From Clostridia bacterium (GTDB lineage Bacteria; Bacillota; Clostridia; JAAYHZ01): 64,000 nucleotides of DNA. The position numbers and the translations under genes are program-made. The notes beneath the pieces are model-generated. The model had not been told where the DNA came from. It searched no databases and saw nothing but the letters and a program-made list of their open reading frames with translations. Below, piece by piece: positions 1 to 64,000 of this stretch; position 1 is the first letter of the stretch; each line of letters begins with the position of its first letter. The stretch spans positions 224,001-288,000 of the forward strand of contig JBMNIH010000007.1 in NCBI GenBank assembly GCA_050950825.1. The letters run 5' to 3'.

Positions 1-1
1 A

Positions 2-175
2 GCAATACAGCTGGGAAGAGAAACTGAAGAAGCTTCAGGACCAATATCCGTCCTCCATAGGATATGGTTTTATGTTGGTGAAGCACCAGGATGGCTGGCG
101 CGAATTGTCCATACGCTTGTAAATTGGAATTTATGGGTACAGACCCGTTCTGCATTCCTGTCCGGATATGCATAG
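2..175 (+). CDS. C-terminal part of a hypothetical protein (DUF6431-like) that precedes DDE/ExeA transposition modules; 5' end outside window
   Basis: Frame 2 is open from base 2 to TAG at 173-175 and ends ...APGWLARIVHTLVNWNLWVQTRSAFLSGYA. This tail resembles, from memory, the gene found upstream of such transposases. Confidence 0.55.
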   Translation, partial: AIQLGRETEEASGPISVLHRIWFYVGEAPGWLARIVHTLVNWNLWVQTRSAFLSGYA

Positions 176-214
176 TATACACTCATGTTGAATCAATCAA
201 AGGGGGTATTCAAC

Positions 215-1570
215 ATGAGAGATCAGAGAAAAGCAGAGACAATAGCACAGCAGCGGATGGAACTGATATCGCCACTGCTGGCCGAGGGCCTGGATCCTGC
301 AAAAGCGAAAGAGATCAAAGCCCGTATATGTGAACAAACCGGTATATCAGAGCGTACTCTCCGAAGATATGTGGCACAATACCGGGAAGCCGGATTCGAC
401 GGTTTAAAGCCTAAAGGAAAGAGCCAAAGAAAAACAGAGGATGCCATACCATCCCATGTATTGGAGCAGGCTATTCTTCTGCGCAGGCAGGTTCCAAGCC
501 GTAGCGTATCACAGTTGATAAACATCCTGGAGTGGGAAGGAATTGTAGAGCCGGGCCGGATAAAGCGCAGCACACTGCAGGAGCAATTGGCAAACCGGGG
601 GTACAGTGCAAGACAGATGAAAATGTACACATCAACGGGAGTAGCAGCGCGCAGGTTCCAACATCGGTATCGCAATAAGCTCTGGCATTCGGACATCAAG
701 TATGGCCCTTATCTTCCTATCGGCAGGGATGGAGAAAAAAAGCAGGTGTTTTTGGTTCTCTTCGTGGATGATGCTACCAGATACGTTCTTCATGGAGAAT
801 TTTATCCCACCCTGGATAAAGTCATCGTAGAGGATTGCTTCCGGAAGTCCATTCTTAAGCATGGTGTGCCCGAAGCCGTATTTTTTGATAACGGCAGCCA
901 ATACAGGAACAAGTGGATGACACGGGCATGTGCAAAAATGGGCATTCGTCTGCTCTATGCCCGCCCCTACTCGCCGGAAGCAACCGGCAAAGTTGAGAGG
1001 CTGAACCGGGTAGTGGATTCCTTTCTTACAGAGGCCGCTTTGGAGAAACCACAGACCCTGGAAAGGTTGAACGAGCTGTTCCAGGTATGGCTTACCGAAT
1101 GCTATCAGAACAGGCCCCATTCCGCCCTGGTGAATCACATGAGTCCGGAGGTTGCATACCGAAGTGATACGAAACCCCAAAGGTTTATTGACCCGGACGT
1201 CCTGGCTCAGGCGTTTTTGCATTTTGAGGAACGCAAGGTGGATAAAGCAGGCTGTATCAGCTTCAACGGCCAAAAGTATGAGGTTGGCCTTCCCTTTATT
1301 GGCTGCACTGTAGATGTGATCTATGATCCGGCATGCACGGATGAGCTTACCATTGAGTATGAAGGCCATAACCCATGGAAGGCTAAAAAGCTGGTGATTG
1401 GTGAACGGGCCGGTAGGCGGCCTGGTTTACCGGAACATCTTACCACCGAAAAAGCGGAGGCATCCCGCTTGCTAAGAGCAGCCAAAAAGAAGAACGAGCA
1501 GCGCATAGAACAGTACATGCCTGCCGTCTCTTACAGAAACGTGGCCAAGGGTGGTGAGCAGAATGTTTGA
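215..1570 (+). CDS. DDE-type transposase/integrase (rve core, Mu-transposase-like C-terminus)
   Basis: N-terminal HTH; WHSDIK, FDNGSQY and GKVERLNR give the D-D-E motifs; HSAL motif. The ATG at 215 follows RBS AGGGGG. Confidence 0.9.
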   Translation: MRDQRKAETIAQQRMELISPLLAEGLDPAKAKEIKARICEQTGISERTLRRYVAQYREAGFDGLKPKGKSQRKTEDAIPSHVLEQAILLRRQVPSRSVSQLINILEWEGIVEPGRIKRSTLQEQLANRGYSARQMKMYTSTGVAARRFQHRYRNKLWHSDIKYGPYLPIGRDGEKKQVFLVLFVDDATRYVLHGEFYPTLDKVIVEDCFRKSILKHGVPEAVFFDNGSQYRNKWMTRACAKMGIRLLYARPYSPEATGKVERLNRVVDSFLTEAALEKPQTLERLNELFQVWLTECYQNRPHSALVNHMSPEVAYRSDTKPQRFIDPDVLAQAFLHFEERKVDKAGCISFNGQKYEVGLPFIGCTVDVIYDPACTDELTIEYEGHNPWKAKKLVIGERAGRRPGLPEHLTTEKAEASRLLRAAKKKNEQRIEQYMPAVSYRNVAKGGEQNV

Positions 1571-2363
1571 AGCCTTTTATGGGTTTAAACGCACACCCTT
1601 CACACGTGATATTCCTACTGACCAGCTTTATCAGCCCATCATACTGGAAGAGACATTAGGGCGCCTGCAATATGCTGCAGATCGTCAGTTGTTCGCTGTT
1701 GTTACCGGGGACTGCGGTACCGGCAAAACCACAGCTATCCGCCGTTTCCGGGATATTCTGGACTCTTCACGATTTCATGTTATGTACCTTGCCGATTCCA
1801 AACTGACGCCCAGGCATTTCTACAAGGGTTTACTGGAGCAGCTGGGGTGTGAGGCAAAATTCTACCGTGGAGATGCCAAACGCCAGCTGCACCGGGAAAT
1901 TGAGCTTATGAAGGGAATCCATAAACTGCAGCCTGTTGTCATTGTTGATGAGGCTCACCTGTTGGACCGTGAGATGCTGGAAGAGGTTCGTTTCCTGCTG
2001 AACTTCAAGATGGACTCAGAAAGCCCAATGGCTTTAATTCTGGTGGGACAGTCAGAGCTGTGGGACAAGTTCCAGCTCCAGGCATATGCCGCCATCAAGC
2101 AACGTATTGATATTCAGTGCAAACTGAATCATTATGATCGGGCTCAGGTGGGTGAATACGTACACAGACATTTAGAGTATGCAGCTTGCGACAGGGAAAT
2201 TTTCTCTGATGCAGCGTTGGATGAGATATTTAAGTATTCCAGTGGCTCTGCCAGGCTCATAAACAAGCTTTGCACCCATTGCCTGCTGTTCGGTGCTCAA
2301 AATGGCCGTAAAATCATTGATGACCATATGGTAAAGCTCGTGATACAGGGGGAATTGGCGTGA
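1563..2363 (+). CDS. ExeA/TniB-like AAA ATPase (transposition helper)
   Basis: Walker A GDCGTGKT, Walker B IVDEAH, LILVGQ; overlaps the transposase stop codon. Confidence 0.88.
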   Translation: MFEAFYGFKRTPFTRDIPTDQLYQPIILEETLGRLQYAADRQLFAVVTGDCGTGKTTAIRRFRDILDSSRFHVMYLADSKLTPRHFYKGLLEQLGCEAKFYRGDAKRQLHREIELMKGIHKLQPVVIVDEAHLLDREMLEEVRFLLNFKMDSESPMALILVGQSELWDKFQLQAYAAIKQRIDIQCKLNHYDRAQVGEYVHRHLEYAACDREIFSDAALDEIFKYSSGSARLINKLCTHCLLFGAQNGRKIIDDHMVKLVIQGELA

Positions 2364-2686
2364 TACAATTCCACTGTTCTTATCAATGGGATGATGGTAG
2401 TAAAGACATATGGTATGGTACTGTTAACCAGGTTATTAATTTCGGCAGCCACTATGAGGTTTTTATTTTAAGCCGGAGCAGCTTGCGGGTACTGGTTGGT
2501 CAATCAACCTCAGGGTTGTTTGCCTGTCTTCCTGATTTTAGCGCTGGATGCCATCTGAGTGCACTGAATGATACTTTCTACAACAGTGAGAAGTTGATTT
2601 ATGCTTTAGGAAATGTTGTAGACGGTATGACAATAGCTTATGCTTTCAAAGCATTGGAACCATTTTTAAACTTCAATAACGACTAA
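2360..2686 (+). CDS. Hypothetical protein, last gene of the transposon
   Basis: 108 aa ORF with a GTGA overlap to the ATPase gene. Confidence 0.65.
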   Translation: MIQFHCSYQWDDGSKDIWYGTVNQVINFGSHYEVFILSRSSLRVLVGQSTSGLFACLPDFSAGCHLSALNDTFYNSEKLIYALGNVVDGMTIAYAFKALEPFLNFNND

Positions 2687-2692
2687 ATACAT

Positions 2693-2718
2693 AGCGGATA
2701 ACCTTTTAGTTATCCGCT
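2693..2718 (+). terminator. Stem-loop after the transposon operon
   Basis: AGCGGATAAC-6 nt-GTTATCCGCT perfect 10 bp stem. Confidence 0.55.
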
Positions 2719-3423
2719 CATGCCTTCGCTTTATTGGCAGTTATACCGTCAACTTTTGGTCAATTAACAACATCTATTTCGGGACAATTTGAGCTAGCAT
2801 TAACACTTAACATCGCAAGGAAAAAGCGAGAATACTATCAATAGTTATTATTTGCATATAAAAGGTTACCACCAATGGTATTTGGTATCCTTTGGCAGAG
2901 AATGTTCGGTGCTATACCGGGAAAACATCTTAGATTATATCAGTTATCTTCGTAATATTAAGAAAGATACTGGTAGAACAATAAATTGCAAGATTAGTGC
3001 ATTGATAAAGTATAATGAATTTTTGATTGAGAAAGGAATACAGCAAGACCAAGTAGTTTCAAAGAAAGATAATATTAATGTACAGCAGACATATGCAAAC
3101 CCTTCGGATATAACTAAACAGGAAGTAGATGCTTTTAGACAACAACTATTAGAGAATGGGCATCGAGATATTTATTGTTTGGCCACATTATTAGCATATG
3201 CAGGTTTAAGAATTAGTGAAGCACTTAATATTCAGTTAACAGACTTCAATTTAACAGTTGGAGAGTTAAAGGTTAGGGGTAAGGGAGATAAAGATAGAGT
3301 TGTTTATTTAAATGATAAGATTATTAATAGTATAAGTGAGTTCTTAAGAGTGAGAGAAAGTGAAAGTCCGTATTTATTTGCAAATAGTAATGGAAAGATA
3401 ATTCATAGGTCAACAGTTAATAA

Positions 3424-5042
3424 CTCAAACTTCGCAGTAAATTAATATAATAAATTCCTAGATAATTTAATATAAGCTTTTTAAGTAATATATGTAACTA
3501 AGCGACTTTTGACTTGGGTAATCTTAGTTTTAAATATTCAGGAAGTCTAGAAATGAAAATTCTAAGAAACCCATTTACTCGCTTATCATCAATCATGAAA
3601 TACTCCATTAAGCATTCTGACAGTATTTCGAGAATCAGTTGTATTACTTCATCGAACTTTATGTCTTGCAATTCATCGTAGCATAAATAAAACAACTCAC
3701 CTATAGTTCGATTATCCATATTGTTCCGATTTTCTATTGCCAGCATGATATACCTACTGAGGACTACTGCGGTATGAGCCGTCATCATATCATATGACAA
3801 GCCTTGAAACTCTCTACCTAAATTGAGATATGTCTTGCACATTTTATAGAAAACTTCTATATCCCAACGTTTGCCATACGTTTGAATTATTTGCTCTTCC
3901 GAAAGCGCCAAATCGGTTGAAATGATGGCTATCCATTTCTTCCTGTTATTCCGATCCCGTACGAATACAATGCGAGCATCCATAGTCTCTTCTTCTTTGT
4001 TGTGAATGGATACGACAACCGACAAAAGGTATTTGGAACGACCACGTCTCTTTTTTTGAGAATTATAGATTTCCTTAAGGGTCATTTTCTTTCCGTTAAA
4101 GGAATACTTGATATTAGGAGTATCTTTAAGCCGCCCGATGCTGTGAAGCTTCAACTTCGCAATGTCCATGAGTATTGCAGGATAGGAAAACCAACTGTCG
4201 AACAGCACGTGCTTTGCAGGTATGTGTTGCTCGACTGCTTGCCGAAGCATCGCTATCATTAAATCAGGGGCTTTCTGCATGGCTTGCATTCTTCGTTTGT
4301 ATCCATTGGTGTTTTTATGGATATCATCTCTCATTTTACACAAATGTTTTTCAACTTTGCCGGATGTGAGCAAACAAAAATTAAACGGAATAAGTGTGTT
4401 GCCATCTGACCATGCAAGAGTAAGCAACCTGAATCCTTTTTTACACTTGTTGTCGGTATGATCTCTGACAAACGAAAGCATCTCTACACATTTGCTTCGT
4501 AAACGGCCGTAGAAGGTATCATCTACAACAATGACATTAATACGGTCATCCGATGTCAAATCCTTTACATGGCTGTTTATAACCGTGGATGCCAATGTCA
4601 TAACAAATGTCTGCCAGTTAATATATATAGAGTTTAGGAAACGATATACAGTATCTTTTTTAAAATCGACATTTTTGTCTCTGTTGCTGTCTTTATTTTT
4701 TATCAGGTTCATATACATACTTCTGTTTGTGAAAACCAATTGAAACAAATAGAGAAAAATTTGAATTACCGGTACACCTCTTTTTTTATAAGCATTGGCA
4801 TGTTGCAGAGCTTGATAAATTTTAAACTTTCTAAAAAAAAGATTGATTCTATCGTTAAACTGCTTTTCTTCGATATAATTTTCCGGTATACTATTCATGG
4901 CAAGGGGCTCCTTCGTTGTGATATTATGTTTTATTTGTTAATTAATATTATACCACAATCCAGGTCTCCTTGTCATACTTTTTTGCACTAAACTATTGAA
5001 TTATCTAGGTTCGAACGCACTTTTTCAAGTGCGAAGTTTGAG
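3424..5042 (-). mobile_element. IS4/IS701-like insertion sequence with 13 bp TIRs and a 7 bp target duplication
   Basis: CTCAAACTTCGCA (3424-3436) and TGCGAAGTTTGAG (5030-5042); TTAATAA at 3417-3423 and 5043-5049. Confidence 0.9.
3498..4898 (-). CDS. IS4-superfamily DDE transposase
   Basis: VVDDT, LFDSWF and YGKRWDIEVFYK (Y-R-E-K signature) motifs. Confidence 0.88.
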   Translation of the reverse strand: MNSIPENYIEEKQFNDRINLFFRKFKIYQALQHANAYKKRGVPVIQIFLYLFQLVFTNRSMYMNLIKNKDSNRDKNVDFKKDTVYRFLNSIYINWQTFVMTLASTVINSHVKDLTSDDRINVIVVDDTFYGRLRSKCVEMLSFVRDHTDNKCKKGFRLLTLAWSDGNTLIPFNFCLLTSGKVEKHLCKMRDDIHKNTNGYKRRMQAMQKAPDLMIAMLRQAVEQHIPAKHVLFDSWFSYPAILMDIAKLKLHSIGRLKDTPNIKYSFNGKKMTLKEIYNSQKKRRGRSKYLLSVVVSIHNKEEETMDARIVFVRDRNNRKKWIAIISTDLALSEEQIIQTYGKRWDIEVFYKMCKTYLNLGREFQGLSYDMMTAHTAVVLSRYIMLAIENRNNMDNRTIGELFYLCYDELQDIKFDEVIQLILEILSECLMEYFMIDDKRVNGFLRIFISRLPEYLKLRLPKSKVA

Positions 5043-5273
5043 TTAATAAGATTTTTAATAAATATAGTGATAAGATCACGCCTCATGCATTGCGACATTA
5101 TTTTTGCACGATTGCTTTGGAGGGCGGGCTATCAGTTCATGAGGTTGCCTATTTGGCAGGCCATAGCAATATTCACACTACGCTTATATATTTGAATCCG
5201 AGTAGAGAGGCAATTAGGGGAAAAATAAATAACCTGTAATTAAAGGGGTGCTTTGGCCCCTTAAAATTGGACA

Positions 5274-6227
5274 TTAACTTGCTTTTTCTATTACTTTTTC
5301 AGTTTTTTGAGCATATTCTTTATATGCCTGTTTAGGTGTTTTTAACTTAAGTCCCCAGTGTAATCTCCTGTTATTGTAAAAATCTTCCCAGTCTAATAAA
5401 GCAGCTCTCGCCTCTTCTAAACTGTCAAATTCACTTCTACTCAATAATTTTTCCTCAAGAATTCCATGATACGCTTCTATATGACCGTTTTCTTCCGGAC
5501 ATCTTACATGAGTAAATTCATGATAAATTCCTTTTATTTTGCAATATTCCGCGAAGTTCTCACTTATGTATTGAGACCCATTATCGCTCCTTAAAATAAG
5601 TCCTAACGGATCAATTCCCCTATCCTTAATTGCTTTATCTAAAGCCCTGACCGCTTTCTTTGAATTTATACTATAATCAGCATAGCTTCCAACAAGCTCT
5701 CTTGTAAAAACATCTATATAATTAATAATGTAAAATGTCCTGCCTTTTCCTGCAATATAGCCATACTTAATGTCCGTAGCCCACATTTGATTCGGTCTTC
5801 CAACTTTTCTGTCATCTACCCTTCTTCTATGTGCATGTTTCCTGTTAACTGGCTTTAAAAGTCCATTTTCGCGCATCAACCGATATACTTTCTTCTTGTT
5901 TATTTTTATCTTGTATAATACCCTGAGATGTGCAGTTACTTTCTTGTAACCATAGCAACTGCACTCTCCACTCAAAATTTCCCGAATTATTGAAACTATC
6001 TCTTCATCTTTAATTTTTCTACCTGTCTCATCCAAAGAATATCCTTCTGGCTTTCTTCCTTTTCTGTTCCCTTCAGACGAGTCCCTTCGGTTTCTATTTC
6101 TCTTCCAGTAATAGTATGTACTGCGCGCTACTTTAACTAACTTTAATACTGTTTTCGCAGCATGCCCTGCTTTTATGTATTTATCTGCTACCCCTAATCT
6201 ATCTTCAAGCCCGGGCTCGTTTTTTTT
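5274..6227 (-). CDS. IS3-family OrfB (integrase core), joined to OrfA by a predicted -1 programmed frameshift
   Basis: WATDIKY, SDNGSQY and ENGHIE motifs. An A8C run at 6227-6219 is followed by the GAGCCCGGGCTT hairpin, and the -1 frame is open from there into the 253 aa ORF. Confidence 0.85.
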   Translation of the reverse strand, partial: KKNEPGLEDRLGVADKYIKAGHAAKTVLKLVKVARSTYYYWKRNRNRRDSSEGNRKGRKPEGYSLDETGRKIKDEEIVSIIREILSGECSCYGYKKVTAHLRVLYKIKINKKKVYRLMRENGLLKPVNRKHAHRRRVDDRKVGRPNQMWATDIKYGYIAGKGRTFYIINYIDVFTRELVGSYADYSINSKKAVRALDKAIKDRGIDPLGLILRSDNGSQYISENFAEYCKIKGIYHEFTHVRCPEENGHIEAYHGILEEKLLSRSEFDSLEEARAALLDWEDFYNNRRLHWGLKLKTPKQAYKEYAQKTEKVIEKAS

Positions 6228-6502
6228 AATAGATCCTTATATATCTTAATTGCTAATTCTTTTTCACCCAGGAGTTTCTTCAATTCTTCATTTTCTCTCC
6301 GTAGTTCATACTCTTTCGAGGTAATGGAGCTTATTGCCTTTGGCGCAAGACCATCTACTCCTGTTTCCTCATATTTAGCTCTCCATTTATAGAAGGTATT
6401 AGGGCTAATATTATGCTTTCTGCATATCTCCGCTACTCTAACTCCTGCCTCATAATCCTTAATTGCTGCTAATTTTTGTTCAACTGTGAATCTCTTCCTC
6501 AT
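6194..6502 (-). CDS. IS3-family OrfA (HTH + coiled coil)
   Basis: MRKRFTVEQKL...ICRKHNISPNTFYKW HTH and ELRRENEELKK leucine zipper; ATG at 6502 with RBS. Confidence 0.88.
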   Translation of the reverse strand: MRKRFTVEQKLAAIKDYEAGVRVAEICRKHNISPNTFYKWRAKYEETGVDGLAPKAISSITSKEYELRRENEELKKLLGEKELAIKIYKDLLKKTSPGLKID

Positions 6503-6576
6503 ACTTTCTTCCCCCTTGAACAAATTGTATTACATTTTTATACAATCTGTCCAACCGTCTAAGGGGTCCTTAACAA

Positions 6577-8478
6577 GGGGCTGTTGCACTAAAAAGAAAT
6601 AGTGCACAGCCTCTTTTTAATTGATAAAAAATAAATCCCGATGCCCAAGAAGCAAGGGATTTATGATAAAATAACAATATGAAAACCTTAAAACTTAATA
6701 AGAAGTATACATTTAAACGAAGAAATTATCAACTAAAACTTCCAATAGAATTGGAATATAAAATTCCTGACGATGATCCGGTTCGCTTGTTGAGTCATTT
6801 TGTGGAGGAGATGGATTTAGAAGATTTGTATTCGACTTATTCTCGTATAAAGAGAAACCAAGCAAGCCCGCGTCAGATGCTTAAAATCTTAATTTACGCA
6901 TACATGAATCATATTTATTCATCAAGAGACATAGAAAAAGCATGTCGTCGCGATGTAAATTTTATGTACCTTTTAGAGGGTATGCTGGTACCTGATCATG
7001 CAACGTTTTCCAGGTTTCGAAGCTTGCATTTCACACCTTGTGCCAAAAGAATTTTGAGTGAAATGTCCGAATTTCTCTATGATATCGGAGAATTATCCGG
7101 CGACGCCATATTTATTGACGGCACGAAAATAGAGGCGTGTGCAAACAAATACACTTTTGTCTGGAAAAGAGCGGTCACAAAAAATCAAGAGAAGTTGCTT
7201 GCAAAATTGGCGGATTTCTTCGCGGAATGCGAGGAAAAGTACGGAATCAAAATAGTATACAATAATCAAGTCGAAATGAAACACGTTAAAAAGTTACGCA
7301 AGAGACTGTATGCCATAAAGAAGGAAGAAAACATCGAGTTCGTACATGGAAAAGGGAAGAGAAAAACACCTTTCCAACGATCCATTGAGACTTTGGAGAA
7401 TGATTTGGATAAGCTGAAGGAATATACGAAAAACATACATGTATGCGGAGACCGCAACAGTTTTTCAAAAACGGATCACGATGCGACGTTTATGAGAATG
7501 AAAGAGGACGCTATGGGCAACGGTCAGCTGAAAGCGGCATATAACATTCAGCATGGCGTTGACTCCGAGTACATAACATGGGTAACGGTGAATCAATGCA
7601 CAACGGATGCACCGACTCTAATACCTTTTTTGAATGAAATGAGATCCCATTTAAAATTCAAATACAAAAAAGTTGTCGCGGACGCAGGATACGAAAGCGA
7701 AGAAAACTATATTTACTTGGATAAAAACGGCCAATCGGCGTATATTAAACCGTTAAATTTACGAACAATCCAAAACCAAGAAATATAAAAATGACATTGG
7801 TCTTATGGAAAATATGGAATACCATGCAGAAGGAGATTATTACGTCTGTCATAACAAGAGAAAACTTGTCGTTAGCGATATAATAAAGAAAAGAAGCAAA
7901 AACGGATTTTTGAGCGAGAAAACGGTTTATACATGCGAAGATTGCAGTGATTGCTCCTTCAAAAGTAAATGTATAAAAGGAAATAGCAAGATTCCGTTGA
8001 CTGAAAGGGTAAAAAGACTTCACGTGGCGAAGGAATTTATCCGACAACGAGAAAAAGCCATGGAAAGAATACGGAGCGAAGAAGGCTGCATGCTTAGAAT
8101 AAACAGAAGCATACAGGCGGAAGGATCTTTCGGAACAATAAAGCAGGACATGGGATTTCGGAGATTTTTGTGCAGAGGTAAGGCGAATGTACTTGCCGAG
8201 AGCATACTACTGGCTATGGCTTTTAACGTAAATAAGCTTCACAGTAAAATTCAAGCCGGACGAACCGGTACACATCTTTTTCAATTTGAAAATAGTGCTT
8301 AAGTGAAAACAAATTAAAGAAAAAGCCGATTATTACAAAAGGTGTATTAAGTGCACCCTTTTTTAGTAATCGGCTTCTTTGTTGATTAAAATTAATTAAA
8401 ATTCCTTAAATTCAAGGTAAAATATTGAAAAAGAGGCAGTGCATCAGAAGTTTAAAAAACCTCTAATGCAACAACCCC
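6577..8478 (+). mobile_element. IS1182-family element, copy 1
   Basis: IRs GGGGCTGTTGCA / TGCAACAACCCC; near-identical to 17160-19057. Confidence 0.9.
6679..8302 (+). pseudogene. IS1182 transposase, frameshifted
   Basis: An extra T at 7758-7760 (AAATTTACG vs AAATTACG in copy 2) splits it into 369 aa and 165 aa ORFs. A sequencing error cannot be excluded. Confidence 0.85.
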
Positions 8479-8637
8479 TTTTTTGATCAGATTCCAATAA
8501 CGATACTTTGTACCTACATTATACATAATATAGTAAAAAATCTTATAAATTATGAACTTTAAATTGGAATAGTGTATAATATTGTTAAAGAATTAATGGA
8601 ACGTTATGGGATTATATGAATTTTAAGGGGTGAAAAT

Positions 8638-9642
8638 ATGGCGACAACTGTAAATAATGCATTTAAAGAGTTTATGCGAGATAAGGTCAACTTGGATCCG
8701 GACAAAACAAAAACTGCAAGAAAAAGCAGGGACAATCTTATAGATAATATACATAGTTTGGGTTCTAATGAAGATTTTTTCAATTTATATCATGACATTG
8801 ATATTGCATTTGGCTCATTTGCAAGAAAAACAAAAATAAGACCCTTAGATGATATTGATATAATGATTGGGATTAACGGTGACGGTAGCACTTATTATGA
8901 TTCAGGCTATGAGGTTAAAATTTATGTAAATGATGATAATTCTCCACAAAAGAGTTGTTGCAATGACAATACTAACATACTCAATTCAACAAAAGTTATT
9001 AACAAATTTATAAAAGAACTTAAAAATTTAAACGATTATAAGAAAGCGGAGACCCATAAGAATGGTGCGGCAGCCACCCTTCAACTAAAATCTTATGAAT
9101 GGAATTTTGATATTGTACCATGTTTTCGAACAACTAAAGAATCTGATGGCCGAGATTATTATTTAATACCAGATGGAAAGGGAAATTGGCAAAAAACAGA
9201 TCCACGCAAAGATAGGGATAAAGTAACTACTTTGAACCAAAAACATAATGGATTAATGTTAGAGACTATAAGATTGGTAAAGTATTGGAATAGAAGACCT
9301 ACAATGCCATTGATGCCATCTTATGCATTAGAATGTTTATTACTACAATATTTTGATAGCGTAGATAGTGTAAGTGATTATATTGATTTAAGATTTAGAG
9401 ATGTTTTATATTATATCAAAGATAACATTTGGTATTCCATTAATGATCCAAAAGAAATTCAAGGAGATTTAAACACACTTACATATGATGAAAAACTGAA
9501 AATTTCAAACAAAGCAGAAAGTGATTATGAAAAAGCAAAAGAAGCGATTTCTGCAGAAATAGATGATAAAGATCATGAGAAAGCCATTAAAAAATGGGCT
9601 GAAATATTCGGAAGCGAATTTCCAGAATATAGCGAGGATTAG
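8638..9642 (+). CDS. SMODS / cGAS-DncV-like nucleotidyltransferase (CBASS cyclase)
   Basis: FGSFARKT, DDIDI and FDIVP catalytic motifs; WQKTDP, IRLVKYWN and SYALE; C-terminal W..IFG..FP. Confidence 0.85.
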   Translation: MATTVNNAFKEFMRDKVNLDPDKTKTARKSRDNLIDNIHSLGSNEDFFNLYHDIDIAFGSFARKTKIRPLDDIDIMIGINGDGSTYYDSGYEVKIYVNDDNSPQKSCCNDNTNILNSTKVINKFIKELKNLNDYKKAETHKNGAAATLQLKSYEWNFDIVPCFRTTKESDGRDYYLIPDGKGNWQKTDPRKDRDKVTTLNQKHNGLMLETIRLVKYWNRRPTMPLMPSYALECLLLQYFDSVDSVSDYIDLRFRDVLYYIKDNIWYSINDPKEIQGDLNTLTYDEKLKISNKAESDYEKAKEAISAEIDDKDHEKAIKKWAEIFGSEFPEYSED

Positions 9643-10548
9643 ATGGATATGGATAGTAGTAATGATATTAATATAAAGCAAAACACCGAAGAAATTCTTT
9701 TATATTTGTTTGCCCAGAGGAAATTGTACTCATTGAGTAAAAGAGCACTTCATATAATGTTATTTGTTAATCTTATTTTTTATGTTTTAGGATTAATCAA
9801 TACGATTCAGAGCAATAATTATTTTAAAGCGATATATGTTATTTGGGGGGTAACTTTTTGTATATTATATATTAGAGAAGGTGAAAGAATAAATACTGCT
9901 GCTACAATGCAGGAACTTATAGACAGAAAATTATATGGGTTCGATACATACGCTCCTTTTCTGAAAGTGACGAGCCTGCATAAAATAGCATTGGAATTAA
10001 AAACAAAGTTTCCAAAAGAGTTTATTGAACAAACAAGTCGTAATGGGCAGCAAAAAGGGGTTAAGGATTGGTATTCAGATGTATCAGGAGTTTCTATTGA
10101 AAAAGCAATTATACTTTGTCAAATAGAAAATAGTGATTGGGAAACTCAACTAAGAATGAAGTATCAAAAACTAAATATATTATTGCTTGTAATTTTGCTA
10201 TCAGTATATGTTGTTATTTTTTGGAATAATAGTGTAGAAAATTTAATAATAAAACTATACCCCATATTAACAATTGTAGTAGATAGACTTTCTTATATAT
10301 ATAAGAACTATAAAAACATTAAAAGTAGTAAAGATATTAACGATAGCCTATATCAAATTTATGAAAACATTGAGGAATTCACCAAAGAAGACATTTTAAA
10401 TAAAGCCAAAGAGATTCAACATTGTATTTATGAAAGAAGAAAAAACTTTTCTCCCATTCCCAATTTATTCTATCACCTAAATAGGGAGAAGTATCAAAGT
10501 TATTCGAACCAGTATATTTTGGATCTAAAGGAAAAACTAAAAAAGTAG
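9643..10548 (+). CDS. S-4TM putative pore-forming CBASS effector
   Basis: Two pairs of hydrophobic helices plus AQRKLY, QELIDRKLYG, KDWY, CQIENxxW and IQxxIYxRR...IPNxFY motifs typical of SMODS-associated 4TM effectors. It abuts the NTase; the start may be the ATG at 9649. Confidence 0.8.
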   Translation: MDMDSSNDINIKQNTEEILLYLFAQRKLYSLSKRALHIMLFVNLIFYVLGLINTIQSNNYFKAIYVIWGVTFCILYIREGERINTAATMQELIDRKLYGFDTYAPFLKVTSLHKIALELKTKFPKEFIEQTSRNGQQKGVKDWYSDVSGVSIEKAIILCQIENSDWETQLRMKYQKLNILLLVILLSVYVVIFWNNSVENLIIKLYPILTIVVDRLSYIYKNYKNIKSSKDINDSLYQIYENIEEFTKEDILNKAKEIQHCIYERRKNFSPIPNLFYHLNREKYQSYSNQYILDLKEKLKK

Positions 10549-10576
10549 GCCATGGTAATGTTCATACTACACTTAT
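10547..10576 (+). repeat. Diverged direct repeat of recombinase codons GHxNxHTTLI (partner at 5158-5187)
   Basis: AGGCCATGGTAATGTTCATACTACACTTAT vs AGGCCATAGCAATATTCACACTACGCTTAT, 25/30 identical. Confidence 0.75.
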
Positions 10577-10661
10577 CTGACTATTATGATTACATAATGT
10601 CAAAAGTACCAGAAAGTGAAAAAATTCCGCTTATATTATCCGGTGCACCCTTTTATTTAAC

Positions 10662-12053
10662 GATAGTGTCTTGTCAAGTGGTGTAAAATGATTTCTACTT
10701 TATCTTCCCTTCGTTTCATTTATGTAAGATAGCAATCGGAGCTAATGAAAACCCATTAGCCTGTGTAAGCTTTTCCATAGATTCTAAACTGAAGTATCGC
10801 CGCCCTACCTGCCATTCATCGTTCTGCTCCATAAGCATAGTACCTACAAGGCGAATAACGGCATCACGATTAGGAAATATGCATACAACATCAGTCCGAC
10901 GGCGTATCTCACGATTAAGCCGTTCCAATGGATTCGTAGAATGAATCTGTATCCAATGCTCACGGGGAAAGGCCATATACGCCAATATATCCTCTTCGGC
11001 TGCTTCAAGGATTTCCATTGCTTTCGGAAAACGCCCCCTCAGTTCATCTACCACATGTCTTAGCTGTTCCCTTGCGGATTCCTGATCATTTTGTGCAAAA
11101 ATGGTGCGTATGATTGAGGAGACCATTCCTTGGCACTTCTTCGGCACTTGGCTTAATACGTTCCGCATAAAATGTACTCGGCATCTTTGCCATGTGCTCC
11201 CGGTTAAAACCTTCTTTATGGCGGATTTTAACCCCTCATGGGCATCACTTACAACTAACTTCACCCCTTTAAGTCCCCTTGCTACAAGCTTTCTCAGAAA
11301 CTCTTCCCAAAAAGCTCCGTCTTCACTCATGCCGACATCAAAACCTAGTATCTCTCGTTCACCGGACTGATTTACACCTACGGCTATTACAAGTGCCATA
11401 CTGCATACTCTTCCACCTTCACGAACCTTAGGAAAAGTAGCATCAAGCCAAAGATAAGGGTATTCTCCTTCGAGTATGCGGTTCTTGAACTCGGTGACAA
11501 AGCCATCCAATTGCTTGCTGATCCCGGAAACTTCGCTTTTATCCATCCCTTTAATTCCGAGAGATTCTACCAACTCATCTACTTTTCTAGTGCTGACACC
11601 GTGCACATAAGCTTCCTGCACCACATTTAATAAAGCTTTTTCTGACATCTTCCGAGGCTCTAATAAACTTGGGAAATAGCTTCCATGCCTCAATTTGGGT
11701 ATGCTTAACTGTAACGTACCAAGGCGAGTATCCCATTCTCTTTGTCGGTATCCATTACGATGATTGTTCCGATTCTCACTTCGTTCATACTTTTCCGCAC
11801 CGATCATCGACGTAACTTCCGCATCCATCAGAGCATTGATTAACAGCGTAAGCGCTTCCTTTAAAAAATCCTTATCTTTTTCAACAACATACTTGCTAAG
11901 TTGCTCTAAAAGTGACATTCTATTTTTAGTAGCCACGGTATGACCTCCTTTACTTTATCTTTTTTATTTGAATCTAATAAAGTAAAAATCATATCGTGGT
12001 TACTCTTGTCAAGCATACTCCACGAAATTTACACCACTACTTAAGACTATAAC
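10662..12053 (-). mobile_element. IS256-family element
   Basis: Imperfect IRs sharing GTCTT...AGTGGTGTAAA; no target duplication visible. Confidence 0.85.
10716..11936 (-). CDS. IS256 (mutator-family) transposase
   Basis: RNGYR, PKLR, WLDA, VSDAHEGL, QRCRVHF and STNPLERLNREIRRR motifs. Confidence 0.93.
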   Translation of the reverse strand: MATKNRMSLLEQLSKYVVEKDKDFLKEALTLLINALMDAEVTSMIGAEKYERSENRNNHRNGYRQREWDTRLGTLQLSIPKLRHGSYFPSLLEPRKMSEKALLNVVQEAYVHGVSTRKVDELVESLGIKGMDKSEVSGISKQLDGFVTEFKNRILEGEYPYLWLDATFPKVREGGRVCSMALVIAVGVNQSGEREILGFDVGMSEDGAFWEEFLRKLVARGLKGVKLVVSDAHEGLKSAIKKVLTGSTWQRCRVHFMRNVLSQVPKKCQGMVSSIIRTIFAQNDQESAREQLRHVVDELRGRFPKAMEILEAAEEDILAYMAFPREHWIQIHSTNPLERLNREIRRRTDVVCIFPNRDAVIRLVGTMLMEQNDEWQVGRRYFSLESMEKLTQANGFSLAPIAILHK

Positions 12054-12054
12054 C

Positions 12055-12279
12055 AACCAACCGACTGCTGTTTTGATGTCGATTGAAAACTACAAGCAAA
12101 TTAAAAAATTACAAGAATTTTTTGAAAAGCTTGAGACACAAATATTACTTGAGCAAGCAATAGAAATTCAGAATAAATTAGATGAAAATCAAATGTTGAC
12201 TATGGAAGATGTTATGAATAAACATAACATTTCCGAAGAAGAACTGAAAAAGGCTATGGAAAGTGTGGAAATTGAATGA
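12055..12279 (+). pseudogene. Phd/YefM-type antitoxin, N-terminus removed at the IS256 end
   Basis: The frame reads NQPTAVLMSIENY... directly from the IS end, which matches the last strand of a Phd fold. It overlaps the toxin gene by ATGA. Confidence 0.7.
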
Positions 12280-12665
12280 TGTGGACCATAAAGTTTTCAC
12301 CTGAAGCAGATATAGACATTTCCAAATTGGATAGATCTTTAGTGTTACAAGTATTAGCAGAAATAAAAAAAGTTCGTTCTAATCCATTACCACATCCGAA
12401 TGGATATGGGAAACCTCTTGGTAACAAAGCAGGGAATAATTTGACAGGATTTTTTAAAATCAAGTATCGGGGAATCGGTATACGGGTAGTATACTCATTA
12501 GTTTTAAACAAACAAATTATGAATATTTTAATCATCTCAAAAAGGGATGATGATGAATGCTATAAAATGGCAGGGGCTCTTTATAAAAAGTATGGAAGTT
12601 CATTATTTGATGTAATTGGCATAAGAAGACGAACAGTTTTAGAGAAATTATCCCTAGCAGACTAA
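12276..12665 (+). CDS. RelE/ParE-family type II toxin
   Basis: WTIKFSPEA..DI, GKPLGN...LTGFFKIK and GIRVVY motifs; lies downstream of the antitoxin. Confidence 0.8.
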   Translation: MMWTIKFSPEADIDISKLDRSLVLQVLAEIKKVRSNPLPHPNGYGKPLGNKAGNNLTGFFKIKYRGIGIRVVYSLVLNKQIMNILIISKRDDDECYKMAGALYKKYGSSLFDVIGIRRRTVLEKLSLAD

Positions 12666-12806
12666 CGTATTGCTGTTAAGTACCTAAAATGACTGTTTTT
12701 TATTGTCTTTTATTAACAACCATTATGTAATAGCTTTGTTTGCGTGCCTACCTTTGGATTAGATGGACGGCGCCCCTTTGGGAATCATCCGCGATACCCG
12801 AAAAAA

Positions 12807-14216
12807 TCAATTCATTGTTATGAAAACACCGTCGCAGGAGCCGGGGGTAACCGTAATTTCATCCGTGTTTTCCGTTCTTGTCCGTTCGCCGTGTTCATAT
12901 ACCGAAACCGTATATTTCCGTGCGAATTTAACCGTGATATTCTGTGAAGCGTACGGGTCGTAAATGTTCCGGCAGTTTACCAGCATAAGCGCGTTTCTTC
13001 CCTGCGTGTTTGCAAAATATCCCGCCAGCGCGGTACTTTCGCTTTCAATGCTTTTTACCGCGGGAATACCCGTAAAGCCCTGCGCCTTGTTGTTCTTTTT
13101 CTGCTTTCTGCAGGCAAAAACGAAATGATGATTAAGTCTTTTTGCCTTTGCGAATTCGACTCCAAGGCTTCGGTAATCCTTCAGCACGGGCGACAGCTTG
13201 GCAATTTCCGCATTGACTCTTTTCACATAGAGGTACTGCTCCGTAAGGTTGCCGTTGTAGTCTATAATGCCGATGGCGTCCCTGCCCCAGACGGGATTGT
13301 AGGATGCATGGATAATGCTTCGGCAGCCGTAGCAAAGGGAGGCGTAAACCTGCCATTTTATCATTTCGAAGGTTGTCATGGTATATAAATGCGAAAACCA
13401 CCTCATCTGACTCTGGATGTAAAGCCAAAAATCCTTTCCGTCGCGGCGGCAGGCGTTGCCGATTGTGTGGTAGGTATTCAGGTACAATGACATTCCGATC
13501 TTGTTCAATATCCTTGACGGATGGAAGGGATAGACGTCAACCGAAAGATAATCGGATTCCACCATGGAAGGAAACTTATCGACGTATTCCGCATAGGAAT
13601 TTTCGCCCCACACGCTCTTTATCCCCCAGTCGGGCAGCAGATTCGTAAAGACGAATCGGTCGGGAAAATGCTTCCGATATGCGCGATGGAATTTTTGGAC
13701 AAACCCGAAATCGCTTGAATGGGGCTCGTCGGAACAACAGTCGCCCACGGATGCCGGATGCGGCACGAAACGGTCTAACGGCGACGGATTTTCAACATCG
13801 GCACTCAAAAGGATACTCTTTAGAAATTTGCGGTTCTCTTTGCCGATAACGGCGATATTGTATTTTTCGCACCAATCGAGGATTTTCTTCGCATACTCCC
13901 CGTCGTTGCCGTTGATGATGAAATCAAAGCCCGCCTCCGAAATCAGCTTGATGTCGTTTTCCGTCACCTCGGGAACCCTTCCGAAAATCGTTGTACCGGA
14001 AAGAATTCTGTTCCTGTCGAGTCTTCCCCCGATATTCGCGGGCTTTCTCTCAACCGGCTGTCCTAGCTTTCCTTCGATAATCAGTTTTTTGTCCCGCTTT
14101 CGAATTTCCGTTTCGTTCTTCGTTTTTGCGGGCGACACAAACGCCATAAAATCCATCAGCGCCGTCAGATATTTATTGTCAAAGATGTCCGCCGCAATCT
14201 TAAGCTTTTTCTTCAT
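12807..14216 (-). CDS. Hypothetical glycoside-hydrolase-like TIM-barrel protein
   Basis: SDEP and SVDVYPF motifs and a C-terminal beta domain, reminiscent of clan GH-A/beta-galactosidase-like proteins. Confidence 0.5.
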   Translation of the reverse strand: MKKKLKIAADIFDNKYLTALMDFMAFVSPAKTKNETEIRKRDKKLIIEGKLGQPVERKPANIGGRLDRNRILSGTTIFGRVPEVTENDIKLISEAGFDFIINGNDGEYAKKILDWCEKYNIAVIGKENRKFLKSILLSADVENPSPLDRFVPHPASVGDCCSDEPHSSDFGFVQKFHRAYRKHFPDRFVFTNLLPDWGIKSVWGENSYAEYVDKFPSMVESDYLSVDVYPFHPSRILNKIGMSLYLNTYHTIGNACRRDGKDFWLYIQSQMRWFSHLYTMTTFEMIKWQVYASLCYGCRSIIHASYNPVWGRDAIGIIDYNGNLTEQYLYVKRVNAEIAKLSPVLKDYRSLGVEFAKAKRLNHHFVFACRKQKKNNKAQGFTGIPAVKSIESESTALAGYFANTQGRNALMLVNCRNIYDPYASQNITVKFARKYTVSVYEHGERTRTENTDEITVTPGSCDGVFITMN

Positions 14217-14518
14217 AGAACTACACCCTTCCTCCGCCCCGCGTTTTGTAGGGCCGACCTCTGTTGAAGAATATTCACCTGTTTCTACTTGTTGTTTGTC
14301 CTCCGGATTATTCTACCTTAGGAACATCACAATTTCAATAAAAAGGATTTGTATCCTTTTTTGTGTAACCGCAAAAAAGGGCTGCAGAGAGCTTTATAAT
14401 ACATATTTTCAATCTTCCATTTTCCGTCCCGTTTATATACAATAATCCTGTACAACTTAAGTTTATTCAGCCTTACGGTCGGTACCGACATCATATCAAA
14501 GGTAAGGAGAATCGAATT

Positions 14519-16759
14519 ATGAGCAGGAAAATTCCGTGGGGAACTCGTGTAGCATGGTATTTCTACAACAATCCCGAGTTTTTTGAAAAAACCGATGAAG
14601 ATTTTGAGAACGATGCCAAGGAGCTTGCCGAAAGGGGCATAACGGTCGTGATCTTATTTACCATGACCCATTTTCGCTGGAGCTTCTACCCTTATTGGGA
14701 TCGTATCAACAATCTTTTGCGAAGGATTTGCAATGCCTTCCATAAGTACGGCATCAAAGTGGTGGAGCACCACAGTACAAGTCTTTGCGAATGCCCTCTT
14801 CCCGAAGAGGAATGGGAAGACCGGGTAGGAGGCATCTTCCGTGAAAGAGGCTTGTATTTTACCTCCGACAAAGCCCGCTACGGACCTTATCTTGACCGTT
14901 GGTCGAAAATCAAGCCGTTTTTGTGCAATCCGGATTCCAAGGTGGAGGGGGTTCCCTTCTTATCTATAGTCCAAGTAGACGGCCGCACGGGGGCTCGCTC
15001 CGTATCCAATTACCAAACGAGCACCGTTTGCTACAATAACGAAGACTTCAGGCGTATCTATTTTTCCTATCTGGAATCCCTGTACAAATGCGGAATCGAC
15101 GGAATCATGACGGACGACGTACAGTTTTTTAGCGGCGGGAACGCCTGCGCTTGTTCCGTATGCCGCCGTCTTTTCAAAGAACAAACCGGATACGATTTGC
15201 CTTCTCCCGAGGAGTGGAACCAAGGTTTTATCGGCAATTACGACAATCCGGTGTTTGTTGCTTTTAACAGGTTTAAGCTGGAGAGCGCAAAGCGCTTTCA
15301 ATTGGACGTGGATGCTCATTTTCGGTCTTTGGGATACGATATGATTCGCATCGACTATTTCGGATGCTCTCTTTCTTGGCCGAATACCACCTCCTATCCT
15401 TTTCATCAATGTGCCCACGCAAAAGACCTCATATTCCAAGAGAATACCCGCTTAAATGTAACAAAGCTTTCTTGGCCTTCCTATTACTGTGCCGCGGTTT
15501 ACCTGTACGAATTGGGAAAGATGTATGACATTCCTTCCATGTCCGTCTTTTACGATTCGAAGGACTTTAGCATCTATTTCGGTTGGGCCATGTCCATAGC
15601 ATGGGGGCAGATGTTCAACGGTTCTTTCCCTTATACCCAAGAAACGAAAAGGGCCATAAAGCTGCTTCATAATTTTGAACGCCGTTACCCCGACATTGTG
15701 TATAACCAAAAAAAGCGGGCCGATGCCGCCGTGTTCTTTTCCACGGACATGCAAGATATTTGGCATGATACGTCCTTGGACATATGGAAAGCCGTTCCCG
15801 CTTGGCTTCAAGCCGGTGCCTTTTCCGGATTGTGCATGAGCATTGTAACCCACAAACAAGCGGAGCAGGTATCGGAGCTTAGCAAAAACAAAATCATTAT
15901 TGTTCCGAACACCTTAATGCTAAAGGACAGTGAAATTCAAAATTTAGGCGCTTATGCGAAAGAGGGAGGACGTCTGGTTTTATGCGGACAAGTCGGTATT
16001 TATGATGAAAATATGCGCCCTCGGCCCTACGATCGTATTAAAGAATTGCTGCAAAGTACCGTTACCCTAAAGCCTCTTTCGGAAAGCTTGTCCGTAACCC
16101 TTCCGGATTTAAGCCCCATGCCCTTTAATACCGTATACGAAGGCGGGGAAGTGTTGTACAACACGGATAAAGGCGCCGCCTGTGTTCGCGAAAAAGTGGG
16201 CTTAGGTGAAATCATATACATCGGTGTGGAATCCCAAAAGATTCCCGTCCACGGGACCGCACGAGGCAATCGTCCTACGGCCATAAAAGCCTCGCAGGAC
16301 GCCGAGCAGCTGGCACGGCCGAATCTTGCTCCGAGATACGCCGTTGATACATTACGAGCCACATTGGGACGTTTCTTGCTCGGCTTGGTTTCCGAGCCTG
16401 TCCTTTATGCGGACAAACAGAAAGAATACTTTACCGCCGTTTTCGATTCTCACGACGGCAAAAGCCGTATTGTCCATTTGGTGAATATTAAGGATACGCT
16501 GCAAGCGGAAGGAACGCCATATGCCTTTGAAACGGTGATTCGTGCCTTTGACATATTCAACGAGAACGGAAACGTACCCGAAAAGAACGGGGCCATAACG
16601 CTGGATGTGGAATGCGATTTTACGCCTTCCGCCGTTCGGATTCTAACGCCGGAGCGAACGGAACCCGTTGAAGTGTCTTTTGATTACGGCAAAAGACTGC
16701 AAATTCGTATTCCCGAAAACATATTCTCCGGGTATGCGGCGGTGGAAATATGCAAATAG
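14519..16759 (+). CDS. Hypothetical glycoside hydrolase with a beta-galactosidase trimerisation-like (GATase1-like) domain
   Basis: IDGIMTDD, CACSVC metal motif, IIVPN...L..YAKEGGRLV; RBS AAGGAG. Confidence 0.55.
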   Translation: MSRKIPWGTRVAWYFYNNPEFFEKTDEDFENDAKELAERGITVVILFTMTHFRWSFYPYWDRINNLLRRICNAFHKYGIKVVEHHSTSLCECPLPEEEWEDRVGGIFRERGLYFTSDKARYGPYLDRWSKIKPFLCNPDSKVEGVPFLSIVQVDGRTGARSVSNYQTSTVCYNNEDFRRIYFSYLESLYKCGIDGIMTDDVQFFSGGNACACSVCRRLFKEQTGYDLPSPEEWNQGFIGNYDNPVFVAFNRFKLESAKRFQLDVDAHFRSLGYDMIRIDYFGCSLSWPNTTSYPFHQCAHAKDLIFQENTRLNVTKLSWPSYYCAAVYLYELGKMYDIPSMSVFYDSKDFSIYFGWAMSIAWGQMFNGSFPYTQETKRAIKLLHNFERRYPDIVYNQKKRADAAVFFSTDMQDIWHDTSLDIWKAVPAWLQAGAFSGLCMSIVTHKQAEQVSELSKNKIIIVPNTLMLKDSEIQNLGAYAKEGGRLVLCGQVGIYDENMRPRPYDRIKELLQSTVTLKPLSESLSVTLPDLSPMPFNTVYEGGEVLYNTDKGAACVREKVGLGEIIYIGVESQKIPVHGTARGNRPTAIKASQDAEQLARPNLAPRYAVDTLRATLGRFLLGLVSEPVLYADKQKEYFTAVFDSHDGKSRIVHLVNIKDTLQAEGTPYAFETVIRAFDIFNENGNVPEKNGAITLDVECDFTPSAVRILTPERTEPVEVSFDYGKRLQIRIPENIFSGYAAVEICK

Positions 16760-16828
16760 TTATATAAATTGAGTAACACCTTGATATATTTTTTATATAT
16801 CGACATCAAACATCTTTAGGAGGATAAA

Positions 16829-17146
16829 ATGATCGTTACAACTACACCGAATATTGAGGGAAAAAGGATTGTCGCTTACAAGGGCATCGTTTTCGGCGAA
16901 GTGGTCTCCGGCGTCAACTTTATAAAGGATTTTGCCGCAGGCTTGGCTAACTTTTTCGGAGGCCGTTCCGGCTCATACGAAGGCGAATTGATCGAAGCAA
17001 GGGAGGCGGCCATAAGGGAAATGAGCCAAAGGGCAATGAGCATAGGAGCCAATGCCGTTGTGGGAGTAGACATTGATTACGAAGTGCTAGGCCAAGGAAA
17101 CATGCTGATGGTGACGGCGTCCGGCACCGCGGTGGTGGTCGAATAA
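16829..17146 (+). CDS. ybjQ: YbjQ/UPF0145 family protein
   Basis: [11 protein letters not shown]...[13 protein letters not shown]...ASGTAV; RBS AGGAGG. Confidence 0.9.
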
Positions 17147-17159
17147 ACGGCAAAAAGAA

Positions 17160-19057
17160 GGGGCTGTTGCACTAAAAAGAAATAGTGCACAGCCTCTTTT
17201 TAATTGATAAAAAATAAATCCCGATGCCCAAGAAGCAAGGGATTTATGATAAAATAACAATATGAAAACCTTAAAACTTAATAAGAAGTATACATTTAAA
17301 CGAAGAAATTATCAACTAAAACTTCCAATAGAATTGGAATATAAAATTCCTGACGATGATCCGGTTCGCTTGTTGAGTCATTTTGTGGAGGAGATGGATT
17401 TAGAAGATTTGTATTCGACTTATTCTCGTATAAAGAGAAACCAAGCAAGCCCGCGTCAGATGCTTAAAATCTTAATTTACGCATACATGAATCATATTTA
17501 TTCATCAAGAGACATAGAAAAAGCATGTCGTCGCGATGTAAATTTTATGTACCTTTTAGAGGGTATGCCGGTACCTGATCATGCAACGTTTTCCAGGTTT
17601 CGAAGCTTGCATTTCACACCTTGTGCCAAAAGAATTTTGAGTGAAATGTCCGAATTTCTCTATGATATCGGAGAATTATCCGGCGACGCCATATTTATTG
17701 ACGGCACGAAAATAGAGGCGTGTGCAAACAAATACACTTTTGTCTGGAAAAGAGCGGTCACAAAAAATCAAGAGAAGTTGCTTGCAAAATTGGCGGATTT
17801 CTTCGCGGAATGCGAGGAAAAGTACGGAATCAAAATAGTATACAATAATCAAGTCGAAATGAAACACGTTAAAAAGTTACGCAAGAGACTGTATGCCATA
17901 AAGAAGGAAGAAAACATCGAGTTCGTACATGGAAAAGGGAAGAGAAAAACACCTTTCCAACGATCCATTGAGACTTTGGAGAATGATTTGGATAAGCTGA
18001 AGGAATATACGAAAAACATACATGTATGCGGAGACCGCAACAGTTTTTCAAAAACGGATCACGATGCGACGTTTATGAGAATGAAAGAGGACGCTATGGG
18101 CAACGGTCGGCTGAAAGCGGCATATAACATTCAGCATGGCGTTGACTCCGAGTACATAACATGGGTAACGGTGAATCAATGCACAACGGATGCACCGACT
18201 CTAATACCTTTTTTGAATGAAATGAGATCCCATTTAAAATTCAAATACAAAAAAGTTGTCGCGGACGCAGGATACGAAAGCGAAGAAAACTATATTTACT
18301 TGGATAAAAACGGCCAATCGGCGTATATTAAACCGTTAAATTACGAACAATCCAAAACCAAGAAATATAAAAATGACATTGGTCTTATGGAAAATATGGA
18401 ATACCATGCAGAAGGAGATTATTACGTCTGTCATAACAAGAGAAAACTTGTCGTTAGCGATATAATAAAGAAAAGAAGCAAAAACGGATTTTTGAGCGAG
18501 AAAACGTATACATGCGAAGATTGCAGTGATTGCTCCTTCAAAAGTAAATGTATAAAAGGAAATAGCAAGATTCCGTTGACTGAAAGGGTAAAAAGACTTC
18601 ACGTGGCGAAGGAATTTATCCGACAACGAGAAAAAGCCATGGAAAGAATACGGAGCGAAGAAGGCTGCATGCTTAGAATAAACAGAAGCATACAGGCGGA
18701 AGGATCTTTCGGAACAATAAAGCAGGACATGGGATTTCGGAGATTTTTGTGCAGAGGTAAGGCGAATGTACTTGCCGAGAGCATACTACTGGCTATGGCT
18801 TTTAACGTAAATAAGCTTCACAGTAAAATTCAAGCCGGACGAACCGGTACACATCTTTTTCAATTTGAAAATAGTGCTTAAGTGAAAACAAATTAAAGAA
18901 AAAGCCGATTATTACAAAAGGTGTATTAAGTGCACCCTTTTTTAGTAATCGGCTTCTTTGTTGATTAAAATTAATTAAAATTCCTTAAATTCAAGGTAAA
19001 ATATTGAAAAAGAGGCAGTGCATCAGAAGTTTAAAAAACCTCTAATGCAACAGCCCC
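17160..19057 (+). mobile_element. IS1182-family element, copy 2
   Basis: Perfect 12 bp IRs GGGGCTGTTGCA / TGCAACAGCCCC; sits between convergent genes. Confidence 0.92.
17262..18881 (+). CDS. IS1182 transposase (full-length ORF)
   Basis: SSRDIE, PDHATFSRFR, IDGTKIEA, TDHDATFMRMK, ADAGY and AEGSFG motifs. Confidence 0.92.
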   Translation: MKTLKLNKKYTFKRRNYQLKLPIELEYKIPDDDPVRLLSHFVEEMDLEDLYSTYSRIKRNQASPRQMLKILIYAYMNHIYSSRDIEKACRRDVNFMYLLEGMPVPDHATFSRFRSLHFTPCAKRILSEMSEFLYDIGELSGDAIFIDGTKIEACANKYTFVWKRAVTKNQEKLLAKLADFFAECEEKYGIKIVYNNQVEMKHVKKLRKRLYAIKKEENIEFVHGKGKRKTPFQRSIETLENDLDKLKEYTKNIHVCGDRNSFSKTDHDATFMRMKEDAMGNGRLKAAYNIQHGVDSEYITWVTVNQCTTDAPTLIPFLNEMRSHLKFKYKKVVADAGYESEENYIYLDKNGQSAYIKPLNYEQSKTKKYKNDIGLMENMEYHAEGDYYVCHNKRKLVVSDIIKKRSKNGFLSEKTYTCEDCSDCSFKSKCIKGNSKIPLTERVKRLHVAKEFIRQREKAMERIRSEEGCMLRINRSIQAEGSFGTIKQDMGFRRFLCRGKANVLAESILLAMAFNVNKLHSKIQAGRTGTHLFQFENSA

Positions 19058-19064
19058 TTTCTTC

Positions 19065-19685
19065 TTAATCGGTCTTATTCTGCTGATTAATCATAGCCGC
19101 CTGCATGGGCAGTCCGGTAGGTCCGATGATTTTGGTTACAAATCCGGCCATTTCCTTCGGCTGCTGTTTGCGTCCGGTTTTCAGCCATGTCTCCAAAAGT
19201 CCGATGTATCCGTTAATGATAAAGGAATTGAACAATTCGTATTCTTCCGGGCTTAAGGATAGCCCCACTTCCTTCCAAATACTCGAGCATTTTTCATCCA
19301 CCAGCTTCTTTACACGTTGCAAAAAGGCCATATCTCCGTTAGGTCCAAGCATGATTTGGCACCACTCGTGGTTTTTATCAAAGAAGGCAAATACTTTGGT
19401 TAGGATATAATACGGATCGGCTTCTTGGAAAAAAGGGGCTTTGATGGGGTCGATCAGTTCGTAAAACTCGTTAAAAAATTCTTCCTCCACCTTTTTGATC
19501 ATATCAAAGATATCCGTATAGTGGTAGTAGAAAGTACCCCGATTCACGTCCGCCAGATCGCATAACTCCTTTACCGTGATACTCGAATAAGGCTTTTTTT
19601 TAAGCAAAGCAATCAAGCATTCTTTTAGTCTTTTTTTTGTGTGTCGGACGCTTCTGTTCTCCGCTTTCTTGTTTTCCATATCCAT
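19065..19685 (-). CDS. TetR/AcrR family regulator
   Basis: ITVKELCDLADVNRGTFYYHY HTH; divergent from the ABC exporter. Confidence 0.9.
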   Translation of the reverse strand: MDMENKKAENRSVRHTKKRLKECLIALLKKKPYSSITVKELCDLADVNRGTFYYHYTDIFDMIKKVEEEFFNEFYELIDPIKAPFFQEADPYYILTKVFAFFDKNHEWCQIMLGPNGDMAFLQRVKKLVDEKCSSIWKEVGLSLSPEEYELFNSFIINGYIGLLETWLKTGRKQQPKEMAGFVTKIIGPTGLPMQAAMINQQNKTD

Positions 19686-19830
19686 ATCTTTACCCTTCTT
19701 TCGACATAAATATTTATGCTTGTTGAGATTTCACCTTTTATAAAAAAGTTGATGATTTAATAAAATGGATAAATATGCTAGACTTGATTGTAGTTCAAAA
19801 TTCAACACTTGTCAAGTTGGGAGGGGATCT

Positions 19831-20535
19831 ATGGACTCTTTTGTCCGTTTTGAAAATGTTACCAAGGAATACCGTGCAGGAGATGTAGTCGTTACCGCAC
19901 TACAGGGTGTTTCTTTTGAAATCATGAAAGGCGAAATCTGCATTATACTCGGTGAATCCGGAGCCGGAAAGACCACCGTTTTAAATATATTAGGGGGAAT
20001 GGATACCCTGACTTCAGGGAAAGCGTATTTAGGAGAAAAAGAGATATCTTTATTGAACAAAAAGGAATTAACCGCGTATCGGCGGGAAGATATCGGATTT
20101 GTATTCCAATTCTATAATCTGATTCCGAACCTTACCGCCATAGAAAACGTGGAAATTGTGACCCAGATGATTAAAGATCCTCTGCCTGCGGAACAAGTCT
20201 TAAAAGACGTAGGCTTGGAGGACCGCATGTATCATTTTCCTGCCCAGCTTTCCGGAGGCGAGCAGCAGCGGGTGGCCATTGCCCGAGCATTGGCAAAAAG
20301 GCCTCGGCTTTTGTTGTGCGACGAGCCTACGGGCGCCTTGGATTATCGCACCGGAAGGCAGATCTTAAAGCTTTTACAGGACCAAAGCCGTAACAACGGA
20401 ATATCCGTTGTTATCGTTACCCATAACTCGGCTCTTACGGGGATGGCGGACCGCATCATTCGGTTGAAAAGCGGAAAAGTCGTTTCCATTAAGGAAAACG
20501 AACGTGTTCTGTCTGTAGAGGAGATCGAATGGTAA
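19831..20535 (+). CDS. ABC transporter ATP-binding protein (LolD/MacB-like)
   Basis: [32 protein letters not shown]; ATG at 19831 after RBS GGAGGGG. Confidence 0.93.
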
Positions 20536-23500
20536 TGAGAAGAAGTTCGGCATGGAGAAAAAACAACCTACGGGAAATTAAAAAAACACCGGGCCGCTAT
20601 TTTGCCATTCTTGCCATCATCGCATTGGGAGTGGGCTTTTTTTCAGGGTTAATAATTACAAAACCGGCCATGGTAAAAACATTGGACAAATACGTAACGG
20701 AGCATAAGATGTATGACTTCCGTTTGTTGTCGACGTTAGGCCTTACCGATGAAGACGTAAGCTTTTTCAATGCAAAAGAAGGAATGACGGCGGAAGGCGC
20801 CCTATCCGTCGATTTTATGGCCGCTTTGGATGCAGGGGAAGAGGAAATCATTCTAAAAGCCCATTCCGTAACCGAATCGGTAAGCTTGCTTTCGGTCCGG
20901 CAGGGTAGGCTTCCGAAGGCCGCTAACGAGTGCGTGCTGGATGCTCGGATGTTTTCGGATGACGTTATAGGCACTAAAATTAAAGTATCCGAATCCAACG
21001 ACAAGGATACGAAGGACCTTTTCGCTTACGACGAATACGAGGTCGTAGGTCTTGTCAATTCGGTCCATTATATCAGCTACGACCGCGGTACCACCGGCAT
21101 CGGTACCGGGTCCGTCCATGCCTTCGCATTTATTCCGATTGAAGGCTTTGACGTTGAATATTTTACGGAAATTCAGCTTTGGCTGCCTCATGATTTTGAA
21201 ATCTACAGCGAGGAATACGAAGACTTTATATCCTCACGCGAAGAGATTGTAAAGGCCGCTTTGGAGGAAAGAGCCGATCTTCGCTACAAAAGTATTGTGG
21301 ACGAAGCAATGGAGAAAATTGCGGACGGCCAAAAGGAATACGATGAGGCGTACGAGGAATATTTGAAAGAAAAAGCCGATGCGGAAAAAGAATTGGAAGA
21401 TGCAAAAAAGGAATTGGAGGATGCCGAAAAGAAAATCCGTGAAGAAGAAGAAAAACTGCTGGACGGAGAGAAGAAGCTTCTTGACGGGGAAAAAGAATAC
21501 CTTGAAGCGGTTAAAGAATACGAGGAATCCTTGGCGGATTTTACTCAAAAGGAAAAGGATGCTTATGCCGCCTTGGATGCGGCGAAGCAAGAGCTTCAAC
21601 AACAGCGCCTCCAAGTGGAATCCGGTATATCGCAAATAGAGAAAAGCGGCGTTTTGGAGCAGTTTGCGCAATTGACGGAAACCATTGCTTCTCTTAAGGA
21701 AGCCCTATCGATGATCTCTCCGAGCCTTCCGCAGTACCAAGCATTTAAAATGCAGCTGGCTCAAGCGGAGGTAGCCCTTCAAAGGATTCATGAATCCGGA
21801 GCTCTTGTGCAATACGAGCAATTAAAAGGCGCTCTTGTTCAGATCGAAGAAGGAGAAGTCCGTTGGGAAAGAGAAAAAGAAATGACCGTCCAAATGCTGG
21901 AGGAGGGAAAAGCAAAGCTTTCGGAGGGAAAGATCAGGCTGGATGATGCAAAAGCGGAAATCGATAAAAACAAAAAGGACATTGAGGAAGGCAAGAAAGC
22001 CATCCAAGAGGCAAAGGAGGAATACGAAAAAGGCCTTTTGGACTATGAGAAGGGTAAAAAGGAAGCCGACGAGGCATTTCAAGAAGCGGAAGAAGAATTG
22101 GCCAAGGCTTTAAAAGATTTGGAGAATGCTCGTAAAGAGGTGGAAGACATTCCGAAGCCGAAAACCTTCATTTTGGACCGTACCTACAACCAAGGATATG
22201 CGTCTTTTGAAAACGATTCCTCCATCTTGGAGGGTATCGGAAAGGTCCTTCCCGTTTTCTTTTTCTTGGTGGCCGCCATGGTATGCTCCGTCACCATGAC
22301 CCGAATGACCGATGAACACCGTACCCAAATCGGTACGCTAAAAGCTTTAGGGTACGGCGACTTTAAGATCGCGCGAAAATACATGACCTATGCCGGCAGT
22401 GCCGCGTTGATCGGCTGTGTGATCGGGTATTTTATGGGAACGAAATATTTCCCGATGGCCATATGGGCAGCCTACAGCATGATTTACGATATTTCTTCCA
22501 TTGCATATATCCACGACATACGGCTGGCAGTCATTTCTTTGGCGGTTTCTTTCCTTTGCTCAGTAGGGGTTACGTATGTATCCTGCAAAAGCGAGCTTTT
22601 ACAGATGCCGGCCGAGTTAATAAGGCCGAAGGCGCCCAAGCCCGGAAAACGGGTTTTATTGGAGAGAATTCCCGTCATTTGGAGTCGACTTCGGTTTGTA
22701 CAAAAAGTGTCCATTCGCAATATATTCCGGTATAAGCGGAGGCTTTTGATGACGGTTTTGGGGGTTGCAGGGTGCATGTCCATGGTTGTGGCGGCTCTTG
22801 GAATCAAGAACTCCGTCAGCAATGTGGTCAACGACCAGTTTGACAACATCATGATTTACGACTTTAACATCCGGTTTTCCGAAGGACAAACCTCGGCGGA
22901 AAGAGCGGAATTCATAAAAACCTACAAGGACGTATTATCGGAATGCGCATTCGTTTTGGAAAGCGATATCGAAGCGGTGAAAGGCGAAAGTATAAAAACC
23001 GTTACGATGGTGGCTACCGATGACCCGAATATCACTTCCGTGGTTCGGCTGTATTCGAAAAGCGGAAATATGCCCTATCCTTCCGACGGAAAAGCGGTGT
23101 TAAGCCATCGATTGGCGGAAAATTTCAATATTGCGGTAGGAGATACGATCACCGTTCGGATCAATGACCTTGAAACGGCGGATATTCCCGTGGAGGGCAT
23201 CTTTGAAAACTATATGGGCAACTTCTTGTTTATGACCGGTAATACCTACAAAGCCTTTTTCGAAAAAGAGCCCTCTTACCAAAACGCCTATGCTTCTACC
23301 GACAAGGAGGATCTGTATTCCGTATCCGCCTTGCTGACCAACGACGACAGCGTGGCCTCCGTAACGGTTCTTTACGATTTGAGAGTGATGGTGGACAATA
23401 TGATGGAAAGCCTGAACCGAGTCGTAACCTTGGTCATCTTTTGCGCGGCGGCCTTAAGCTTTGTCGTGATTTACAATCTGAATAACATCAACATTACGGA

Positions 23501-23813
23501 ACGGGCTCGGGAGATTGCCACCATAAAAGTGCTAGGCTTTTATCCTTATGAGACGGAAGAATATATTTTCCGCGAAACGCTCATATTGACGGCTATCAGT
23601 GTCATAATAGGATTAGGCTTGGGTAAATTGCTCCATCAATTTGTGATGGACCAAATCCGGGTGGATGCGGTTTCCTTTAAGTATCGAATTTTATGGAGCA
23701 GCTATTTCATCGGTGCCGCGGTCACCTTCGTTATCACCTTCCTTGTGAATTTGATGCTGAGGAAGAAGATCGACAACATTAAACCGGCGGAATCGCTGAA
23801 ATCCGTTGAATAG
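20529..23813 (+). CDS. FtsX-like ABC permease with a long extracellular coiled coil
   Basis: Two FtsX-type repeats (RTQIGTLKALGY; ERAREIATIKVLGF). Confidence 0.9.
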   Translation: MVMRRSSAWRKNNLREIKKTPGRYFAILAIIALGVGFFSGLIITKPAMVKTLDKYVTEHKMYDFRLLSTLGLTDEDVSFFNAKEGMTAEGALSVDFMAALDAGEEEIILKAHSVTESVSLLSVRQGRLPKAANECVLDARMFSDDVIGTKIKVSESNDKDTKDLFAYDEYEVVGLVNSVHYISYDRGTTGIGTGSVHAFAFIPIEGFDVEYFTEIQLWLPHDFEIYSEEYEDFISSREEIVKAALEERADLRYKSIVDEAMEKIADGQKEYDEAYEEYLKEKADAEKELEDAKKELEDAEKKIREEEEKLLDGEKKLLDGEKEYLEAVKEYEESLADFTQKEKDAYAALDAAKQELQQQRLQVESGISQIEKSGVLEQFAQLTETIASLKEALSMISPSLPQYQAFKMQLAQAEVALQRIHESGALVQYEQLKGALVQIEEGEVRWEREKEMTVQMLEEGKAKLSEGKIRLDDAKAEIDKNKKDIEEGKKAIQEAKEEYEKGLLDYEKGKKEADEAFQEAEEELAKALKDLENARKEVEDIPKPKTFILDRTYNQGYASFENDSSILEGIGKVLPVFFFLVAAMVCSVTMTRMTDEHRTQIGTLKALGYGDFKIARKYMTYAGSAALIGCVIGYFMGTKYFPMAIWAAYSMIYDISSIAYIHDIRLAVISLAVSFLCSVGVTYVSCKSELLQMPAELIRPKAPKPGKRVLLERIPVIWSRLRFVQKVSIRNIFRYKRRLLMTVLGVAGCMSMVVAALGIKNSVSNVVNDQFDNIMIYDFNIRFSEGQTSAERAEFIKTYKDVLSECAFVLESDIEAVKGESIKTVTMVATDDPNITSVVRLYSKSGNMPYPSDGKAVLSHRLAENFNIAVGDTITVRINDLETADIPVEGIFENYMGNFLFMTGNTYKAFFEKEPSYQNAYASTDKEDLYSVSALLTNDDSVASVTVLYDLRVMVDNMMESLNRVVTLVIFCAAALSFVVIYNLNNINITERAREIATIKVLGFYPYETEEYIFRETLILTAISVIIGLGLGKLLHQFVMDQIRVDAVSFKYRILWSSYFIGAAVTFVITFLVNLMLRKKIDNIKPAESLKSVE

Positions 23814-24032
23814 ATCGAAGATAAGGAAGAATTTACCAAATGAACGCTCACTCACTAAATTTTACCATAACAAAATTAGACTGCCAATTTCTTAAAAAAC
23901 GTATTAAATGTTACGGACATAAAAGACAAGTTATGGTAAGATAAGAAGGGAATGACGTTCGAAGGCATGATTTTCGAATAGTCGGAAACCGTAAGGGAGT
24001 ACACCTTTTCTAAACGACGGGAGGTTTGCAGT

Positions 24033-25226
24033 ATGAGCTTTAAAATTAGCGATACGATTACTTGGACGGGTAAAATCGATTGGGAATTGAACCGATTTCA
24101 CGGAGACGAGTACTCCGTTCATCGAGGAACATCCTACAACTCGTATTTAATTCGTGACGAAAAGACCGTTTTGATCGATACGGTTTGGGCGCCTTTTGCC
24201 AAAGAATTCGTTGAAAACTTGAAAAAAGAAATCGATCTTGACGAAATCGACTATATAATCGCCAACCACGGTGAAATCGATCACAGCGGGGCCCTTCCCG
24301 AATTGATGCGATATATACCGGACAAGCCCATTTACTGCACAAAAAATGCCGTTCGATCCATCAAAGGCCACCATCATGAGGATTGGAATTTTGTTGAAGT
24401 AAAGACGGGAGATACGCTGGATATCGGGAAGAACAAGCTGGTTTTCGTGGAAGCCCGCATGCTGCATTGGCCGGATACCATGATGACGTATATGGCCGGA
24501 GAAAACGTTTTGTTCAGCAACGACGCTTTTGGGCAGCATTACGCCTCGGAGCTCATGTTTAACGATTTGGTTGACCGAGAGGAATTGTACCGTGAGGCCA
24601 TGAAGTATTACGCCAACATATTGACGCCTTTCAGCCCTTTGGTGACGAAGAAGATTCAAGAAGTGATAGACATGAATATACCCATCAACATGATTTGTCC
24701 GAGTCACGGAATCATTTGGAGGGACAACCCCTTACAGATCGTAGAGACCTATCTGAAGTGGGCGGCCGATTACCAAGAAAACCAAATCGTCATCGTATAC
24801 GATACCATGTGGAACGGCACACGCAAAATGGCGGAGGCCATTGCGGAAGGGATCAAGGAAGCGGACAAGGATGTGACCGTAAAGCTTTTCAACAGCGCAA
24901 AACGAGATAAGAACGACATCTTGACCGAGATTTTTAAATCCAAAGCATTCTTGATCGGTTCACCTACCATCAACAAGGGATTGGCTCATTCGATCGGCGG
25001 ACTTTTGGAAATGATGAGAGGATTAGGCTTCAAGAATAAGAAAGCGGCAAGCTTCGGAAGCTACGGCTGGAGTGGGGAAGGTATAAAATTAATTACCCAA
25101 GCTTTGAAGGAAGCGGGTATAGCGACGGTGGACGACGGCATAAGGGAATTGTGGAACCCGGATGATGAAGCGAAAGAGCGCTTGAAAGCGTACGGGAAAA
25201 ATTTCGTAGAAGCGATAAAGGCTTAA
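24033..25226 (+). CDS. fprA: Flavodiiron protein (NO/O2 reductase, FprA family)
   Basis: HGEIDH, HWPD, SNDAFG and PSHG diiron ligands; flavodoxin motifs TMWNGT and FGSYGWSGE. Confidence 0.93.
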   Translation: MSFKISDTITWTGKIDWELNRFHGDEYSVHRGTSYNSYLIRDEKTVLIDTVWAPFAKEFVENLKKEIDLDEIDYIIANHGEIDHSGALPELMRYIPDKPIYCTKNAVRSIKGHHHEDWNFVEVKTGDTLDIGKNKLVFVEARMLHWPDTMMTYMAGENVLFSNDAFGQHYASELMFNDLVDREELYREAMKYYANILTPFSPLVTKKIQEVIDMNIPINMICPSHGIIWRDNPLQIVETYLKWAADYQENQIVIVYDTMWNGTRKMAEAIAEGIKEADKDVTVKLFNSAKRDKNDILTEIFKSKAFLIGSPTINKGLAHSIGGLLEMMRGLGFKNKKAASFGSYGWSGEGIKLITQALKEAGIATVDDGIRELWNPDDEAKERLKAYGKNFVEAIKA

Positions 25227-25251
25227 CGAGCTTGCGGCAAGCTTATTTAAC

Positions 25252-25275
25252 AAGAGGCGGAAAAGCCTCTTTTCT
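25252..25275 (+). terminator. Rho-independent terminator after fprA
   Basis: AAGAGGC-GGAAAA-GCCTCTT followed by TTCTT. Confidence 0.65.
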
Positions 25276-25443
25276 TGTGGATTTTTGGCGAATCGAGGCC
25301 AAGTTTTTCGGTTTCCTCGGTTCCTCCGGTCCTTTGCTTGAAAGGGAAGCTTTCGGTGTGATAGAATACTTAATAATAATAAGGAACAACAAAGCAAAGA
25401 ACCTAAATAGGTGCATTTTGATACGGCACGGTAGGGGGTACAT

Positions 25444-26613
25444 ATGATACTGATTAAAAATGCCAAGATCTTGACCATGGCGGGTAAAAATATCGAATCC
25501 GGATATATTATTATCCGAGACGGAAAAATTCGACAACTGGGAACCGATGCGGACATGCCGTCGGAAACCGGATTTGAAAAGGTGATTGACGCCCACGGAG
25601 GCTACGTTTTGCCCGGGTTTGTGGATGCCCACTGTCATATCGGAATGTGGGAAGACGGAGTCGGCCAAGAAGGAGCCGACGGAAACGAAGCGACGGATCC
25701 GGTAACGCCTCAATTGAAGGCCATTGACGGCATCTTTTTTAAAGACAATTGCTTTAACGAAGCAAGAGAAGCCGGAGTCACCGTCTGCGTCACCGGTCCC
25801 GGGAGCGCTAACGTCATAGGCGGCCAATTTGCCGCGGTGAAAACACTGCCGGGTACCCCGGACGATATGATCTTAAGCGACTGTATTGCCATGAAGATGG
25901 CTTTCGGCGAAAATCCGAAGAGAGTGTACGGCGGACAGAATAAATGCCCTTCCACCCGTATGGGAACGGCGGCCATTATCCGAGAAAGCCTGTTAATGGC
26001 GGATGAATACCAAAGAAAAATCGAACAGGCGAAGGAAAGCAACGAATCCAAAAAGCCGGATTTTAATTATAAATATGAGAGCTTGGCGAAGGTACTGGGC
26101 GGAAGGCTTCTTGTAAAGGCTCATGCCCACAGGCAGGACGACATCATAACCGCCATTCGTGTTGCAAGAGAATTCAATCTTCATATGACGATTGAACACG
26201 GTACCGAAGGATACTTGATTTCGGAGTACATAAAGAATGCGAATTTCGGCGTCATAGCAGGGCCGATCATAAGCGATCGCAGTAAAATCGAGCTTCGAAA
26301 CCAAAGTCCGAAAAATCCCGGAATATTGGCGAAAGCCGGAATCTTAACCGCCATTATGACGGACCATCCGGTGATTCCCATCCAATACCTTCCCTTGTGC
26401 GCCACCGTGGCTTACAAGGCGGGAATGGACGAGGAAGAAGCGTTGAAGGCCATTACCATCAATGCGGCGAAGCTCACAGGAATCGACCATCGGGTAGGAA
26501 GCATAGAGCCCGGAAAGGATGCGGATATTTCCGTATTCGACGGACATCCTTTCGAATTCCGAACAAAATTACGCTATGTATTTATAAACGGTAAATTGGT
26601 ACATGAGGGATAA
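25444..26613 (+). CDS. Metal-dependent amidohydrolase (imidazolonepropionase-like)
   Basis: PGFVDAHCH, KMAFGENPK, TDHP and GSIEPGKDAD motifs. Confidence 0.88.
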   Translation: MILIKNAKILTMAGKNIESGYIIIRDGKIRQLGTDADMPSETGFEKVIDAHGGYVLPGFVDAHCHIGMWEDGVGQEGADGNEATDPVTPQLKAIDGIFFKDNCFNEAREAGVTVCVTGPGSANVIGGQFAAVKTLPGTPDDMILSDCIAMKMAFGENPKRVYGGQNKCPSTRMGTAAIIRESLLMADEYQRKIEQAKESNESKKPDFNYKYESLAKVLGGRLLVKAHAHRQDDIITAIRVAREFNLHMTIEHGTEGYLISEYIKNANFGVIAGPIISDRSKIELRNQSPKNPGILAKAGILTAIMTDHPVIPIQYLPLCATVAYKAGMDEEEALKAITINAAKLTGIDHRVGSIEPGKDADISVFDGHPFEFRTKLRYVFINGKLVHEG

Positions 26614-27097
26614 ATATATTCGGACAATTGAAACCCGCAACGAAGAAGAAACGAAGGCGTTCGGGAAGTTTTTAGGTGAACATGCCAAGGCCGGGGATAC
26701 CTTTTGTTTGACCGGCGATTTGGGCAGCGGAAAAACCGTATTGACAAAAGGAATAGCGGAAGGCTTGGGGTTGTCCGACGAAGTGACAAGCCCTACATTC
26801 GCCTTAATGAACATTTATCAAGGCGAGGTTCCGCTGTATCATTTCGATGTTTATCGCTTGGAGGATCCCTCCATGATCGCGGATATCGGTTTTTACGATT
26901 TCGTAGGAAGCGACGGCGTATCGGTTATCGAATGGGCGGACCTTATACAAGACTATTTGCCGGACGGATACATTCGACTGGATATCAAAAGGGATTTTAA
27001 AACCGGAAGCGACCGAAGGGTCATAACGGTGTATCAAAAAGGAGAGAGCATGGCCCACGTCCTGCATGCATTAGAGGAACGGGAGAAAGAACTATGA
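26603..27097 (+). CDS. tsaE: t6A biosynthesis ATPase TsaE
   Basis: GDLGSGKT, SPTF, YHFDVYRL, IEWA. Confidence 0.95.
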   Translation: MRDKYIRTIETRNEEETKAFGKFLGEHAKAGDTFCLTGDLGSGKTVLTKGIAEGLGLSDEVTSPTFALMNIYQGEVPLYHFDVYRLEDPSMIADIGFYDFVGSDGVSVIEWADLIQDYLPDGYIRLDIKRDFKTGSDRRVITVYQKGESMAHVLHALEEREKEL

Positions 27098-27783
27098 TTG
27101 TATTGGCCGTTGATACTGCAACCAAAGCGGCTTCGGCCGCCTTAATTGATAACGGGGAAATCCGTTCGGAGTTTTTGATCAACAATCGAACGATGCATTC
27201 GAGAAATTTAATGCCTTTGGTGGAGGAAGCGGTCAAGGCCGCCGGCATCAAGAAGTCGGATATCGATTTGTTTGCTTCCACCGTCGGACCCGGATCCTTT
27301 ACCGGAGTTCGAATCGGGGTTGCAACCGTGAAGGCTATGGCATACGCATTGAAAAAGCCCGTCGTAGGCATCAACACGTTGGACTGCTTGGCATATGATG
27401 TCTGCGAATACGAGAAATTGATTTGCCCCGTTTTGGATGCGAGAAACGAACAGGTTTTTTGTGCCGTATATCGTAAGGACGAGAACAATACCTTGGAACG
27501 CCTGACCGACTACATGGGTATTCCCATAGAGGAGCTGATGGAACTTTTGGAAGGCTATCAAAAAGACGTCATTTTTACGGGAGATGCCTATGAAATGTGC
27601 CTCCGCCGAGAGCCTTCTCGAAAATTTAGAAAGTACGGTGTTCACCGCGGCGCCTATATGCCTAAAGCTTCTACGGTAGGACTGATGGCCCTTCATGAGC
27701 CTTTCACGGATCCCGCTCTTTTAAAGCCGTTTTATCTACGAATGTCTCAAGCCGAAAGATTAATGGGTAGCAAAAATGAGTGA
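27094..27783 (+). CDS. tsaB: t6A biosynthesis protein TsaB
   Basis: LAVDTAT, GPGSFTGVRIG, DAR, P.YLR. Confidence 0.95.
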   Translation: MIVLAVDTATKAASAALIDNGEIRSEFLINNRTMHSRNLMPLVEEAVKAAGIKKSDIDLFASTVGPGSFTGVRIGVATVKAMAYALKKPVVGINTLDCLAYDVCEYEKLICPVLDARNEQVFCAVYRKDENNTLERLTDYMGIPIEELMELLEGYQKDVIFTGDAYEMCLRREPSRKFRKYGVHRGAYMPKASTVGLMALHEPFTDPALLKPFYLRMSQAERLMGSKNE

Positions 27784-28231
27784 TCGAATACGCATCGTAA
27801 GAAGCAATGATAGTCATATTGACGGTATCTATGAAATTGAAAAGTCCGTATTCGCCGTTCCTTGGTCGAAAAAGGCTTTGTATGAAGATATCGTGGAAAA
27901 TATCTTATCCTATTACGTTACCGCTTTGTCGGAAAAGGAAAAACGCGTTGTGGGATACGGCGGAATGTGGCTGGTACAGGATGAGGCACATGTAACCAAT
28001 ATTGCCGTTGACAAGGCTTTTCAAGGGAAGGGCGTAGGCTCGGCCATCTTAGAAGCGTTGATCCGAAAGTGCGAAATTTCCGGGATCCGGTATATGACCT
28101 TGGAGGTTCGGGAAAGCAACTATGTGGCTCAACGTCTTTACCAAAAGTTCGGATTCAAGGCGGAAGGGATTCGCAAAGGATATTACTCGGATAATAAAAA
28201 GGATGCGATTATCATGTGGAAGTATTTGTGA
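27776..28231 (+). CDS. rimI: Ribosomal protein S18 N-acetyltransferase
   Basis: HVTNIAV, QGKGVG, LEVRESN, LY.KFGF. Confidence 0.92.
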   Translation: MSDRIRIVRSNDSHIDGIYEIEKSVFAVPWSKKALYEDIVENILSYYVTALSEKEKRVVGYGGMWLVQDEAHVTNIAVDKAFQGKGVGSAILEALIRKCEISGIRYMTLEVRESNYVAQRLYQKFGFKAEGIRKGYYSDNKKDAIIMWKYL

Positions 28232-28265
28232 GTATTGCCTTTGGAAAGCGGGGGATTCATCGTAA

Positions 28266-30083
28266 ATGTTTGACATACGGGAAGAACTGAAAACATTGCC
28301 TGAATTGCCGGGCGTTTATTTGATGAAAAACGCTTCCGGAAAAATCATATATATCGGAAAAGCCCGCGTACTTAAAAACAGAGTGAAGCAGTATTTCACG
28401 GGAACCCATGATCCGAAAACCTCCGCTTTGGTGGACAGGATCAAGTCCTTTGAATATATCGTAACCGATAACGAAGTAGAGGCATTGATTTTGGAATCCA
28501 CGTTGATAAAAAAGCACATGCCCTACTACAACATACTGCTGAAAGACGACAAGTCCTTTCCGTATCTTCGCGTAGACACGGAAGCCTATTTCCCTACCGT
28601 TACCATTGTTCGGAGACCGGCGGAGGACGGTGCCAAATATTTCGGCCCTTTTCACATCAGCGCCACCAATTTGAATCGTACGCTGAACATTTTGAAAAAA
28701 GCTTTTCCCATAAGGTCGTGCAATAAACAGTTGGACGGTAAAGATATTCTTCGACCTTGCTTGAATTACCACATTAAAAAGTGTGCCGGAGCCTGTGCAG
28801 GATATATATCCCGGGAAGAGTACTTGGCTTACGTCAAACATATCATCGATTTTTTTTCAGGAAAACACGAGGACATTGTAAAATCTCTTGAAAAAGAAAT
28901 GCTGGAAGCTTCGGATGATCTGGATTTTGAGAAAGCGGCGGATTTAAGAGATAAAATCGGATTGATAAAGTCGGTAACGGAAAGGCAAAAAATCGTATCC
29001 GTGGGCGGCGAAGACGAAGACTATATCGCCATTTATTCGGAGTACGATCTTTGCTGTATCGCCGTCTTTTACGTTCGAGACGGCAAGGTATCGGACAAAA
29101 GGGAGTTTATCCAAAAAAACATATTGGGAGAGCCTATAGAGACGGTGCTCGACTCCTTTATGAAGCAATACTATACTTCCGAAACCTTGGTTCCGAAAAC
29201 CATTGTTGTCAATGTAGAGCCCCCCGATTCGGAGCTGATTCAAAAATGGCTTTCGGAAATGACGGGAAGGTCCGTAACGATCAAAGTACCCCAAAGAGGA
29301 AAGAAAAAAGAGATGATCGATATGGTCCTTCAAAATGCGCAGATCCATTTGAAGAATACTTGCTTAAGGCAGAGTAATGCGAGAATGATCGCCGAAGAAG
29401 GCTTACACGGCTTGAAGGAGCTTTTGGACCTTGAAGATATACCGGTTCGAATCGAGGCCTATGATGTATCCAATTTCGGCTCCTCCCATATTGTTGCGGG
29501 AAGAATCGTATACATCAACGGAAAAAAGGAGCCTTCCCAATACCGCAGGTACAAAATCCGAGGAACCGATTCCCAAGACGACTACCTTTCCATGTCCGAA
29601 GTCCTTCGAAGAAGGTTCAAGGGCGGAAAGGATTCCGAGGATATGCCGGATTTGATTTTAATCGATGGCGGAAAAGGCCATGTAGCTGCCGTATCCAAGG
29701 TCTTGCGGGAATGCGGTTTGTCTCATTTAAAGATTGCCGGTATGGTAAAGGACGACAAGCATAAAACCGCAGGGCTTATCACCCCGGAGGGACCTGTGGA
29801 TATGAGCGGTCATATGCCGGTGTTAAGGTTTTTGTCCGGTATACAAGAGGAGACCCACCGATACGCCATTGCCTACAGCCGCTTGCTGACCGAAAAAGCC
29901 ATGCGGGAGTCGGCTTTAGACGATATACCGGGGATAGGACCGACACGGAAAAAAGCGCTTTTAAAGGCGTTCCAATCGGTAGATAAGATTAAGAAAGCAA
30001 GCACGGAAGAGCTTAAGAAAGTAAAAGGAATCACGGAACAAGTAGCGGAAAACATTTATCATTATTTCAATGAAGACGAGTAG
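28266..30083 (+). CDS. uvrC: Excinuclease ABC subunit C
   Basis: GIY-YIG domain (PGVY..IIYIGKA), UVR domain, RIEAYDVS, LIDGGKG, C-terminal HhH. Confidence 0.96.
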   Translation: MFDIREELKTLPELPGVYLMKNASGKIIYIGKARVLKNRVKQYFTGTHDPKTSALVDRIKSFEYIVTDNEVEALILESTLIKKHMPYYNILLKDDKSFPYLRVDTEAYFPTVTIVRRPAEDGAKYFGPFHISATNLNRTLNILKKAFPIRSCNKQLDGKDILRPCLNYHIKKCAGACAGYISREEYLAYVKHIIDFFSGKHEDIVKSLEKEMLEASDDLDFEKAADLRDKIGLIKSVTERQKIVSVGGEDEDYIAIYSEYDLCCIAVFYVRDGKVSDKREFIQKNILGEPIETVLDSFMKQYYTSETLVPKTIVVNVEPPDSELIQKWLSEMTGRSVTIKVPQRGKKKEMIDMVLQNAQIHLKNTCLRQSNARMIAEEGLHGLKELLDLEDIPVRIEAYDVSNFGSSHIVAGRIVYINGKKEPSQYRRYKIRGTDSQDDYLSMSEVLRRRFKGGKDSEDMPDLILIDGGKGHVAAVSKVLRECGLSHLKIAGMVKDDKHKTAGLITPEGPVDMSGHMPVLRFLSGIQEETHRYAIAYSRLLTEKAMRESALDDIPGIGPTRKKALLKAFQSVDKIKKASTEELKKVKGITEQVAENIYHYFNEDE

Positions 30084-30094
30084 ACGGTGAGAGC

Positions 30095-30796
30095 ATGAGT
30101 ATTTTCGCAATTTCGGACCTGCATTTATCCTTAGGAGCGGACAAGCCTATGGATATTTTTGGTCCTACATGGGAAGGATATACGGAGAAGATAAAGGAGA
30201 ATTGGGAAGCCCGAATCACGGACAGCGATACGGTCTTGATTCCGGGCGACATTTCTTGGGCTATGCGCATACAAGAAGCGGAAAAAGACTTTGTGTTTCT
30301 CGACCGTTTACCGGGACGTAAGATCGTTTCCAAGGGCAACCACGATTATTGGTGGAACAGCATGAAGAAAATCAAGGAGGCTTTTGATTCCTGGGGGGTT
30401 ACCACCATCGATATACTCCACAACAATTATTACGAGGCGGAAGGCTACGTAATATGCGGAACGAGAGGATGGAGGCACCCCGATAGCCCGGATGCCACGG
30501 AGCAGGATCGAAAGGTCTACGAAAGGGAATTGCACCGTTTGACCTTATCGTTGGAATCGGCAAAGCCGACAAACAAGCCGATCCTGTGCGGCTTGCATTA
30601 TCCGCCCTTTGGACCCTCCGGAGAGGATTCGGAATTTACCGAGCTTTTGGAAAAATACGGGGTAAAGATATGCATATACGGACATATCCACTACAATTTT
30701 GACGTGACGGGAATTGTTCGGGGGATGTATAACGGGATTCATTACCGGCTGGTATCGGCGGATTATTTGCAGTTCAAACCCTCTTTGGTGATATAG
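30095..30796 (+). CDS. Metallophosphoesterase
   Basis: SDLH, GDIS, GNHD, HYPP, GHIH. Confidence 0.9.
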   Translation: MSIFAISDLHLSLGADKPMDIFGPTWEGYTEKIKENWEARITDSDTVLIPGDISWAMRIQEAEKDFVFLDRLPGRKIVSKGNHDYWWNSMKKIKEAFDSWGVTTIDILHNNYYEAEGYVICGTRGWRHPDSPDATEQDRKVYERELHRLTLSLESAKPTNKPILCGLHYPPFGPSGEDSEFTELLEKYGVKICIYGHIHYNFDVTGIVRGMYNGIHYRLVSADYLQFKPSLVI

Positions 30797-30828
30797 GCGG
30801 GAGAAGACTCGGAAGAGGAAAAATGTTA

Positions 30829-30856
30829 TTGATTTTACTCTTGACTGTGGTATAAT
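30829..30856 (+). promoter_or_regulatory. SigA-type promoter of tig
   Basis: TTGATT-16 nt-TATAAT with an extended -10 TG. Confidence 0.6.
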
Positions 30857-30922
30857 ATACAAGTTAAAGTGGCGAAAAAGCTAATTAATCGTAATATTTT
30901 GTTATCGATCGGAGGACATGGA

Positions 30923-32338
30923 ATGAGCGTTAAGCTGGAAAAACCGGAAAAAAACGTAGTGGTACTTGAAATAGAAGTGGACAAAGAAGTATTTAAAGAT
31001 GCTTTAAGAAAATCTTACAATAAGAACAAACATAGATTTAACGTACCCGGGTTCCGAAAAGGAAAGGCTCCTATGGAAGCCATTAAGCGCCTGTACGGTG
31101 AAGGCGTATTTTACGAAGATGCGTTGGATATTGTAATCCCGGATGCATATGAAAAAGCGGTAAAGGAAACCAACATCGAGCCGGTAGAATCACCGAAAAT
31201 TAATTTTGACGAAATTCCGGAAGACGGAAACTTTATCTTTACGGCCCGCGTAACCGTGAAGCCGGAAGTTCATATAACCCAATACAAGGGTGTGGATGCT
31301 GAAAAAGTCGTATACAAGGTGGAAGACAAGGACATCGAAAGAGAATTGGACCGCGTTGTTAAGCGCTGTGCAAGAAAGGTTACGGTGGAAGGCCGTCCCG
31401 TACAAGATCAGGATACGGTGGATATTGACTACGAAGGATTTATCGACGGTGTTGCCTTCGAAGGCGGAAAAGCGGAAGGCTACAGCTTGGTAATCGGATC
31501 GAAAACCTTCATTCCGGGCTTTGAAGATCAAATCATCGGCAAAAATGCAGGTGACGAGTTCGAAGTGAACGTAAAATTCCCGGAAGATTATCATAACAAA
31601 GACGTTGCCGGAAAAGATGCGGTATTTAAAGTGAAGCTGAACTCCATTTCCACGCTTGAATATCCCGAGGTAGACGACGAGTTCGCAAAAGATGTCAGCG
31701 AATTTGACACCTTGGAAGAATACAAAGCGGACATTCGAAAGAATTTGGAAAAACAAGCGGAAGCACGCACAAAATCGGAAGTCGAGAATAATGTAATTGA
31801 GGCGGTATTAAAAAATACCGAGATTGACGTTCCCGAAGTGATGGTTGAAAATGCCGTCGACAATTACGTAGAGGACTACGAAAGAAACATCCAACAGCAA
31901 TATCCGGGAACGGGATTAAACTTGGAAAAAATCCTATCCTTCCAAGGCATGACCCTTGCCGACTTTCGAAATCATCAAAAAGAGCATGCGTTGAGAGAAA
32001 TTAAAGTAAACTTGATGCTGGAAAAAATCGTAGAGCTTGAGAATATAACGGTTGGTGACGATAAAGTAGAAGAAGAGCTGAAAAAATATGCGGAACAGTA
32101 CAAAATCGAATTGGAAAAGCTTAAGGAAAACATGAGACCGGAAAACATCGAATATATCCGCAACCAGCTGAAGATGCCTGCAGCCGTAGAGCTCCTCGTA
32201 AATTCCGCGAATCTTACGGTTGTAGAAAAACCGTTCTATGAAGAACATCATCATGACCATGACCACGACCACTGCGACGACGATACCTGCGACTGCGGTC
32301 ATGACCATGACGAAGAACACGAAGAAGGAAAAGAATAA
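30923..32338 (+). CDS. tig: Trigger factor with a His/Asp/Cys-rich C-terminal tail
   Basis: PGFRKGKAP signature and FKBP domain (FIPGFEDQ); ATG at 30923 after GGAGG. Confidence 0.96.
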   Translation: MSVKLEKPEKNVVVLEIEVDKEVFKDALRKSYNKNKHRFNVPGFRKGKAPMEAIKRLYGEGVFYEDALDIVIPDAYEKAVKETNIEPVESPKINFDEIPEDGNFIFTARVTVKPEVHITQYKGVDAEKVVYKVEDKDIERELDRVVKRCARKVTVEGRPVQDQDTVDIDYEGFIDGVAFEGGKAEGYSLVIGSKTFIPGFEDQIIGKNAGDEFEVNVKFPEDYHNKDVAGKDAVFKVKLNSISTLEYPEVDDEFAKDVSEFDTLEEYKADIRKNLEKQAEARTKSEVENNVIEAVLKNTEIDVPEVMVENAVDNYVEDYERNIQQQYPGTGLNLEKILSFQGMTLADFRNHQKEHALREIKVNLMLEKIVELENITVGDDKVEEELKKYAEQYKIELEKLKENMRPENIEYIRNQLKMPAAVELLVNSANLTVVEKPFYEEHHHDHDHDHCDDDTCDCGHDHDEEHEEGKE

Positions 32339-32507
32339 ATTTAAAAAATTATTGCCTAAAAAGAATATTCGATAAAAAACGGGTAATATTCAAAGACAGT
32401 GTATATAAAAAGGTTTATTGTACGTAGAATATAGGGAGCAGATGCCCTTCCTTTTATTTCAATAAACCTCGTTTTGAAAGAACGCTTGTAAGAAAGGAGA
32501 GATCAAT

Positions 32508-33101
32508 ATGGATATGAATTTGGTTCCGATAGTTGTGGAACAAACCAGCCGCGGGGAAAGATCGTACGACATTTTTTCCAGGCTGCTGAAGTCCCGAATT
32601 ATTGTATTAAGCGATCAAATCAACGACGTGACCGCCAGCTTGGTAGTCGCACAGCTCATATATTTGGAACATGAAGATCCGGATAGAGACATTACTTTAT
32701 ATATAAACAGTCCGGGAGGATCCATCACATCCGGTTTTGCCATCTACGACACGATGCAATATATTAAGCCGGATGTATCCACCATATGCATTGGTATGGC
32801 GGCCAGTATGGGAGCCTTCCTCTTGGCAGCGGGGACAAAAGGAAAACGCTTCGCTCTGCCCAACAGCGAAATTATGATTCATCAACCCTTAGGAGGTATC
32901 CAAGGTCAAGCAACGGACATTAAGATACATACCGAAAGGTTAATGAGGATGAAGGATACCCTCAATTCGATTTTAAGTAAAAATACGGGGCAGCCTTTGG
33001 AAAAGATCGAAAAAGATGTGGAGCGGGATTACTTTATGACCGCCCAAGAAGCATTGGAATACGGAATTATCGACAAGGTGATGACTCACCGCCAAGAATA
33101 G
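32508..33101 (+). CDS. clpP: Clp protease proteolytic subunit
   Basis: INSPGGS, GMAASMG, MIHQP. Confidence 0.97.
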
Positions 33102-33116
33102 GAATCGAGGTGAAAA

Positions 33117-34388
33117 ATGGCAAAGAACGACGATTTTAGACGTATGAAATGTTCCTTTTGCGGGAAAAACCAGGACGAAGTCCGAAAATTGATACAAGGC
33201 CCCGGTGTCTACATTTGCGATGAATGCATCGAATTGTGCAGCGAAATCATCGATGAAGACCCCGGTGATATAGATGACGATTTTGAAATAAATTTTGAAA
33301 AGGTTCCGAAACCGAAAGAAATTGTCGAAATTTTCGATAAGTACGTAATCGGCCAGGAGGAAGCGAAGAAGGCTTTGGCCGTGGCCGTATACAATCATTA
33401 CAAAAGAATTAACTCGGTACTCAACAACGACGAAGTGGAGCTTCAAAAAAGCAATATCATTATGATAGGTCCTACCGGAAGCGGTAAAACCTATCTGGCT
33501 CAAACGTTAGCCAAGATTTTGAACGTACCCTTTGCGATTGCCGACGCAACGTCTCTGACGGAAGCGGGATACGTAGGAGAAGACGTGGAAAACATTCTCT
33601 TACGCTTGATCCAAGCGGCGGACTACGACATTGAAAGAGCCGAGCGTGGAATTATCTACTTGGACGAAGTGGATAAGATTGCACGTAAATCGGATAATCC
33701 GTCCATCACAAGAGACGTCAGCGGCGAAGGCGTGCAGCAAGCTCTGTTGAAGATATTCGAAGGTACCATCGCATCGGTTCCTCCTTTGGGAGGACGAAAG
33801 CATCCCCAGCAGGAGTTCATACAAATTGACACCACCAACATTCTTTTCATCTGCGGCGGTGCTTTTGACGGTATCCATGAAATTATAAAGAACCGAATCG
33901 GAAAGGGGACCATGGGCTTTGGCGGCAGCTTGAAAAAATCCGCCGAAGACATCAATCTCCTTACGGACGTTACACCGCAGGATTTGTTAAAATACGGGCT
34001 GATTCCCGAATTCGTCGGCCGTCTGCCGGTGATCGTTGGCCTTCATGAATTGGATAAGGCAACGCTGATTCGCATTCTGACGGAACCGAAGAATTCTTTG
34101 GTGAAGCAGTACCAAGCTCTCTTTGATATGGATAACGTGAAGCTTGAAATCGAAGAAGACGCTTTGGAAGCCATTGCCGAAAAAGCCATTCAAAGAAAAT
34201 CCGGTGCCAGAGGGTTGAGAGCCATTATGGAGGAAACTCTTCGCGACATTATGTTCGAAATACCCTCTAGAAGCGACGTTGAAAAAGTGATCATAACGAA
34301 GCAAACCGTTGTGAGCAAGGACCCGCCCACATTGGTGCTAGGAAAAAAAGCGGCGAATAAGCCGGCCGTTAAAAAAGATATCGGATAA
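33117..34388 (+). CDS. clpX: Clp protease ATP-binding subunit
   Basis: CSFCG/ICDEC zinc finger, [18 protein letters not shown]. Confidence 0.97.
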
Positions 34389-34404
34389 ATCCGGTATCTT
34401 TTTT
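34371..34404 (+). terminator. Terminator overlapping the clpX stop
   Basis: AAAAAAGATATCGGA...TCCGGTATCTTTTTT. Confidence 0.6.
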
Positions 34405-34463
34405 AAAGTTATTGCGTAAAATGTTAGGACAAGTACGGTTTTGTTTTCTTAGGGGGTAGTTTT

Positions 34464-35255
34464 GTGAGTGTTTTGGAAGGACTGCTTTTGGGAATTATAC
34501 AGGGGCTTACGGAGTTTTTGCCGGTAAGCAGCTCCGGGCATTTGGTTTTGTTTCAGAACATATTTGGCGTCGAAGGAAATACGTTTACCTTTGACCTCTG
34601 TGTTCATTTTGCCACGTTAGTTGCCGTATGCACCGTCTACCGGAAGGACATCTTGGCTTATGCAAGAAAGCCTTTTTCAAAGCCTGTGCTGCTGCTGGTA
34701 ACGGCAACCGTACCGGCCGTTATTGCCGCATTGCTATTGGAGGATTGGCTCAAGGGCTTTTTTGATACCGGCGGGTCGTTGGGAGTCGGGTTTTTGTTCA
34801 CCGCCTTTGTGCTTTTGGTCGTATCCAAAATCCCGAAAGGGAAAAAGAGCATCGAAGAGTCAAAGGGAATCGACGCATTTCTTATCGGCTGCGGCCAAGC
34901 CATCGCCCTTTTGCCGGGGGTATCTCGATCCGGTATGACCATATCCGCGTCGCTGTCGAGAGGACTTAAAAGAGAAGAAGCGTCGAAGTTTTCTTTTCTT
35001 TTATCCATACCGGTAATCTTGGGGGCCTTGGTTTTCGATATTTACGATTTGATCAAGGATCCTTCTTTGGCGGACGGTATCGCCTTCGCCCCGTTGGCCG
35101 TAGGCATGATTGCGGCCGGCTTTTGCGGTTATTTGGCGGTTCGATTTATGATCAAAGCGGTGAATCGAGGCAAGCTCAACTATTTTTCCTATTACCTGTT
35201 TGCTCTCGGTGCATTGGTTTTGGCGGATCAATTATTTATCGGAAAAATATTCTAA
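34464..35255 (+). CDS. uppP: Undecaprenyl-diphosphate phosphatase
   Basis: [21 protein letters not shown]. Confidence 0.95.
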
Positions 35256-35271
35256 GAAAAAGGGAGTTATC

Positions 35272-36309
35272 TTGAAAGACATATATATTCTGGGCGTGGA
35301 AACCACTTGCGACGAGACCGCTTGCTCCATCGTTAAAAACGGAAGAGAGCTTTTGGCAAGCGTCATTTCGTCCCAAATCGATATTCATAAGCCTTACGGC
35401 GGTGTGGTGCCGGAGATTGCATCCCGAAAGCACGTGGAGAACATTATCCCGGTGCTGGACCAATGCCTTGCGAAAAGCAATACGGACCCGAAAGACATCG
35501 ACGGAGTTGCCGTATCCTACGGCCCCGGTTTGGTAGGGGCTCTTCTTACGGGAATCGCCGTAGCAAAAGCATTGGCCTGGTCTTGGGATGTTCCTTTATT
35601 GGGTGTCAACCATATTGAAGGCCACATTTTCGCCAACTTTTTAACCCACAAGGAGCTGGAACCGCCCTTTATTGCCTTGGTCGTGTCCGGAGGACACAGC
35701 CATATCGTCTTGATGAAGGACTATTTGCAATATGAAATCATAGGAAAGACAAGGGATGACGCTGCGGGAGAAGCCTTTGACAAGACGGCAAGGGTATTGG
35801 GCCTTGGGTATCCCGGGGGACCCGCCATTGACAAGGCGGCAAAGGACGGGGACGACCAGGCCTTTGATTTTCCGAAGACAAAATTCGACGACCGTCCTTA
35901 CGACTTTAGCTTCAGCGGGATTAAAACCGCCGTTATTAACCGGCTCAATACCATGAAGATGAAAGGGGAATCCTATCGGGTAGAAGACGTGGCGGCATCC
36001 TTCCAAAGAGCGGTTGTCGATGTTCTGGTTCGAAATACAATCGAAGCGGCAAAAGCCTGCGGCATGAAAACCGTATGTCTTGCCGGGGGCGTTTCGGCCA
36101 ACTCGTTATTAAGAAAATATATGAAGGAAGAAGGAGAAAAGGCGGGAATAAAGGTGTATTATCCCGAGCCTGTTTACTGTACCGATAACGGCGCCATGGT
36201 GGCTGCTACCGGGTACTATTATTACATCAACGGCGTTTATTCGGATTTAACGTTAAACGCCGCACCGAATTTGCGAATTGACCGGTTGGTCAAAGAAGCA
36301 AGCCTATGA
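35272..36309 (+). CDS. tsaD: t6A transferase TsaD
   Basis: [45 protein letters not shown]; TTG at 35272 after AGGGAG. Confidence 0.96.
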
Positions 36310-36342
36310 TTGTTTGAGATTAAAAGGGAAGGGGAATAAAAA

Positions 36343-37185
36343 ATGGCGGACTGCAACAATTGCCCGAGCAAGAACAAGTGCTCAAGCCAACAAAAAGAAA
36401 ACTGCGGCAAAGAGGATTTTCGTTTTCCTCAAAATGCTTTGAGTGAAATTAAAAGAGTGATACCGGTCATAAGCGGCAAGGGGGGAGTAGGAAAATCCTC
36501 CATTACCTCCATGCTGGCGGTGTTAATGAGACGTAAAGGATACAAAACGGCCATCTTGGATGCCGATGTTACAGGTCCCTCCATTCCGAGGATGTTCGGA
36601 TTGAAATCGGGGGGCGTCCAAGGAGATAACAACGGCATGTATCCCGTAACCACCCATAACGACATCCGTGTCATGTCCGTGAATCTTTTGTTAAAGGAAG
36701 AAGACCAACCGGTGGTTTGGAGAGGCCCCGTCATTGCCGGAGCCATTAAACAGTTTTGGAGCGATGTCATATGGGAAGACATAGACTATATGTTTATCGA
36801 TATGCCTCCCGGAACCGGGGATGTTCCGCTGACGGTGTTCCAATCGCTGCCCGTTGACGGCGTGATTATAGCCACCTCGCCTCAAGAACTGGTATCCGTC
36901 ATTGTGAAAAAGGCCGTTCATATGGCCAACAAGATGAATATTGAAGTGGCGGGAATCGTGGAAAATATGAGCTACGTCCTGTGTCCGGACTGCGGAAAAA
37001 GAATCGATGTCTTCGGCAGCGGAAAGACGGAAGAAATCGCTTCCGCAATGGGTATTCCTTTTTTAGGAAAGGTGCCGATGGACCTGAACATAGCGAAGCT
37101 CAGCGACTTAGGAGAAATTGAAAAGTTTACGGGAGACTATTTGGATTTCTGCATTGAATATTTGGAAGAAAGGTTTCCGGTATGA
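36343..37185 (+). CDS. Mrp/NBP35 (ApbC) Fe-S cluster carrier ATPase
   Basis: N-terminal Cys cluster, GKGGVGKS, DMPPGTGD, ENMS..CPDC. Confidence 0.93.
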   Translation: MADCNNCPSKNKCSSQQKENCGKEDFRFPQNALSEIKRVIPVISGKGGVGKSSITSMLAVLMRRKGYKTAILDADVTGPSIPRMFGLKSGGVQGDNNGMYPVTTHNDIRVMSVNLLLKEEDQPVVWRGPVIAGAIKQFWSDVIWEDIDYMFIDMPPGTGDVPLTVFQSLPVDGVIIATSPQELVSVIVKKAVHMANKMNIEVAGIVENMSYVLCPDCGKRIDVFGSGKTEEIASAMGIPFLGKVPMDLNIAKLSDLGEIEKFTGDYLDFCIEYLEERFPV

Positions 37186-37601
37186 AAACCTTCGAGGAAA
37201 AAATAACGGTTCGGTATGCGGAAACGGACCAAATGGGCATTGTTCATCATTCTCATTACCCCGTTTGGTTTGAAGCGGCAAGAACCGGATTCATCAAAAG
37301 CTTAGGTATGTCCTATTCCGAAGTGGAAAAGAAGGGGCTTTTGCTCCCTTTGTCCGAGCTTTATGTAAAATACCGATCGGGAGCTTTATACGAGGACGAG
37401 TTGACCGTTTCCGTGCATATTGAAAAACTGACCGGAGCTCGGGTGACCTTCGGTTACCGTGTAACCCGAGATAAGGATTGCACATTAATAGCGGAAGGCT
37501 TTACCGTTCATGCTTTTACCGATTCCAACCTTTGCGTTGTAAATGTGATGAAGACGCACAAGGAAATATATGATATGCTGTATAGGGCATGGAAAGATTA
37601 A
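37182..37601 (+). CDS. YbgC-like acyl-CoA thioesterase
   Basis: VRYAETDQMGIVHH..Y..WFE.AR. Confidence 0.9.
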   Translation: MKTFEEKITVRYAETDQMGIVHHSHYPVWFEAARTGFIKSLGMSYSEVEKKGLLLPLSELYVKYRSGALYEDELTVSVHIEKLTGARVTFGYRVTRDKDCTLIAEGFTVHAFTDSNLCVVNVMKTHKEIYDMLYRAWKD

Positions 37602-37653
37602 AGAAGCTTTTTAAGGCATAAAAAGGGCCCTTTTTCGGGTAAGGAGAATTCAC

Positions 37654-38343
37654 ATGGCACAGGATAAGAGAAGGATGAAAATCAAGGTGACCAAAAACGG
37701 CCCCTACATTGTAACGGGCGGAGTGCCCCTTAAAGAAAAAATTATTGTTCCGAAGGGGAAGCATTATGTATTCGAGGAGGGACGTACCCTTCCTCAAAGG
37801 GAAACTTACGCTCTATGCCGATGCGGAAAAACGAAAACACCTCCTTTTTGCGACGGAACCCACGGGAAAATCGGTTTCGAAGGAAAGGAAACGGCTTCGA
37901 AAGCTCCGTACGATGAAAGAGCCGAATTGATCAAGGGGTCCGGCTTGAACCTCTTGGACGATTATCGGTGTGCGTTAGCAAGGTTTTGCCATCGAGACAA
38001 GGGAACCGCTTGGGAGCTGATTGAAAACTCCGAGGAGGAAGAGAATAAACAAGAAGCCATCCGTGCCGCCGTCGAGTGCCCGGCGGGAAGGATTACCGCC
38101 GTATATAAAAACGGCGAAAAAATCGAACCGGACCACGAACCCGAGGTTGTCATTTTGCAGGATCCTGAAATGGACGTAAGCTCCGGCATCTTTGTGAAAG
38201 GGTATATCCCCATTGAATCGGAAGACGGAACCCTTTACGAAACGAGGAACCGAGTGATGCTGTGTAGGTGCGGACATTCGAAAAACAAGCCTTTTTGCGA
38301 TGCAAGCCACATTGACGAAGAGTATTCGGACGAGGATACGTAG
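37654..38343 (+). CDS. CDGSH iron-sulfur domain protein (two CDGSH motifs and a central Cys domain)
   Basis: LCRCG..K.PPFCDGTH and LCRCG.S.NKPFCDASH. Confidence 0.9.
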   Translation: MAQDKRRMKIKVTKNGPYIVTGGVPLKEKIIVPKGKHYVFEEGRTLPQRETYALCRCGKTKTPPFCDGTHGKIGFEGKETASKAPYDERAELIKGSGLNLLDDYRCALARFCHRDKGTAWELIENSEEEENKQEAIRAAVECPAGRITAVYKNGEKIEPDHEPEVVILQDPEMDVSSGIFVKGYIPIESEDGTLYETRNRVMLCRCGHSKNKPFCDASHIDEEYSDEDT

Positions 38344-38370
38344 ATATGGAGTATTGCAAGTATTTTCATT

Positions 38371-38399
38371 TTGACAAAGTACGATAATTGTGATACACT
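38371..38399 (+). promoter_or_regulatory. SigA promoter with no downstream ORF (candidate sRNA promoter)
   Basis: TTGACA-17 nt-TACACT with an extended -10 TG. Confidence 0.65.
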
Positions 38400-38404
38400 T
38401 CCTC

Positions 38405-38508
38405 ACAGTTGTTGGTTTCTAAAACACTTTGCAAATATTTGCCAAGTGTTAACATCCTTTCTTTTTGTGTTTGTTTTGTAACGGGAGCGTTTATAACGCT
38501 CCCGTTTC
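38405..38508 (+). ncRNA. Candidate ~100 nt small RNA
   Basis: Lies between the promoter above and a 12 bp perfect hairpin (38480-38506); has an internal hairpin at 38423-38450 and a CU-rich unpaired stretch. Confidence 0.45.
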
Positions 38509-38556
38509 AAATGGAATTCTATTGAATCCAAACCGAAAAAAATTTTTAAAAATGTA

Positions 38557-38604
38557 TTGACATTCGGTTTACCATATGATACCATTCTAACGAACGTTAA
38601 ATAA
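38557..38604 (+). promoter_or_regulatory. Promoter and putative TetR operator
   Basis: TTGACA-17-TACCAT followed by CTAACGAACGTTAAATAA (38587-38604), which recurs identically at 39232-39249. Confidence 0.7.
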
Positions 38605-38617
38605 GAGGGCGGATGTT

Positions 38618-39178
38618 ATGGTAAATACGGATTTGAAAGAAAGAATCAAGGAAACGGCGGTTGATCATTTTAACAAAAACGGGTATTACGGAACCACCAT
38701 ACGCAATATTGCCAATGACGTTAACTGCTCCCTGCCGATGATTTACTATTACTATAAAAACAAAAAGGAGCTTTTTGATGAAATCATTAAAAAGGATTTT
38801 TTTGATATTTTAAATAAACAGGCATCGCAAGTAGAGCCGGGCAATATCGTTGATCTTTATACGCAGTTCATATACGGCTTAAATGATTTAAGCGATTACG
38901 ATAAACAAGTGTACCGGCTGGGAATCAAGGTATATCTGTCCTTTGACGGCGACGAGGAGCTAAAGAAGGTGATGGACGATTGGGAAAAGACCGTGTTCCC
39001 AAGGCACCTTCGGCTGTTAAAGCCGTATCTAACCGATGCGGATCACGAGGAAGCAATCGTTAGAACCTTGGTGCATTTGTTGGAAACCATGATTATAAAT
39101 ATCATCGTAAAAAACAGACATATGGCCGAGGAGGAGATTCGAGAAGAAATCGCCATCGTTTTGCGTAATTGTAAATAA
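38618..39178 (+). CDS. TetR/AcrR family regulator
   Basis: GYYGTTIRNIA.DV.CS...IYYYYKNKKEL HTH. Confidence 0.9.
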   Translation: MVNTDLKERIKETAVDHFNKNGYYGTTIRNIANDVNCSLPMIYYYYKNKKELFDEIIKKDFFDILNKQASQVEPGNIVDLYTQFIYGLNDLSDYDKQVYRLGIKVYLSFDGDEELKKVMDDWEKTVFPRHLRLLKPYLTDADHEEAIVRTLVHLLETMIINIIVKNRHMAEEEIREEIAIVLRNCK

Positions 39179-39231
39179 TTTTGCTTTATTAAAATCGGCA
39201 TCCCGGATGCCGATATATATTTAAACGAAGC

Positions 39232-39249
39232 CTAACGAACGTTAAATAA
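39232..39249. promoter_or_regulatory. Second copy of the putative TetR operator
   Basis: 18/18 identity to 38587-38604; near-palindromic core TAACGAACGTTA. Confidence 0.7.
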
Positions 39250-39275
39250 TAAAACGTTCCATAATAATATAAGGA

Positions 39276-39740
39276 GTGATCATGATGGAAATCGAAAAAA
39301 GAATGGCCGTTTTGCAAAACACCTATGCGGCCTCCGTTGCGGAAAACGCAAACATGTACGATAAGCTTCATGTTTTGGAGCTCGTTGTCGGGAAAAGAAA
39401 GGAAAGGCAAACACAGACGGCACCTTATCTCAATCAACAGCTGGGGATTCATTGCGCCGAAGATGTTTTCCGGATTCTTTCGGAAATATACGGGTGTGCA
39501 AATTGGTCCGTTGAGAAATCGGAGGAAGGTTTTCTTGCTACGGCAACCTCCTGCAAGCTTTGTGCGTTGTCTAAAAAAATGGGGGGAGCCAATCCCTGCT
39601 ACGGTTGGTGTCTTGACCCTATGATTGCCATGTTATCCGACGTATGTAAAATCGACGCTAACTCCATAGCCGTGGAAAGCACGTTGATGGATTCGGATAG
39701 CTGCAAGGTTTGCATAAAGCTCGGGACGACACCGGAATAA
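39276..39740 (+). CDS. Cys-rich V4R/ATC-hydrolase-like small protein
   Basis: CxxC...CxxxC...TLM....C pattern. Confidence 0.55.
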   Translation: MIMMEIEKRMAVLQNTYAASVAENANMYDKLHVLELVVGKRKERQTQTAPYLNQQLGIHCAEDVFRILSEIYGCANWSVEKSEEGFLATATSCKLCALSKKMGGANPCYGWCLDPMIAMLSDVCKIDANSIAVESTLMDSDSCKVCIKLGTTPE

Positions 39741-39766
39741 AGGAAGGAAAAGGAGGTACGGATATC

Positions 39767-40498
39767 ATGGAAAAGCGGAAACGTTACGGGACCTTGTTCG
39801 GTATCGCCGTTTTCTTCTTGTTGTTCCTTCTGCAGGTCCTCTCGGGGATGGCGGGATCTTTTGTCGCAGACCGGATTCCCTTTGAAAAAATCGATCCTTA
39901 TGACAGCTTTGCCCGTATTTCCATACACCATGCCGTAATTACGGCCATTTCCGTTATTGTGATTGTACTGATGAGAAAGCGATTAAAAATCGACTTTTAT
40001 ATTCAACTCGGTGACAAGGAGAAGGGAAAAAGATATCTGGGCATATTTTTGCTTGCTTTTGCGTTGATATCCGTTGCCGTACATATTTTTATGCGCATTT
40101 TTGATCGGCTGCCCGTATATTCGTTTCCTTTAGACAAAAGAAACGTTATCGGGACCTTGGGATTCCAATTGCTGTTAAGCGGACCTGCGGAAGAGCTCCT
40201 ATACCGAGCCTTGCCCGTATCCTTGTTGACGTACGCCTTTGGAAGAAGCATTCCGATCACAAAGAACATGACGTTGGAGGTTTTTTTGGCATCGCTTTTA
40301 TTCTCCTTTGCCCATACCCGGTGGTCTTTAAATCCGCCGGTATTTGAGATCGATTTCTTTAACGTTTTTTACGCTTTTATCCTCGGAAGCATACAAGGAA
40401 CGGTATACCAAAAAAGCAAAAGCATTGTATATCCCGTTCTTATGCACAGCTTCAGCAACGTTTTCATGGTCGGTATCGGTTATTTGTTTTCGGCCTGA
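39767..40498 (+). CDS. CPBP (CAAX/Abi) intramembrane metalloprotease
   Basis: EELLYR, FSFAH and HSFSN motifs; ATG at 39767 after AGGAGG. Confidence 0.88.
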   Translation: MEKRKRYGTLFGIAVFFLLFLLQVLSGMAGSFVADRIPFEKIDPYDSFARISIHHAVITAISVIVIVLMRKRLKIDFYIQLGDKEKGKRYLGIFLLAFALISVAVHIFMRIFDRLPVYSFPLDKRNVIGTLGFQLLLSGPAEELLYRALPVSLLTYAFGRSIPITKNMTLEVFLASLLFSFAHTRWSLNPPVFEIDFFNVFYAFILGSIQGTVYQKSKSIVYPVLMHSFSNVFMVGIGYLFSA

Positions 40499-40731
40499 AA
40501 GACCGGTATTTTGTGAGGTAGAAAATGGATTATTTTCATTTCGAAAGCTTTCACACCGGCAAAAAGCGGTATGATGCGATACGAGAGTTTTGCCGGTGCG
40601 AGGGAATAAACGAAGAATACGTAAGAAGTACGATAAAAGAAAAGAGGTCCGATCGGAAAGAAATGAAAAAACCGATTTTGTCCGTATTGGGTATCGTTTT
40701 CTTTCGTTTAAGACATCGAGTATTGTAAAAG

Positions 40732-40766
40732 GAAGAAGGAGGGAAGTCGGCTTCCTTCCTTCTTCT
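40732..40766. terminator. Stem-loop between convergent transcription units
   Basis: GAAGAAGGAGGGAAG...CTTCCTTCCTTCTTC. Confidence 0.55.
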
Positions 40767-40774
40767 GCTATATA

Positions 40775-42490
40775 CTAATACAAAGGCAGGTTGTTGGCCT
40801 TCAAATAGCTTTCTTTCGTTTGGATTAAGAAGTGGAAGCAGGGATCGGTTTTCCCGTGTATTTGGGAAAACAGCTGCTGGGAATATCTTAAGTCTTTCAA
40901 AGTTAAGTTCACGTAATCGTCTCGCCCGTACGAGCCGTCCTTCATGTAGGCGTACCATAAATCCTTGCTGGGTCTCGGCCAATCCTTGTAGGTATCTCGG
41001 ACCGCCAATTTGATTTTATCTGCAATCAATAAGTATACGGGTTCTTGGGTATCGATATATAGCTCGTATAAAAAGTTCATTTCGGTAACCAGATGATTTA
41101 ACGATACGTGGGTGGGGATTAAGGAAAAGTTTTTATCCGTATAATCCCAAACCAAATATCCTCCGTTTTCCGTTTCGAATCGGTGGGTCATGGCAAAGTC
41201 GACCAAAAAATCCCCGTAAGCGCGGACGGCGTTCAGCATAGCCGGATCCTTCCACTTGCGATAACCGCGGATTAAAAACAGTCCGGCATCGGTGTTAAAT
41301 CTTGTGTCGTAGAAGGACTCGTAAATGCCGTAGTCCTCCCTTAACCAATCGGATTCAGGCTCCGTAGGCCATATCCCTTCCGGCGTTTGGTCCGATATGG
41401 CGGTGTACAAGGCCACGATGGACATGGCATCGAAATATCGTCCTTCCGTTCTTAAAAACTTTTCGCCTACATGGTGTGCGGCATTTTTGTAGAAGCAGTC
41501 GTTCCCGGAGGGCTTATAGGAAAGCGGAGTGATATAGTATTGGCCGTTCATGGACCATTTGCGGAAACGGGAAAAGTCCGCAAGCTTAACCGTCGCTTCC
41601 GTATCGGGGTTTGAAAAATCCACAAGCAGATCTTTTGAAAATACCCCCCATTGCTCCGTCATCCGTTTATTGGAAATGGGAAGCTTGGCGGTTATTTTTC
41701 CTTTGCCGATTTGTATTGCGGAGCTTTCGCCTGTTAAATCCCTTAATACTCCGTGGTCCATTTTTTCGTAAACATTTATGCAGCTTGCCACCATGGAAAA
41801 CGAAGGAGATTCCATGTATACGGTATAGGGGAGGGATAAAGGCTTTTGCTTGGAATCAAAAGGGCCCTCCAACACGGAGGTGGTATTGTCCCGTCCCTTC
41901 GGGTAGCTGTAATAGCGGTATTGAAATGAAGGATCCGTGTCAAGATAAAGCTCTACCGTTAAAGGGTTCGGTACGGATTTGAAGCTGTCCATCCGCATAC
42001 AGTAGTAAAGATCCCCCGAATAGATCTCGTAAAGGTCCAGAATGAAGATTCCCGCTTCCTCTTCCTTATAGCATACGGTATATTCATACCTTTTATTGTA
42101 GGCGGCGGTGTATTGGTTGTGGGTCTCGCTTATCAAAGAAAGGGTCAGGTCTTTTCCGTAAGCTTTAAAAAGATTTTCCACCCGTCCTTCAATCGTTGTT
42201 GTTTCCGATAAAGAAGATTCGACGGTTGTCGTAACCGTGGTTGTCGTTGTTGCCGTAGTCGGAGCCGGTGTCGTCTCTTTCGTTACGGTAACGATTGGGC
42301 TTGTTGTTGCCGAAGTCGTTTCTTTCGTTGTTATTTCTTCAGGTTCTTCTTTTTGAAGCTCCGCTCTTTTGTATATGACATTAACTTGAATCAGGAATAA
42401 TGCAATGATTAAAAATATGGCGGCGCAGGCTGTAAAAACGAAGATCTTGTCGTTATCGTTCAACTGTCTCATGGATACCCTCCCTTGCAT
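40775..42490 (-). CDS. Membrane-anchored extracellular protein with a Thr-rich linker and probable alpha/alpha-toroid C-terminal domain
   Basis: N-terminal TM helix, TTKETT/TTTTTVTT linker, aromatic-rich helical C-terminus. Confidence 0.6.
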   Translation of the reverse strand: MQGRVSMRQLNDNDKIFVFTACAAIFLIIALFLIQVNVIYKRAELQKEEPEEITTKETTSATTSPIVTVTKETTPAPTTATTTTTVTTTVESSLSETTTIEGRVENLFKAYGKDLTLSLISETHNQYTAAYNKRYEYTVCYKEEEAGIFILDLYEIYSGDLYYCMRMDSFKSVPNPLTVELYLDTDPSFQYRYYSYPKGRDNTTSVLEGPFDSKQKPLSLPYTVYMESPSFSMVASCINVYEKMDHGVLRDLTGESSAIQIGKGKITAKLPISNKRMTEQWGVFSKDLLVDFSNPDTEATVKLADFSRFRKWSMNGQYYITPLSYKPSGNDCFYKNAAHHVGEKFLRTEGRYFDAMSIVALYTAISDQTPEGIWPTEPESDWLREDYGIYESFYDTRFNTDAGLFLIRGYRKWKDPAMLNAVRAYGDFLVDFAMTHRFETENGGYLVWDYTDKNFSLIPTHVSLNHLVTEMNFLYELYIDTQEPVYLLIADKIKLAVRDTYKDWPRPSKDLWYAYMKDGSYGRDDYVNLTLKDLRYSQQLFSQIHGKTDPCFHFLIQTKESYLKANNLPLY

Positions 42491-42649
42491 ATACTGATTA
42501 TAGCACGGGCATTGGAAACTGAAAACAGGCTTTCTATAGTGGATTGAGTTAAAAAGCGTATGATAGTCCTCGGGTCATTCGTGATATAATATAGGCAAGG
42601 TAAGGTGAAAGTGCGAAAAAATGCAATAACGGGATGAAAGGAGATTCGT

Positions 42650-44224
42650 ATGATTATCCTGACACCGGAACAAATGAACCGGTTGGACGAATACGTCATC
42701 AACAAGCTGAACATACCGGGGACGGTTTTGATGGAACACGCGGCTTTGGCGGTAGCGGAAAAAGTCGAGAAAATGGTAGAAGGAATACCCGAACCCAAAG
42801 CGGTGCTGTTTGTAGGTACCGGAAACAACGGGGGAGACGGCTTTGCAGCGGCTCGAATACTGGAAAGCAAGGGTATAAAAACGGTGACCTGCTTGTTTGG
42901 AGATCCCGAAAAAATCAAAGGCGATGCTCGTGTCAATTATGACATCCACAAGGCCATGGGATTAACCTTGTTGGAATACGGAAAGGATCGGCACGAGGAA
43001 TTCGTCCGAAACGTCCAAGAGGCGGATTTGGCCGTGGATGCTTTAATGGGAACGGGTTTTTCCGGAACTCCGCGTTATCCTATTGACGAAGCCATTCATA
43101 TCTTGAACGGATATGCAAAAAAGGTATTGAGCGTGGATATCCCCTCCGGAGTCAACGGAACGGACGGCAGCGTAAGCACCTGCTGCGTTCAAGCGGACGA
43201 AACCGTTACCTTTTGCTGCCTGAAGCCCGGGCTGTGTCTTTATCCCGGAAGAGGCATGGCCGGCAACGTGACCGTCGTACCCATACAAATACCCAAGCAA
43301 GCCGTGGAACGGATGAACAGCACCATGCATTTTGTGGATGCGGACTTGGCAAGAGAATGGCTGCCTTTAAGGAAGGTGGACGGGAATAAAGGTGATTACG
43401 GAAGATTGACCATCATCACCGGAACCGGAGGAATGACGGGAGCATCGGTTTTAGCGGCAAAGGCTGCCTATAGGACCGGCTCGGGACTGGTGTATTTGTT
43501 AACCGATAAAAAAACATTGCCTGTCTTTGAAACGACGGCTATTGAAGCGGTTAAAATACCTATCGAATCGGATTCTTTGGAAGAGGAATTTGAAAGATTA
43601 AAAAGCTTTTTGGATAAACAGGACTGCCTTGTCATCGGTCCCGGCATGGGAAACAACGAAAGGACTTTTCGAATCGTTCGGTACTTTTTAAATACCGATA
43701 AAAATATCGTGTTGGATGCGGACGGATTGAACGTATTGGAAGGAAAGACGGAGCTTTTGAAAACATCCAAAGCCAATATTGTGATTACTCCTCATCCCGG
43801 AGAGATGAGCCGGCTGTGCGGCAAGAGCATCGGCGAAATTCAGATGAACCGCCTGAAGGCTGCCGGCGATTTTGCAGCCCAAACGGGTGTGACGGTGGTT
43901 TTAAAGGGTGCAGGCACCGTCATTTCTTCCCCGGAAGGAATCCATATGATCAATTCCACCGGAAGTGCGGGGCTTTCCGTTGCGGGAAGCGGAGACGTGT
44001 TGTCCGGTATGATCGGATCCTTGATGGGGCAAGGACTGCCCACGTTGAAGGCCTGTGCCTTGGGGGTTTACCTCCACGGCTTGGCCGGAGAATATGCGGC
44101 GGATCAATTTACTGAATACGGAGTAACGGCTTCGGATATAATAGAATTGATACCTTCTGCATACAAAGGAGCCGGCAAAAATTACAATCGTCCGGCAGGG
44201 GTTTTTGATTTGACTTGTACTTGA
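42650..44224 (+). CDS. nnr: Bifunctional NAD(P)HX epimerase/dehydratase
   Basis: LMEHA, GNNGGDG, VDIPSG; GPGMG, DADGLN, TPHPGE, GSGDVL. Confidence 0.95.
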   Translation: MIILTPEQMNRLDEYVINKLNIPGTVLMEHAALAVAEKVEKMVEGIPEPKAVLFVGTGNNGGDGFAAARILESKGIKTVTCLFGDPEKIKGDARVNYDIHKAMGLTLLEYGKDRHEEFVRNVQEADLAVDALMGTGFSGTPRYPIDEAIHILNGYAKKVLSVDIPSGVNGTDGSVSTCCVQADETVTFCCLKPGLCLYPGRGMAGNVTVVPIQIPKQAVERMNSTMHFVDADLAREWLPLRKVDGNKGDYGRLTIITGTGGMTGASVLAAKAAYRTGSGLVYLLTDKKTLPVFETTAIEAVKIPIESDSLEEEFERLKSFLDKQDCLVIGPGMGNNERTFRIVRYFLNTDKNIVLDADGLNVLEGKTELLKTSKANIVITPHPGEMSRLCGKSIGEIQMNRLKAAGDFAAQTGVTVVLKGAGTVISSPEGIHMINSTGSAGLSVAGSGDVLSGMIGSLMGQGLPTLKACALGVYLHGLAGEYAADQFTEYGVTASDIIELIPSAYKGAGKNYNRPAGVFDLTCT

Positions 44225-44238
44225 TATGCCATTATAAT
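44210..44238 (+). promoter_or_regulatory. SigA promoter upstream of ndoAI-ndoA
   Basis: TTGACT-17 nt-TATAAT. Confidence 0.6.
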
Positions 44239-44383
44239 GGAGTTCGCAAGACATTTAAATCTTGCATTTGTGGAATAAAATATATTATCAAACGTTATTA
44301 TTAAAAACAGAGAGAAATTATATATAAAAATCGTTTGATTTGAGTTTACGTTATCTTTATTCACGATAGAAAGAGGGATCAAA

Positions 44384-44668
44384 ATGTCACGTACAAAGAG
44401 AATAAATATATCCATACCTGAAGATATGCTGAAGGAAATCGATGAAGCGGTTAAAAACGCGAAGACCGGGAGAAGTCGATTCTTCCGACAAGCGGTCAGG
44501 TACTATTTAACCAAAGGTACCATTCAGGATTTAAGGGGGCAGATGGCGAAAGGTTATGCCGAAATGGGAGACATTAATTTGGAAATTGCGGAAAGCTGGC
44601 TCCAAGCGGACAATAACCAAGTAGAAAGGTCAGAAATGCTATTAAGGGAGATGGAGATGGAGTGGTAA
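44384..44668 (+). CDS. ndoAI: RHH/CopG antitoxin EndoAI (MazE-like)
   Basis: [21 protein letters not shown]. Confidence 0.88.
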
Positions 44669-45012
44669 TTAAACGTGGCGATGTTTATTACGCTGACCTC
44701 AGTCCTGTCATCGGATCGGAGCAAGGTGGAGTCCGACCGGTTTTGGTCATACAAAACGATATCGGCAACAAATACAGTCCTACCGTAATTGTTGCTGCCA
44801 TTACGTCGAAGATTAACAAGGCGAAAATGCCTACCCATTTTGAATTGTCCGTAAAAGATATCGGACTAAGCAAGGATTCGGTGGTCCTGCTTGAACAAGT
44901 CAGGACCATCGATAAAAGAAGACTTCGAGAAAAAATCGGTCAAATCAGCCCGGCGAACATGTATAAAATCAACCGGGCGCTGATGATCAGTTTAGGGCTT
45001 GTGGATATATAG
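44662..45012 (+). CDS. ndoA: MazF/PemK mRNA interferase EndoA
   Basis: [42 protein letters not shown]. Confidence 0.95.
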
Positions 45013-45157
45013 TTACATACCAAAGAGTTATTCACAAGCGGAGTTTGGGAAAACCCTAATTCAGGGAGAAAAAAAGATAGATTTTTCACGCTTTTCACGT
45101 TATAATTTCATTTAATGGGTATTCATAATACCGGGGAAAATTTTAAAGGGGGTCATT

Positions 45158-45790
45158 ATGTATTCGAAGAAAGAGAAAAGAATGAAAGCGATCATCGCTT
45201 TGGCTGCAGTCATGTGCTCTTTTATCGTATACGGCTCGCTGGTAAGCGCTACGTCTCCGAATAATGTGATTGTGGCCAGCGTGAATTACGTAGACGAGAA
45301 GTTCAACCAGATTATGCAGAAGGTGAACCAATTGGAGGCAAGAATCGGGACGGGCGGCACACCCTCCGTGCCTACGTATCCGGGAACACAGCCGGGGCAG
45401 CAGGTCAGCAGCGAAGCTTTGCAGAAGCTGGAAGAGAAAATCGACAAGCTGGAGGGAAGGATTAAAAACGCGGATTTTGTAGCACGCGCGGCGTCCGAAA
45501 GCAGCAAGTACAGCGTCGTTGTACTTGAAAAAGGCCAAACCCTTATTGCCGGCGATGTGATTGAGTTTATCGTACGAAGCGGCGTTTGTACCGCCATTGA
45601 AGGGGCTAACGGCGACGGAATTGCCGATATGACCTCGGGAGACGGCAAAGACTTTTATACCGGAGATCAACTGCCTAAGAACCACTATATGCTGATATCT
45701 CGCCCGGACGGAAGGGGTATCAAAGCGGTCAGCGACACCGTGTATCTCATGGTAAAAGGAATGTATTCAATCTATTTGGCGGATAATTAA
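45158..45790 (+). CDS. Hypothetical exported protein
   Basis: Signal-peptide-like N-terminus and short coiled coils. Confidence 0.65.
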   Translation: MYSKKEKRMKAIIALAAVMCSFIVYGSLVSATSPNNVIVASVNYVDEKFNQIMQKVNQLEARIGTGGTPSVPTYPGTQPGQQVSSEALQKLEEKIDKLEGRIKNADFVARAASESSKYSVVVLEKGQTLIAGDVIEFIVRSGVCTAIEGANGDGIADMTSGDGKDFYTGDQLPKNHYMLISRPDGRGIKAVSDTVYLMVKGMYSIYLADN

Positions 45791-45821
45791 GGTTGATAAC
45801 AACAAAAAATGTGAAATAAGA

Positions 45822-45859
45822 AAAGAGCTTGGTTCGGCGAAGATATAACCAAGCTCTTT
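45822..45859. terminator. Bidirectional terminator
   Basis: AAAGAGCTTGGTT...AACCAAGCTCTTT between convergent genes. Confidence 0.7.
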
Positions 45860-45896
45860 ATATATCAAATCAATTGTATGTGGTGCTCGTACCTTT

Positions 45897-46373
45897 TTAG
45901 TCCAATTTCGTACCGCAGCTGATACAGAATGCGGAATCCGAAGGCGATTTGGCTTTGCAAGAAGGACATACTTTCGTATCATCGGAGTTTCCCTCTTCCG
46001 CCTTCGCTTCGGCTACCTCAAACTTGTTCCCGCATTTGGGGCAGAAAAGAACATCCTTTGCCACTTCGTTCCCGCAGTTCGGACATTTTTTAAGATTTTT
46101 GTGATTAAGTATCTGCTCTTGGAACGATACGATCGCTTTTTCCGCTAAATCAATGGTTTGGCATTCGTCGGCAAAACTGTCGTGTATAAGCTCACCCTGC
46201 TTGTAAAATTCGTAAACTTTTTTGCCGATATCGGTGTATGCTTGTGCGATTTTTTTATTCTCGTCCGCAATGGACTTGTTTAATTTCGCAATAGCCGCTA
46301 ATTCGTCGGTTTTTTCTTTTACACCTTTCGCCGCGTCCCCTACTTTTTTACCGAGGTTTTGAAAAAATGACAT
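45897..46373 (-). CDS. Double zinc-ribbon domain protein
   Basis: CPNCG..FCPKCG and CPSC..FCISCG. Confidence 0.8.
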   Translation of the reverse strand: MSFFQNLGKKVGDAAKGVKEKTDELAAIAKLNKSIADENKKIAQAYTDIGKKVYEFYKQGELIHDSFADECQTIDLAEKAIVSFQEQILNHKNLKKCPNCGNEVAKDVLFCPKCGNKFEVAEAKAEEGNSDDTKVCPSCKAKSPSDSAFCISCGTKLD

Positions 46374-46397
46374 GTTATTGTTCCCTCCTTCTATTTT

Positions 46398-46772
46398 TTA
46401 GCCTTTAAGCTTGATGTCGCCGATCTTTTTAAAAACGATATAGCTCAGTCCTAAGAACAAAAGCATTGCCGCCAATTTGAACCAAGTGAATCCAAATAGC
46501 ATGGAAATCAGCCTTGTAAGGGCATATCCCAATAGACCTAACAGCAGGTAATTGTTTTGGTATTCGATGAATAAAAGTATCAAAGAAAACATGAATATAT
46601 AGACAAACAACATATTCAAAAAACCGCCGAAGGGAACCGTAAATGCGGAAAGTAAAACGAAAATTAGGCTTACACCGCATATATATACACCGTAATCGCT
46701 GATTTTTTCGATGAGCGGTATACTTTTTAAGGCTTCCCCCAGATTCTTGCTTATGTTTTTATAATAATCCAT
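46398..46772 (-). CDS. Small integral membrane protein
   Basis: About four hydrophobic segments; RBS AGGAGG. Confidence 0.7.
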   Translation of the reverse strand: MDYYKNISKNLGEALKSIPLIEKISDYGVYICGVSLIFVLLSAFTVPFGGFLNMLFVYIFMFSLILLFIEYQNNYLLLGLLGYALTRLISMLFGFTWFKLAAMLLFLGLSYIVFKKIGDIKLKG

Positions 46773-46935
46773 ATTGCGAAAACCTCCTGATTTGGTCTAC
46801 CTCCCGACTATATATTTTCATTATAAGTTAAAGCCTTTTTTATTTCAATACATGCATCTTGTTTTTTTTAATTAATTACCAATACAAGTATATATATGCT
46901 ATAATATGCTTACCTATGAACAAAGGGGGTATCCA

Positions 46936-47560
46936 TGTGGTTGAGGTATACAAACATGTTCCGAAAGAACTGGCGCAAGATATCGTTCACTGCGGATTAA
47001 AACTGTCTCAATACGGAACCGTTACCGTCGAAGGAAAGGGCGGTGTCAGCCGTTACATTCCTTGCTATTTTAATCCGAAGGATGAAAAGGAGCTGTACGG
47101 TAAGGAAGACTATGCTTGTATACGAATCACCATTCCGAATAACTACTGCAAAGTAGGAAATGAATTTTTAAGAAACGATACCAACGAGCTGATAAACGAT
47201 TTGTTCGAGCAATCCCTCATGCCGGTGGATCAATACCTATTCGGCATGTACCGAAAGCCCGTATGTCTCATTACGAGGACCGTTCAAGCGGGAGAAATCG
47301 CTTTGGCCGGAAAGCATTTGGATTACCCCGTGATTGTAGACGATGCGGAGCGGCTGTATTTGCAGAATATTTTGACATGCAGGACCGAAGAAAACGAGAA
47401 ATGGCTGGACGCGGTTCTCTATGCCTACTACTGCGATTTGGCCGATAAAGGCTATGTGGTAAAAATCGAATCGCCGGAAACGGGTATCAGCGTGTTTATA
47501 AACAAAGATCGACAAATCGTGACTTTAAAGATACCTTCGATGGAGGAAGTACCATTTTGA
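46936..47560 (+). CDS. Hypothetical protein
   Basis: Long ORF with RBS AGGGGG before a GTG near 46937; overlaps the birA start. Confidence 0.6.
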
Positions 47561-48552
47561 CGAAACAAGATTCTCAATCGGAACATATTCGTTTACGAAT
47601 ACTGACACTTTTGGAGAGCCGACCGGGAGATTATTTTTCCGGAGAAGAAATCGGAAAAGCCTTGGGAGTATCCCGGAGCGCGGTATGGAAGCAGATTAAC
47701 CGGTTAAGAAGATCCGGATACCGTATTCACTCGGCTCCGAACAAAGGATACTGCATTGAAAAGCAGGAAAATGTCTACAATGACTTGGAAATCACCAAAA
47801 GGTTAAAAACGAAAGCTTGTGTCATTTTCTTGGAAAAGACGGACTCTACCAATAACACGGTTAAAGCATTGGCCCAAGAGGGATGCGAACAAGGAACCGT
47901 TGCGGTAGCCTTGGAACAAACCGCAGGGAAGGGCCGTTTAGGACGTTATTGGAAATCGTCCAAAGGAAAAGGCATATGGCTGTCCTACTGCTTAAGACCG
48001 TCCTTTTCCGTTGCGGAATTAGGCTTGGTTACCTTAGCCGGAGCCTGTGCCGTTTGCCGGCTTTTAAAAGAAGAAGGATTCGATGCCGGAATCAAATGGC
48101 CCAACGACATTTTAATCGGCGGGAAAAAAGTATGCGGCATCTTAACGGAGACGGGCTTTGAAGAAACGCGGGTGGAATACGTGGTGGTGGGTATCGGCTT
48201 GAACGTATTCCAAGACACGGAGGACTTCGGTCCGGAGCTGAAGGATTTTGCCACTTCGTTAAGGCTGGAGAAGGATAAGGATTACGACATGGCATCCTTG
48301 GCTTCCGCTCTTATCGATTACTTGTATGAGTATTTCTCCTTATTGGAAAAAGGAGAAGGAGAAAAAATCATCGAATGCTGGAAATCGTATTCCAAAACAT
48401 TGGGAAAAACCATTTATACCACCGTAGGCAGCAGGAAAGAATGGGTAACGGCACTTGATATTCGAAGAGACGGCGCTCTCATTGTAAAAAGAGAGGACGG
48501 AACCGTAACGCCGATTATTTCCGGAGAAATATGGCTCGGACAAGATGGCTAA
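47557..48552 (+). CDS. birA: Bifunctional biotin ligase/repressor
   Basis: wHTH (SGEEIG..LGVSR.AVWK), DSTN, QTAGKGRLGR, IKWPND, KVCGIL. Confidence 0.95.
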   Translation: MTKQDSQSEHIRLRILTLLESRPGDYFSGEEIGKALGVSRSAVWKQINRLRRSGYRIHSAPNKGYCIEKQENVYNDLEITKRLKTKACVIFLEKTDSTNNTVKALAQEGCEQGTVAVALEQTAGKGRLGRYWKSSKGKGIWLSYCLRPSFSVAELGLVTLAGACAVCRLLKEEGFDAGIKWPNDILIGGKKVCGILTETGFEETRVEYVVVGIGLNVFQDTEDFGPELKDFATSLRLEKDKDYDMASLASALIDYLYEYFSLLEKGEGEKIIECWKSYSKTLGKTIYTTVGSRKEWVTALDIRRDGALIVKREDGTVTPIISGEIWLGQDG

Positions 48553-48640
48553 TGCTTTTTACGGTCGTCTCCAAAAGCCGTTTTTGCATTTATTTACGAT
48601 GTTGTGTTATAATACTTTTAATATGGATAAGGAGGATTCT

Positions 48641-49012
48641 ATGCAGAATTCGGATACAACAAACACAAATGAAAATAGCCGGGCGGCTCAAGATAACGGT
48701 GCCGATGCCAAGGCACGAAACGCAAAGCCCGGCAACCGACCCTATGATCAAGGGAACAACCAAAAAAACAAAGGAAATCGGGATAAGAAGATGAATCGGA
48801 ATCGCCCGGAAAACAAGGAGCAGGCGGCCGCTCCGAATCCCGGTCACAACCAAAAGCATTTTAACAAAGGAAGACCACGAAGCGGTAAGGGACCGAAATA
48901 CAACCGCCAGGTGATGCCCGGTGAAACCATCGAAGATATTGCCGGCGATATTACCAGAATAGAAAAAGAATTGGAACTGGTAATAGAAGAAATTTCCCAT
49001 ATTACGCTATAG
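48641..49012 (+). CDS. Hypothetical low-complexity Asn/Lys-rich protein
   Basis: AAGGAGG RBS before the ATG at 48641 and an upstream TG-N-TATAAT; short C-terminal helix. Confidence 0.6.
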   Translation: MQNSDTTNTNENSRAAQDNGADAKARNAKPGNRPYDQGNNQKNKGNRDKKMNRNRPENKEQAAAPNPGHNQKHFNKGRPRSGKGPKYNRQVMPGETIEDIAGDITRIEKELELVIEEISHITL

Positions 49013-49022
49013 CGATCGTATA

Positions 49023-50456
49023 ATGGATAGCGATTCTATCATAAATCGACTGCATATACTGAATGCCGTTTTAGAATATGACCGAGGTCGGCCGGTACGA
49101 TATCATATGCCCGGTCATAAAGGAGGAGCAGGCATTCCCGAAAATCTTTGGAATACTCTTATTCGAGCCGATGTAACGGAAATTCCGGGGATGGACAATT
49201 TATACCGGCCTCAAGACTTCATCGCCCGTGCTTTGGAAAGATGCAGCGAAATTTTCGGGACGGTTCAAACCTTCTTTTCGGTTAACGGCTCGACGGCGGG
49301 GATTCATGCCGCCATGGAAGCGATTGCAGGTGACCGAAAAGAAATCATCATGTCAAGGGATTGCCATAAAGCCGTTTATAATCAAGTGATTTTAGGAGGT
49401 TATACTCCTTACTATGTTCCCGTGGGGTTCGATCCGAAGACTTTGACTCCTTCCTTGGCGACACCAAGCGATATCGCCGATGCGATGGATAAAACCGGCT
49501 GCAAAACCGTGATTATCACCGGTGTGAACTACTACGGCATGGTGGCGGATATCCAAGGGATCGCCCGTGAGGTTCATAAAAGGTCCGGCATCTTGATTGT
49601 GGATGAAGCCCACGGTGCTCACTTTAAATTCTCGAAATCCCTGCCGGATTCGGCCATTGACTGCGGTGCGGATATTGTGATCCAAAGCGCCCACAAAACC
49701 CTGCCGGTGATCAACCAAGGGGCGTATATACATGTAGCAAGTCATAGGGCGGATCCTGAAAAAATCAATACGGCGCTGTCCATGATTCAAACATCCAGCC
49801 CGTCCTATATCATTATGGGATTGCTGGAATATGCCGCTCTTTATTTGCACACGTACGGAGATGTGTTATATAATAAATTATGTAAGGATATCGATGCTTT
49901 GGCGGCGTCGGTAAGCGGTGAAAACGATATACATATCAAGTCGGATATATGCATCCATGCCGTTGATAAGGACAAAACCCGAATCCTTTTGGATGCCTAC
50001 CGGGCAGGCTTTACCGGTTACCGGCTGGAAAACCGGCTACGGCAAGAACACAATATCGCCGTTGAGGCGGTGGATTTATACAACTGCACATTGATTGCAG
50101 CGGCTTGCGATCCTGCTTGGTATTTCGACCGTTTATACGAGGCATTGAAAAACGGGGCCATCGCCGATACAAAGTCGGAGCCGAAAGCGTACGGGATCCT
50201 ATCGATTCCGGATACGGTTTTGTTACCTTGCGAAGCGGTCAGAAAAGAATCGAAAAATAAAAAACCGGATGAAGCAATCGGTTCGGTTGCCCGTAGGGCC
50301 TTGATTCCTTATCCGCCGGGAATCCCTCTGATTGTGCCGGGGGAAAGAATAACGAAGGAAGCGGTGGAATATATAAAAGCCGTTATAAATGAGGGCGGTT
50401 TCATAGAAGGAATCGAAGAGGAAGACGGGAATATATATATAAATGTGGTGAAGTAG
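49023..50456 (+). CDS. Orn/Lys/Arg decarboxylase-family PLP enzyme (YaaO-like)
   Basis: HMPGHKG, VDEAHGAH, QSAHKTLP, PYPPGIP. Confidence 0.92.
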   Translation: MDSDSIINRLHILNAVLEYDRGRPVRYHMPGHKGGAGIPENLWNTLIRADVTEIPGMDNLYRPQDFIARALERCSEIFGTVQTFFSVNGSTAGIHAAMEAIAGDRKEIIMSRDCHKAVYNQVILGGYTPYYVPVGFDPKTLTPSLATPSDIADAMDKTGCKTVIITGVNYYGMVADIQGIAREVHKRSGILIVDEAHGAHFKFSKSLPDSAIDCGADIVIQSAHKTLPVINQGAYIHVASHRADPEKINTALSMIQTSSPSYIIMGLLEYAALYLHTYGDVLYNKLCKDIDALAASVSGENDIHIKSDICIHAVDKDKTRILLDAYRAGFTGYRLENRLRQEHNIAVEAVDLYNCTLIAAACDPAWYFDRLYEALKNGAIADTKSEPKAYGILSIPDTVLLPCEAVRKESKNKKPDEAIGSVARRALIPYPPGIPLIVPGERITKEAVEYIKAVINEGGFIEGIEEEDGNIYINVVK

Positions 50457-51110
50457 ATGACAGCAAAAGGTTTGTTCATAGTGATAGAGGGCATTGACGG
50501 ATCGGGGAAAACCACCCAGATTGAAAATTTAAAAGCGTATTTTCAAAAAAAGGGGGCAGAAGCGATTGTAACCCGAGAACCGGGCGGGACGAAAATTGGG
50601 GAGAAAATAAGGGAGATCCTGTTGAATCCCGATAACAAAGAGATGGACCCGATTGCGGAAATGCTCCTGTATGCCGCCTCTCGAGCACAGCATGTGAAAG
50701 AATTGATCGAAAAGAATTTAAAAGAAGGGAAGCACGTGATCTGCGACCGCTTTGTTTTGTCCAGTTACGTGTACCAAGGATTTGCTCGGGGAATCGATTT
50801 GGAGGCGGTAAAAAAGGTCAACGAAATTGCCATGCAAGGAGTTGTACCCGACATCATCTTTTTTATCAATATCTCGGACGAAGAGTCCTTTAAAAGAAGA
50901 ATGGGCAGAAGCTATTGCGACCGCATTGAGAATGAAGAAAAAGAGTTTCATATCAACGTTTGCAAAGGATATCGAAAGCTTGCAAAGGATATGGAAAATG
51001 CGGTGTGGATCGACGGTATGAAAAGCGTTGATGAAGTGGCAAAAGATATGATCGCGTATATCGAAAAAAAGCTTTATGATATAGCGATTGTCGGTACACA
51101 AAATAAATAG
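50457..51110 (+). CDS. tmk: Thymidylate kinase
   Basis: EGIDGSGKTT, TREPGG, CDRF..SS..YQG. Confidence 0.96.
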   Translation: MTAKGLFIVIEGIDGSGKTTQIENLKAYFQKKGAEAIVTREPGGTKIGEKIREILLNPDNKEMDPIAEMLLYAASRAQHVKELIEKNLKEGKHVICDRFVLSSYVYQGFARGIDLEAVKKVNEIAMQGVVPDIIFFINISDEESFKRRMGRSYCDRIENEEKEFHINVCKGYRKLAKDMENAVWIDGMKSVDEVAKDMIAYIEKKLYDIAIVGTQNK

Positions 51111-51130
51111 AATAAGGAGGATATCGGCCT

Positions 51131-51463
51131 ATGAAACTAGTATACGCAATTGTTCATGACGAAGATCAAAACAATGTGATTACGTCCTTAAACGAAAATG
51201 GATTTTCCGTAACAAAACTGTTTTCCACCGGGGGCTTTTTAAGAGCAGGGAACACCACCATCATCGTGGGTGTTGCAGACGAAAAAGTAGACGAAGTTAT
51301 TGAAATCATCAAGCAAAATTCAAAAAGCCGTAAAAAGGTCATGGATACCGCCATGTCACCGGGAAGCGGTTTGAACGGCGTAATGTTATCTTTCCCCTTG
51401 GAAGTGACCGTAGGCGGAGCGACCATATTCGTTTTGGATGTGGAAAGGTACGAAAAAATATAA
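51131..51463 (+). CDS. darA: PII-like cyclic-di-AMP receptor (YaaQ/PstA)
   Basis: TKL.STGGFLRAGNTT, VGGATIFV; tmk-holB synteny. Confidence 0.92.
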   Translation: MKLVYAIVHDEDQNNVITSLNENGFSVTKLFSTGGFLRAGNTTIIVGVADEKVDEVIEIIKQNSKSRKKVMDTAMSPGSGLNGVMLSFPLEVTVGGATIFVLDVERYEKI

Positions 51464-52444
51464 ATGGCCCTGAAGAGCTTTATCGGTCAAAAGAAGATTA
51501 CGGACAAGCTGCGTCGAGCCCTAAGCTTAGGCACCTTGTCGCATTCTTACCTGTTCAGCGGTCCGGAAGGCATCGGTAAAAAGACCTTGGCTCGAGCCTT
51601 TGCTTCGGAGTTGGTATGTACGTCCCCCGATACCAACGGTCCGTGCGGAAATTGCAATGCATGTAAAATGTTTCGTGCAGGCATACCTACGGACTATTTT
51701 TGGTTGCAGCCGGAGGGGGACCATGTCAGCGTAGACGATATACGAAATATCCAAAGCGATATCGTCATACGCCCCATGTATTCGGAAAGAAAAATATACG
51801 TAATAACCGGGGGAGATACCATGACGGTTCAAGCGCAGAATTGTCTTCTGAAAACATTAGAGGAGCCCCCCGGATATGCCGTTATTATTCTATTAGCGGA
51901 AAAAAGCGAATCCTTGCTTCCTACCGTCATGTCTCGTGTCATTCATTACGAATTGGAAAAGTATACGAAAGAAGACCTTTCCGCCATCCTTGCTCAAAAC
52001 GATATTCGGATAAGCCCGGAATTTTTGAATGCGGTTTACGGCTACAGCGAAGGAGTTCCCGGAAAGGCCATGGATTTGATCCGGTCGGAAGATTTCGTGC
52101 AAATGCGAGAAGACATGATTCGGTTGATTTTAGAATTAATCGGTGATAAACTGAACATAATCGATTGGGCTAACTATTTTGAGAATTATAAAGAAAAGTT
52201 TGCGATTTTATTGAATATACTGCAGCTCTTCTACCGAGATGCACTTATGATTATAAATTCAAATAAGAATAGCATCATCAATGCCGACAAGGAGGATATC
52301 GCGGAAAAGATCGCGAAAAGCCTTGACGGAAGGGAAATAATTCGAAATATCCAACATATCAGTGAAACTCAAGTGAACATTAAAAGAAACGCAAATTATA
52401 GGTTAGCCTTGGAGAATATGTTATTAAACCTTACGGAGGAATGA
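51464..52444 (+). CDS. holB: DNA polymerase III delta-prime subunit
   Basis: HSYLFSGPEGIGK, PCG.C..C, AQNCLLKTLEEPP, LLPTVMSR. Confidence 0.94.
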   Translation: MALKSFIGQKKITDKLRRALSLGTLSHSYLFSGPEGIGKKTLARAFASELVCTSPDTNGPCGNCNACKMFRAGIPTDYFWLQPEGDHVSVDDIRNIQSDIVIRPMYSERKIYVITGGDTMTVQAQNCLLKTLEEPPGYAVIILLAEKSESLLPTVMSRVIHYELEKYTKEDLSAILAQNDIRISPEFLNAVYGYSEGVPGKAMDLIRSEDFVQMREDMIRLILELIGDKLNIIDWANYFENYKEKFAILLNILQLFYRDALMIINSNKNSIINADKEDIAEKIAKSLDGREIIRNIQHISETQVNIKRNANYRLALENMLLNLTEE

Positions 52445-52447
52445 CAC

Positions 52448-53344
52448 ATGGCTAGAATTGTCGGCGTTAGGTTTAAAAAAGTAGGCAAGATCTACTATTT
52501 TAGTCCTGACGATTTAGATATAAAGGTAAACGATAATGTAATTGTGGAGACGGCTCGCGGTATCGAGTTCGGTACCGTAGTCGTAGGGATCCGGGATATT
52601 CCGGATGAAGAATTGATTCACCCTTTGAAAAAGGTGCTCCGGGTAGCGACGTCGGAGGATTTGGAAAAACACCAAGAGAATGCGCAAAAAGAAAAAGAAG
52701 CCTTCAAGATTTGTTTGGAGAAAATAGAAAAGCATAAGCTTCCCATGAAGCTGGTGGATGTGGAATACACCTTTGATAACAACAAAATACTCTTTTACTT
52801 TACGGCGGAAGGAAGGGTGGACTTCCGAGAGCTGGTGAAGGATTTGGCTTCGGTGTTCCGTACAAGAATCGAGCTGAGGCAAATCGGTGTTCGAGACGAA
52901 GCCAAAATGACCGGAAGCATCGGTATTTGCGGAAGAATGCTTTGCTGCAATTCATTTTTAGGCGAGTTCCAACCGGTATCCATAAAAATGGCAAAGGAAC
53001 AAGGATTGTCTTTGAATCCCGCGAAGATCTCGGGAGCTTGCGGTCGTTTGATGTGCTGCTTGAAATACGAGCAGGAATCTTACGAATACTTAATTGATAA
53101 GATGCCCACAATAGGGTCGGAAGTATCTACTCCGAAGGGTGTCGGCGAAGTGATCGGCGTGGAGCTGTTAAAAGAAAAGGTTAAAGTCAAGTTTGTAACC
53201 AACGACGTTATCCAAACGGAAGTATTTCATGCGGATGACATTACGGTATTGAAGAAGACGGAAACCGATACGCCGCCTTCGGTGATTCCGCCCGATTTGG
53301 AAGAAGAAGTTGACATCAACGCATTGAAGAGCTTGGAAGATTAA
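52448..53344 (+). CDS. ricT: PSP1-domain protein RicT/YaaT
   Basis: RVDFRELVKDLA, RQIGVRDEAK, CGRMLCC, GRLMCCLKYE. Confidence 0.93.
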   Translation: MARIVGVRFKKVGKIYYFSPDDLDIKVNDNVIVETARGIEFGTVVVGIRDIPDEELIHPLKKVLRVATSEDLEKHQENAQKEKEAFKICLEKIEKHKLPMKLVDVEYTFDNNKILFYFTAEGRVDFRELVKDLASVFRTRIELRQIGVRDEAKMTGSIGICGRMLCCNSFLGEFQPVSIKMAKEQGLSLNPAKISGACGRLMCCLKYEQESYEYLIDKMPTIGSEVSTPKGVGEVIGVELLKEKVKVKFVTNDVIQTEVFHADDITVLKKTETDTPPSVIPPDLEEEVDINALKSLED

Positions 53345-53399
53345 TTGACGCGGATCAAATCCTATACATGTACTTAATTGGACGGGTTTACAAAAAGAA

Positions 53400-54797
53400 A
53401 TGACGGATCAATTTGTCAAGAACCAAACGGTAGAAGTCGATATCACCGGGATGTCCCACCAAGGATTTGGTGTGGGCAGAGTGGGAGATTTTGTGGTATT
53501 TATCGAAGAAGCTCTGCCCGGTGAGAGAATAAAAGGAAAGCTTGTATCGATTAAAAAAGATTATGCTTACGCCATTATACAGGAGATTATAAAGGAAAGC
53601 CCTGATCGCAGGGCTCCTTTTTGTCCTGTCTTCGGTTTGTGCGGAGGTTGCAGTCTCCAGCACATGAGCTATGAAAGCCAATTAAGAAACAAAACGCAGC
53701 GTGTCGATGATTGCATGAAGCGTATCGGCGGATTTGAGAATGTCCCCGTATTGCCTTGCATAGGCATGGAAGACCCCTTTGATTACCGCAATAAAGTGCA
53801 ATTGGTGGTAAGCGGTTCGGGATTAGGTAAAAAAAGAAACAACAGAGGCTTAAGCGCCGGCTTTTATGCAAGGCGGACCCACCAAGTGGTGTATACGGAA
53901 AGGTGCCGAATTCAACCCGAGATAGCGGATCAAATAAAGGACACCGTATTGCTTTACATGAAAAGCAATAACATATCGGTTTATGACGAAACCAAGCACA
54001 AGGGATTGGTTCGCCATATTATGATACGAAAAAGCGTCAACACCGACGATATTATGGTGGCCATTGTGGCAACCGAGAATAACCGTTCCTTTATGAAAGG
54101 CTTAACGGATTTTCTTGTGTCCTTTTTCCCGGATATAAAGACGGTGGTGTTGAATTTGAATGATAAAGTCACCAATGTCATATTGGGGGACGAATGCATC
54201 CATTACTACGGGGACGGAACCATCGAAGAAAAGATCAACGATTTGACATTCCGCATATCCGTTTTGTCTTTCTTCCAAGTCAATACCGTTCAAATGAAGG
54301 TTCTGTATGACAAAGTAAAAGAATTCGCAGCGCTTACCGGAGATGAAACCGTTTGGGATTTATATTGCGGCGCCGGAACCATCGGTCTTTATTTGGCTCA
54401 TCAGGCCAAGAAGGTAATCGGTATTGAAGCGGTTCCCGAAGCCGTTGAGAATGCAAGAGAAAATGCTCTGATAAACAAAATCGACAATGCGGAATTTATT
54501 GTCGGCAAGGCGGAAGATAAAATTGAGGAGCTTGTACAAAAGGCTAAAGACCACATCCCCGATCTTGTCATCGTAGATCCTCCTCGAAAAGGATGTCACC
54601 AACGCCTTCTAGACGCCCTATGTGAACTTAAGGCTCCTAAACTCATCTATGTTTCATGTAACCCTTCCACGTTGGCAAGAGACTTACAACACCTTACGCA
54701 ACACGGCCAATACGAAATACAAAAAGTGCAGCCTGTAGACATGTTCCCGTGGACAGAGCACGTTGAGTGCGTAGTAATGATGTCAAGGGAAAAATAG
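53400..54797 (+). CDS. rlmD: 23S rRNA (uracil-5-)-methyltransferase RlmD/RumA
   Basis: TRAM domain, C..F..CGGC, SFFQVN, DLYCGAG, VDPPRKG, YVSCNP, DMFP.T.HVE. Confidence 0.96.
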   Translation: MTDQFVKNQTVEVDITGMSHQGFGVGRVGDFVVFIEEALPGERIKGKLVSIKKDYAYAIIQEIIKESPDRRAPFCPVFGLCGGCSLQHMSYESQLRNKTQRVDDCMKRIGGFENVPVLPCIGMEDPFDYRNKVQLVVSGSGLGKKRNNRGLSAGFYARRTHQVVYTERCRIQPEIADQIKDTVLLYMKSNNISVYDETKHKGLVRHIMIRKSVNTDDIMVAIVATENNRSFMKGLTDFLVSFFPDIKTVVLNLNDKVTNVILGDECIHYYGDGTIEEKINDLTFRISVLSFFQVNTVQMKVLYDKVKEFAALTGDETVWDLYCGAGTIGLYLAHQAKKVIGIEAVPEAVENARENALINKIDNAEFIVGKAEDKIEELVQKAKDHIPDLVIVDPPRKGCHQRLLDALCELKAPKLIYVSCNPSTLARDLQHLTQHGQYEIQKVQPVDMFPWTEHVECVVMMSREK

Positions 54798-54911
54798 CAA
54801 GTGTAAAAAAGGCCTTGATATAAGGGAATTTCGAGGTTTCCACCTAGAAAAACACTGCATATAAATTACCGGATTTTCACTTCATGAGAACAGGTCTGAA
54901 CAGCTAAAAAA

Positions 54912-55036
54912 CCTTGTGATAGAGCGATTTAGATGTCAGCGCTTTGTGAGTGTACAGGTTAGATGTCAGCCTTCGCGAGTGGACGATTTAGATGTTTTTT
55001 CAGATTTTTTTGAGGTTGTGTGGTCAGGTTGGATGT
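54912..55036 (+). repeat. Imperfect ~30 bp tandem repeats with a TT(A/G)GATGT core
   Basis: TTAGATGT at 54929, 54959 and 54988, and TTGGATGT at 55029; the first two extend to TTAGATGTCAGC. Confidence 0.75.
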
Positions 55037-55199
55037 TGGTATAATAAGTTGTAAAATAGGCTAATCAACATTGTGGGAATATACTTATATGTTTATTAGC
55101 TATTATACAATAAGAAAAGATGAATCTATACTCAATATTAAAATTTTAGCAAATAATATTTTGATAAAACAATGAGTGGAAAGGTGGTTGTTATGATTT

Positions 55200-56039
55200 A
55201 TGGAATGTGTATATTCTCTTTTAGTTGGAGCTTTAAAGGTATTTAATGACTTTAGTTGGAGCACTGAAAAAGTTGAATTTACGTATGACTATAAAGCGAT
55301 ACGATTTAAAGAATTAATGAATAAATATAAAATACATGAAGTTGCAGGTAATGGAAGTGAACTCGAAAAAGCTATAAATTTACTGCAGTGGTGTAGTAAA
55401 AATGTACTTCATAATGGTGGAACAAAGGACGTTGAGTTTATTCCTAAAACGTCTATTGATATTCTTGATTATTCTTATCAAAAAGGTCGTGAGTTTGGCG
55501 TCTATTGTCGTCTTCAAGCTATTGTATTTACAGAATGTTGTCTTGCATTGGGTATAAAGTCAAGAATATTGCATTGCTTGCCTTATTCTCCCTATGATTT
55601 TGATACACACGTAGTTTCTATGGTTTACATAAAAGATTTATCAAAATGGATTCTATTTGACCCTGGTAATAACCGTTATTTTATTGATGAAATGGACAAT
55701 ATTTTGTCTCCGTTGGAAATTCGTAGCCGTTTAGCCAATGACAGATTTATTAAATGTAATATTCAAGATGACAACTATAAAGCTTATATGGCGAAAAATC
55801 TGTTTTATTTTAAATCCTTGCAAATCAATACTTTTGGTTCGGATTTGCAAACAAATCAAAAAACTATTTACTGTATTCCTAACGGTTTTAATGCGTTGGA
55901 TAGAGAAGTAGCATATTGTGAATATGCTATAAAAAACAGCCCTGATTATTTGATTGATGATTGGAAAAAAGCACTTAATGATTATAAAAACAGAACATAT
56001 TTTATTAATTTAAGTGCAGAAGATTTCTTTGGTAACTGA
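55200..56039 (+). CDS. Transglutaminase-like (papain-fold) protein
   Basis: GVYCR...LALGIKSR, HVV and WILFDP match Cys-His-Asp triad spacing. Confidence 0.75.
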   Translation: MECVYSLLVGALKVFNDFSWSTEKVEFTYDYKAIRFKELMNKYKIHEVAGNGSELEKAINLLQWCSKNVLHNGGTKDVEFIPKTSIDILDYSYQKGREFGVYCRLQAIVFTECCLALGIKSRILHCLPYSPYDFDTHVVSMVYIKDLSKWILFDPGNNRYFIDEMDNILSPLEIRSRLANDRFIKCNIQDDNYKAYMAKNLFYFKSLQINTFGSDLQTNQKTIYCIPNGFNALDREVAYCEYAIKNSPDYLIDDWKKALNDYKNRTYFINLSAEDFFGN

Positions 56040-56095
56040 ACATATTCAACAAGGCATATCTTAACCTAATAATCTGTTATTTCGGAGGTTTTGCC

Positions 56096-57067
56096 ATGGC
56101 CGATCACAACAAAATAATCCACTATATACCACCCATGCCTCCAAAGCGTGAAAAACGAGTAGGCATATATTGCCGCGTGAGTACAAACAGTGTTGATCAA
56201 TTGAAAAGCCTTACTACTCAAGTCTCAGCGCTAACAAGATTAGTTGCAGCAAATCCTAAATGGCTACTGGTTGATGTATATCTTGACGTTGCCTCTAGTA
56301 AGACCGGTTCTACCAGGAAAGAATTTACCCGTATGCTGCAAGACTGCAAATCACGCGATATAGAAATTGTTTTGACAAAGAGTATCAGCCGGTTTGGTCG
56401 TGATACGGTGGAAATTCTCGATGCATTGAACCAGCTAAGAAATCTCGGCGTTCGTGTTATATTTGAACAGGAAGTACTTGATACAGCCGATACAGATAAT
56501 GACCTTTTGATTTCAATTATCGAATCAATAGCGCAGGCAGAAAATGAATCACGCAGTGAAAATATTAAGTGGGGAATCAAACAACGCGCTGCGCAAGGTA
56601 CCTCAAAACTTTATAACAGAAAATGCTATGGATATTACAATGATGAAGATGGCAATCTGGCAATTAATGAGTCAGAGGCAAAAAATGTTCGATTAATATA
56701 TAACCTATACCTACAGGGCAAGAGTGTTATAGGTATTGTAAAAGAACTTAAACGGCTGGGGATCAAATCCCCTACCGGAAAGGACACTTGGCCCAAAAGA
56801 TCAATTGATGTAATCCTTAGTAACGAAAAGTACATCGGAAATGCTCGGCTGTTGGATGACGGAAAACATAGCTCATATTATTTAGCTGAAGACAATAATC
56901 CGGCAATAATCTCTAAGGAAACATTTCAAGCAGTGCAGATTGAAAAACAGCACCGGAGTAATGTTATTAAAAAGCGAAGAAGGAGTCCAGAGAAAAAGCA
57001 AAAAATACAGCTCAAAAAGGTAAAAAACAAAAATAGCCTAATTGAAAATCATTTCTTGAGTGCATAG
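56096..57067 (+). CDS. Short large-serine-recombinase family protein (resolvase + recombinase domains, no zinc ribbon/coiled coil)
   Basis: YCRVST, KSISRFGRD, AQAENESRSENIKWG, YGY, ILSNEKYIG, PAIIS.E.F..VQ. Confidence 0.9.
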   Translation: MADHNKIIHYIPPMPPKREKRVGIYCRVSTNSVDQLKSLTTQVSALTRLVAANPKWLLVDVYLDVASSKTGSTRKEFTRMLQDCKSRDIEIVLTKSISRFGRDTVEILDALNQLRNLGVRVIFEQEVLDTADTDNDLLISIIESIAQAENESRSENIKWGIKQRAAQGTSKLYNRKCYGYYNDEDGNLAINESEAKNVRLIYNLYLQGKSVIGIVKELKRLGIKSPTGKDTWPKRSIDVILSNEKYIGNARLLDDGKHSSYYLAEDNNPAIISKETFQAVQIEKQHRSNVIKKRRRSPEKKQKIQLKKVKNKNSLIENHFLSA

Positions 57068-57141
57068 GTTGGATATAATAGCAGCTAAAATACAGCATTT
57101 TTCCTTTATTTGTGGGAATGTGTGAAATAGCCTAAAAATTT

Positions 57142-57183
57142 CATGTGGAGTGTGTAACATTGATGTCAAGAGTTAAGAAATAA
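57142..57183 (+). repeat. Second copy of the rlmD 3' end (att site), HVECVTLMSRVKK*
   Basis: In-frame homologue of HVECVVMMSREK* at 54759-54797. Confidence 0.88.
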
Positions 57184-57418
57184 AAAACTGAAAAGCTTGT
57201 AAATAAAGGGTTTCCAGACATTTAGCTTTTCTCAAGGCCGATCTGCCGGATGTGGCAATGTCAGGGAACCCTTAATTTTATTGCTTGTGGGAACATATCA
57301 AAAACCTTGAAAATTTATAGTTGAGTTACCAGATTAGATAACTGCTTATTTTTCAAGGGGTTGAGGATATAGGATGGATGTATTACTGCTTATTATCTTT
57401 ATGCGATAAAACACATGA

Positions 57419-58465
57419 TTATAATAACATCTTTTCTACTATTGCGTTCAACTGTTTTGATATGTTGGAAAAGTCAGTATTCAAGTCCAAAGTTTTAACG
57501 CTAATACGATTACCGCCGATAATATAATCGTTGTCCGGTACAATATCTTCATCAGTTTTGGCATAAAGCAAAAGGCCGCTTATATTTCCCGAACGAGCTA
57601 AATCCATGTTTTTTACATAAGTAAATATCTGATACAAATTGTGAGAATGGATTGTTTGGCTGTTGAACAAGCTGTTTATCTGCATGGTCTTCTCATAGTA
57701 TTTTGTGTCTATAATGAGTGTTTTGCCCCGATATCGAAGAGTTATATCTGATTTCATAGTAGGTAAATATTCTATTTCTCCACCGTCGACATCCCAGTCA
57801 ATAATGGTGGATGAAGCATTAAACTGGGGATAATGCCTACGATAATATTCCAACACAAATTTTTCATAAAGCCTGTGCATATGCTGGTCGTCTACATAGC
57901 GGGCCAACTTTCGGGAACCGTCCTGCTCGGTCATTAGCATACCTTCGATAACTAGATAGCAGATATTCAGCAGCATTTTATAGGTGGCATTATTCCTATG
58001 GTATCTGATACTCGACCATTGAATTCTGCGCGGATTTATTTCATCAACATTACTGAAATAAAGCATTGTTTTCCTTAAGGCTTTTTTATGCTGCGTTGAT
58101 ACTTCCGGACAGCGTATCAAAAGCATTGCAGTGGTTTTGAGTATTTTATTCAAGTAACTGTTTTCTGTAAACTCATCATAATCACAGACCAGTTTCTTTT
58201 TAAGCATGGAATTCTGTACAATGGAGGCTGAGACATTGATTTTACCTGCAGGTGAAATAACGGCTTCTGTTTTGCTGATATACTCCCTACTTAATCCCCT
58301 TTTGATTTGGCTGGCGATACCTTTGGAAAGAATTGCTGCAAATAAATCAGAAGTATATTCGAAATCTTCAGTTGCTACTTGTTTATAGCCTTCTTCATTT
58401 AAGACATGAAAAGCATAAGCAAGCATATAGTATATATTTTGAATTCTAATCATACAAAGCCTCAC
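57419..58465 (-). CDS. mcrC: McrC restriction endonuclease subunit
   Basis: IQNIYYMLAYAF, LYEKFV, SDI...IIDTKYY (PD-D/ExK), YQIFTY; the start is probably the ATG at 58453. Confidence 0.92.
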   Translation of the reverse strand: MRLCMIRIQNIYYMLAYAFHVLNEEGYKQVATEDFEYTSDLFAAILSKGIASQIKRGLSREYISKTEAVISPAGKINVSASIVQNSMLKKKLVCDYDEFTENSYLNKILKTTAMLLIRCPEVSTQHKKALRKTMLYFSNVDEINPRRIQWSSIRYHRNNATYKMLLNICYLVIEGMLMTEQDGSRKLARYVDDQHMHRLYEKFVLEYYRRHYPQFNASSTIIDWDVDGGEIEYLPTMKSDITLRYRGKTLIIDTKYYEKTMQINSLFNSQTIHSHNLYQIFTYVKNMDLARSGNISGLLLYAKTDEDIVPDNDYIIGGNRISVKTLDLNTDFSNISKQLNAIVEKMLL

Positions 58466-61061
58466 TCAGCCTTTTTGTCCACTGTTCTATTTTGGATGGT
58501 TCGTCAAACCAATATTCGTTTAAAAGAGGCAACAATTCATACTTAATAACGGATTCCAGCCATTCGTCGGTTACCTCACTATTTGTGCACAGATAACTGT
58601 GTCCAATTCTGAACCCACTGCCAAGGGATTCATCCTTGCAGATAAAGTCATTCAAAGCTTTAATTTGCTCAACCAGGGCATTAAACTTGGGGTTGTTTGC
58701 TTGCTGTATAATTTTTTTAAACCCTTCAGAGTCAAAAGCAGGCTCGAGTTCAAAGAAAGCGAATCTTCTTCTCAAAGCATAATCGATTATGGCAAGGCTG
58801 CGGTCGGCAGTATTCATCATACCGATAATGTAGAGATTTTTGGGAACAGAAAATAACTCGTTGGAGTAAAGAAGGCGTAGTTTTTCACCGCGTTTTTCCT
58901 TTTCTATAAGCATCATCAACTCACCAAAAATTTTGCTTACATTGCCGCGGTTAATTTCGTCAATGATAAAGAAATAATCCCGTTCATCGTCATCCTGTGC
59001 TGTTTTGCAGAACTGGTAAAAAGGCCCGGGGGTAAGCTCAAATCCGTCTTTGGTTGGCCGGAATCCCATAATAAAGTCTTCATAGCTGTAACTTTGATGG
59101 AATTGAACCATCATAACGCGGCTTGTATCTTTTTGCCCCATTATGGAAAAAGCAAGTCTTTTGGCAGCAAAAGTTTTACCAACGCCGGGCGCTCCTTGCA
59201 GGATGATGTTTTTCTTGGTTTTTAAGAGATTAACCAAAGTATTGTAACGTTCGGCATCCATGAAAACTTCATTGAGGAAGTTATCTTCGGTGTAGGACTC
59301 ATACACAATTTCTTTTTCTTCAATATCTACAGAGTCATCATCAATAAAGAGCGCTTCTAGTTTTTGTACATAATCAGTATAAGGAGTTATGTCGGTAAGG
59401 GTTTTCATGACAGCTTGTCCCGGGTGTTCCCACTCCCCGTTATGTGTCCATTTGATTTTACGAATATGTTTATACTCATCGCGATCTGCGTCAAAAATAT
59501 AGTCGGATTCAACTATGCCACGCCCGATTACTTTACGCATACCTCTTTTTGCATAAACAATGTCGCCGACTTTGATCTCATTAGCAAACTGCCATGTGGC
59601 AAGGGCTGAATTCGTATATGAGTATTCAGCGCCATACATTTCCTTCATTTTGGCTTTCATGGCTTCTTTGCTTGGGTATTGTTTAAGGTCGCCTAATTCA
59701 TCCCACCCAATACCCATAATCCCTTGAGAATAGAATTCTTCCCACTTGGAAGAATTACTACCTGGGGCGTAAATCCAGTATCGTCTTGGGGAAGCGGATG
59801 ATATAGCTTCTTCTGTATTCCTTGGTGCCACACGATTGTAGGTACCATTGATAATGCTGTCTATTGTATCAGCCTGTTCGATAGTAAGTTTATAGTTAGT
59901 AGCGTTGGGGAAATTAATAATACTTACATTTTTCAGCCGGTCATCTGCCAGTAAATCTTCTCTTTTTATAATAGCATCCGTTATTTTATGCGTCAGTTCA
60001 ATATCCACGACAGGGCTTTCTCCTGTATTTAATTTGCCGGAAACTGCATAGGGATCAGGTTCATTATTTTCTCTGATTTCCGGGTCACAGAGGATAACTC
60101 CTGAAGCAACAATGCCCCCCTTAGGGCCTGAAACCCATATATAAGCGCGGTCGCCTTTTTTAATCTGATTATGGTATTGCTTTACGCTCCATGTTACAAC
60201 ATCAAGATCCTTAATAGCACCCATAACATCATAGTATTTGGGATTACCTTGAAAAATCCAACCTATTTTTTTATCAGCGGTTGAAGTGATATTATTATTC
60301 CGTGCTCCCGAAGTTGTTGTAGCCCATGCTATGTGGGACAGTTCGGGAAAACTGTGATAAGGACTGTCGCTCTTTGCAAAGATTTCTTTACATACAGTAA
60401 TGAGATCTAAATAGGTTTTTGCACTTGGAAGCTGCTTCAAGTTAGAAATTTTGGTAATATTCGCGTAATAAGGAGAGCTATCTTGTGTCAGATAACTTCT
60501 GTTACGATCATCAAGGTTTAAGTAGGAAAAGGGGCGTACCCAATACAGTCCCATAGTTAAATTCCACTTAATTCCAAGTTGCTTTCTTACTTTATCATAA
60601 CAGGCTATAAATGCTGACTTGGAGACTTCTGACGGATTGTCTGCATAGTTTAATCCGGCTTCAAATGTGTCCCATAGGTTGGGAATATCATCTTCTTTTC
60701 GCTTACTTTTACCGGCGAAAAACCAGGCCTTCATGTTGTTTAGTACCGGAATGCCGTCAAATTCTGTAGGCACTGAAGTCTTAACACCGAGTTTACTGCC
60801 AATGCCTTTCATCAAAGCAATACGATTTTCATTGGAAATTCCTTTATTGAAACAGCCAAATACGGTAAACGGGCAAATATCATCAATCAGCATACCGCCC
60901 TTTTCTATAAACGGATAGCGCAATCCTAAATCGTTATAAACATCTTTTAACAACTCAAGAAGATACGAACGATTATTTTTATATGGCAACAGTTTATCAG
61001 CAAACTCCATATAAAAAGAAGTCCAGGCAAATTGATTTTTTAATTGAATATTTGAATCCAT
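58446..61061 (-). CDS. mcrB: McrB-family AAA+ GTPase with an extended multi-domain N-terminus
   Basis: GAPGVGKT, QFHQSYSYEDF, IDEINRG, MNTADRS and DYALRRRF motifs; two PUA/EVE-like segments. Confidence 0.92.
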   Translation of the reverse strand: MDSNIQLKNQFAWTSFYMEFADKLLPYKNNRSYLLELLKDVYNDLGLRYPFIEKGGMLIDDICPFTVFGCFNKGISNENRIALMKGIGSKLGVKTSVPTEFDGIPVLNNMKAWFFAGKSKRKEDDIPNLWDTFEAGLNYADNPSEVSKSAFIACYDKVRKQLGIKWNLTMGLYWVRPFSYLNLDDRNRSYLTQDSSPYYANITKISNLKQLPSAKTYLDLITVCKEIFAKSDSPYHSFPELSHIAWATTTSGARNNNITSTADKKIGWIFQGNPKYYDVMGAIKDLDVVTWSVKQYHNQIKKGDRAYIWVSGPKGGIVASGVILCDPEIRENNEPDPYAVSGKLNTGESPVVDIELTHKITDAIIKREDLLADDRLKNVSIINFPNATNYKLTIEQADTIDSIINGTYNRVAPRNTEEAISSASPRRYWIYAPGSNSSKWEEFYSQGIMGIGWDELGDLKQYPSKEAMKAKMKEMYGAEYSYTNSALATWQFANEIKVGDIVYAKRGMRKVIGRGIVESDYIFDADRDEYKHIRKIKWTHNGEWEHPGQAVMKTLTDITPYTDYVQKLEALFIDDDSVDIEEKEIVYESYTEDNFLNEVFMDAERYNTLVNLLKTKKNIILQGAPGVGKTFAAKRLAFSIMGQKDTSRVMMVQFHQSYSYEDFIMGFRPTKDGFELTPGPFYQFCKTAQDDDERDYFFIIDEINRGNVSKIFGELMMLIEKEKRGEKLRLLYSNELFSVPKNLYIIGMMNTADRSLAIIDYALRRRFAFFELEPAFDSEGFKKIIQQANNPKFNALVEQIKALNDFICKDESLGSGFRIGHSYLCTNSEVTDEWLESVIKYELLPLLNEYWFDEPSKIEQWTKRLSEALYD

Positions 61062-61077
61062 ATCTTTGCACCTCTAA

Positions 61078-61692
61078 TCATCTAATTATAGGCAATCCGT
61101 ATTTATGAAACGCCGCAATCAATTTTTCCCAATGGGGTGGATAGGCATTACTGCCATAACGCTTAATTGTTGTACCATTATCAAATGTAACATTAAGCTC
61201 CCATTGAGTTCCATCCAATACATTCTGGTTAATATAGCAGCTTTTCCAATCAATGAAATAACATCTAAGTAAATCTTTATTAAATTCAGCCCATTTATGG
61301 ACTATAGGAATTAAGGAAATATTACAGTCTGCTAACTCAGATTTAATATCAATATAATGACTGTCTGATGCCACATGCCTTAATATTTTGCCAAATTTTT
61401 GCTCATGCAAATATACCCAGTGGGATGTACCAAAATACCCTCCAACATAAAAATATAATTCTCTAACAAAAGCAGGTTTGGTAAAGTAATTACCCCCAAA
61501 GTCTTTTCCACAAGAATTACAATGGTGGGTAGGAGAAGGAATTGCAATACAGCATCCTCCAAGCACTACTTCCTTTTTATCAAGTTTATTCTGCAATTCC
61601 TGTGTCATTGCAGGCATACCCCATAATATTGTTGCCGTATTCTTTGAGCCACAGCGTGGACAAATCCTTCTTGGCAAAACTATCACCTTCAT
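61078..61692 (-). CDS. Hypothetical protein with an N-terminal Cys-rich (zinc-binding) domain
   Basis: CPRCGS..ILWGMP..LGGCC..CNSCG and a C-terminal DGTQWEL..GSNAYP; start codon uncertain. Confidence 0.7.
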   Translation of the reverse strand: MKVIVLPRRICPRCGSKNTATILWGMPAMTQELQNKLDKKEVVLGGCCIAIPSPTHHCNSCGKDFGGNYFTKPAFVRELYFYVGGYFGTSHWVYLHEQKFGKILRHVASDSHYIDIKSELADCNISLIPIVHKWAEFNKDLLRCYFIDWKSCYINQNVLDGTQWELNVTFDNGTTIKRYGSNAYPPHWEKLIAAFHKYGLPIIR

Positions 61693-61714
61693 TACTTTGC
61701 TGAACGCATCATAT

Positions 61715-62935
61715 TTATTTGCATAAAAAGTCCATTGCCTGCTGTTCGCCATATTCTATAGCAATTTCCACTGCACGTTTGGCTTTTTCAAGCAGTGTTT
61801 TTGCTTCACGCCTCGCTGCGTGAGATTGCTGAACTAACGCTGAGATTTCTTTTTCCCTATCTGCCAATAGGCGTGGTATCCATGTCTTTTGCACTTGTGA
61901 TGGTTTCCAATGTTTTATAATTGAACCACCAACACTTTGTTCAATTTGTAATTGAACAAATATAGAGTTAAGTACGAGCTCAAGGTAGTATGGTGGTATA
62001 TCTTCAATAAGTGAAAGCCGCAAAATTCCACTTGCAATAATCCCTTGTACAGATTCATCTAAAAAGTATGCAATCCCAGGCGTAGCGTCTTTTGATAGAA
62101 GTATTTCTCCTTGTTGAGGCTCATACTTTTCTCGTAAAACATTGTAGAGTTCTTTACTTATGAAGTTAACTGTGTCATCAACTATTCCATGTTTACTAAG
62201 ATTGCTCACACGCAAAAAGAGAATACCCGATTCTGTATAAGCTGAGCTCCCGACTTCAATCCCTTTAGTATAAAGTGTAATCTTGCCAAGCAGCTGAAGG
62301 TAAACATTTGAAGGTAGTCTATCAAACATTTCCTTATACTTCGGTTGAAAAGCAATATATTCTTGTATATTGGTTAATAACGGTACTTTTATCAGGCCAA
62401 TTTGCCATAAAAACACATGCTGTTGAATACTTCCTACAGGAAGGCGTTGAGTTTGGAATCTACCATATTTTGAATTAAGAAATGTAGAGAGTAAGTAAGG
62501 ATTAATAATGTCAGCAACTGTTATTTTCGCCAAATCTTGGCTTGAGTTAATAGGGTATTTCCATTTATCGCTAGCAACGCAGGAGTTTCCAACCGAACCT
62601 GACATAGCTAATAAGACATTTCGTGGTTTAATCTCTGATTTCCAAAGTAGTTTATGAGCGTCTTTAGTTATTCTTACTACATTTGAAAAATCTGCATATC
62701 CTTCTTTTATGTCAATTGCACGTAGAAAGGGTATGCCTTTTTCTTGATATGTAACTTGATTCATTAGAGAATAAGCACCAAAACTCTTAATTGACTTTAC
62801 GAGTTTCTTTAGAGGTAACGGATTTGATGCTAGTAATATTTCTTCAAGTTTAGCATATTCTGGACGATAGTATTCAGCATCAATTCGAGTACCGCATTCC
62901 AATTCTTTTTTTGAAACAATTGATATTACAGCCAT
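61715..62935 (-). CDS. hsdS: Type I-like restriction specificity subunit (two TRDs), probably internally deleted
   Basis: RIDAEYY, GIPFLR, GSVG, FLNSKYG..Q; a second TRD (FLRVSNL, ILLSKD, LNS.FV..Q); C-terminal helix. Confidence 0.8.
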   Translation of the reverse strand: MAVISIVSKKELECGTRIDAEYYRPEYAKLEEILLASNPLPLKKLVKSIKSFGAYSLMNQVTYQEKGIPFLRAIDIKEGYADFSNVVRITKDAHKLLWKSEIKPRNVLLAMSGSVGNSCVASDKWKYPINSSQDLAKITVADIINPYLLSTFLNSKYGRFQTQRLPVGSIQQHVFLWQIGLIKVPLLTNIQEYIAFQPKYKEMFDRLPSNVYLQLLGKITLYTKGIEVGSSAYTESGILFLRVSNLSKHGIVDDTVNFISKELYNVLREKYEPQQGEILLSKDATPGIAYFLDESVQGIIASGILRLSLIEDIPPYYLELVLNSIFVQLQIEQSVGGSIIKHWKPSQVQKTWIPRLLADREKEISALVQQSHAARREAKTLLEKAKRAVEIAIEYGEQQAMDFLCK

Positions 62936-62937
62936 TT

Positions 62938-64000
62938 TTACTCCTCCGTCCAAAAATCAAATCCCTGTTCTTTTGCAAAAGCAATAAAAGCCTCTGCAAT
63001 TTCATCAAGGTCGTGGTCAACGATTAGGTGACCATGTTCATCCAGCATCAATTCGCCGTTTCCATCTTTCTTGTAAATCGGTTCACCGCTGTTGTCTTTA
63101 CCACCATTTTCAGATACTGCAAAGAAAATCGGATAATCAAGTTCTTCTGCGGCTCTATCTGATAACCATGTCTCCCTATATCGAGAAAGCAATTTTTCAT
63201 CATCAAGTAGATACTTAATCTGTCCTTTAATAGAGCGTGATGCCAGTTTACGTTCAGCCTCTGCCAATGTCCTTTTGAGTGCAGCTTTTCCTTTTGCTCG
63301 TCCTGGCATTGCGGCAAGTTGCGCTTTAAGATTTTCAATGCGCTCTTGAAGTTCATCGTCGCTTTCGGTCTGTGTTTCTTCGTTTTTGATTTCATCTCCA
63401 TTATTTTCTAATTCGACGGTATCGTCTTCTTCAAATTCAGCTTGCAGGAACGACATCAAAAGCGGTGGTAAGTCGTCTTCGGTCAGTTCCTCTCTTTCGC
63501 TCAAGGTTCTAATTTCGGCATAATGATTATCCCATTCAGCTATATGCCGATTCTGCACTTCTCGTATATTGGCTAATTCTTCATCAGTATATTTTTGCAG
63601 AAAAACAACGCTGGTTTTTGTACCGGTATGCGGCTTAAAAGTATTAGGATGTAAGCCAACGACGGCCAAGATACGAGCTTTACTGAAAAGAAAGTTACGG
63701 ATAAATAAGTCGTTCGTATTATTGAGACGGCCTTGCGGCAGTACAATTGCCATTCTGCCTCCGGGCTTTAGAAAATTAAGGTTGCGTTCAATAAATAGAA
63801 TATCTCGCCCTATTTTAGAGACCGTCTTACCATTCTTTTCTGCAAGTCGGTATTGACGCAAAATTTCACGCTCGCTTATGCTACCCGCAAACGGTGGATT
63901 GGTCATCAGTATATCAAAATCAAAGTATTGAAAGTTGCGTTGGTTAGCTTCGTCTTGCTCGTAGTTACTAAATCGGGTTAACAGCGGACGAAAAGCTGCT
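62938..64000 (-). CDS. N6-adenine DNA methyltransferase (HsdM/type IIG-like), 3' part; continues beyond the window
   Basis: FDILMTNPPF, LFIER.L..LKPGGRMAIVLPQG and GTKTSVVFLQK motifs; frame open to the window edge. Confidence 0.9.
   Translation of the reverse strand, partial: AAFRPLLTRFSNYEQDEANQRNFQYFDFDILMTNPPFAGSISEREILRQYRLAEKNGKTVSKIGRDILFIERNLNFLKPGGRMAIVLPQGRLNNTNDLFIRNFLFSKARILAVVGLHPNTFKPHTGTKTSVVFLQKYTDEELANIREVQNRHIAEWDNHYAEIRTLSEREELTEDDLPPLLMSFLQAEFEEDDTVELENNGDEIKNEETQTESDDELQERIENLKAQLAAMPGRAKGKAALKRTLAEAERKLASRSIKGQIKYLLDDEKLLSRYRETWLSDRAAEELDYPIFFAVSENGGKDNSGEPIYKKDGNGELMLDEHGHLIVDHDLDEIAEAFIAFAKEQGFDFWTEE

Follow-up and report, generated by a model that had tools for sequence, protein, structure and literature searches.

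Exchangeable cargo, often defence or toxin-antitoxin genes, is found in the pdif/Xer modules of Acinetobacter plasmids and in the integrase-adjacent hotspots of P4-like satellites and prophages. In integrons, cassettes recombine by attI x attC, and attC folds into a single-stranded hairpin. Archaeal elements with SSV-type suicidal integrases have their att site within the integrase gene, so that integration splits the gene into N- and C-terminal parts that flank the element, an arrangement said to be exclusive to archaea (PMC8371274). Tyrosine integrases of Firmicutes elements have been described to target rpsI, and such elements to accrete in tandem and then decay (PMC5704250). Composite and tandem islands that arise by ICE/IME/CIME accretion at one attachment site occupy rpsI and other ribosomal-protein genes in Streptococcus. 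Here, we describe a ~40-kb integrative defence island riddled with IS elements that adjoins rpsI in a Clostridia bacterium. The window, i.e. the whole stretch of DNA analysed, comprises 64,000 nt. At the far end of the CBASS genes of this island lies a short piece of a recombinase gene. With a probability of about 0.72, it is a non-functional relic of a second recombinase gene from another clade (lineage B, L004-like), left as a scar of composite-island decay.

The island is inserted directly after rpsI (rplM-rpsI at L012 2627-3485). In the related genome G002, the same flank resumes ~1.1 kb later with DNA that is 40 kb away in G000, and host synteny with G002 returns only near position 24032 of the window. 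The island consists, in this order, of repeat R, a BREX type 1 system, a dead Xer-like recombinase gene (lineage A), a promoter leader and a type I CBASS. It also contains two small ORFs (12073-12665, + strand), the second of which is ParE-like (Pfam ParE_toxin, E 7e-4, below the cut-off); they are probably a toxin-antitoxin pair. Islands at rpsI are present in G000, L008 and G296. Repeat R (470 nt) with its dyad occurs three times in L008 and twice in L003; in G000, only the left copy is present. The site directly after rpsI, the recombinase remnants and the heavy decay are features of composite and tandem islands, and the repeated R may be att-like. By contrast, the cargo here is anti-phage, the recombinase is small and Xer-like (287 aa), and the tandem stage is known only from a presumed scar. 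Unlike in pdif modules, the cargo lacks flanking inverted Xer-type sites: the pattern GTTTGT-N8-ACAAA[CG] was found only at the starts of R copies and nowhere in window 1-26000, L014, L016, L022 and L026. The sole dyad resembling a recombination site, GAGTTTGT-N8-ACAAAGTTTG, is in repeat R. Furthermore, the junction positions vary among relatives, which distinguishes the locus from both pdif modules and integrase-adjacent hotspots. With the SSV-type integrases it shares a piece of an integrase gene as a separate fragment at an element border. However, the resident gene is complete in relatives, and of the second gene only a C-terminal fragment is present; no N-terminal recombinase fragment was found beside the cargo or elsewhere in the genome.

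The resident recombinase gene is encoded on the + strand in two parts. The 5' part (2806-3423) covers residues 19 to ~224 of 287 aa (Pfam Phage_integrase, E 1e-13) and has 98.7% nt identity to the intact L002 gene. The 3' part (5041-5238), recognized by its translation and by Pfam (E 3e-11), is 92% identical to L002, L003 and L008. It includes the resident tail, GHSNIHTTLIYLNPSREAIRGKINNL and a stop codon, which starts at 5159. In L002, L003, L004 and others, the gene is unbroken. Its matches to XerA/XerD-like NCBIfam models are under the curated cut-offs. In place of the first 18 codons and ~300 nt upstream there is an IS21-family element (1-2805, + strand; istA 185-1570, istB 1551-2363), and further copies of this element in the genome align to 1-2737 and 264-2805. 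Relatives of the recombinase align only from window 2805 (= L002 975), and G296 retains a 298-nt stretch between brxL and int that the window lacks. An IS4-family insertion (3419-5050, - strand) splits the gene. Its terminal inverted repeats are at 3417-3436 and 5030-5049, its target duplication measures 9 bp, and three other copies exist in the genome; relatives cross the site with a 9-nt overlap. An IS3-family element (5243-6575, left boundary approximate, - strand; orfA/orfB ORFs 5274-6035 and 6194-6523) is located in the recombinase terminator. Another genome copy of it aligns to 5295-6575, and it is absent in L013-L017, L022 and L026. It is abutted by an IS1182-family element (6571-8483, + strand) with a frameshifted transposase, which has several genome copies and is likewise absent in relatives.

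The cargo slot opens with a promoter-like leader (8484-8637, + strand) that is 87-92% identical to L002, L007 and L008 over 8475-8612. This leader is common to relatives with other cargo and to CBASS loci without recombinase; L018, L020 and L025 align to it, too. It is followed by the genes for a CD-NTase, the CBASS cyclase (8638-9642, + strand; Pfam SMODS; PADLOC cyclase PDLC00802, E 6.5e-148), and an S-4TM CBASS effector (9643-10548, + strand; Pfam S_4TM, E 3.4e-32; PADLOC 4TM effector, E 6.6e-34). A CD-NTase with an adjacent effector and without ancillary genes is predicted to constitute a type I CBASS. As anticipated in the original prediction, the cargo directly 3' of the recombinase varies among close relatives and comprises CBASS I, CBASS II, Hachiman-like and Mokosh-like systems as well as a DUF7662 protein. 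L002, L007 and L008 carry the DUF7662 gene as cargo; in them, too, the recombinase gene continues into the resident tail, its terminator and most of the leader, which speaks against a capture inside the gene.

The recombinase codons in question occur twice in the window. Copy 1 (GGCCATAGCAATATTCACACTACGCTTATA, 5159-5188) encodes G-H-S-N-I-H-T-T-L-I, and copy 2 (GGCCATGGTAATGTTCATACTACACTTATC, 10548-10577) encodes G-H-G-N-V-H-T-T-L-I, followed by TGA. This repeat had been noticed before with 25/30 identical nt at 5158-5187 and 10547-10576. The repeat is real; these positions are one base too far left and include a common A, and in codon register 24/30 nt are identical. Copy 2 does begin within the S-4TM stop codon, its first G being the G of TAG (10546-10548), and it is placed exactly at the cargo boundary. 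The ~2.15 kb that had been estimated between the copies after subtraction of the IS elements proved right: In the IS-free L016, they start 2178 nt apart (513 and 2691), and the interval contains nothing but the recombinase tail, a terminator with promoter leader and both CBASS genes. Of the 6 mismatches, 4 affect third codon positions and none a second position, and the similarity ends abruptly at both edges. The longest run common to both 30-mers is 7 nt (AGGCCAT). No further copy with up to 7 mismatches exists in the 3.55-Mb genome. When the + strand of the window was compared all-against-all for 30-mers with at least 25 matches, four clusters emerged, three long repeats and this pair; two Markov shuffles of the window gave 0 and 1 such short pairs. 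The nucleotide match alone is near chance level for a free search; the proof of homology comes from relatives.

The recombinase-CBASS block of the window recurs, free of IS elements, in seven metagenome contigs (L013-L017, L022, L026). In six of them (L014-L017, L022, L026), the sequence after the S-4TM stop is a complete recombinase tail of 27 codons, GHGNVHTTLLYLNPSRESMRNKINQL and a stop codon; the seventh, L013, ends 38 nt into this orphan tail. Over 81 nt, up to the stop codon, the orphan tail is 90% identical to the recombinase tail of L004; 8 nt but only 1 aa differ, which confirms the idea that copy 2 derives from a coding homologue. Identity to L005 is 86%, and the similarity to L010 spans 189 nt, through the tail and ~100 nt beyond. 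The orphan 30-mer is closer to lineage B (5 mismatches/30) than to the resident gene (6). In the window, a stump of the tail is present (10548-10574, + strand); its homology possibly begins at 10544-10547, and its left edge is 1-4 nt before GGC. In the relatives, the orphan tail is followed by the terminator and promoter of the lineage-B gene itself and then by a NACHT-like ORF of >1894 aa (L016 3006-8690; Pfam NACHT/NPHP3_N/AAA_22, E 1e-6 to 5e-7). The S-4TM protein is 100% identical in L013-L017. The window and all seven contigs have the same junction: In a common ancestor, one event brought the S-4TM end up against codon 261 of the 287 codons in a lineage-B recombinase gene.

Outside this group, no such junction was encountered. 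A second tail is absent from 21 other loci of the recombinase family (10 loci, 4 of the 5 matches of a further search and 7 more), and no further tail is present in C7:200001-252000. Seven more distant CBASS loci have neither recombinase nor tail, and the S-4TM genes in these loci stop at a similar length. A search with window 10400-10660 against 60 relatives returned only the source genome itself, because the collection holds just two near relatives of the organism. Viral contigs yielded only relatives of the recombinase at 47% identity. Among plasmids, searched with the CBASS DNA in distant mode, only remote CD-NTase matches without useful context were detected.

We consider the tail relic most likely a one-off event in the merging and decay of neighbouring mobile defence islands. 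Two related islands would have lain in tandem, as is usual for elements with the same attachment site, and a deletion or illegitimate recombination would then have eliminated the whole stretch between the S-4TM stop and the second gene's GH codons. This corresponds to the alternative of the original prediction, the remnant of a second tandem integrase, which fits best, although a relative with a complete second gene was not found: It is absent after CBASS in all 14 S-4TM loci, so that the tandem stage itself is deduced. Signs of tandem arrays and their decay in this family are the multiple copies of R in L008 and L003 and, in L006, a piece of the recombinase N-terminus encoded 3.6 kb downstream of the gene. 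Three observations run counter to a deletion relic. The left edge inside the S-4TM stop, without remnant of repeat R or spacer, is tight for a random deletion; the near-identical CBASS block starts 3-24 nt ahead of the GH codons, which is the junction expected from a site-specific model; and the tail of L007 is a chimera of lineages A and B. As to other sources of the junction, the start of R (ATGTTCAT...TACACAC) might mimic the NVHTT-coding segment, and a site-specific deletion there was considered. It was rejected, since the DNA left of this segment in the orphan (AGGCCATGGTA) is itself derived from a recombinase.

Later decay in the source genome can be traced downstream of the stump. Positions 10574-10660 (+ strand) are an internal fragment (~codons 519-548) of the NACHT-like ORF, 100% identical to L016 4561-4648. 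A 1843-nt deletion with 1-nt microhomology joined the orphan tail, cut after 27 nt, to the middle of this ORF. The remnant is cut by an IS256-family element (10661-12056, - strand) without target duplication, of which six other copies exist in the genome. The sequence past it is unrelated to L016, and window 10662-16000 has no match in L013-L026. The deletion was followed by IS256, which removed the remaining NACHT-like gene; IS21 and IS4 killed the resident recombinase, and IS3 and IS1182 entered between recombinase and CBASS. IS256 copies A (C7:208023-209414) and B (window 10661-12056) have the same direct orientation, and ~82 nt separate each of them from a landmark. Their flanks are unrelated, and no specific rearrangement could be reconstructed. 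Of seven copies whose flanks were compared, only that on C8 is bordered by a target duplication, and across copies no two flanks match.

Alternatively, an intact lineage-B recombinase gene might have been interrupted by insertion of a lineage-A segment that ends in CBASS, with the 5' part of the interrupted gene situated beyond the left end of the segment. This would account for the clean junction without remnants of repeat R and for the fact that the orphan tail retains its own terminator, promoter and downstream gene. However, tblastn detected no 5' fragment of a second recombinase in the genome, none is present either in the 420-760 nt that precede the resident gene of L022 and L026, and no inserting element with recognisable ends is located at the junction. 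An insertion is unlikely.

Still less credit can be given to a third explanation, according to which crossovers occur preferentially or site-specifically in the L-A-G-H-coding segment, immediately ahead of the catalytic tyrosine. In such an exchange, tail, terminator/leader and defence cargo would move between islands, the gene would be rebuilt, and the displaced tail would sometimes be left as a scar. The position of the orphan's left edge agrees with this, and so does the variable cargo. Moreover, the 5' parts of the recombinase genes in the window, L016/L015 and L017 are ~10% apart (48 differences/480 nt, window vs L016), but a near-identical block of >2 kb starts ahead of the GH codons, by 24 nt for window vs L016 and by 3 nt for L017. 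In several pairs, the tails are somewhat less divergent than the remainder of the gene, and the chimeric L007 tail would also suit an exchange. On the other hand, the near-identical block does not end at the second copy but passes through the orphan tail ~2 kb into the next gene, so that it is not the cassette bounded by two copies that had been proposed. Other mosaic breakpoints within the recombinase gene (-240, -211, -100, -52 and -30) suit ordinary homologous recombination. They also weaken the argument from the shared block, as does the possibility of chimeric metagenome contigs joined at conserved stretches. Other cargos have their left junctions at L016 564-571, 622-624 and 736-768 and, in L003, right after the stop codon. 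Such junctions are situated after the stop, in the terminator/promoter leader, or within the final third of the tail, and none is at 513, which speaks against the GH codons as capture site. Orphan GHxNxHTT copies, expected to recur at cargo boundaries, are lacking at the 21 other loci, and the orphan tail stays a single event.

No dyad is evident by eye in the two 30-mers, which share no run above 7 nt, and the only dyad-type site, that in repeat R, is far from the cargo edges. With integrons, to which the proposed capture inside the integrase gene was likened, the locus shares a tyrosine recombinase beside a variable slot and a repeat at the far cargo end. Here, however, the repeat is coding sequence without hairpin potential: both tails fold worse than most shuffles on both strands (z +1.3 to +1.9; 183-198 of 200 shuffles at least as good), unlike attC. 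The cargo has its own promoter-like leader and is co-oriented with the gene, and neither the other family loci nor the rest of the island contain a recurrent cassette array. The recombinase reaches 83 and 59 bits with the integron-integrase NCBIfam models vs cut-offs of 265 and 435, and its best matches are Xer-type, also under cut-off. The L016 stretch is present in 20 rows from 13 studies, all as Logan contigs. Contigs of four runs (four studies) on L016:1-5000 contain no tail-to-tail joint, skip or circle, which says nothing on excision, since contigs drop rare variants; the single joint listed (1013 to 1226, one contig) is within the CD-NTase gene. A true exchange point at the GH codons is not favoured by these data.

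A chance likeness of a non-coding 30-mer to a conserved recombinase motif, for which ~0.5 such pairs per shuffled window could be adduced, is refuted by the relatives, in which 26 of 27 residues are the same as in the L004 tail.

On the favoured reading, the 30-nt repeat has no role today. The locus is an ordinary scar: a defence island grown from parts of two related elements and subsequently degraded through deletions and IS elements of five kinds. An exchange at the GH codons, if true, would be a new route for the exchange of defence cargo in bacteria, with a recombination site inside the recombinase gene. The family of Xer-like recombinases, which occurs in Clostridia and other Bacillota, is associated with rpsI islands in three genomes (G000, L008 and G296). 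In almost every relative, the slot directly 3' of the recombinase holds a different anti-phage system, and different cargos have the promoter leader in common. Unknown defence genes could be sought in this slot, among them those for the DUF7662 protein and the >1894-aa NACHT-like protein.

An IS21 that extends up to ~2805 took the place of the first 18 codons of the resident recombinase gene and of ~300 nt upstream. It is followed by the recombinase 5' part (2806-3423, Pfam), by an IS4 that interrupts the gene (3419-5050, 9-bp duplication) and by the 3' part (Pfam) up to the stop codon at 5238. Because IS21 replaced the 5' end and IS4 splits the gene, the resident recombinase is dead, and doubly so. 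IS3 (~5243-6575) and IS1182 (~6571-8483) come next, then a 154-nt leader between IS1182 and the CD-NTase gene (8638-9642; SMODS cyclase by Pfam and PADLOC). The S-4TM effector gene (9643-10548; confirmed by Pfam and PADLOC) is directly followed by the orphan copy of the recombinase tail, 83 nt of other sequence, an IS256 (10661-12056) and, 3' of it, a ParE-like toxin-antitoxin pair. The IS borders were set by comparison with further genomic copies of each element. Of the seven IS256 copies (C7:208023, C7:234661, C11:25795, C4:36061, C4:454413, C2:333058 and C8:118664), only the one on C8 has an 8-bp target duplication; its absence from the other six suggests many IS-mediated rearrangements.

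The recombinase has relatives at ten loci from species genomes. The intact protein (287 aa in L002) is Xer-like and stays under every NCBIfam cut-off. GH[ST]N[IV][HQ]TT[LM][IL]Y is encoded in 9/10 loci, L002 having HIT for HTT. Lineage A (L002, L003, L007, L008) is 91-99% identical to the window's gene and lineage B (L004, L005, L010) ~80%. Across the IS4 site, the gene is uninterrupted in L002, L007 and L008. Tepidibacter thalassicus (L006) has part of another recombinase, N-terminal residues 30-102, at 14325-14515. This fragment lies 3.6 kb 3' of the intact recombinase gene and is a relic of a different kind from the orphan tail. On four viral contigs (L034, L037, L038, L039), the recombinase relatives (52-56%) directly adjoin another tyrosine recombinase that is only distantly related (22-31% identity).

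Both 30-mers of the repeat are present as originally predicted, with coordinates off by one base. Read in codon register, copy 1 is at 5159-5188 (GHSNIHTTLI) and copy 2 at 10548-10577 (GHGNVHTTLI, then TGA). They are identical at 24/30 positions, and at 25/30 in the register used earlier, which starts with a shared A. Copy 2 does begin within the S-4TM stop codon: its first G is the last base of TAG (10546-10548). The likeness breaks off sharply on either side. No further relative of either 30-mer was found at <=7 mismatches in the 3.55-Mb genome, and an all-against-all search of the window at >=25/30 gave this sole short pair. Since two Markov shuffles of the window yielded 0 and 1 such pairs, the nucleotide match by itself would not exclude chance. 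The S-4TM gene ends at 10537-10548 with ...CT A_AAA_AAG TAG, whose heptamer resembles a dnaX-type -1 slippery site, and the -1 frame reads V-GHGNVHTT..., i.e. into the orphan tail. The A-run comprises 6 A in the window and in metagenome contigs L013-L017 and 8 A in L022 and L026, where the S-4TM terminus instead reads ...KKSRPW and stop. As the frame is not conserved, this likeness is probably a coincidence.

The origin of the orphan becomes apparent from relatives. An S-4TM protein scan of metagenome contigs gave 14 loci. The window's recombinase-leader-CBASS block recurs at 98.6-99.9% identity in seven of them (L013-L017, L022, L026), where IS3, IS1182 and IS4 are absent, and all seven have the orphan after the S-4TM stop. 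The block turns up in 13 studies, anaerobic-digester samples among them. The six contigs that extend far enough contain the complete tail GHGNVHTTLLYLNPSRESMRNKINQL and a stop codon. Over 81 nt, this tail differs from that of L004 in 8 nt and only 1 aa; it is 86% identical to that of L005, and its likeness to L010 spans 189 nt, i.e. the tail and ~100 nt beyond. The full tail is succeeded by a hairpin terminator, then by a stretch resembling a promoter and by a >1894-aa ORF with weak NACHT/AAA matches. At the other seven loci, whose CBASS is more distant (65-87% protein identity), both recombinase and tail are missing. Because their S-4TM genes stop at about equal length, the CBASS-derived DNA ends inside the S-4TM stop codon.

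In the window, 10574-10661 is 100% identical to 4561-4648 of metagenome contig L016, within the large NACHT-like ORF. A 1843-nt deletion (L016 2718-4560) truncated the orphan tail after ...ACACTT and brought it up against ~codon 519 of this ORF; the two sides share one base where they meet. The repeat thus ends on its right, immediately ahead of the catalytic Tyr codon, at a secondary deletion joint. The ORF remnant was next cut by IS256, which has no target duplication, and beyond it the window DNA lacks any match to the CBASS-bearing relatives.

Judged from these comparisons, the orphan is what is left of a second recombinase gene, of lineage B. It became attached to the 3' end of the CBASS operon in a single event and was truncated later in this genome. 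The alternative named in the original prediction, a remnant of a second tandem integrase, is borne out as to the remnant, whose full tail is present in relatives; the tandem stage we infer rather than observe directly. Accretion of two related islands in tandem, followed by deletion, is the most economical history. Such a course is described for rpsI-targeting and other Firmicutes elements (PMC5704250).

It is unlikely that the GH codons, which start the GHxNxHTT stretch, are a recombination site or exchange point inside the recombinase gene, although some observations favour it. Recombinase 5' parts joined to the identical block are ~10% apart (48 differences in 480 nt between window and L016), and the switch to identity occurs 24 nt (window versus L016) or 3 nt (L017 versus both) before these codons. 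In L007 the tail is chimeric between A and B, and the orphan-S-4TM junction is very tight. However, the alleles are mosaics whose many breakpoints are scattered (-240, -211, -100, -52, -30), and crossovers of diverged alleles are expected to concentrate in the best-conserved segment. In addition, short-read metagenome contigs may be chimeric precisely at conserved stretches, though for the L016 allele the tie to CBASS recurs in another data set, X1, on a 937-nt contig with 2 differences. The only integrases known to have a recombination site within their own gene are the archaeal 'suicidal' ones, where the gene is split in a different manner (PMC8371274).

An integron-like capture of defence cassettes at such a site, as originally proposed, is not supported. 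Searches at 21 other family loci revealed no second tail. This holds for the ten species-genome loci (30-mers with <=9 mismatches; tblastn) and for seven viral contigs, where every match lies inside a recombinase gene. When 400 genomes of the class were scanned with a pattern, only this genome matched twice, and five others matched once each; four of these five loci, with flanks of only ~1.5 kb, have no second tail, and the fifth, in G077, showed no recombinase by tblastn. C7:200001-252000 contains no additional tail. An attC-like fold was not found in the tails. Contigs from four metagenome runs leave L016 at 564-571, 622-624 and 736-768, and none of the loose ends listed diverges at 513, the resident GH position. 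The near-identity of the CBASS-bearing copies spans the orphan tail and ~2 kb of the large ORF, so that the unit that spread is not bounded by the two repeat copies.

The recombinase belongs to a wider island at rpsI. The order 5' of the window is rplM-rpsI, a repeat R, another IS256 and a type 1 BREX system, after which IS21 follows. BREX (6084-19376 of L012, i.e. C7:204001-224000) is complete, with brxA, brxB, brxC, pglX, pglZ and brxL; pglX is split by a frameshift (L012 10851-14120 and 14014-14592). In the G002 genome, from the same family, DNA found here at C7:248032 onward resumes ~1.1 kb after rpsI; the insertion thus measures ~40 kb and extends to about window 24000. G296, from another family, has the identical order rpsI-BREX-recombinase, and the 114 C-terminal residues of its BrxL that were compared show 99% identity. 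Its BREX genes show 91-93% nucleotide identity to those here, save ~1.3 kb inside pglX that either cannot be aligned or are only ~68% alike; this part is perhaps a specificity region of another type. The L008 island also lies directly 3' of rpsI.

R (~450-470 nt) is found directly after rpsI and, in L002, L003 and L008, at the right cargo border. Its copies are at C7:207489-207940, L002 2752-3230, L003 15840-16319 and 16571-16674, and L008 2307-2774, 11731-12194 and 12196-12323. It contains a terminator, 4-5 copies of CACGAGCAAACTTTGTCA and the dyad GAGTTTGT-N8-ACAAAGTTTG, whose spacer comes in two variants, and is absent from G002 and G296. The dyad, with which each copy of R starts, is the sole one resembling a recombination site, and was not found near cargo borders. 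R is likely an attachment or binding region of the island.

Cargo junctions in relatives are located after the recombinase gene and never at its GH codons. L002, L007 and L008 have, 3' of the gene, its terminator, the window's leader (8475-8612; 87-92% identical) and a gene for a 253-aa DUF7662 protein (L008 10960-11721). L003 diverges right after the stop codon and carries a type II CBASS with cyclase, E1-E2 and SAVED effector (11008-15191). The slot holds a HamB-like helicase (Hachiman-like) in L010 (10632-14871), a MkoA-like kinase-helicase (Mokosh-like) in L005 (1359-3791), a 774-aa SEC-C protein in L004 (3040-5364) and, in L016 (3006-8690), the NACHT-like protein of >1894 aa, without PADLOC match. 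The leader (window 8518-8637) also precedes recombinase-less CBASS operons (L018 ~4163-4290; L020; L025) and, at 92% identity, the unrelated DUF7662 gene (L008 10789-10960), and therefore looks like a shared promoter-like regulatory module. In metagenome runs X3 and X6, the summed contig depth of the recombinase gene (L016 1-668) is 10-20x that of the CBASS genes, with many variant positions; hence many recombinase alleles with other cargos coexist in these communities. The expectation that cargo differs between close relatives is confirmed by the slot contents, and the position 3' of the recombinase harbours a different, in part candidate, defence system in almost every relative.
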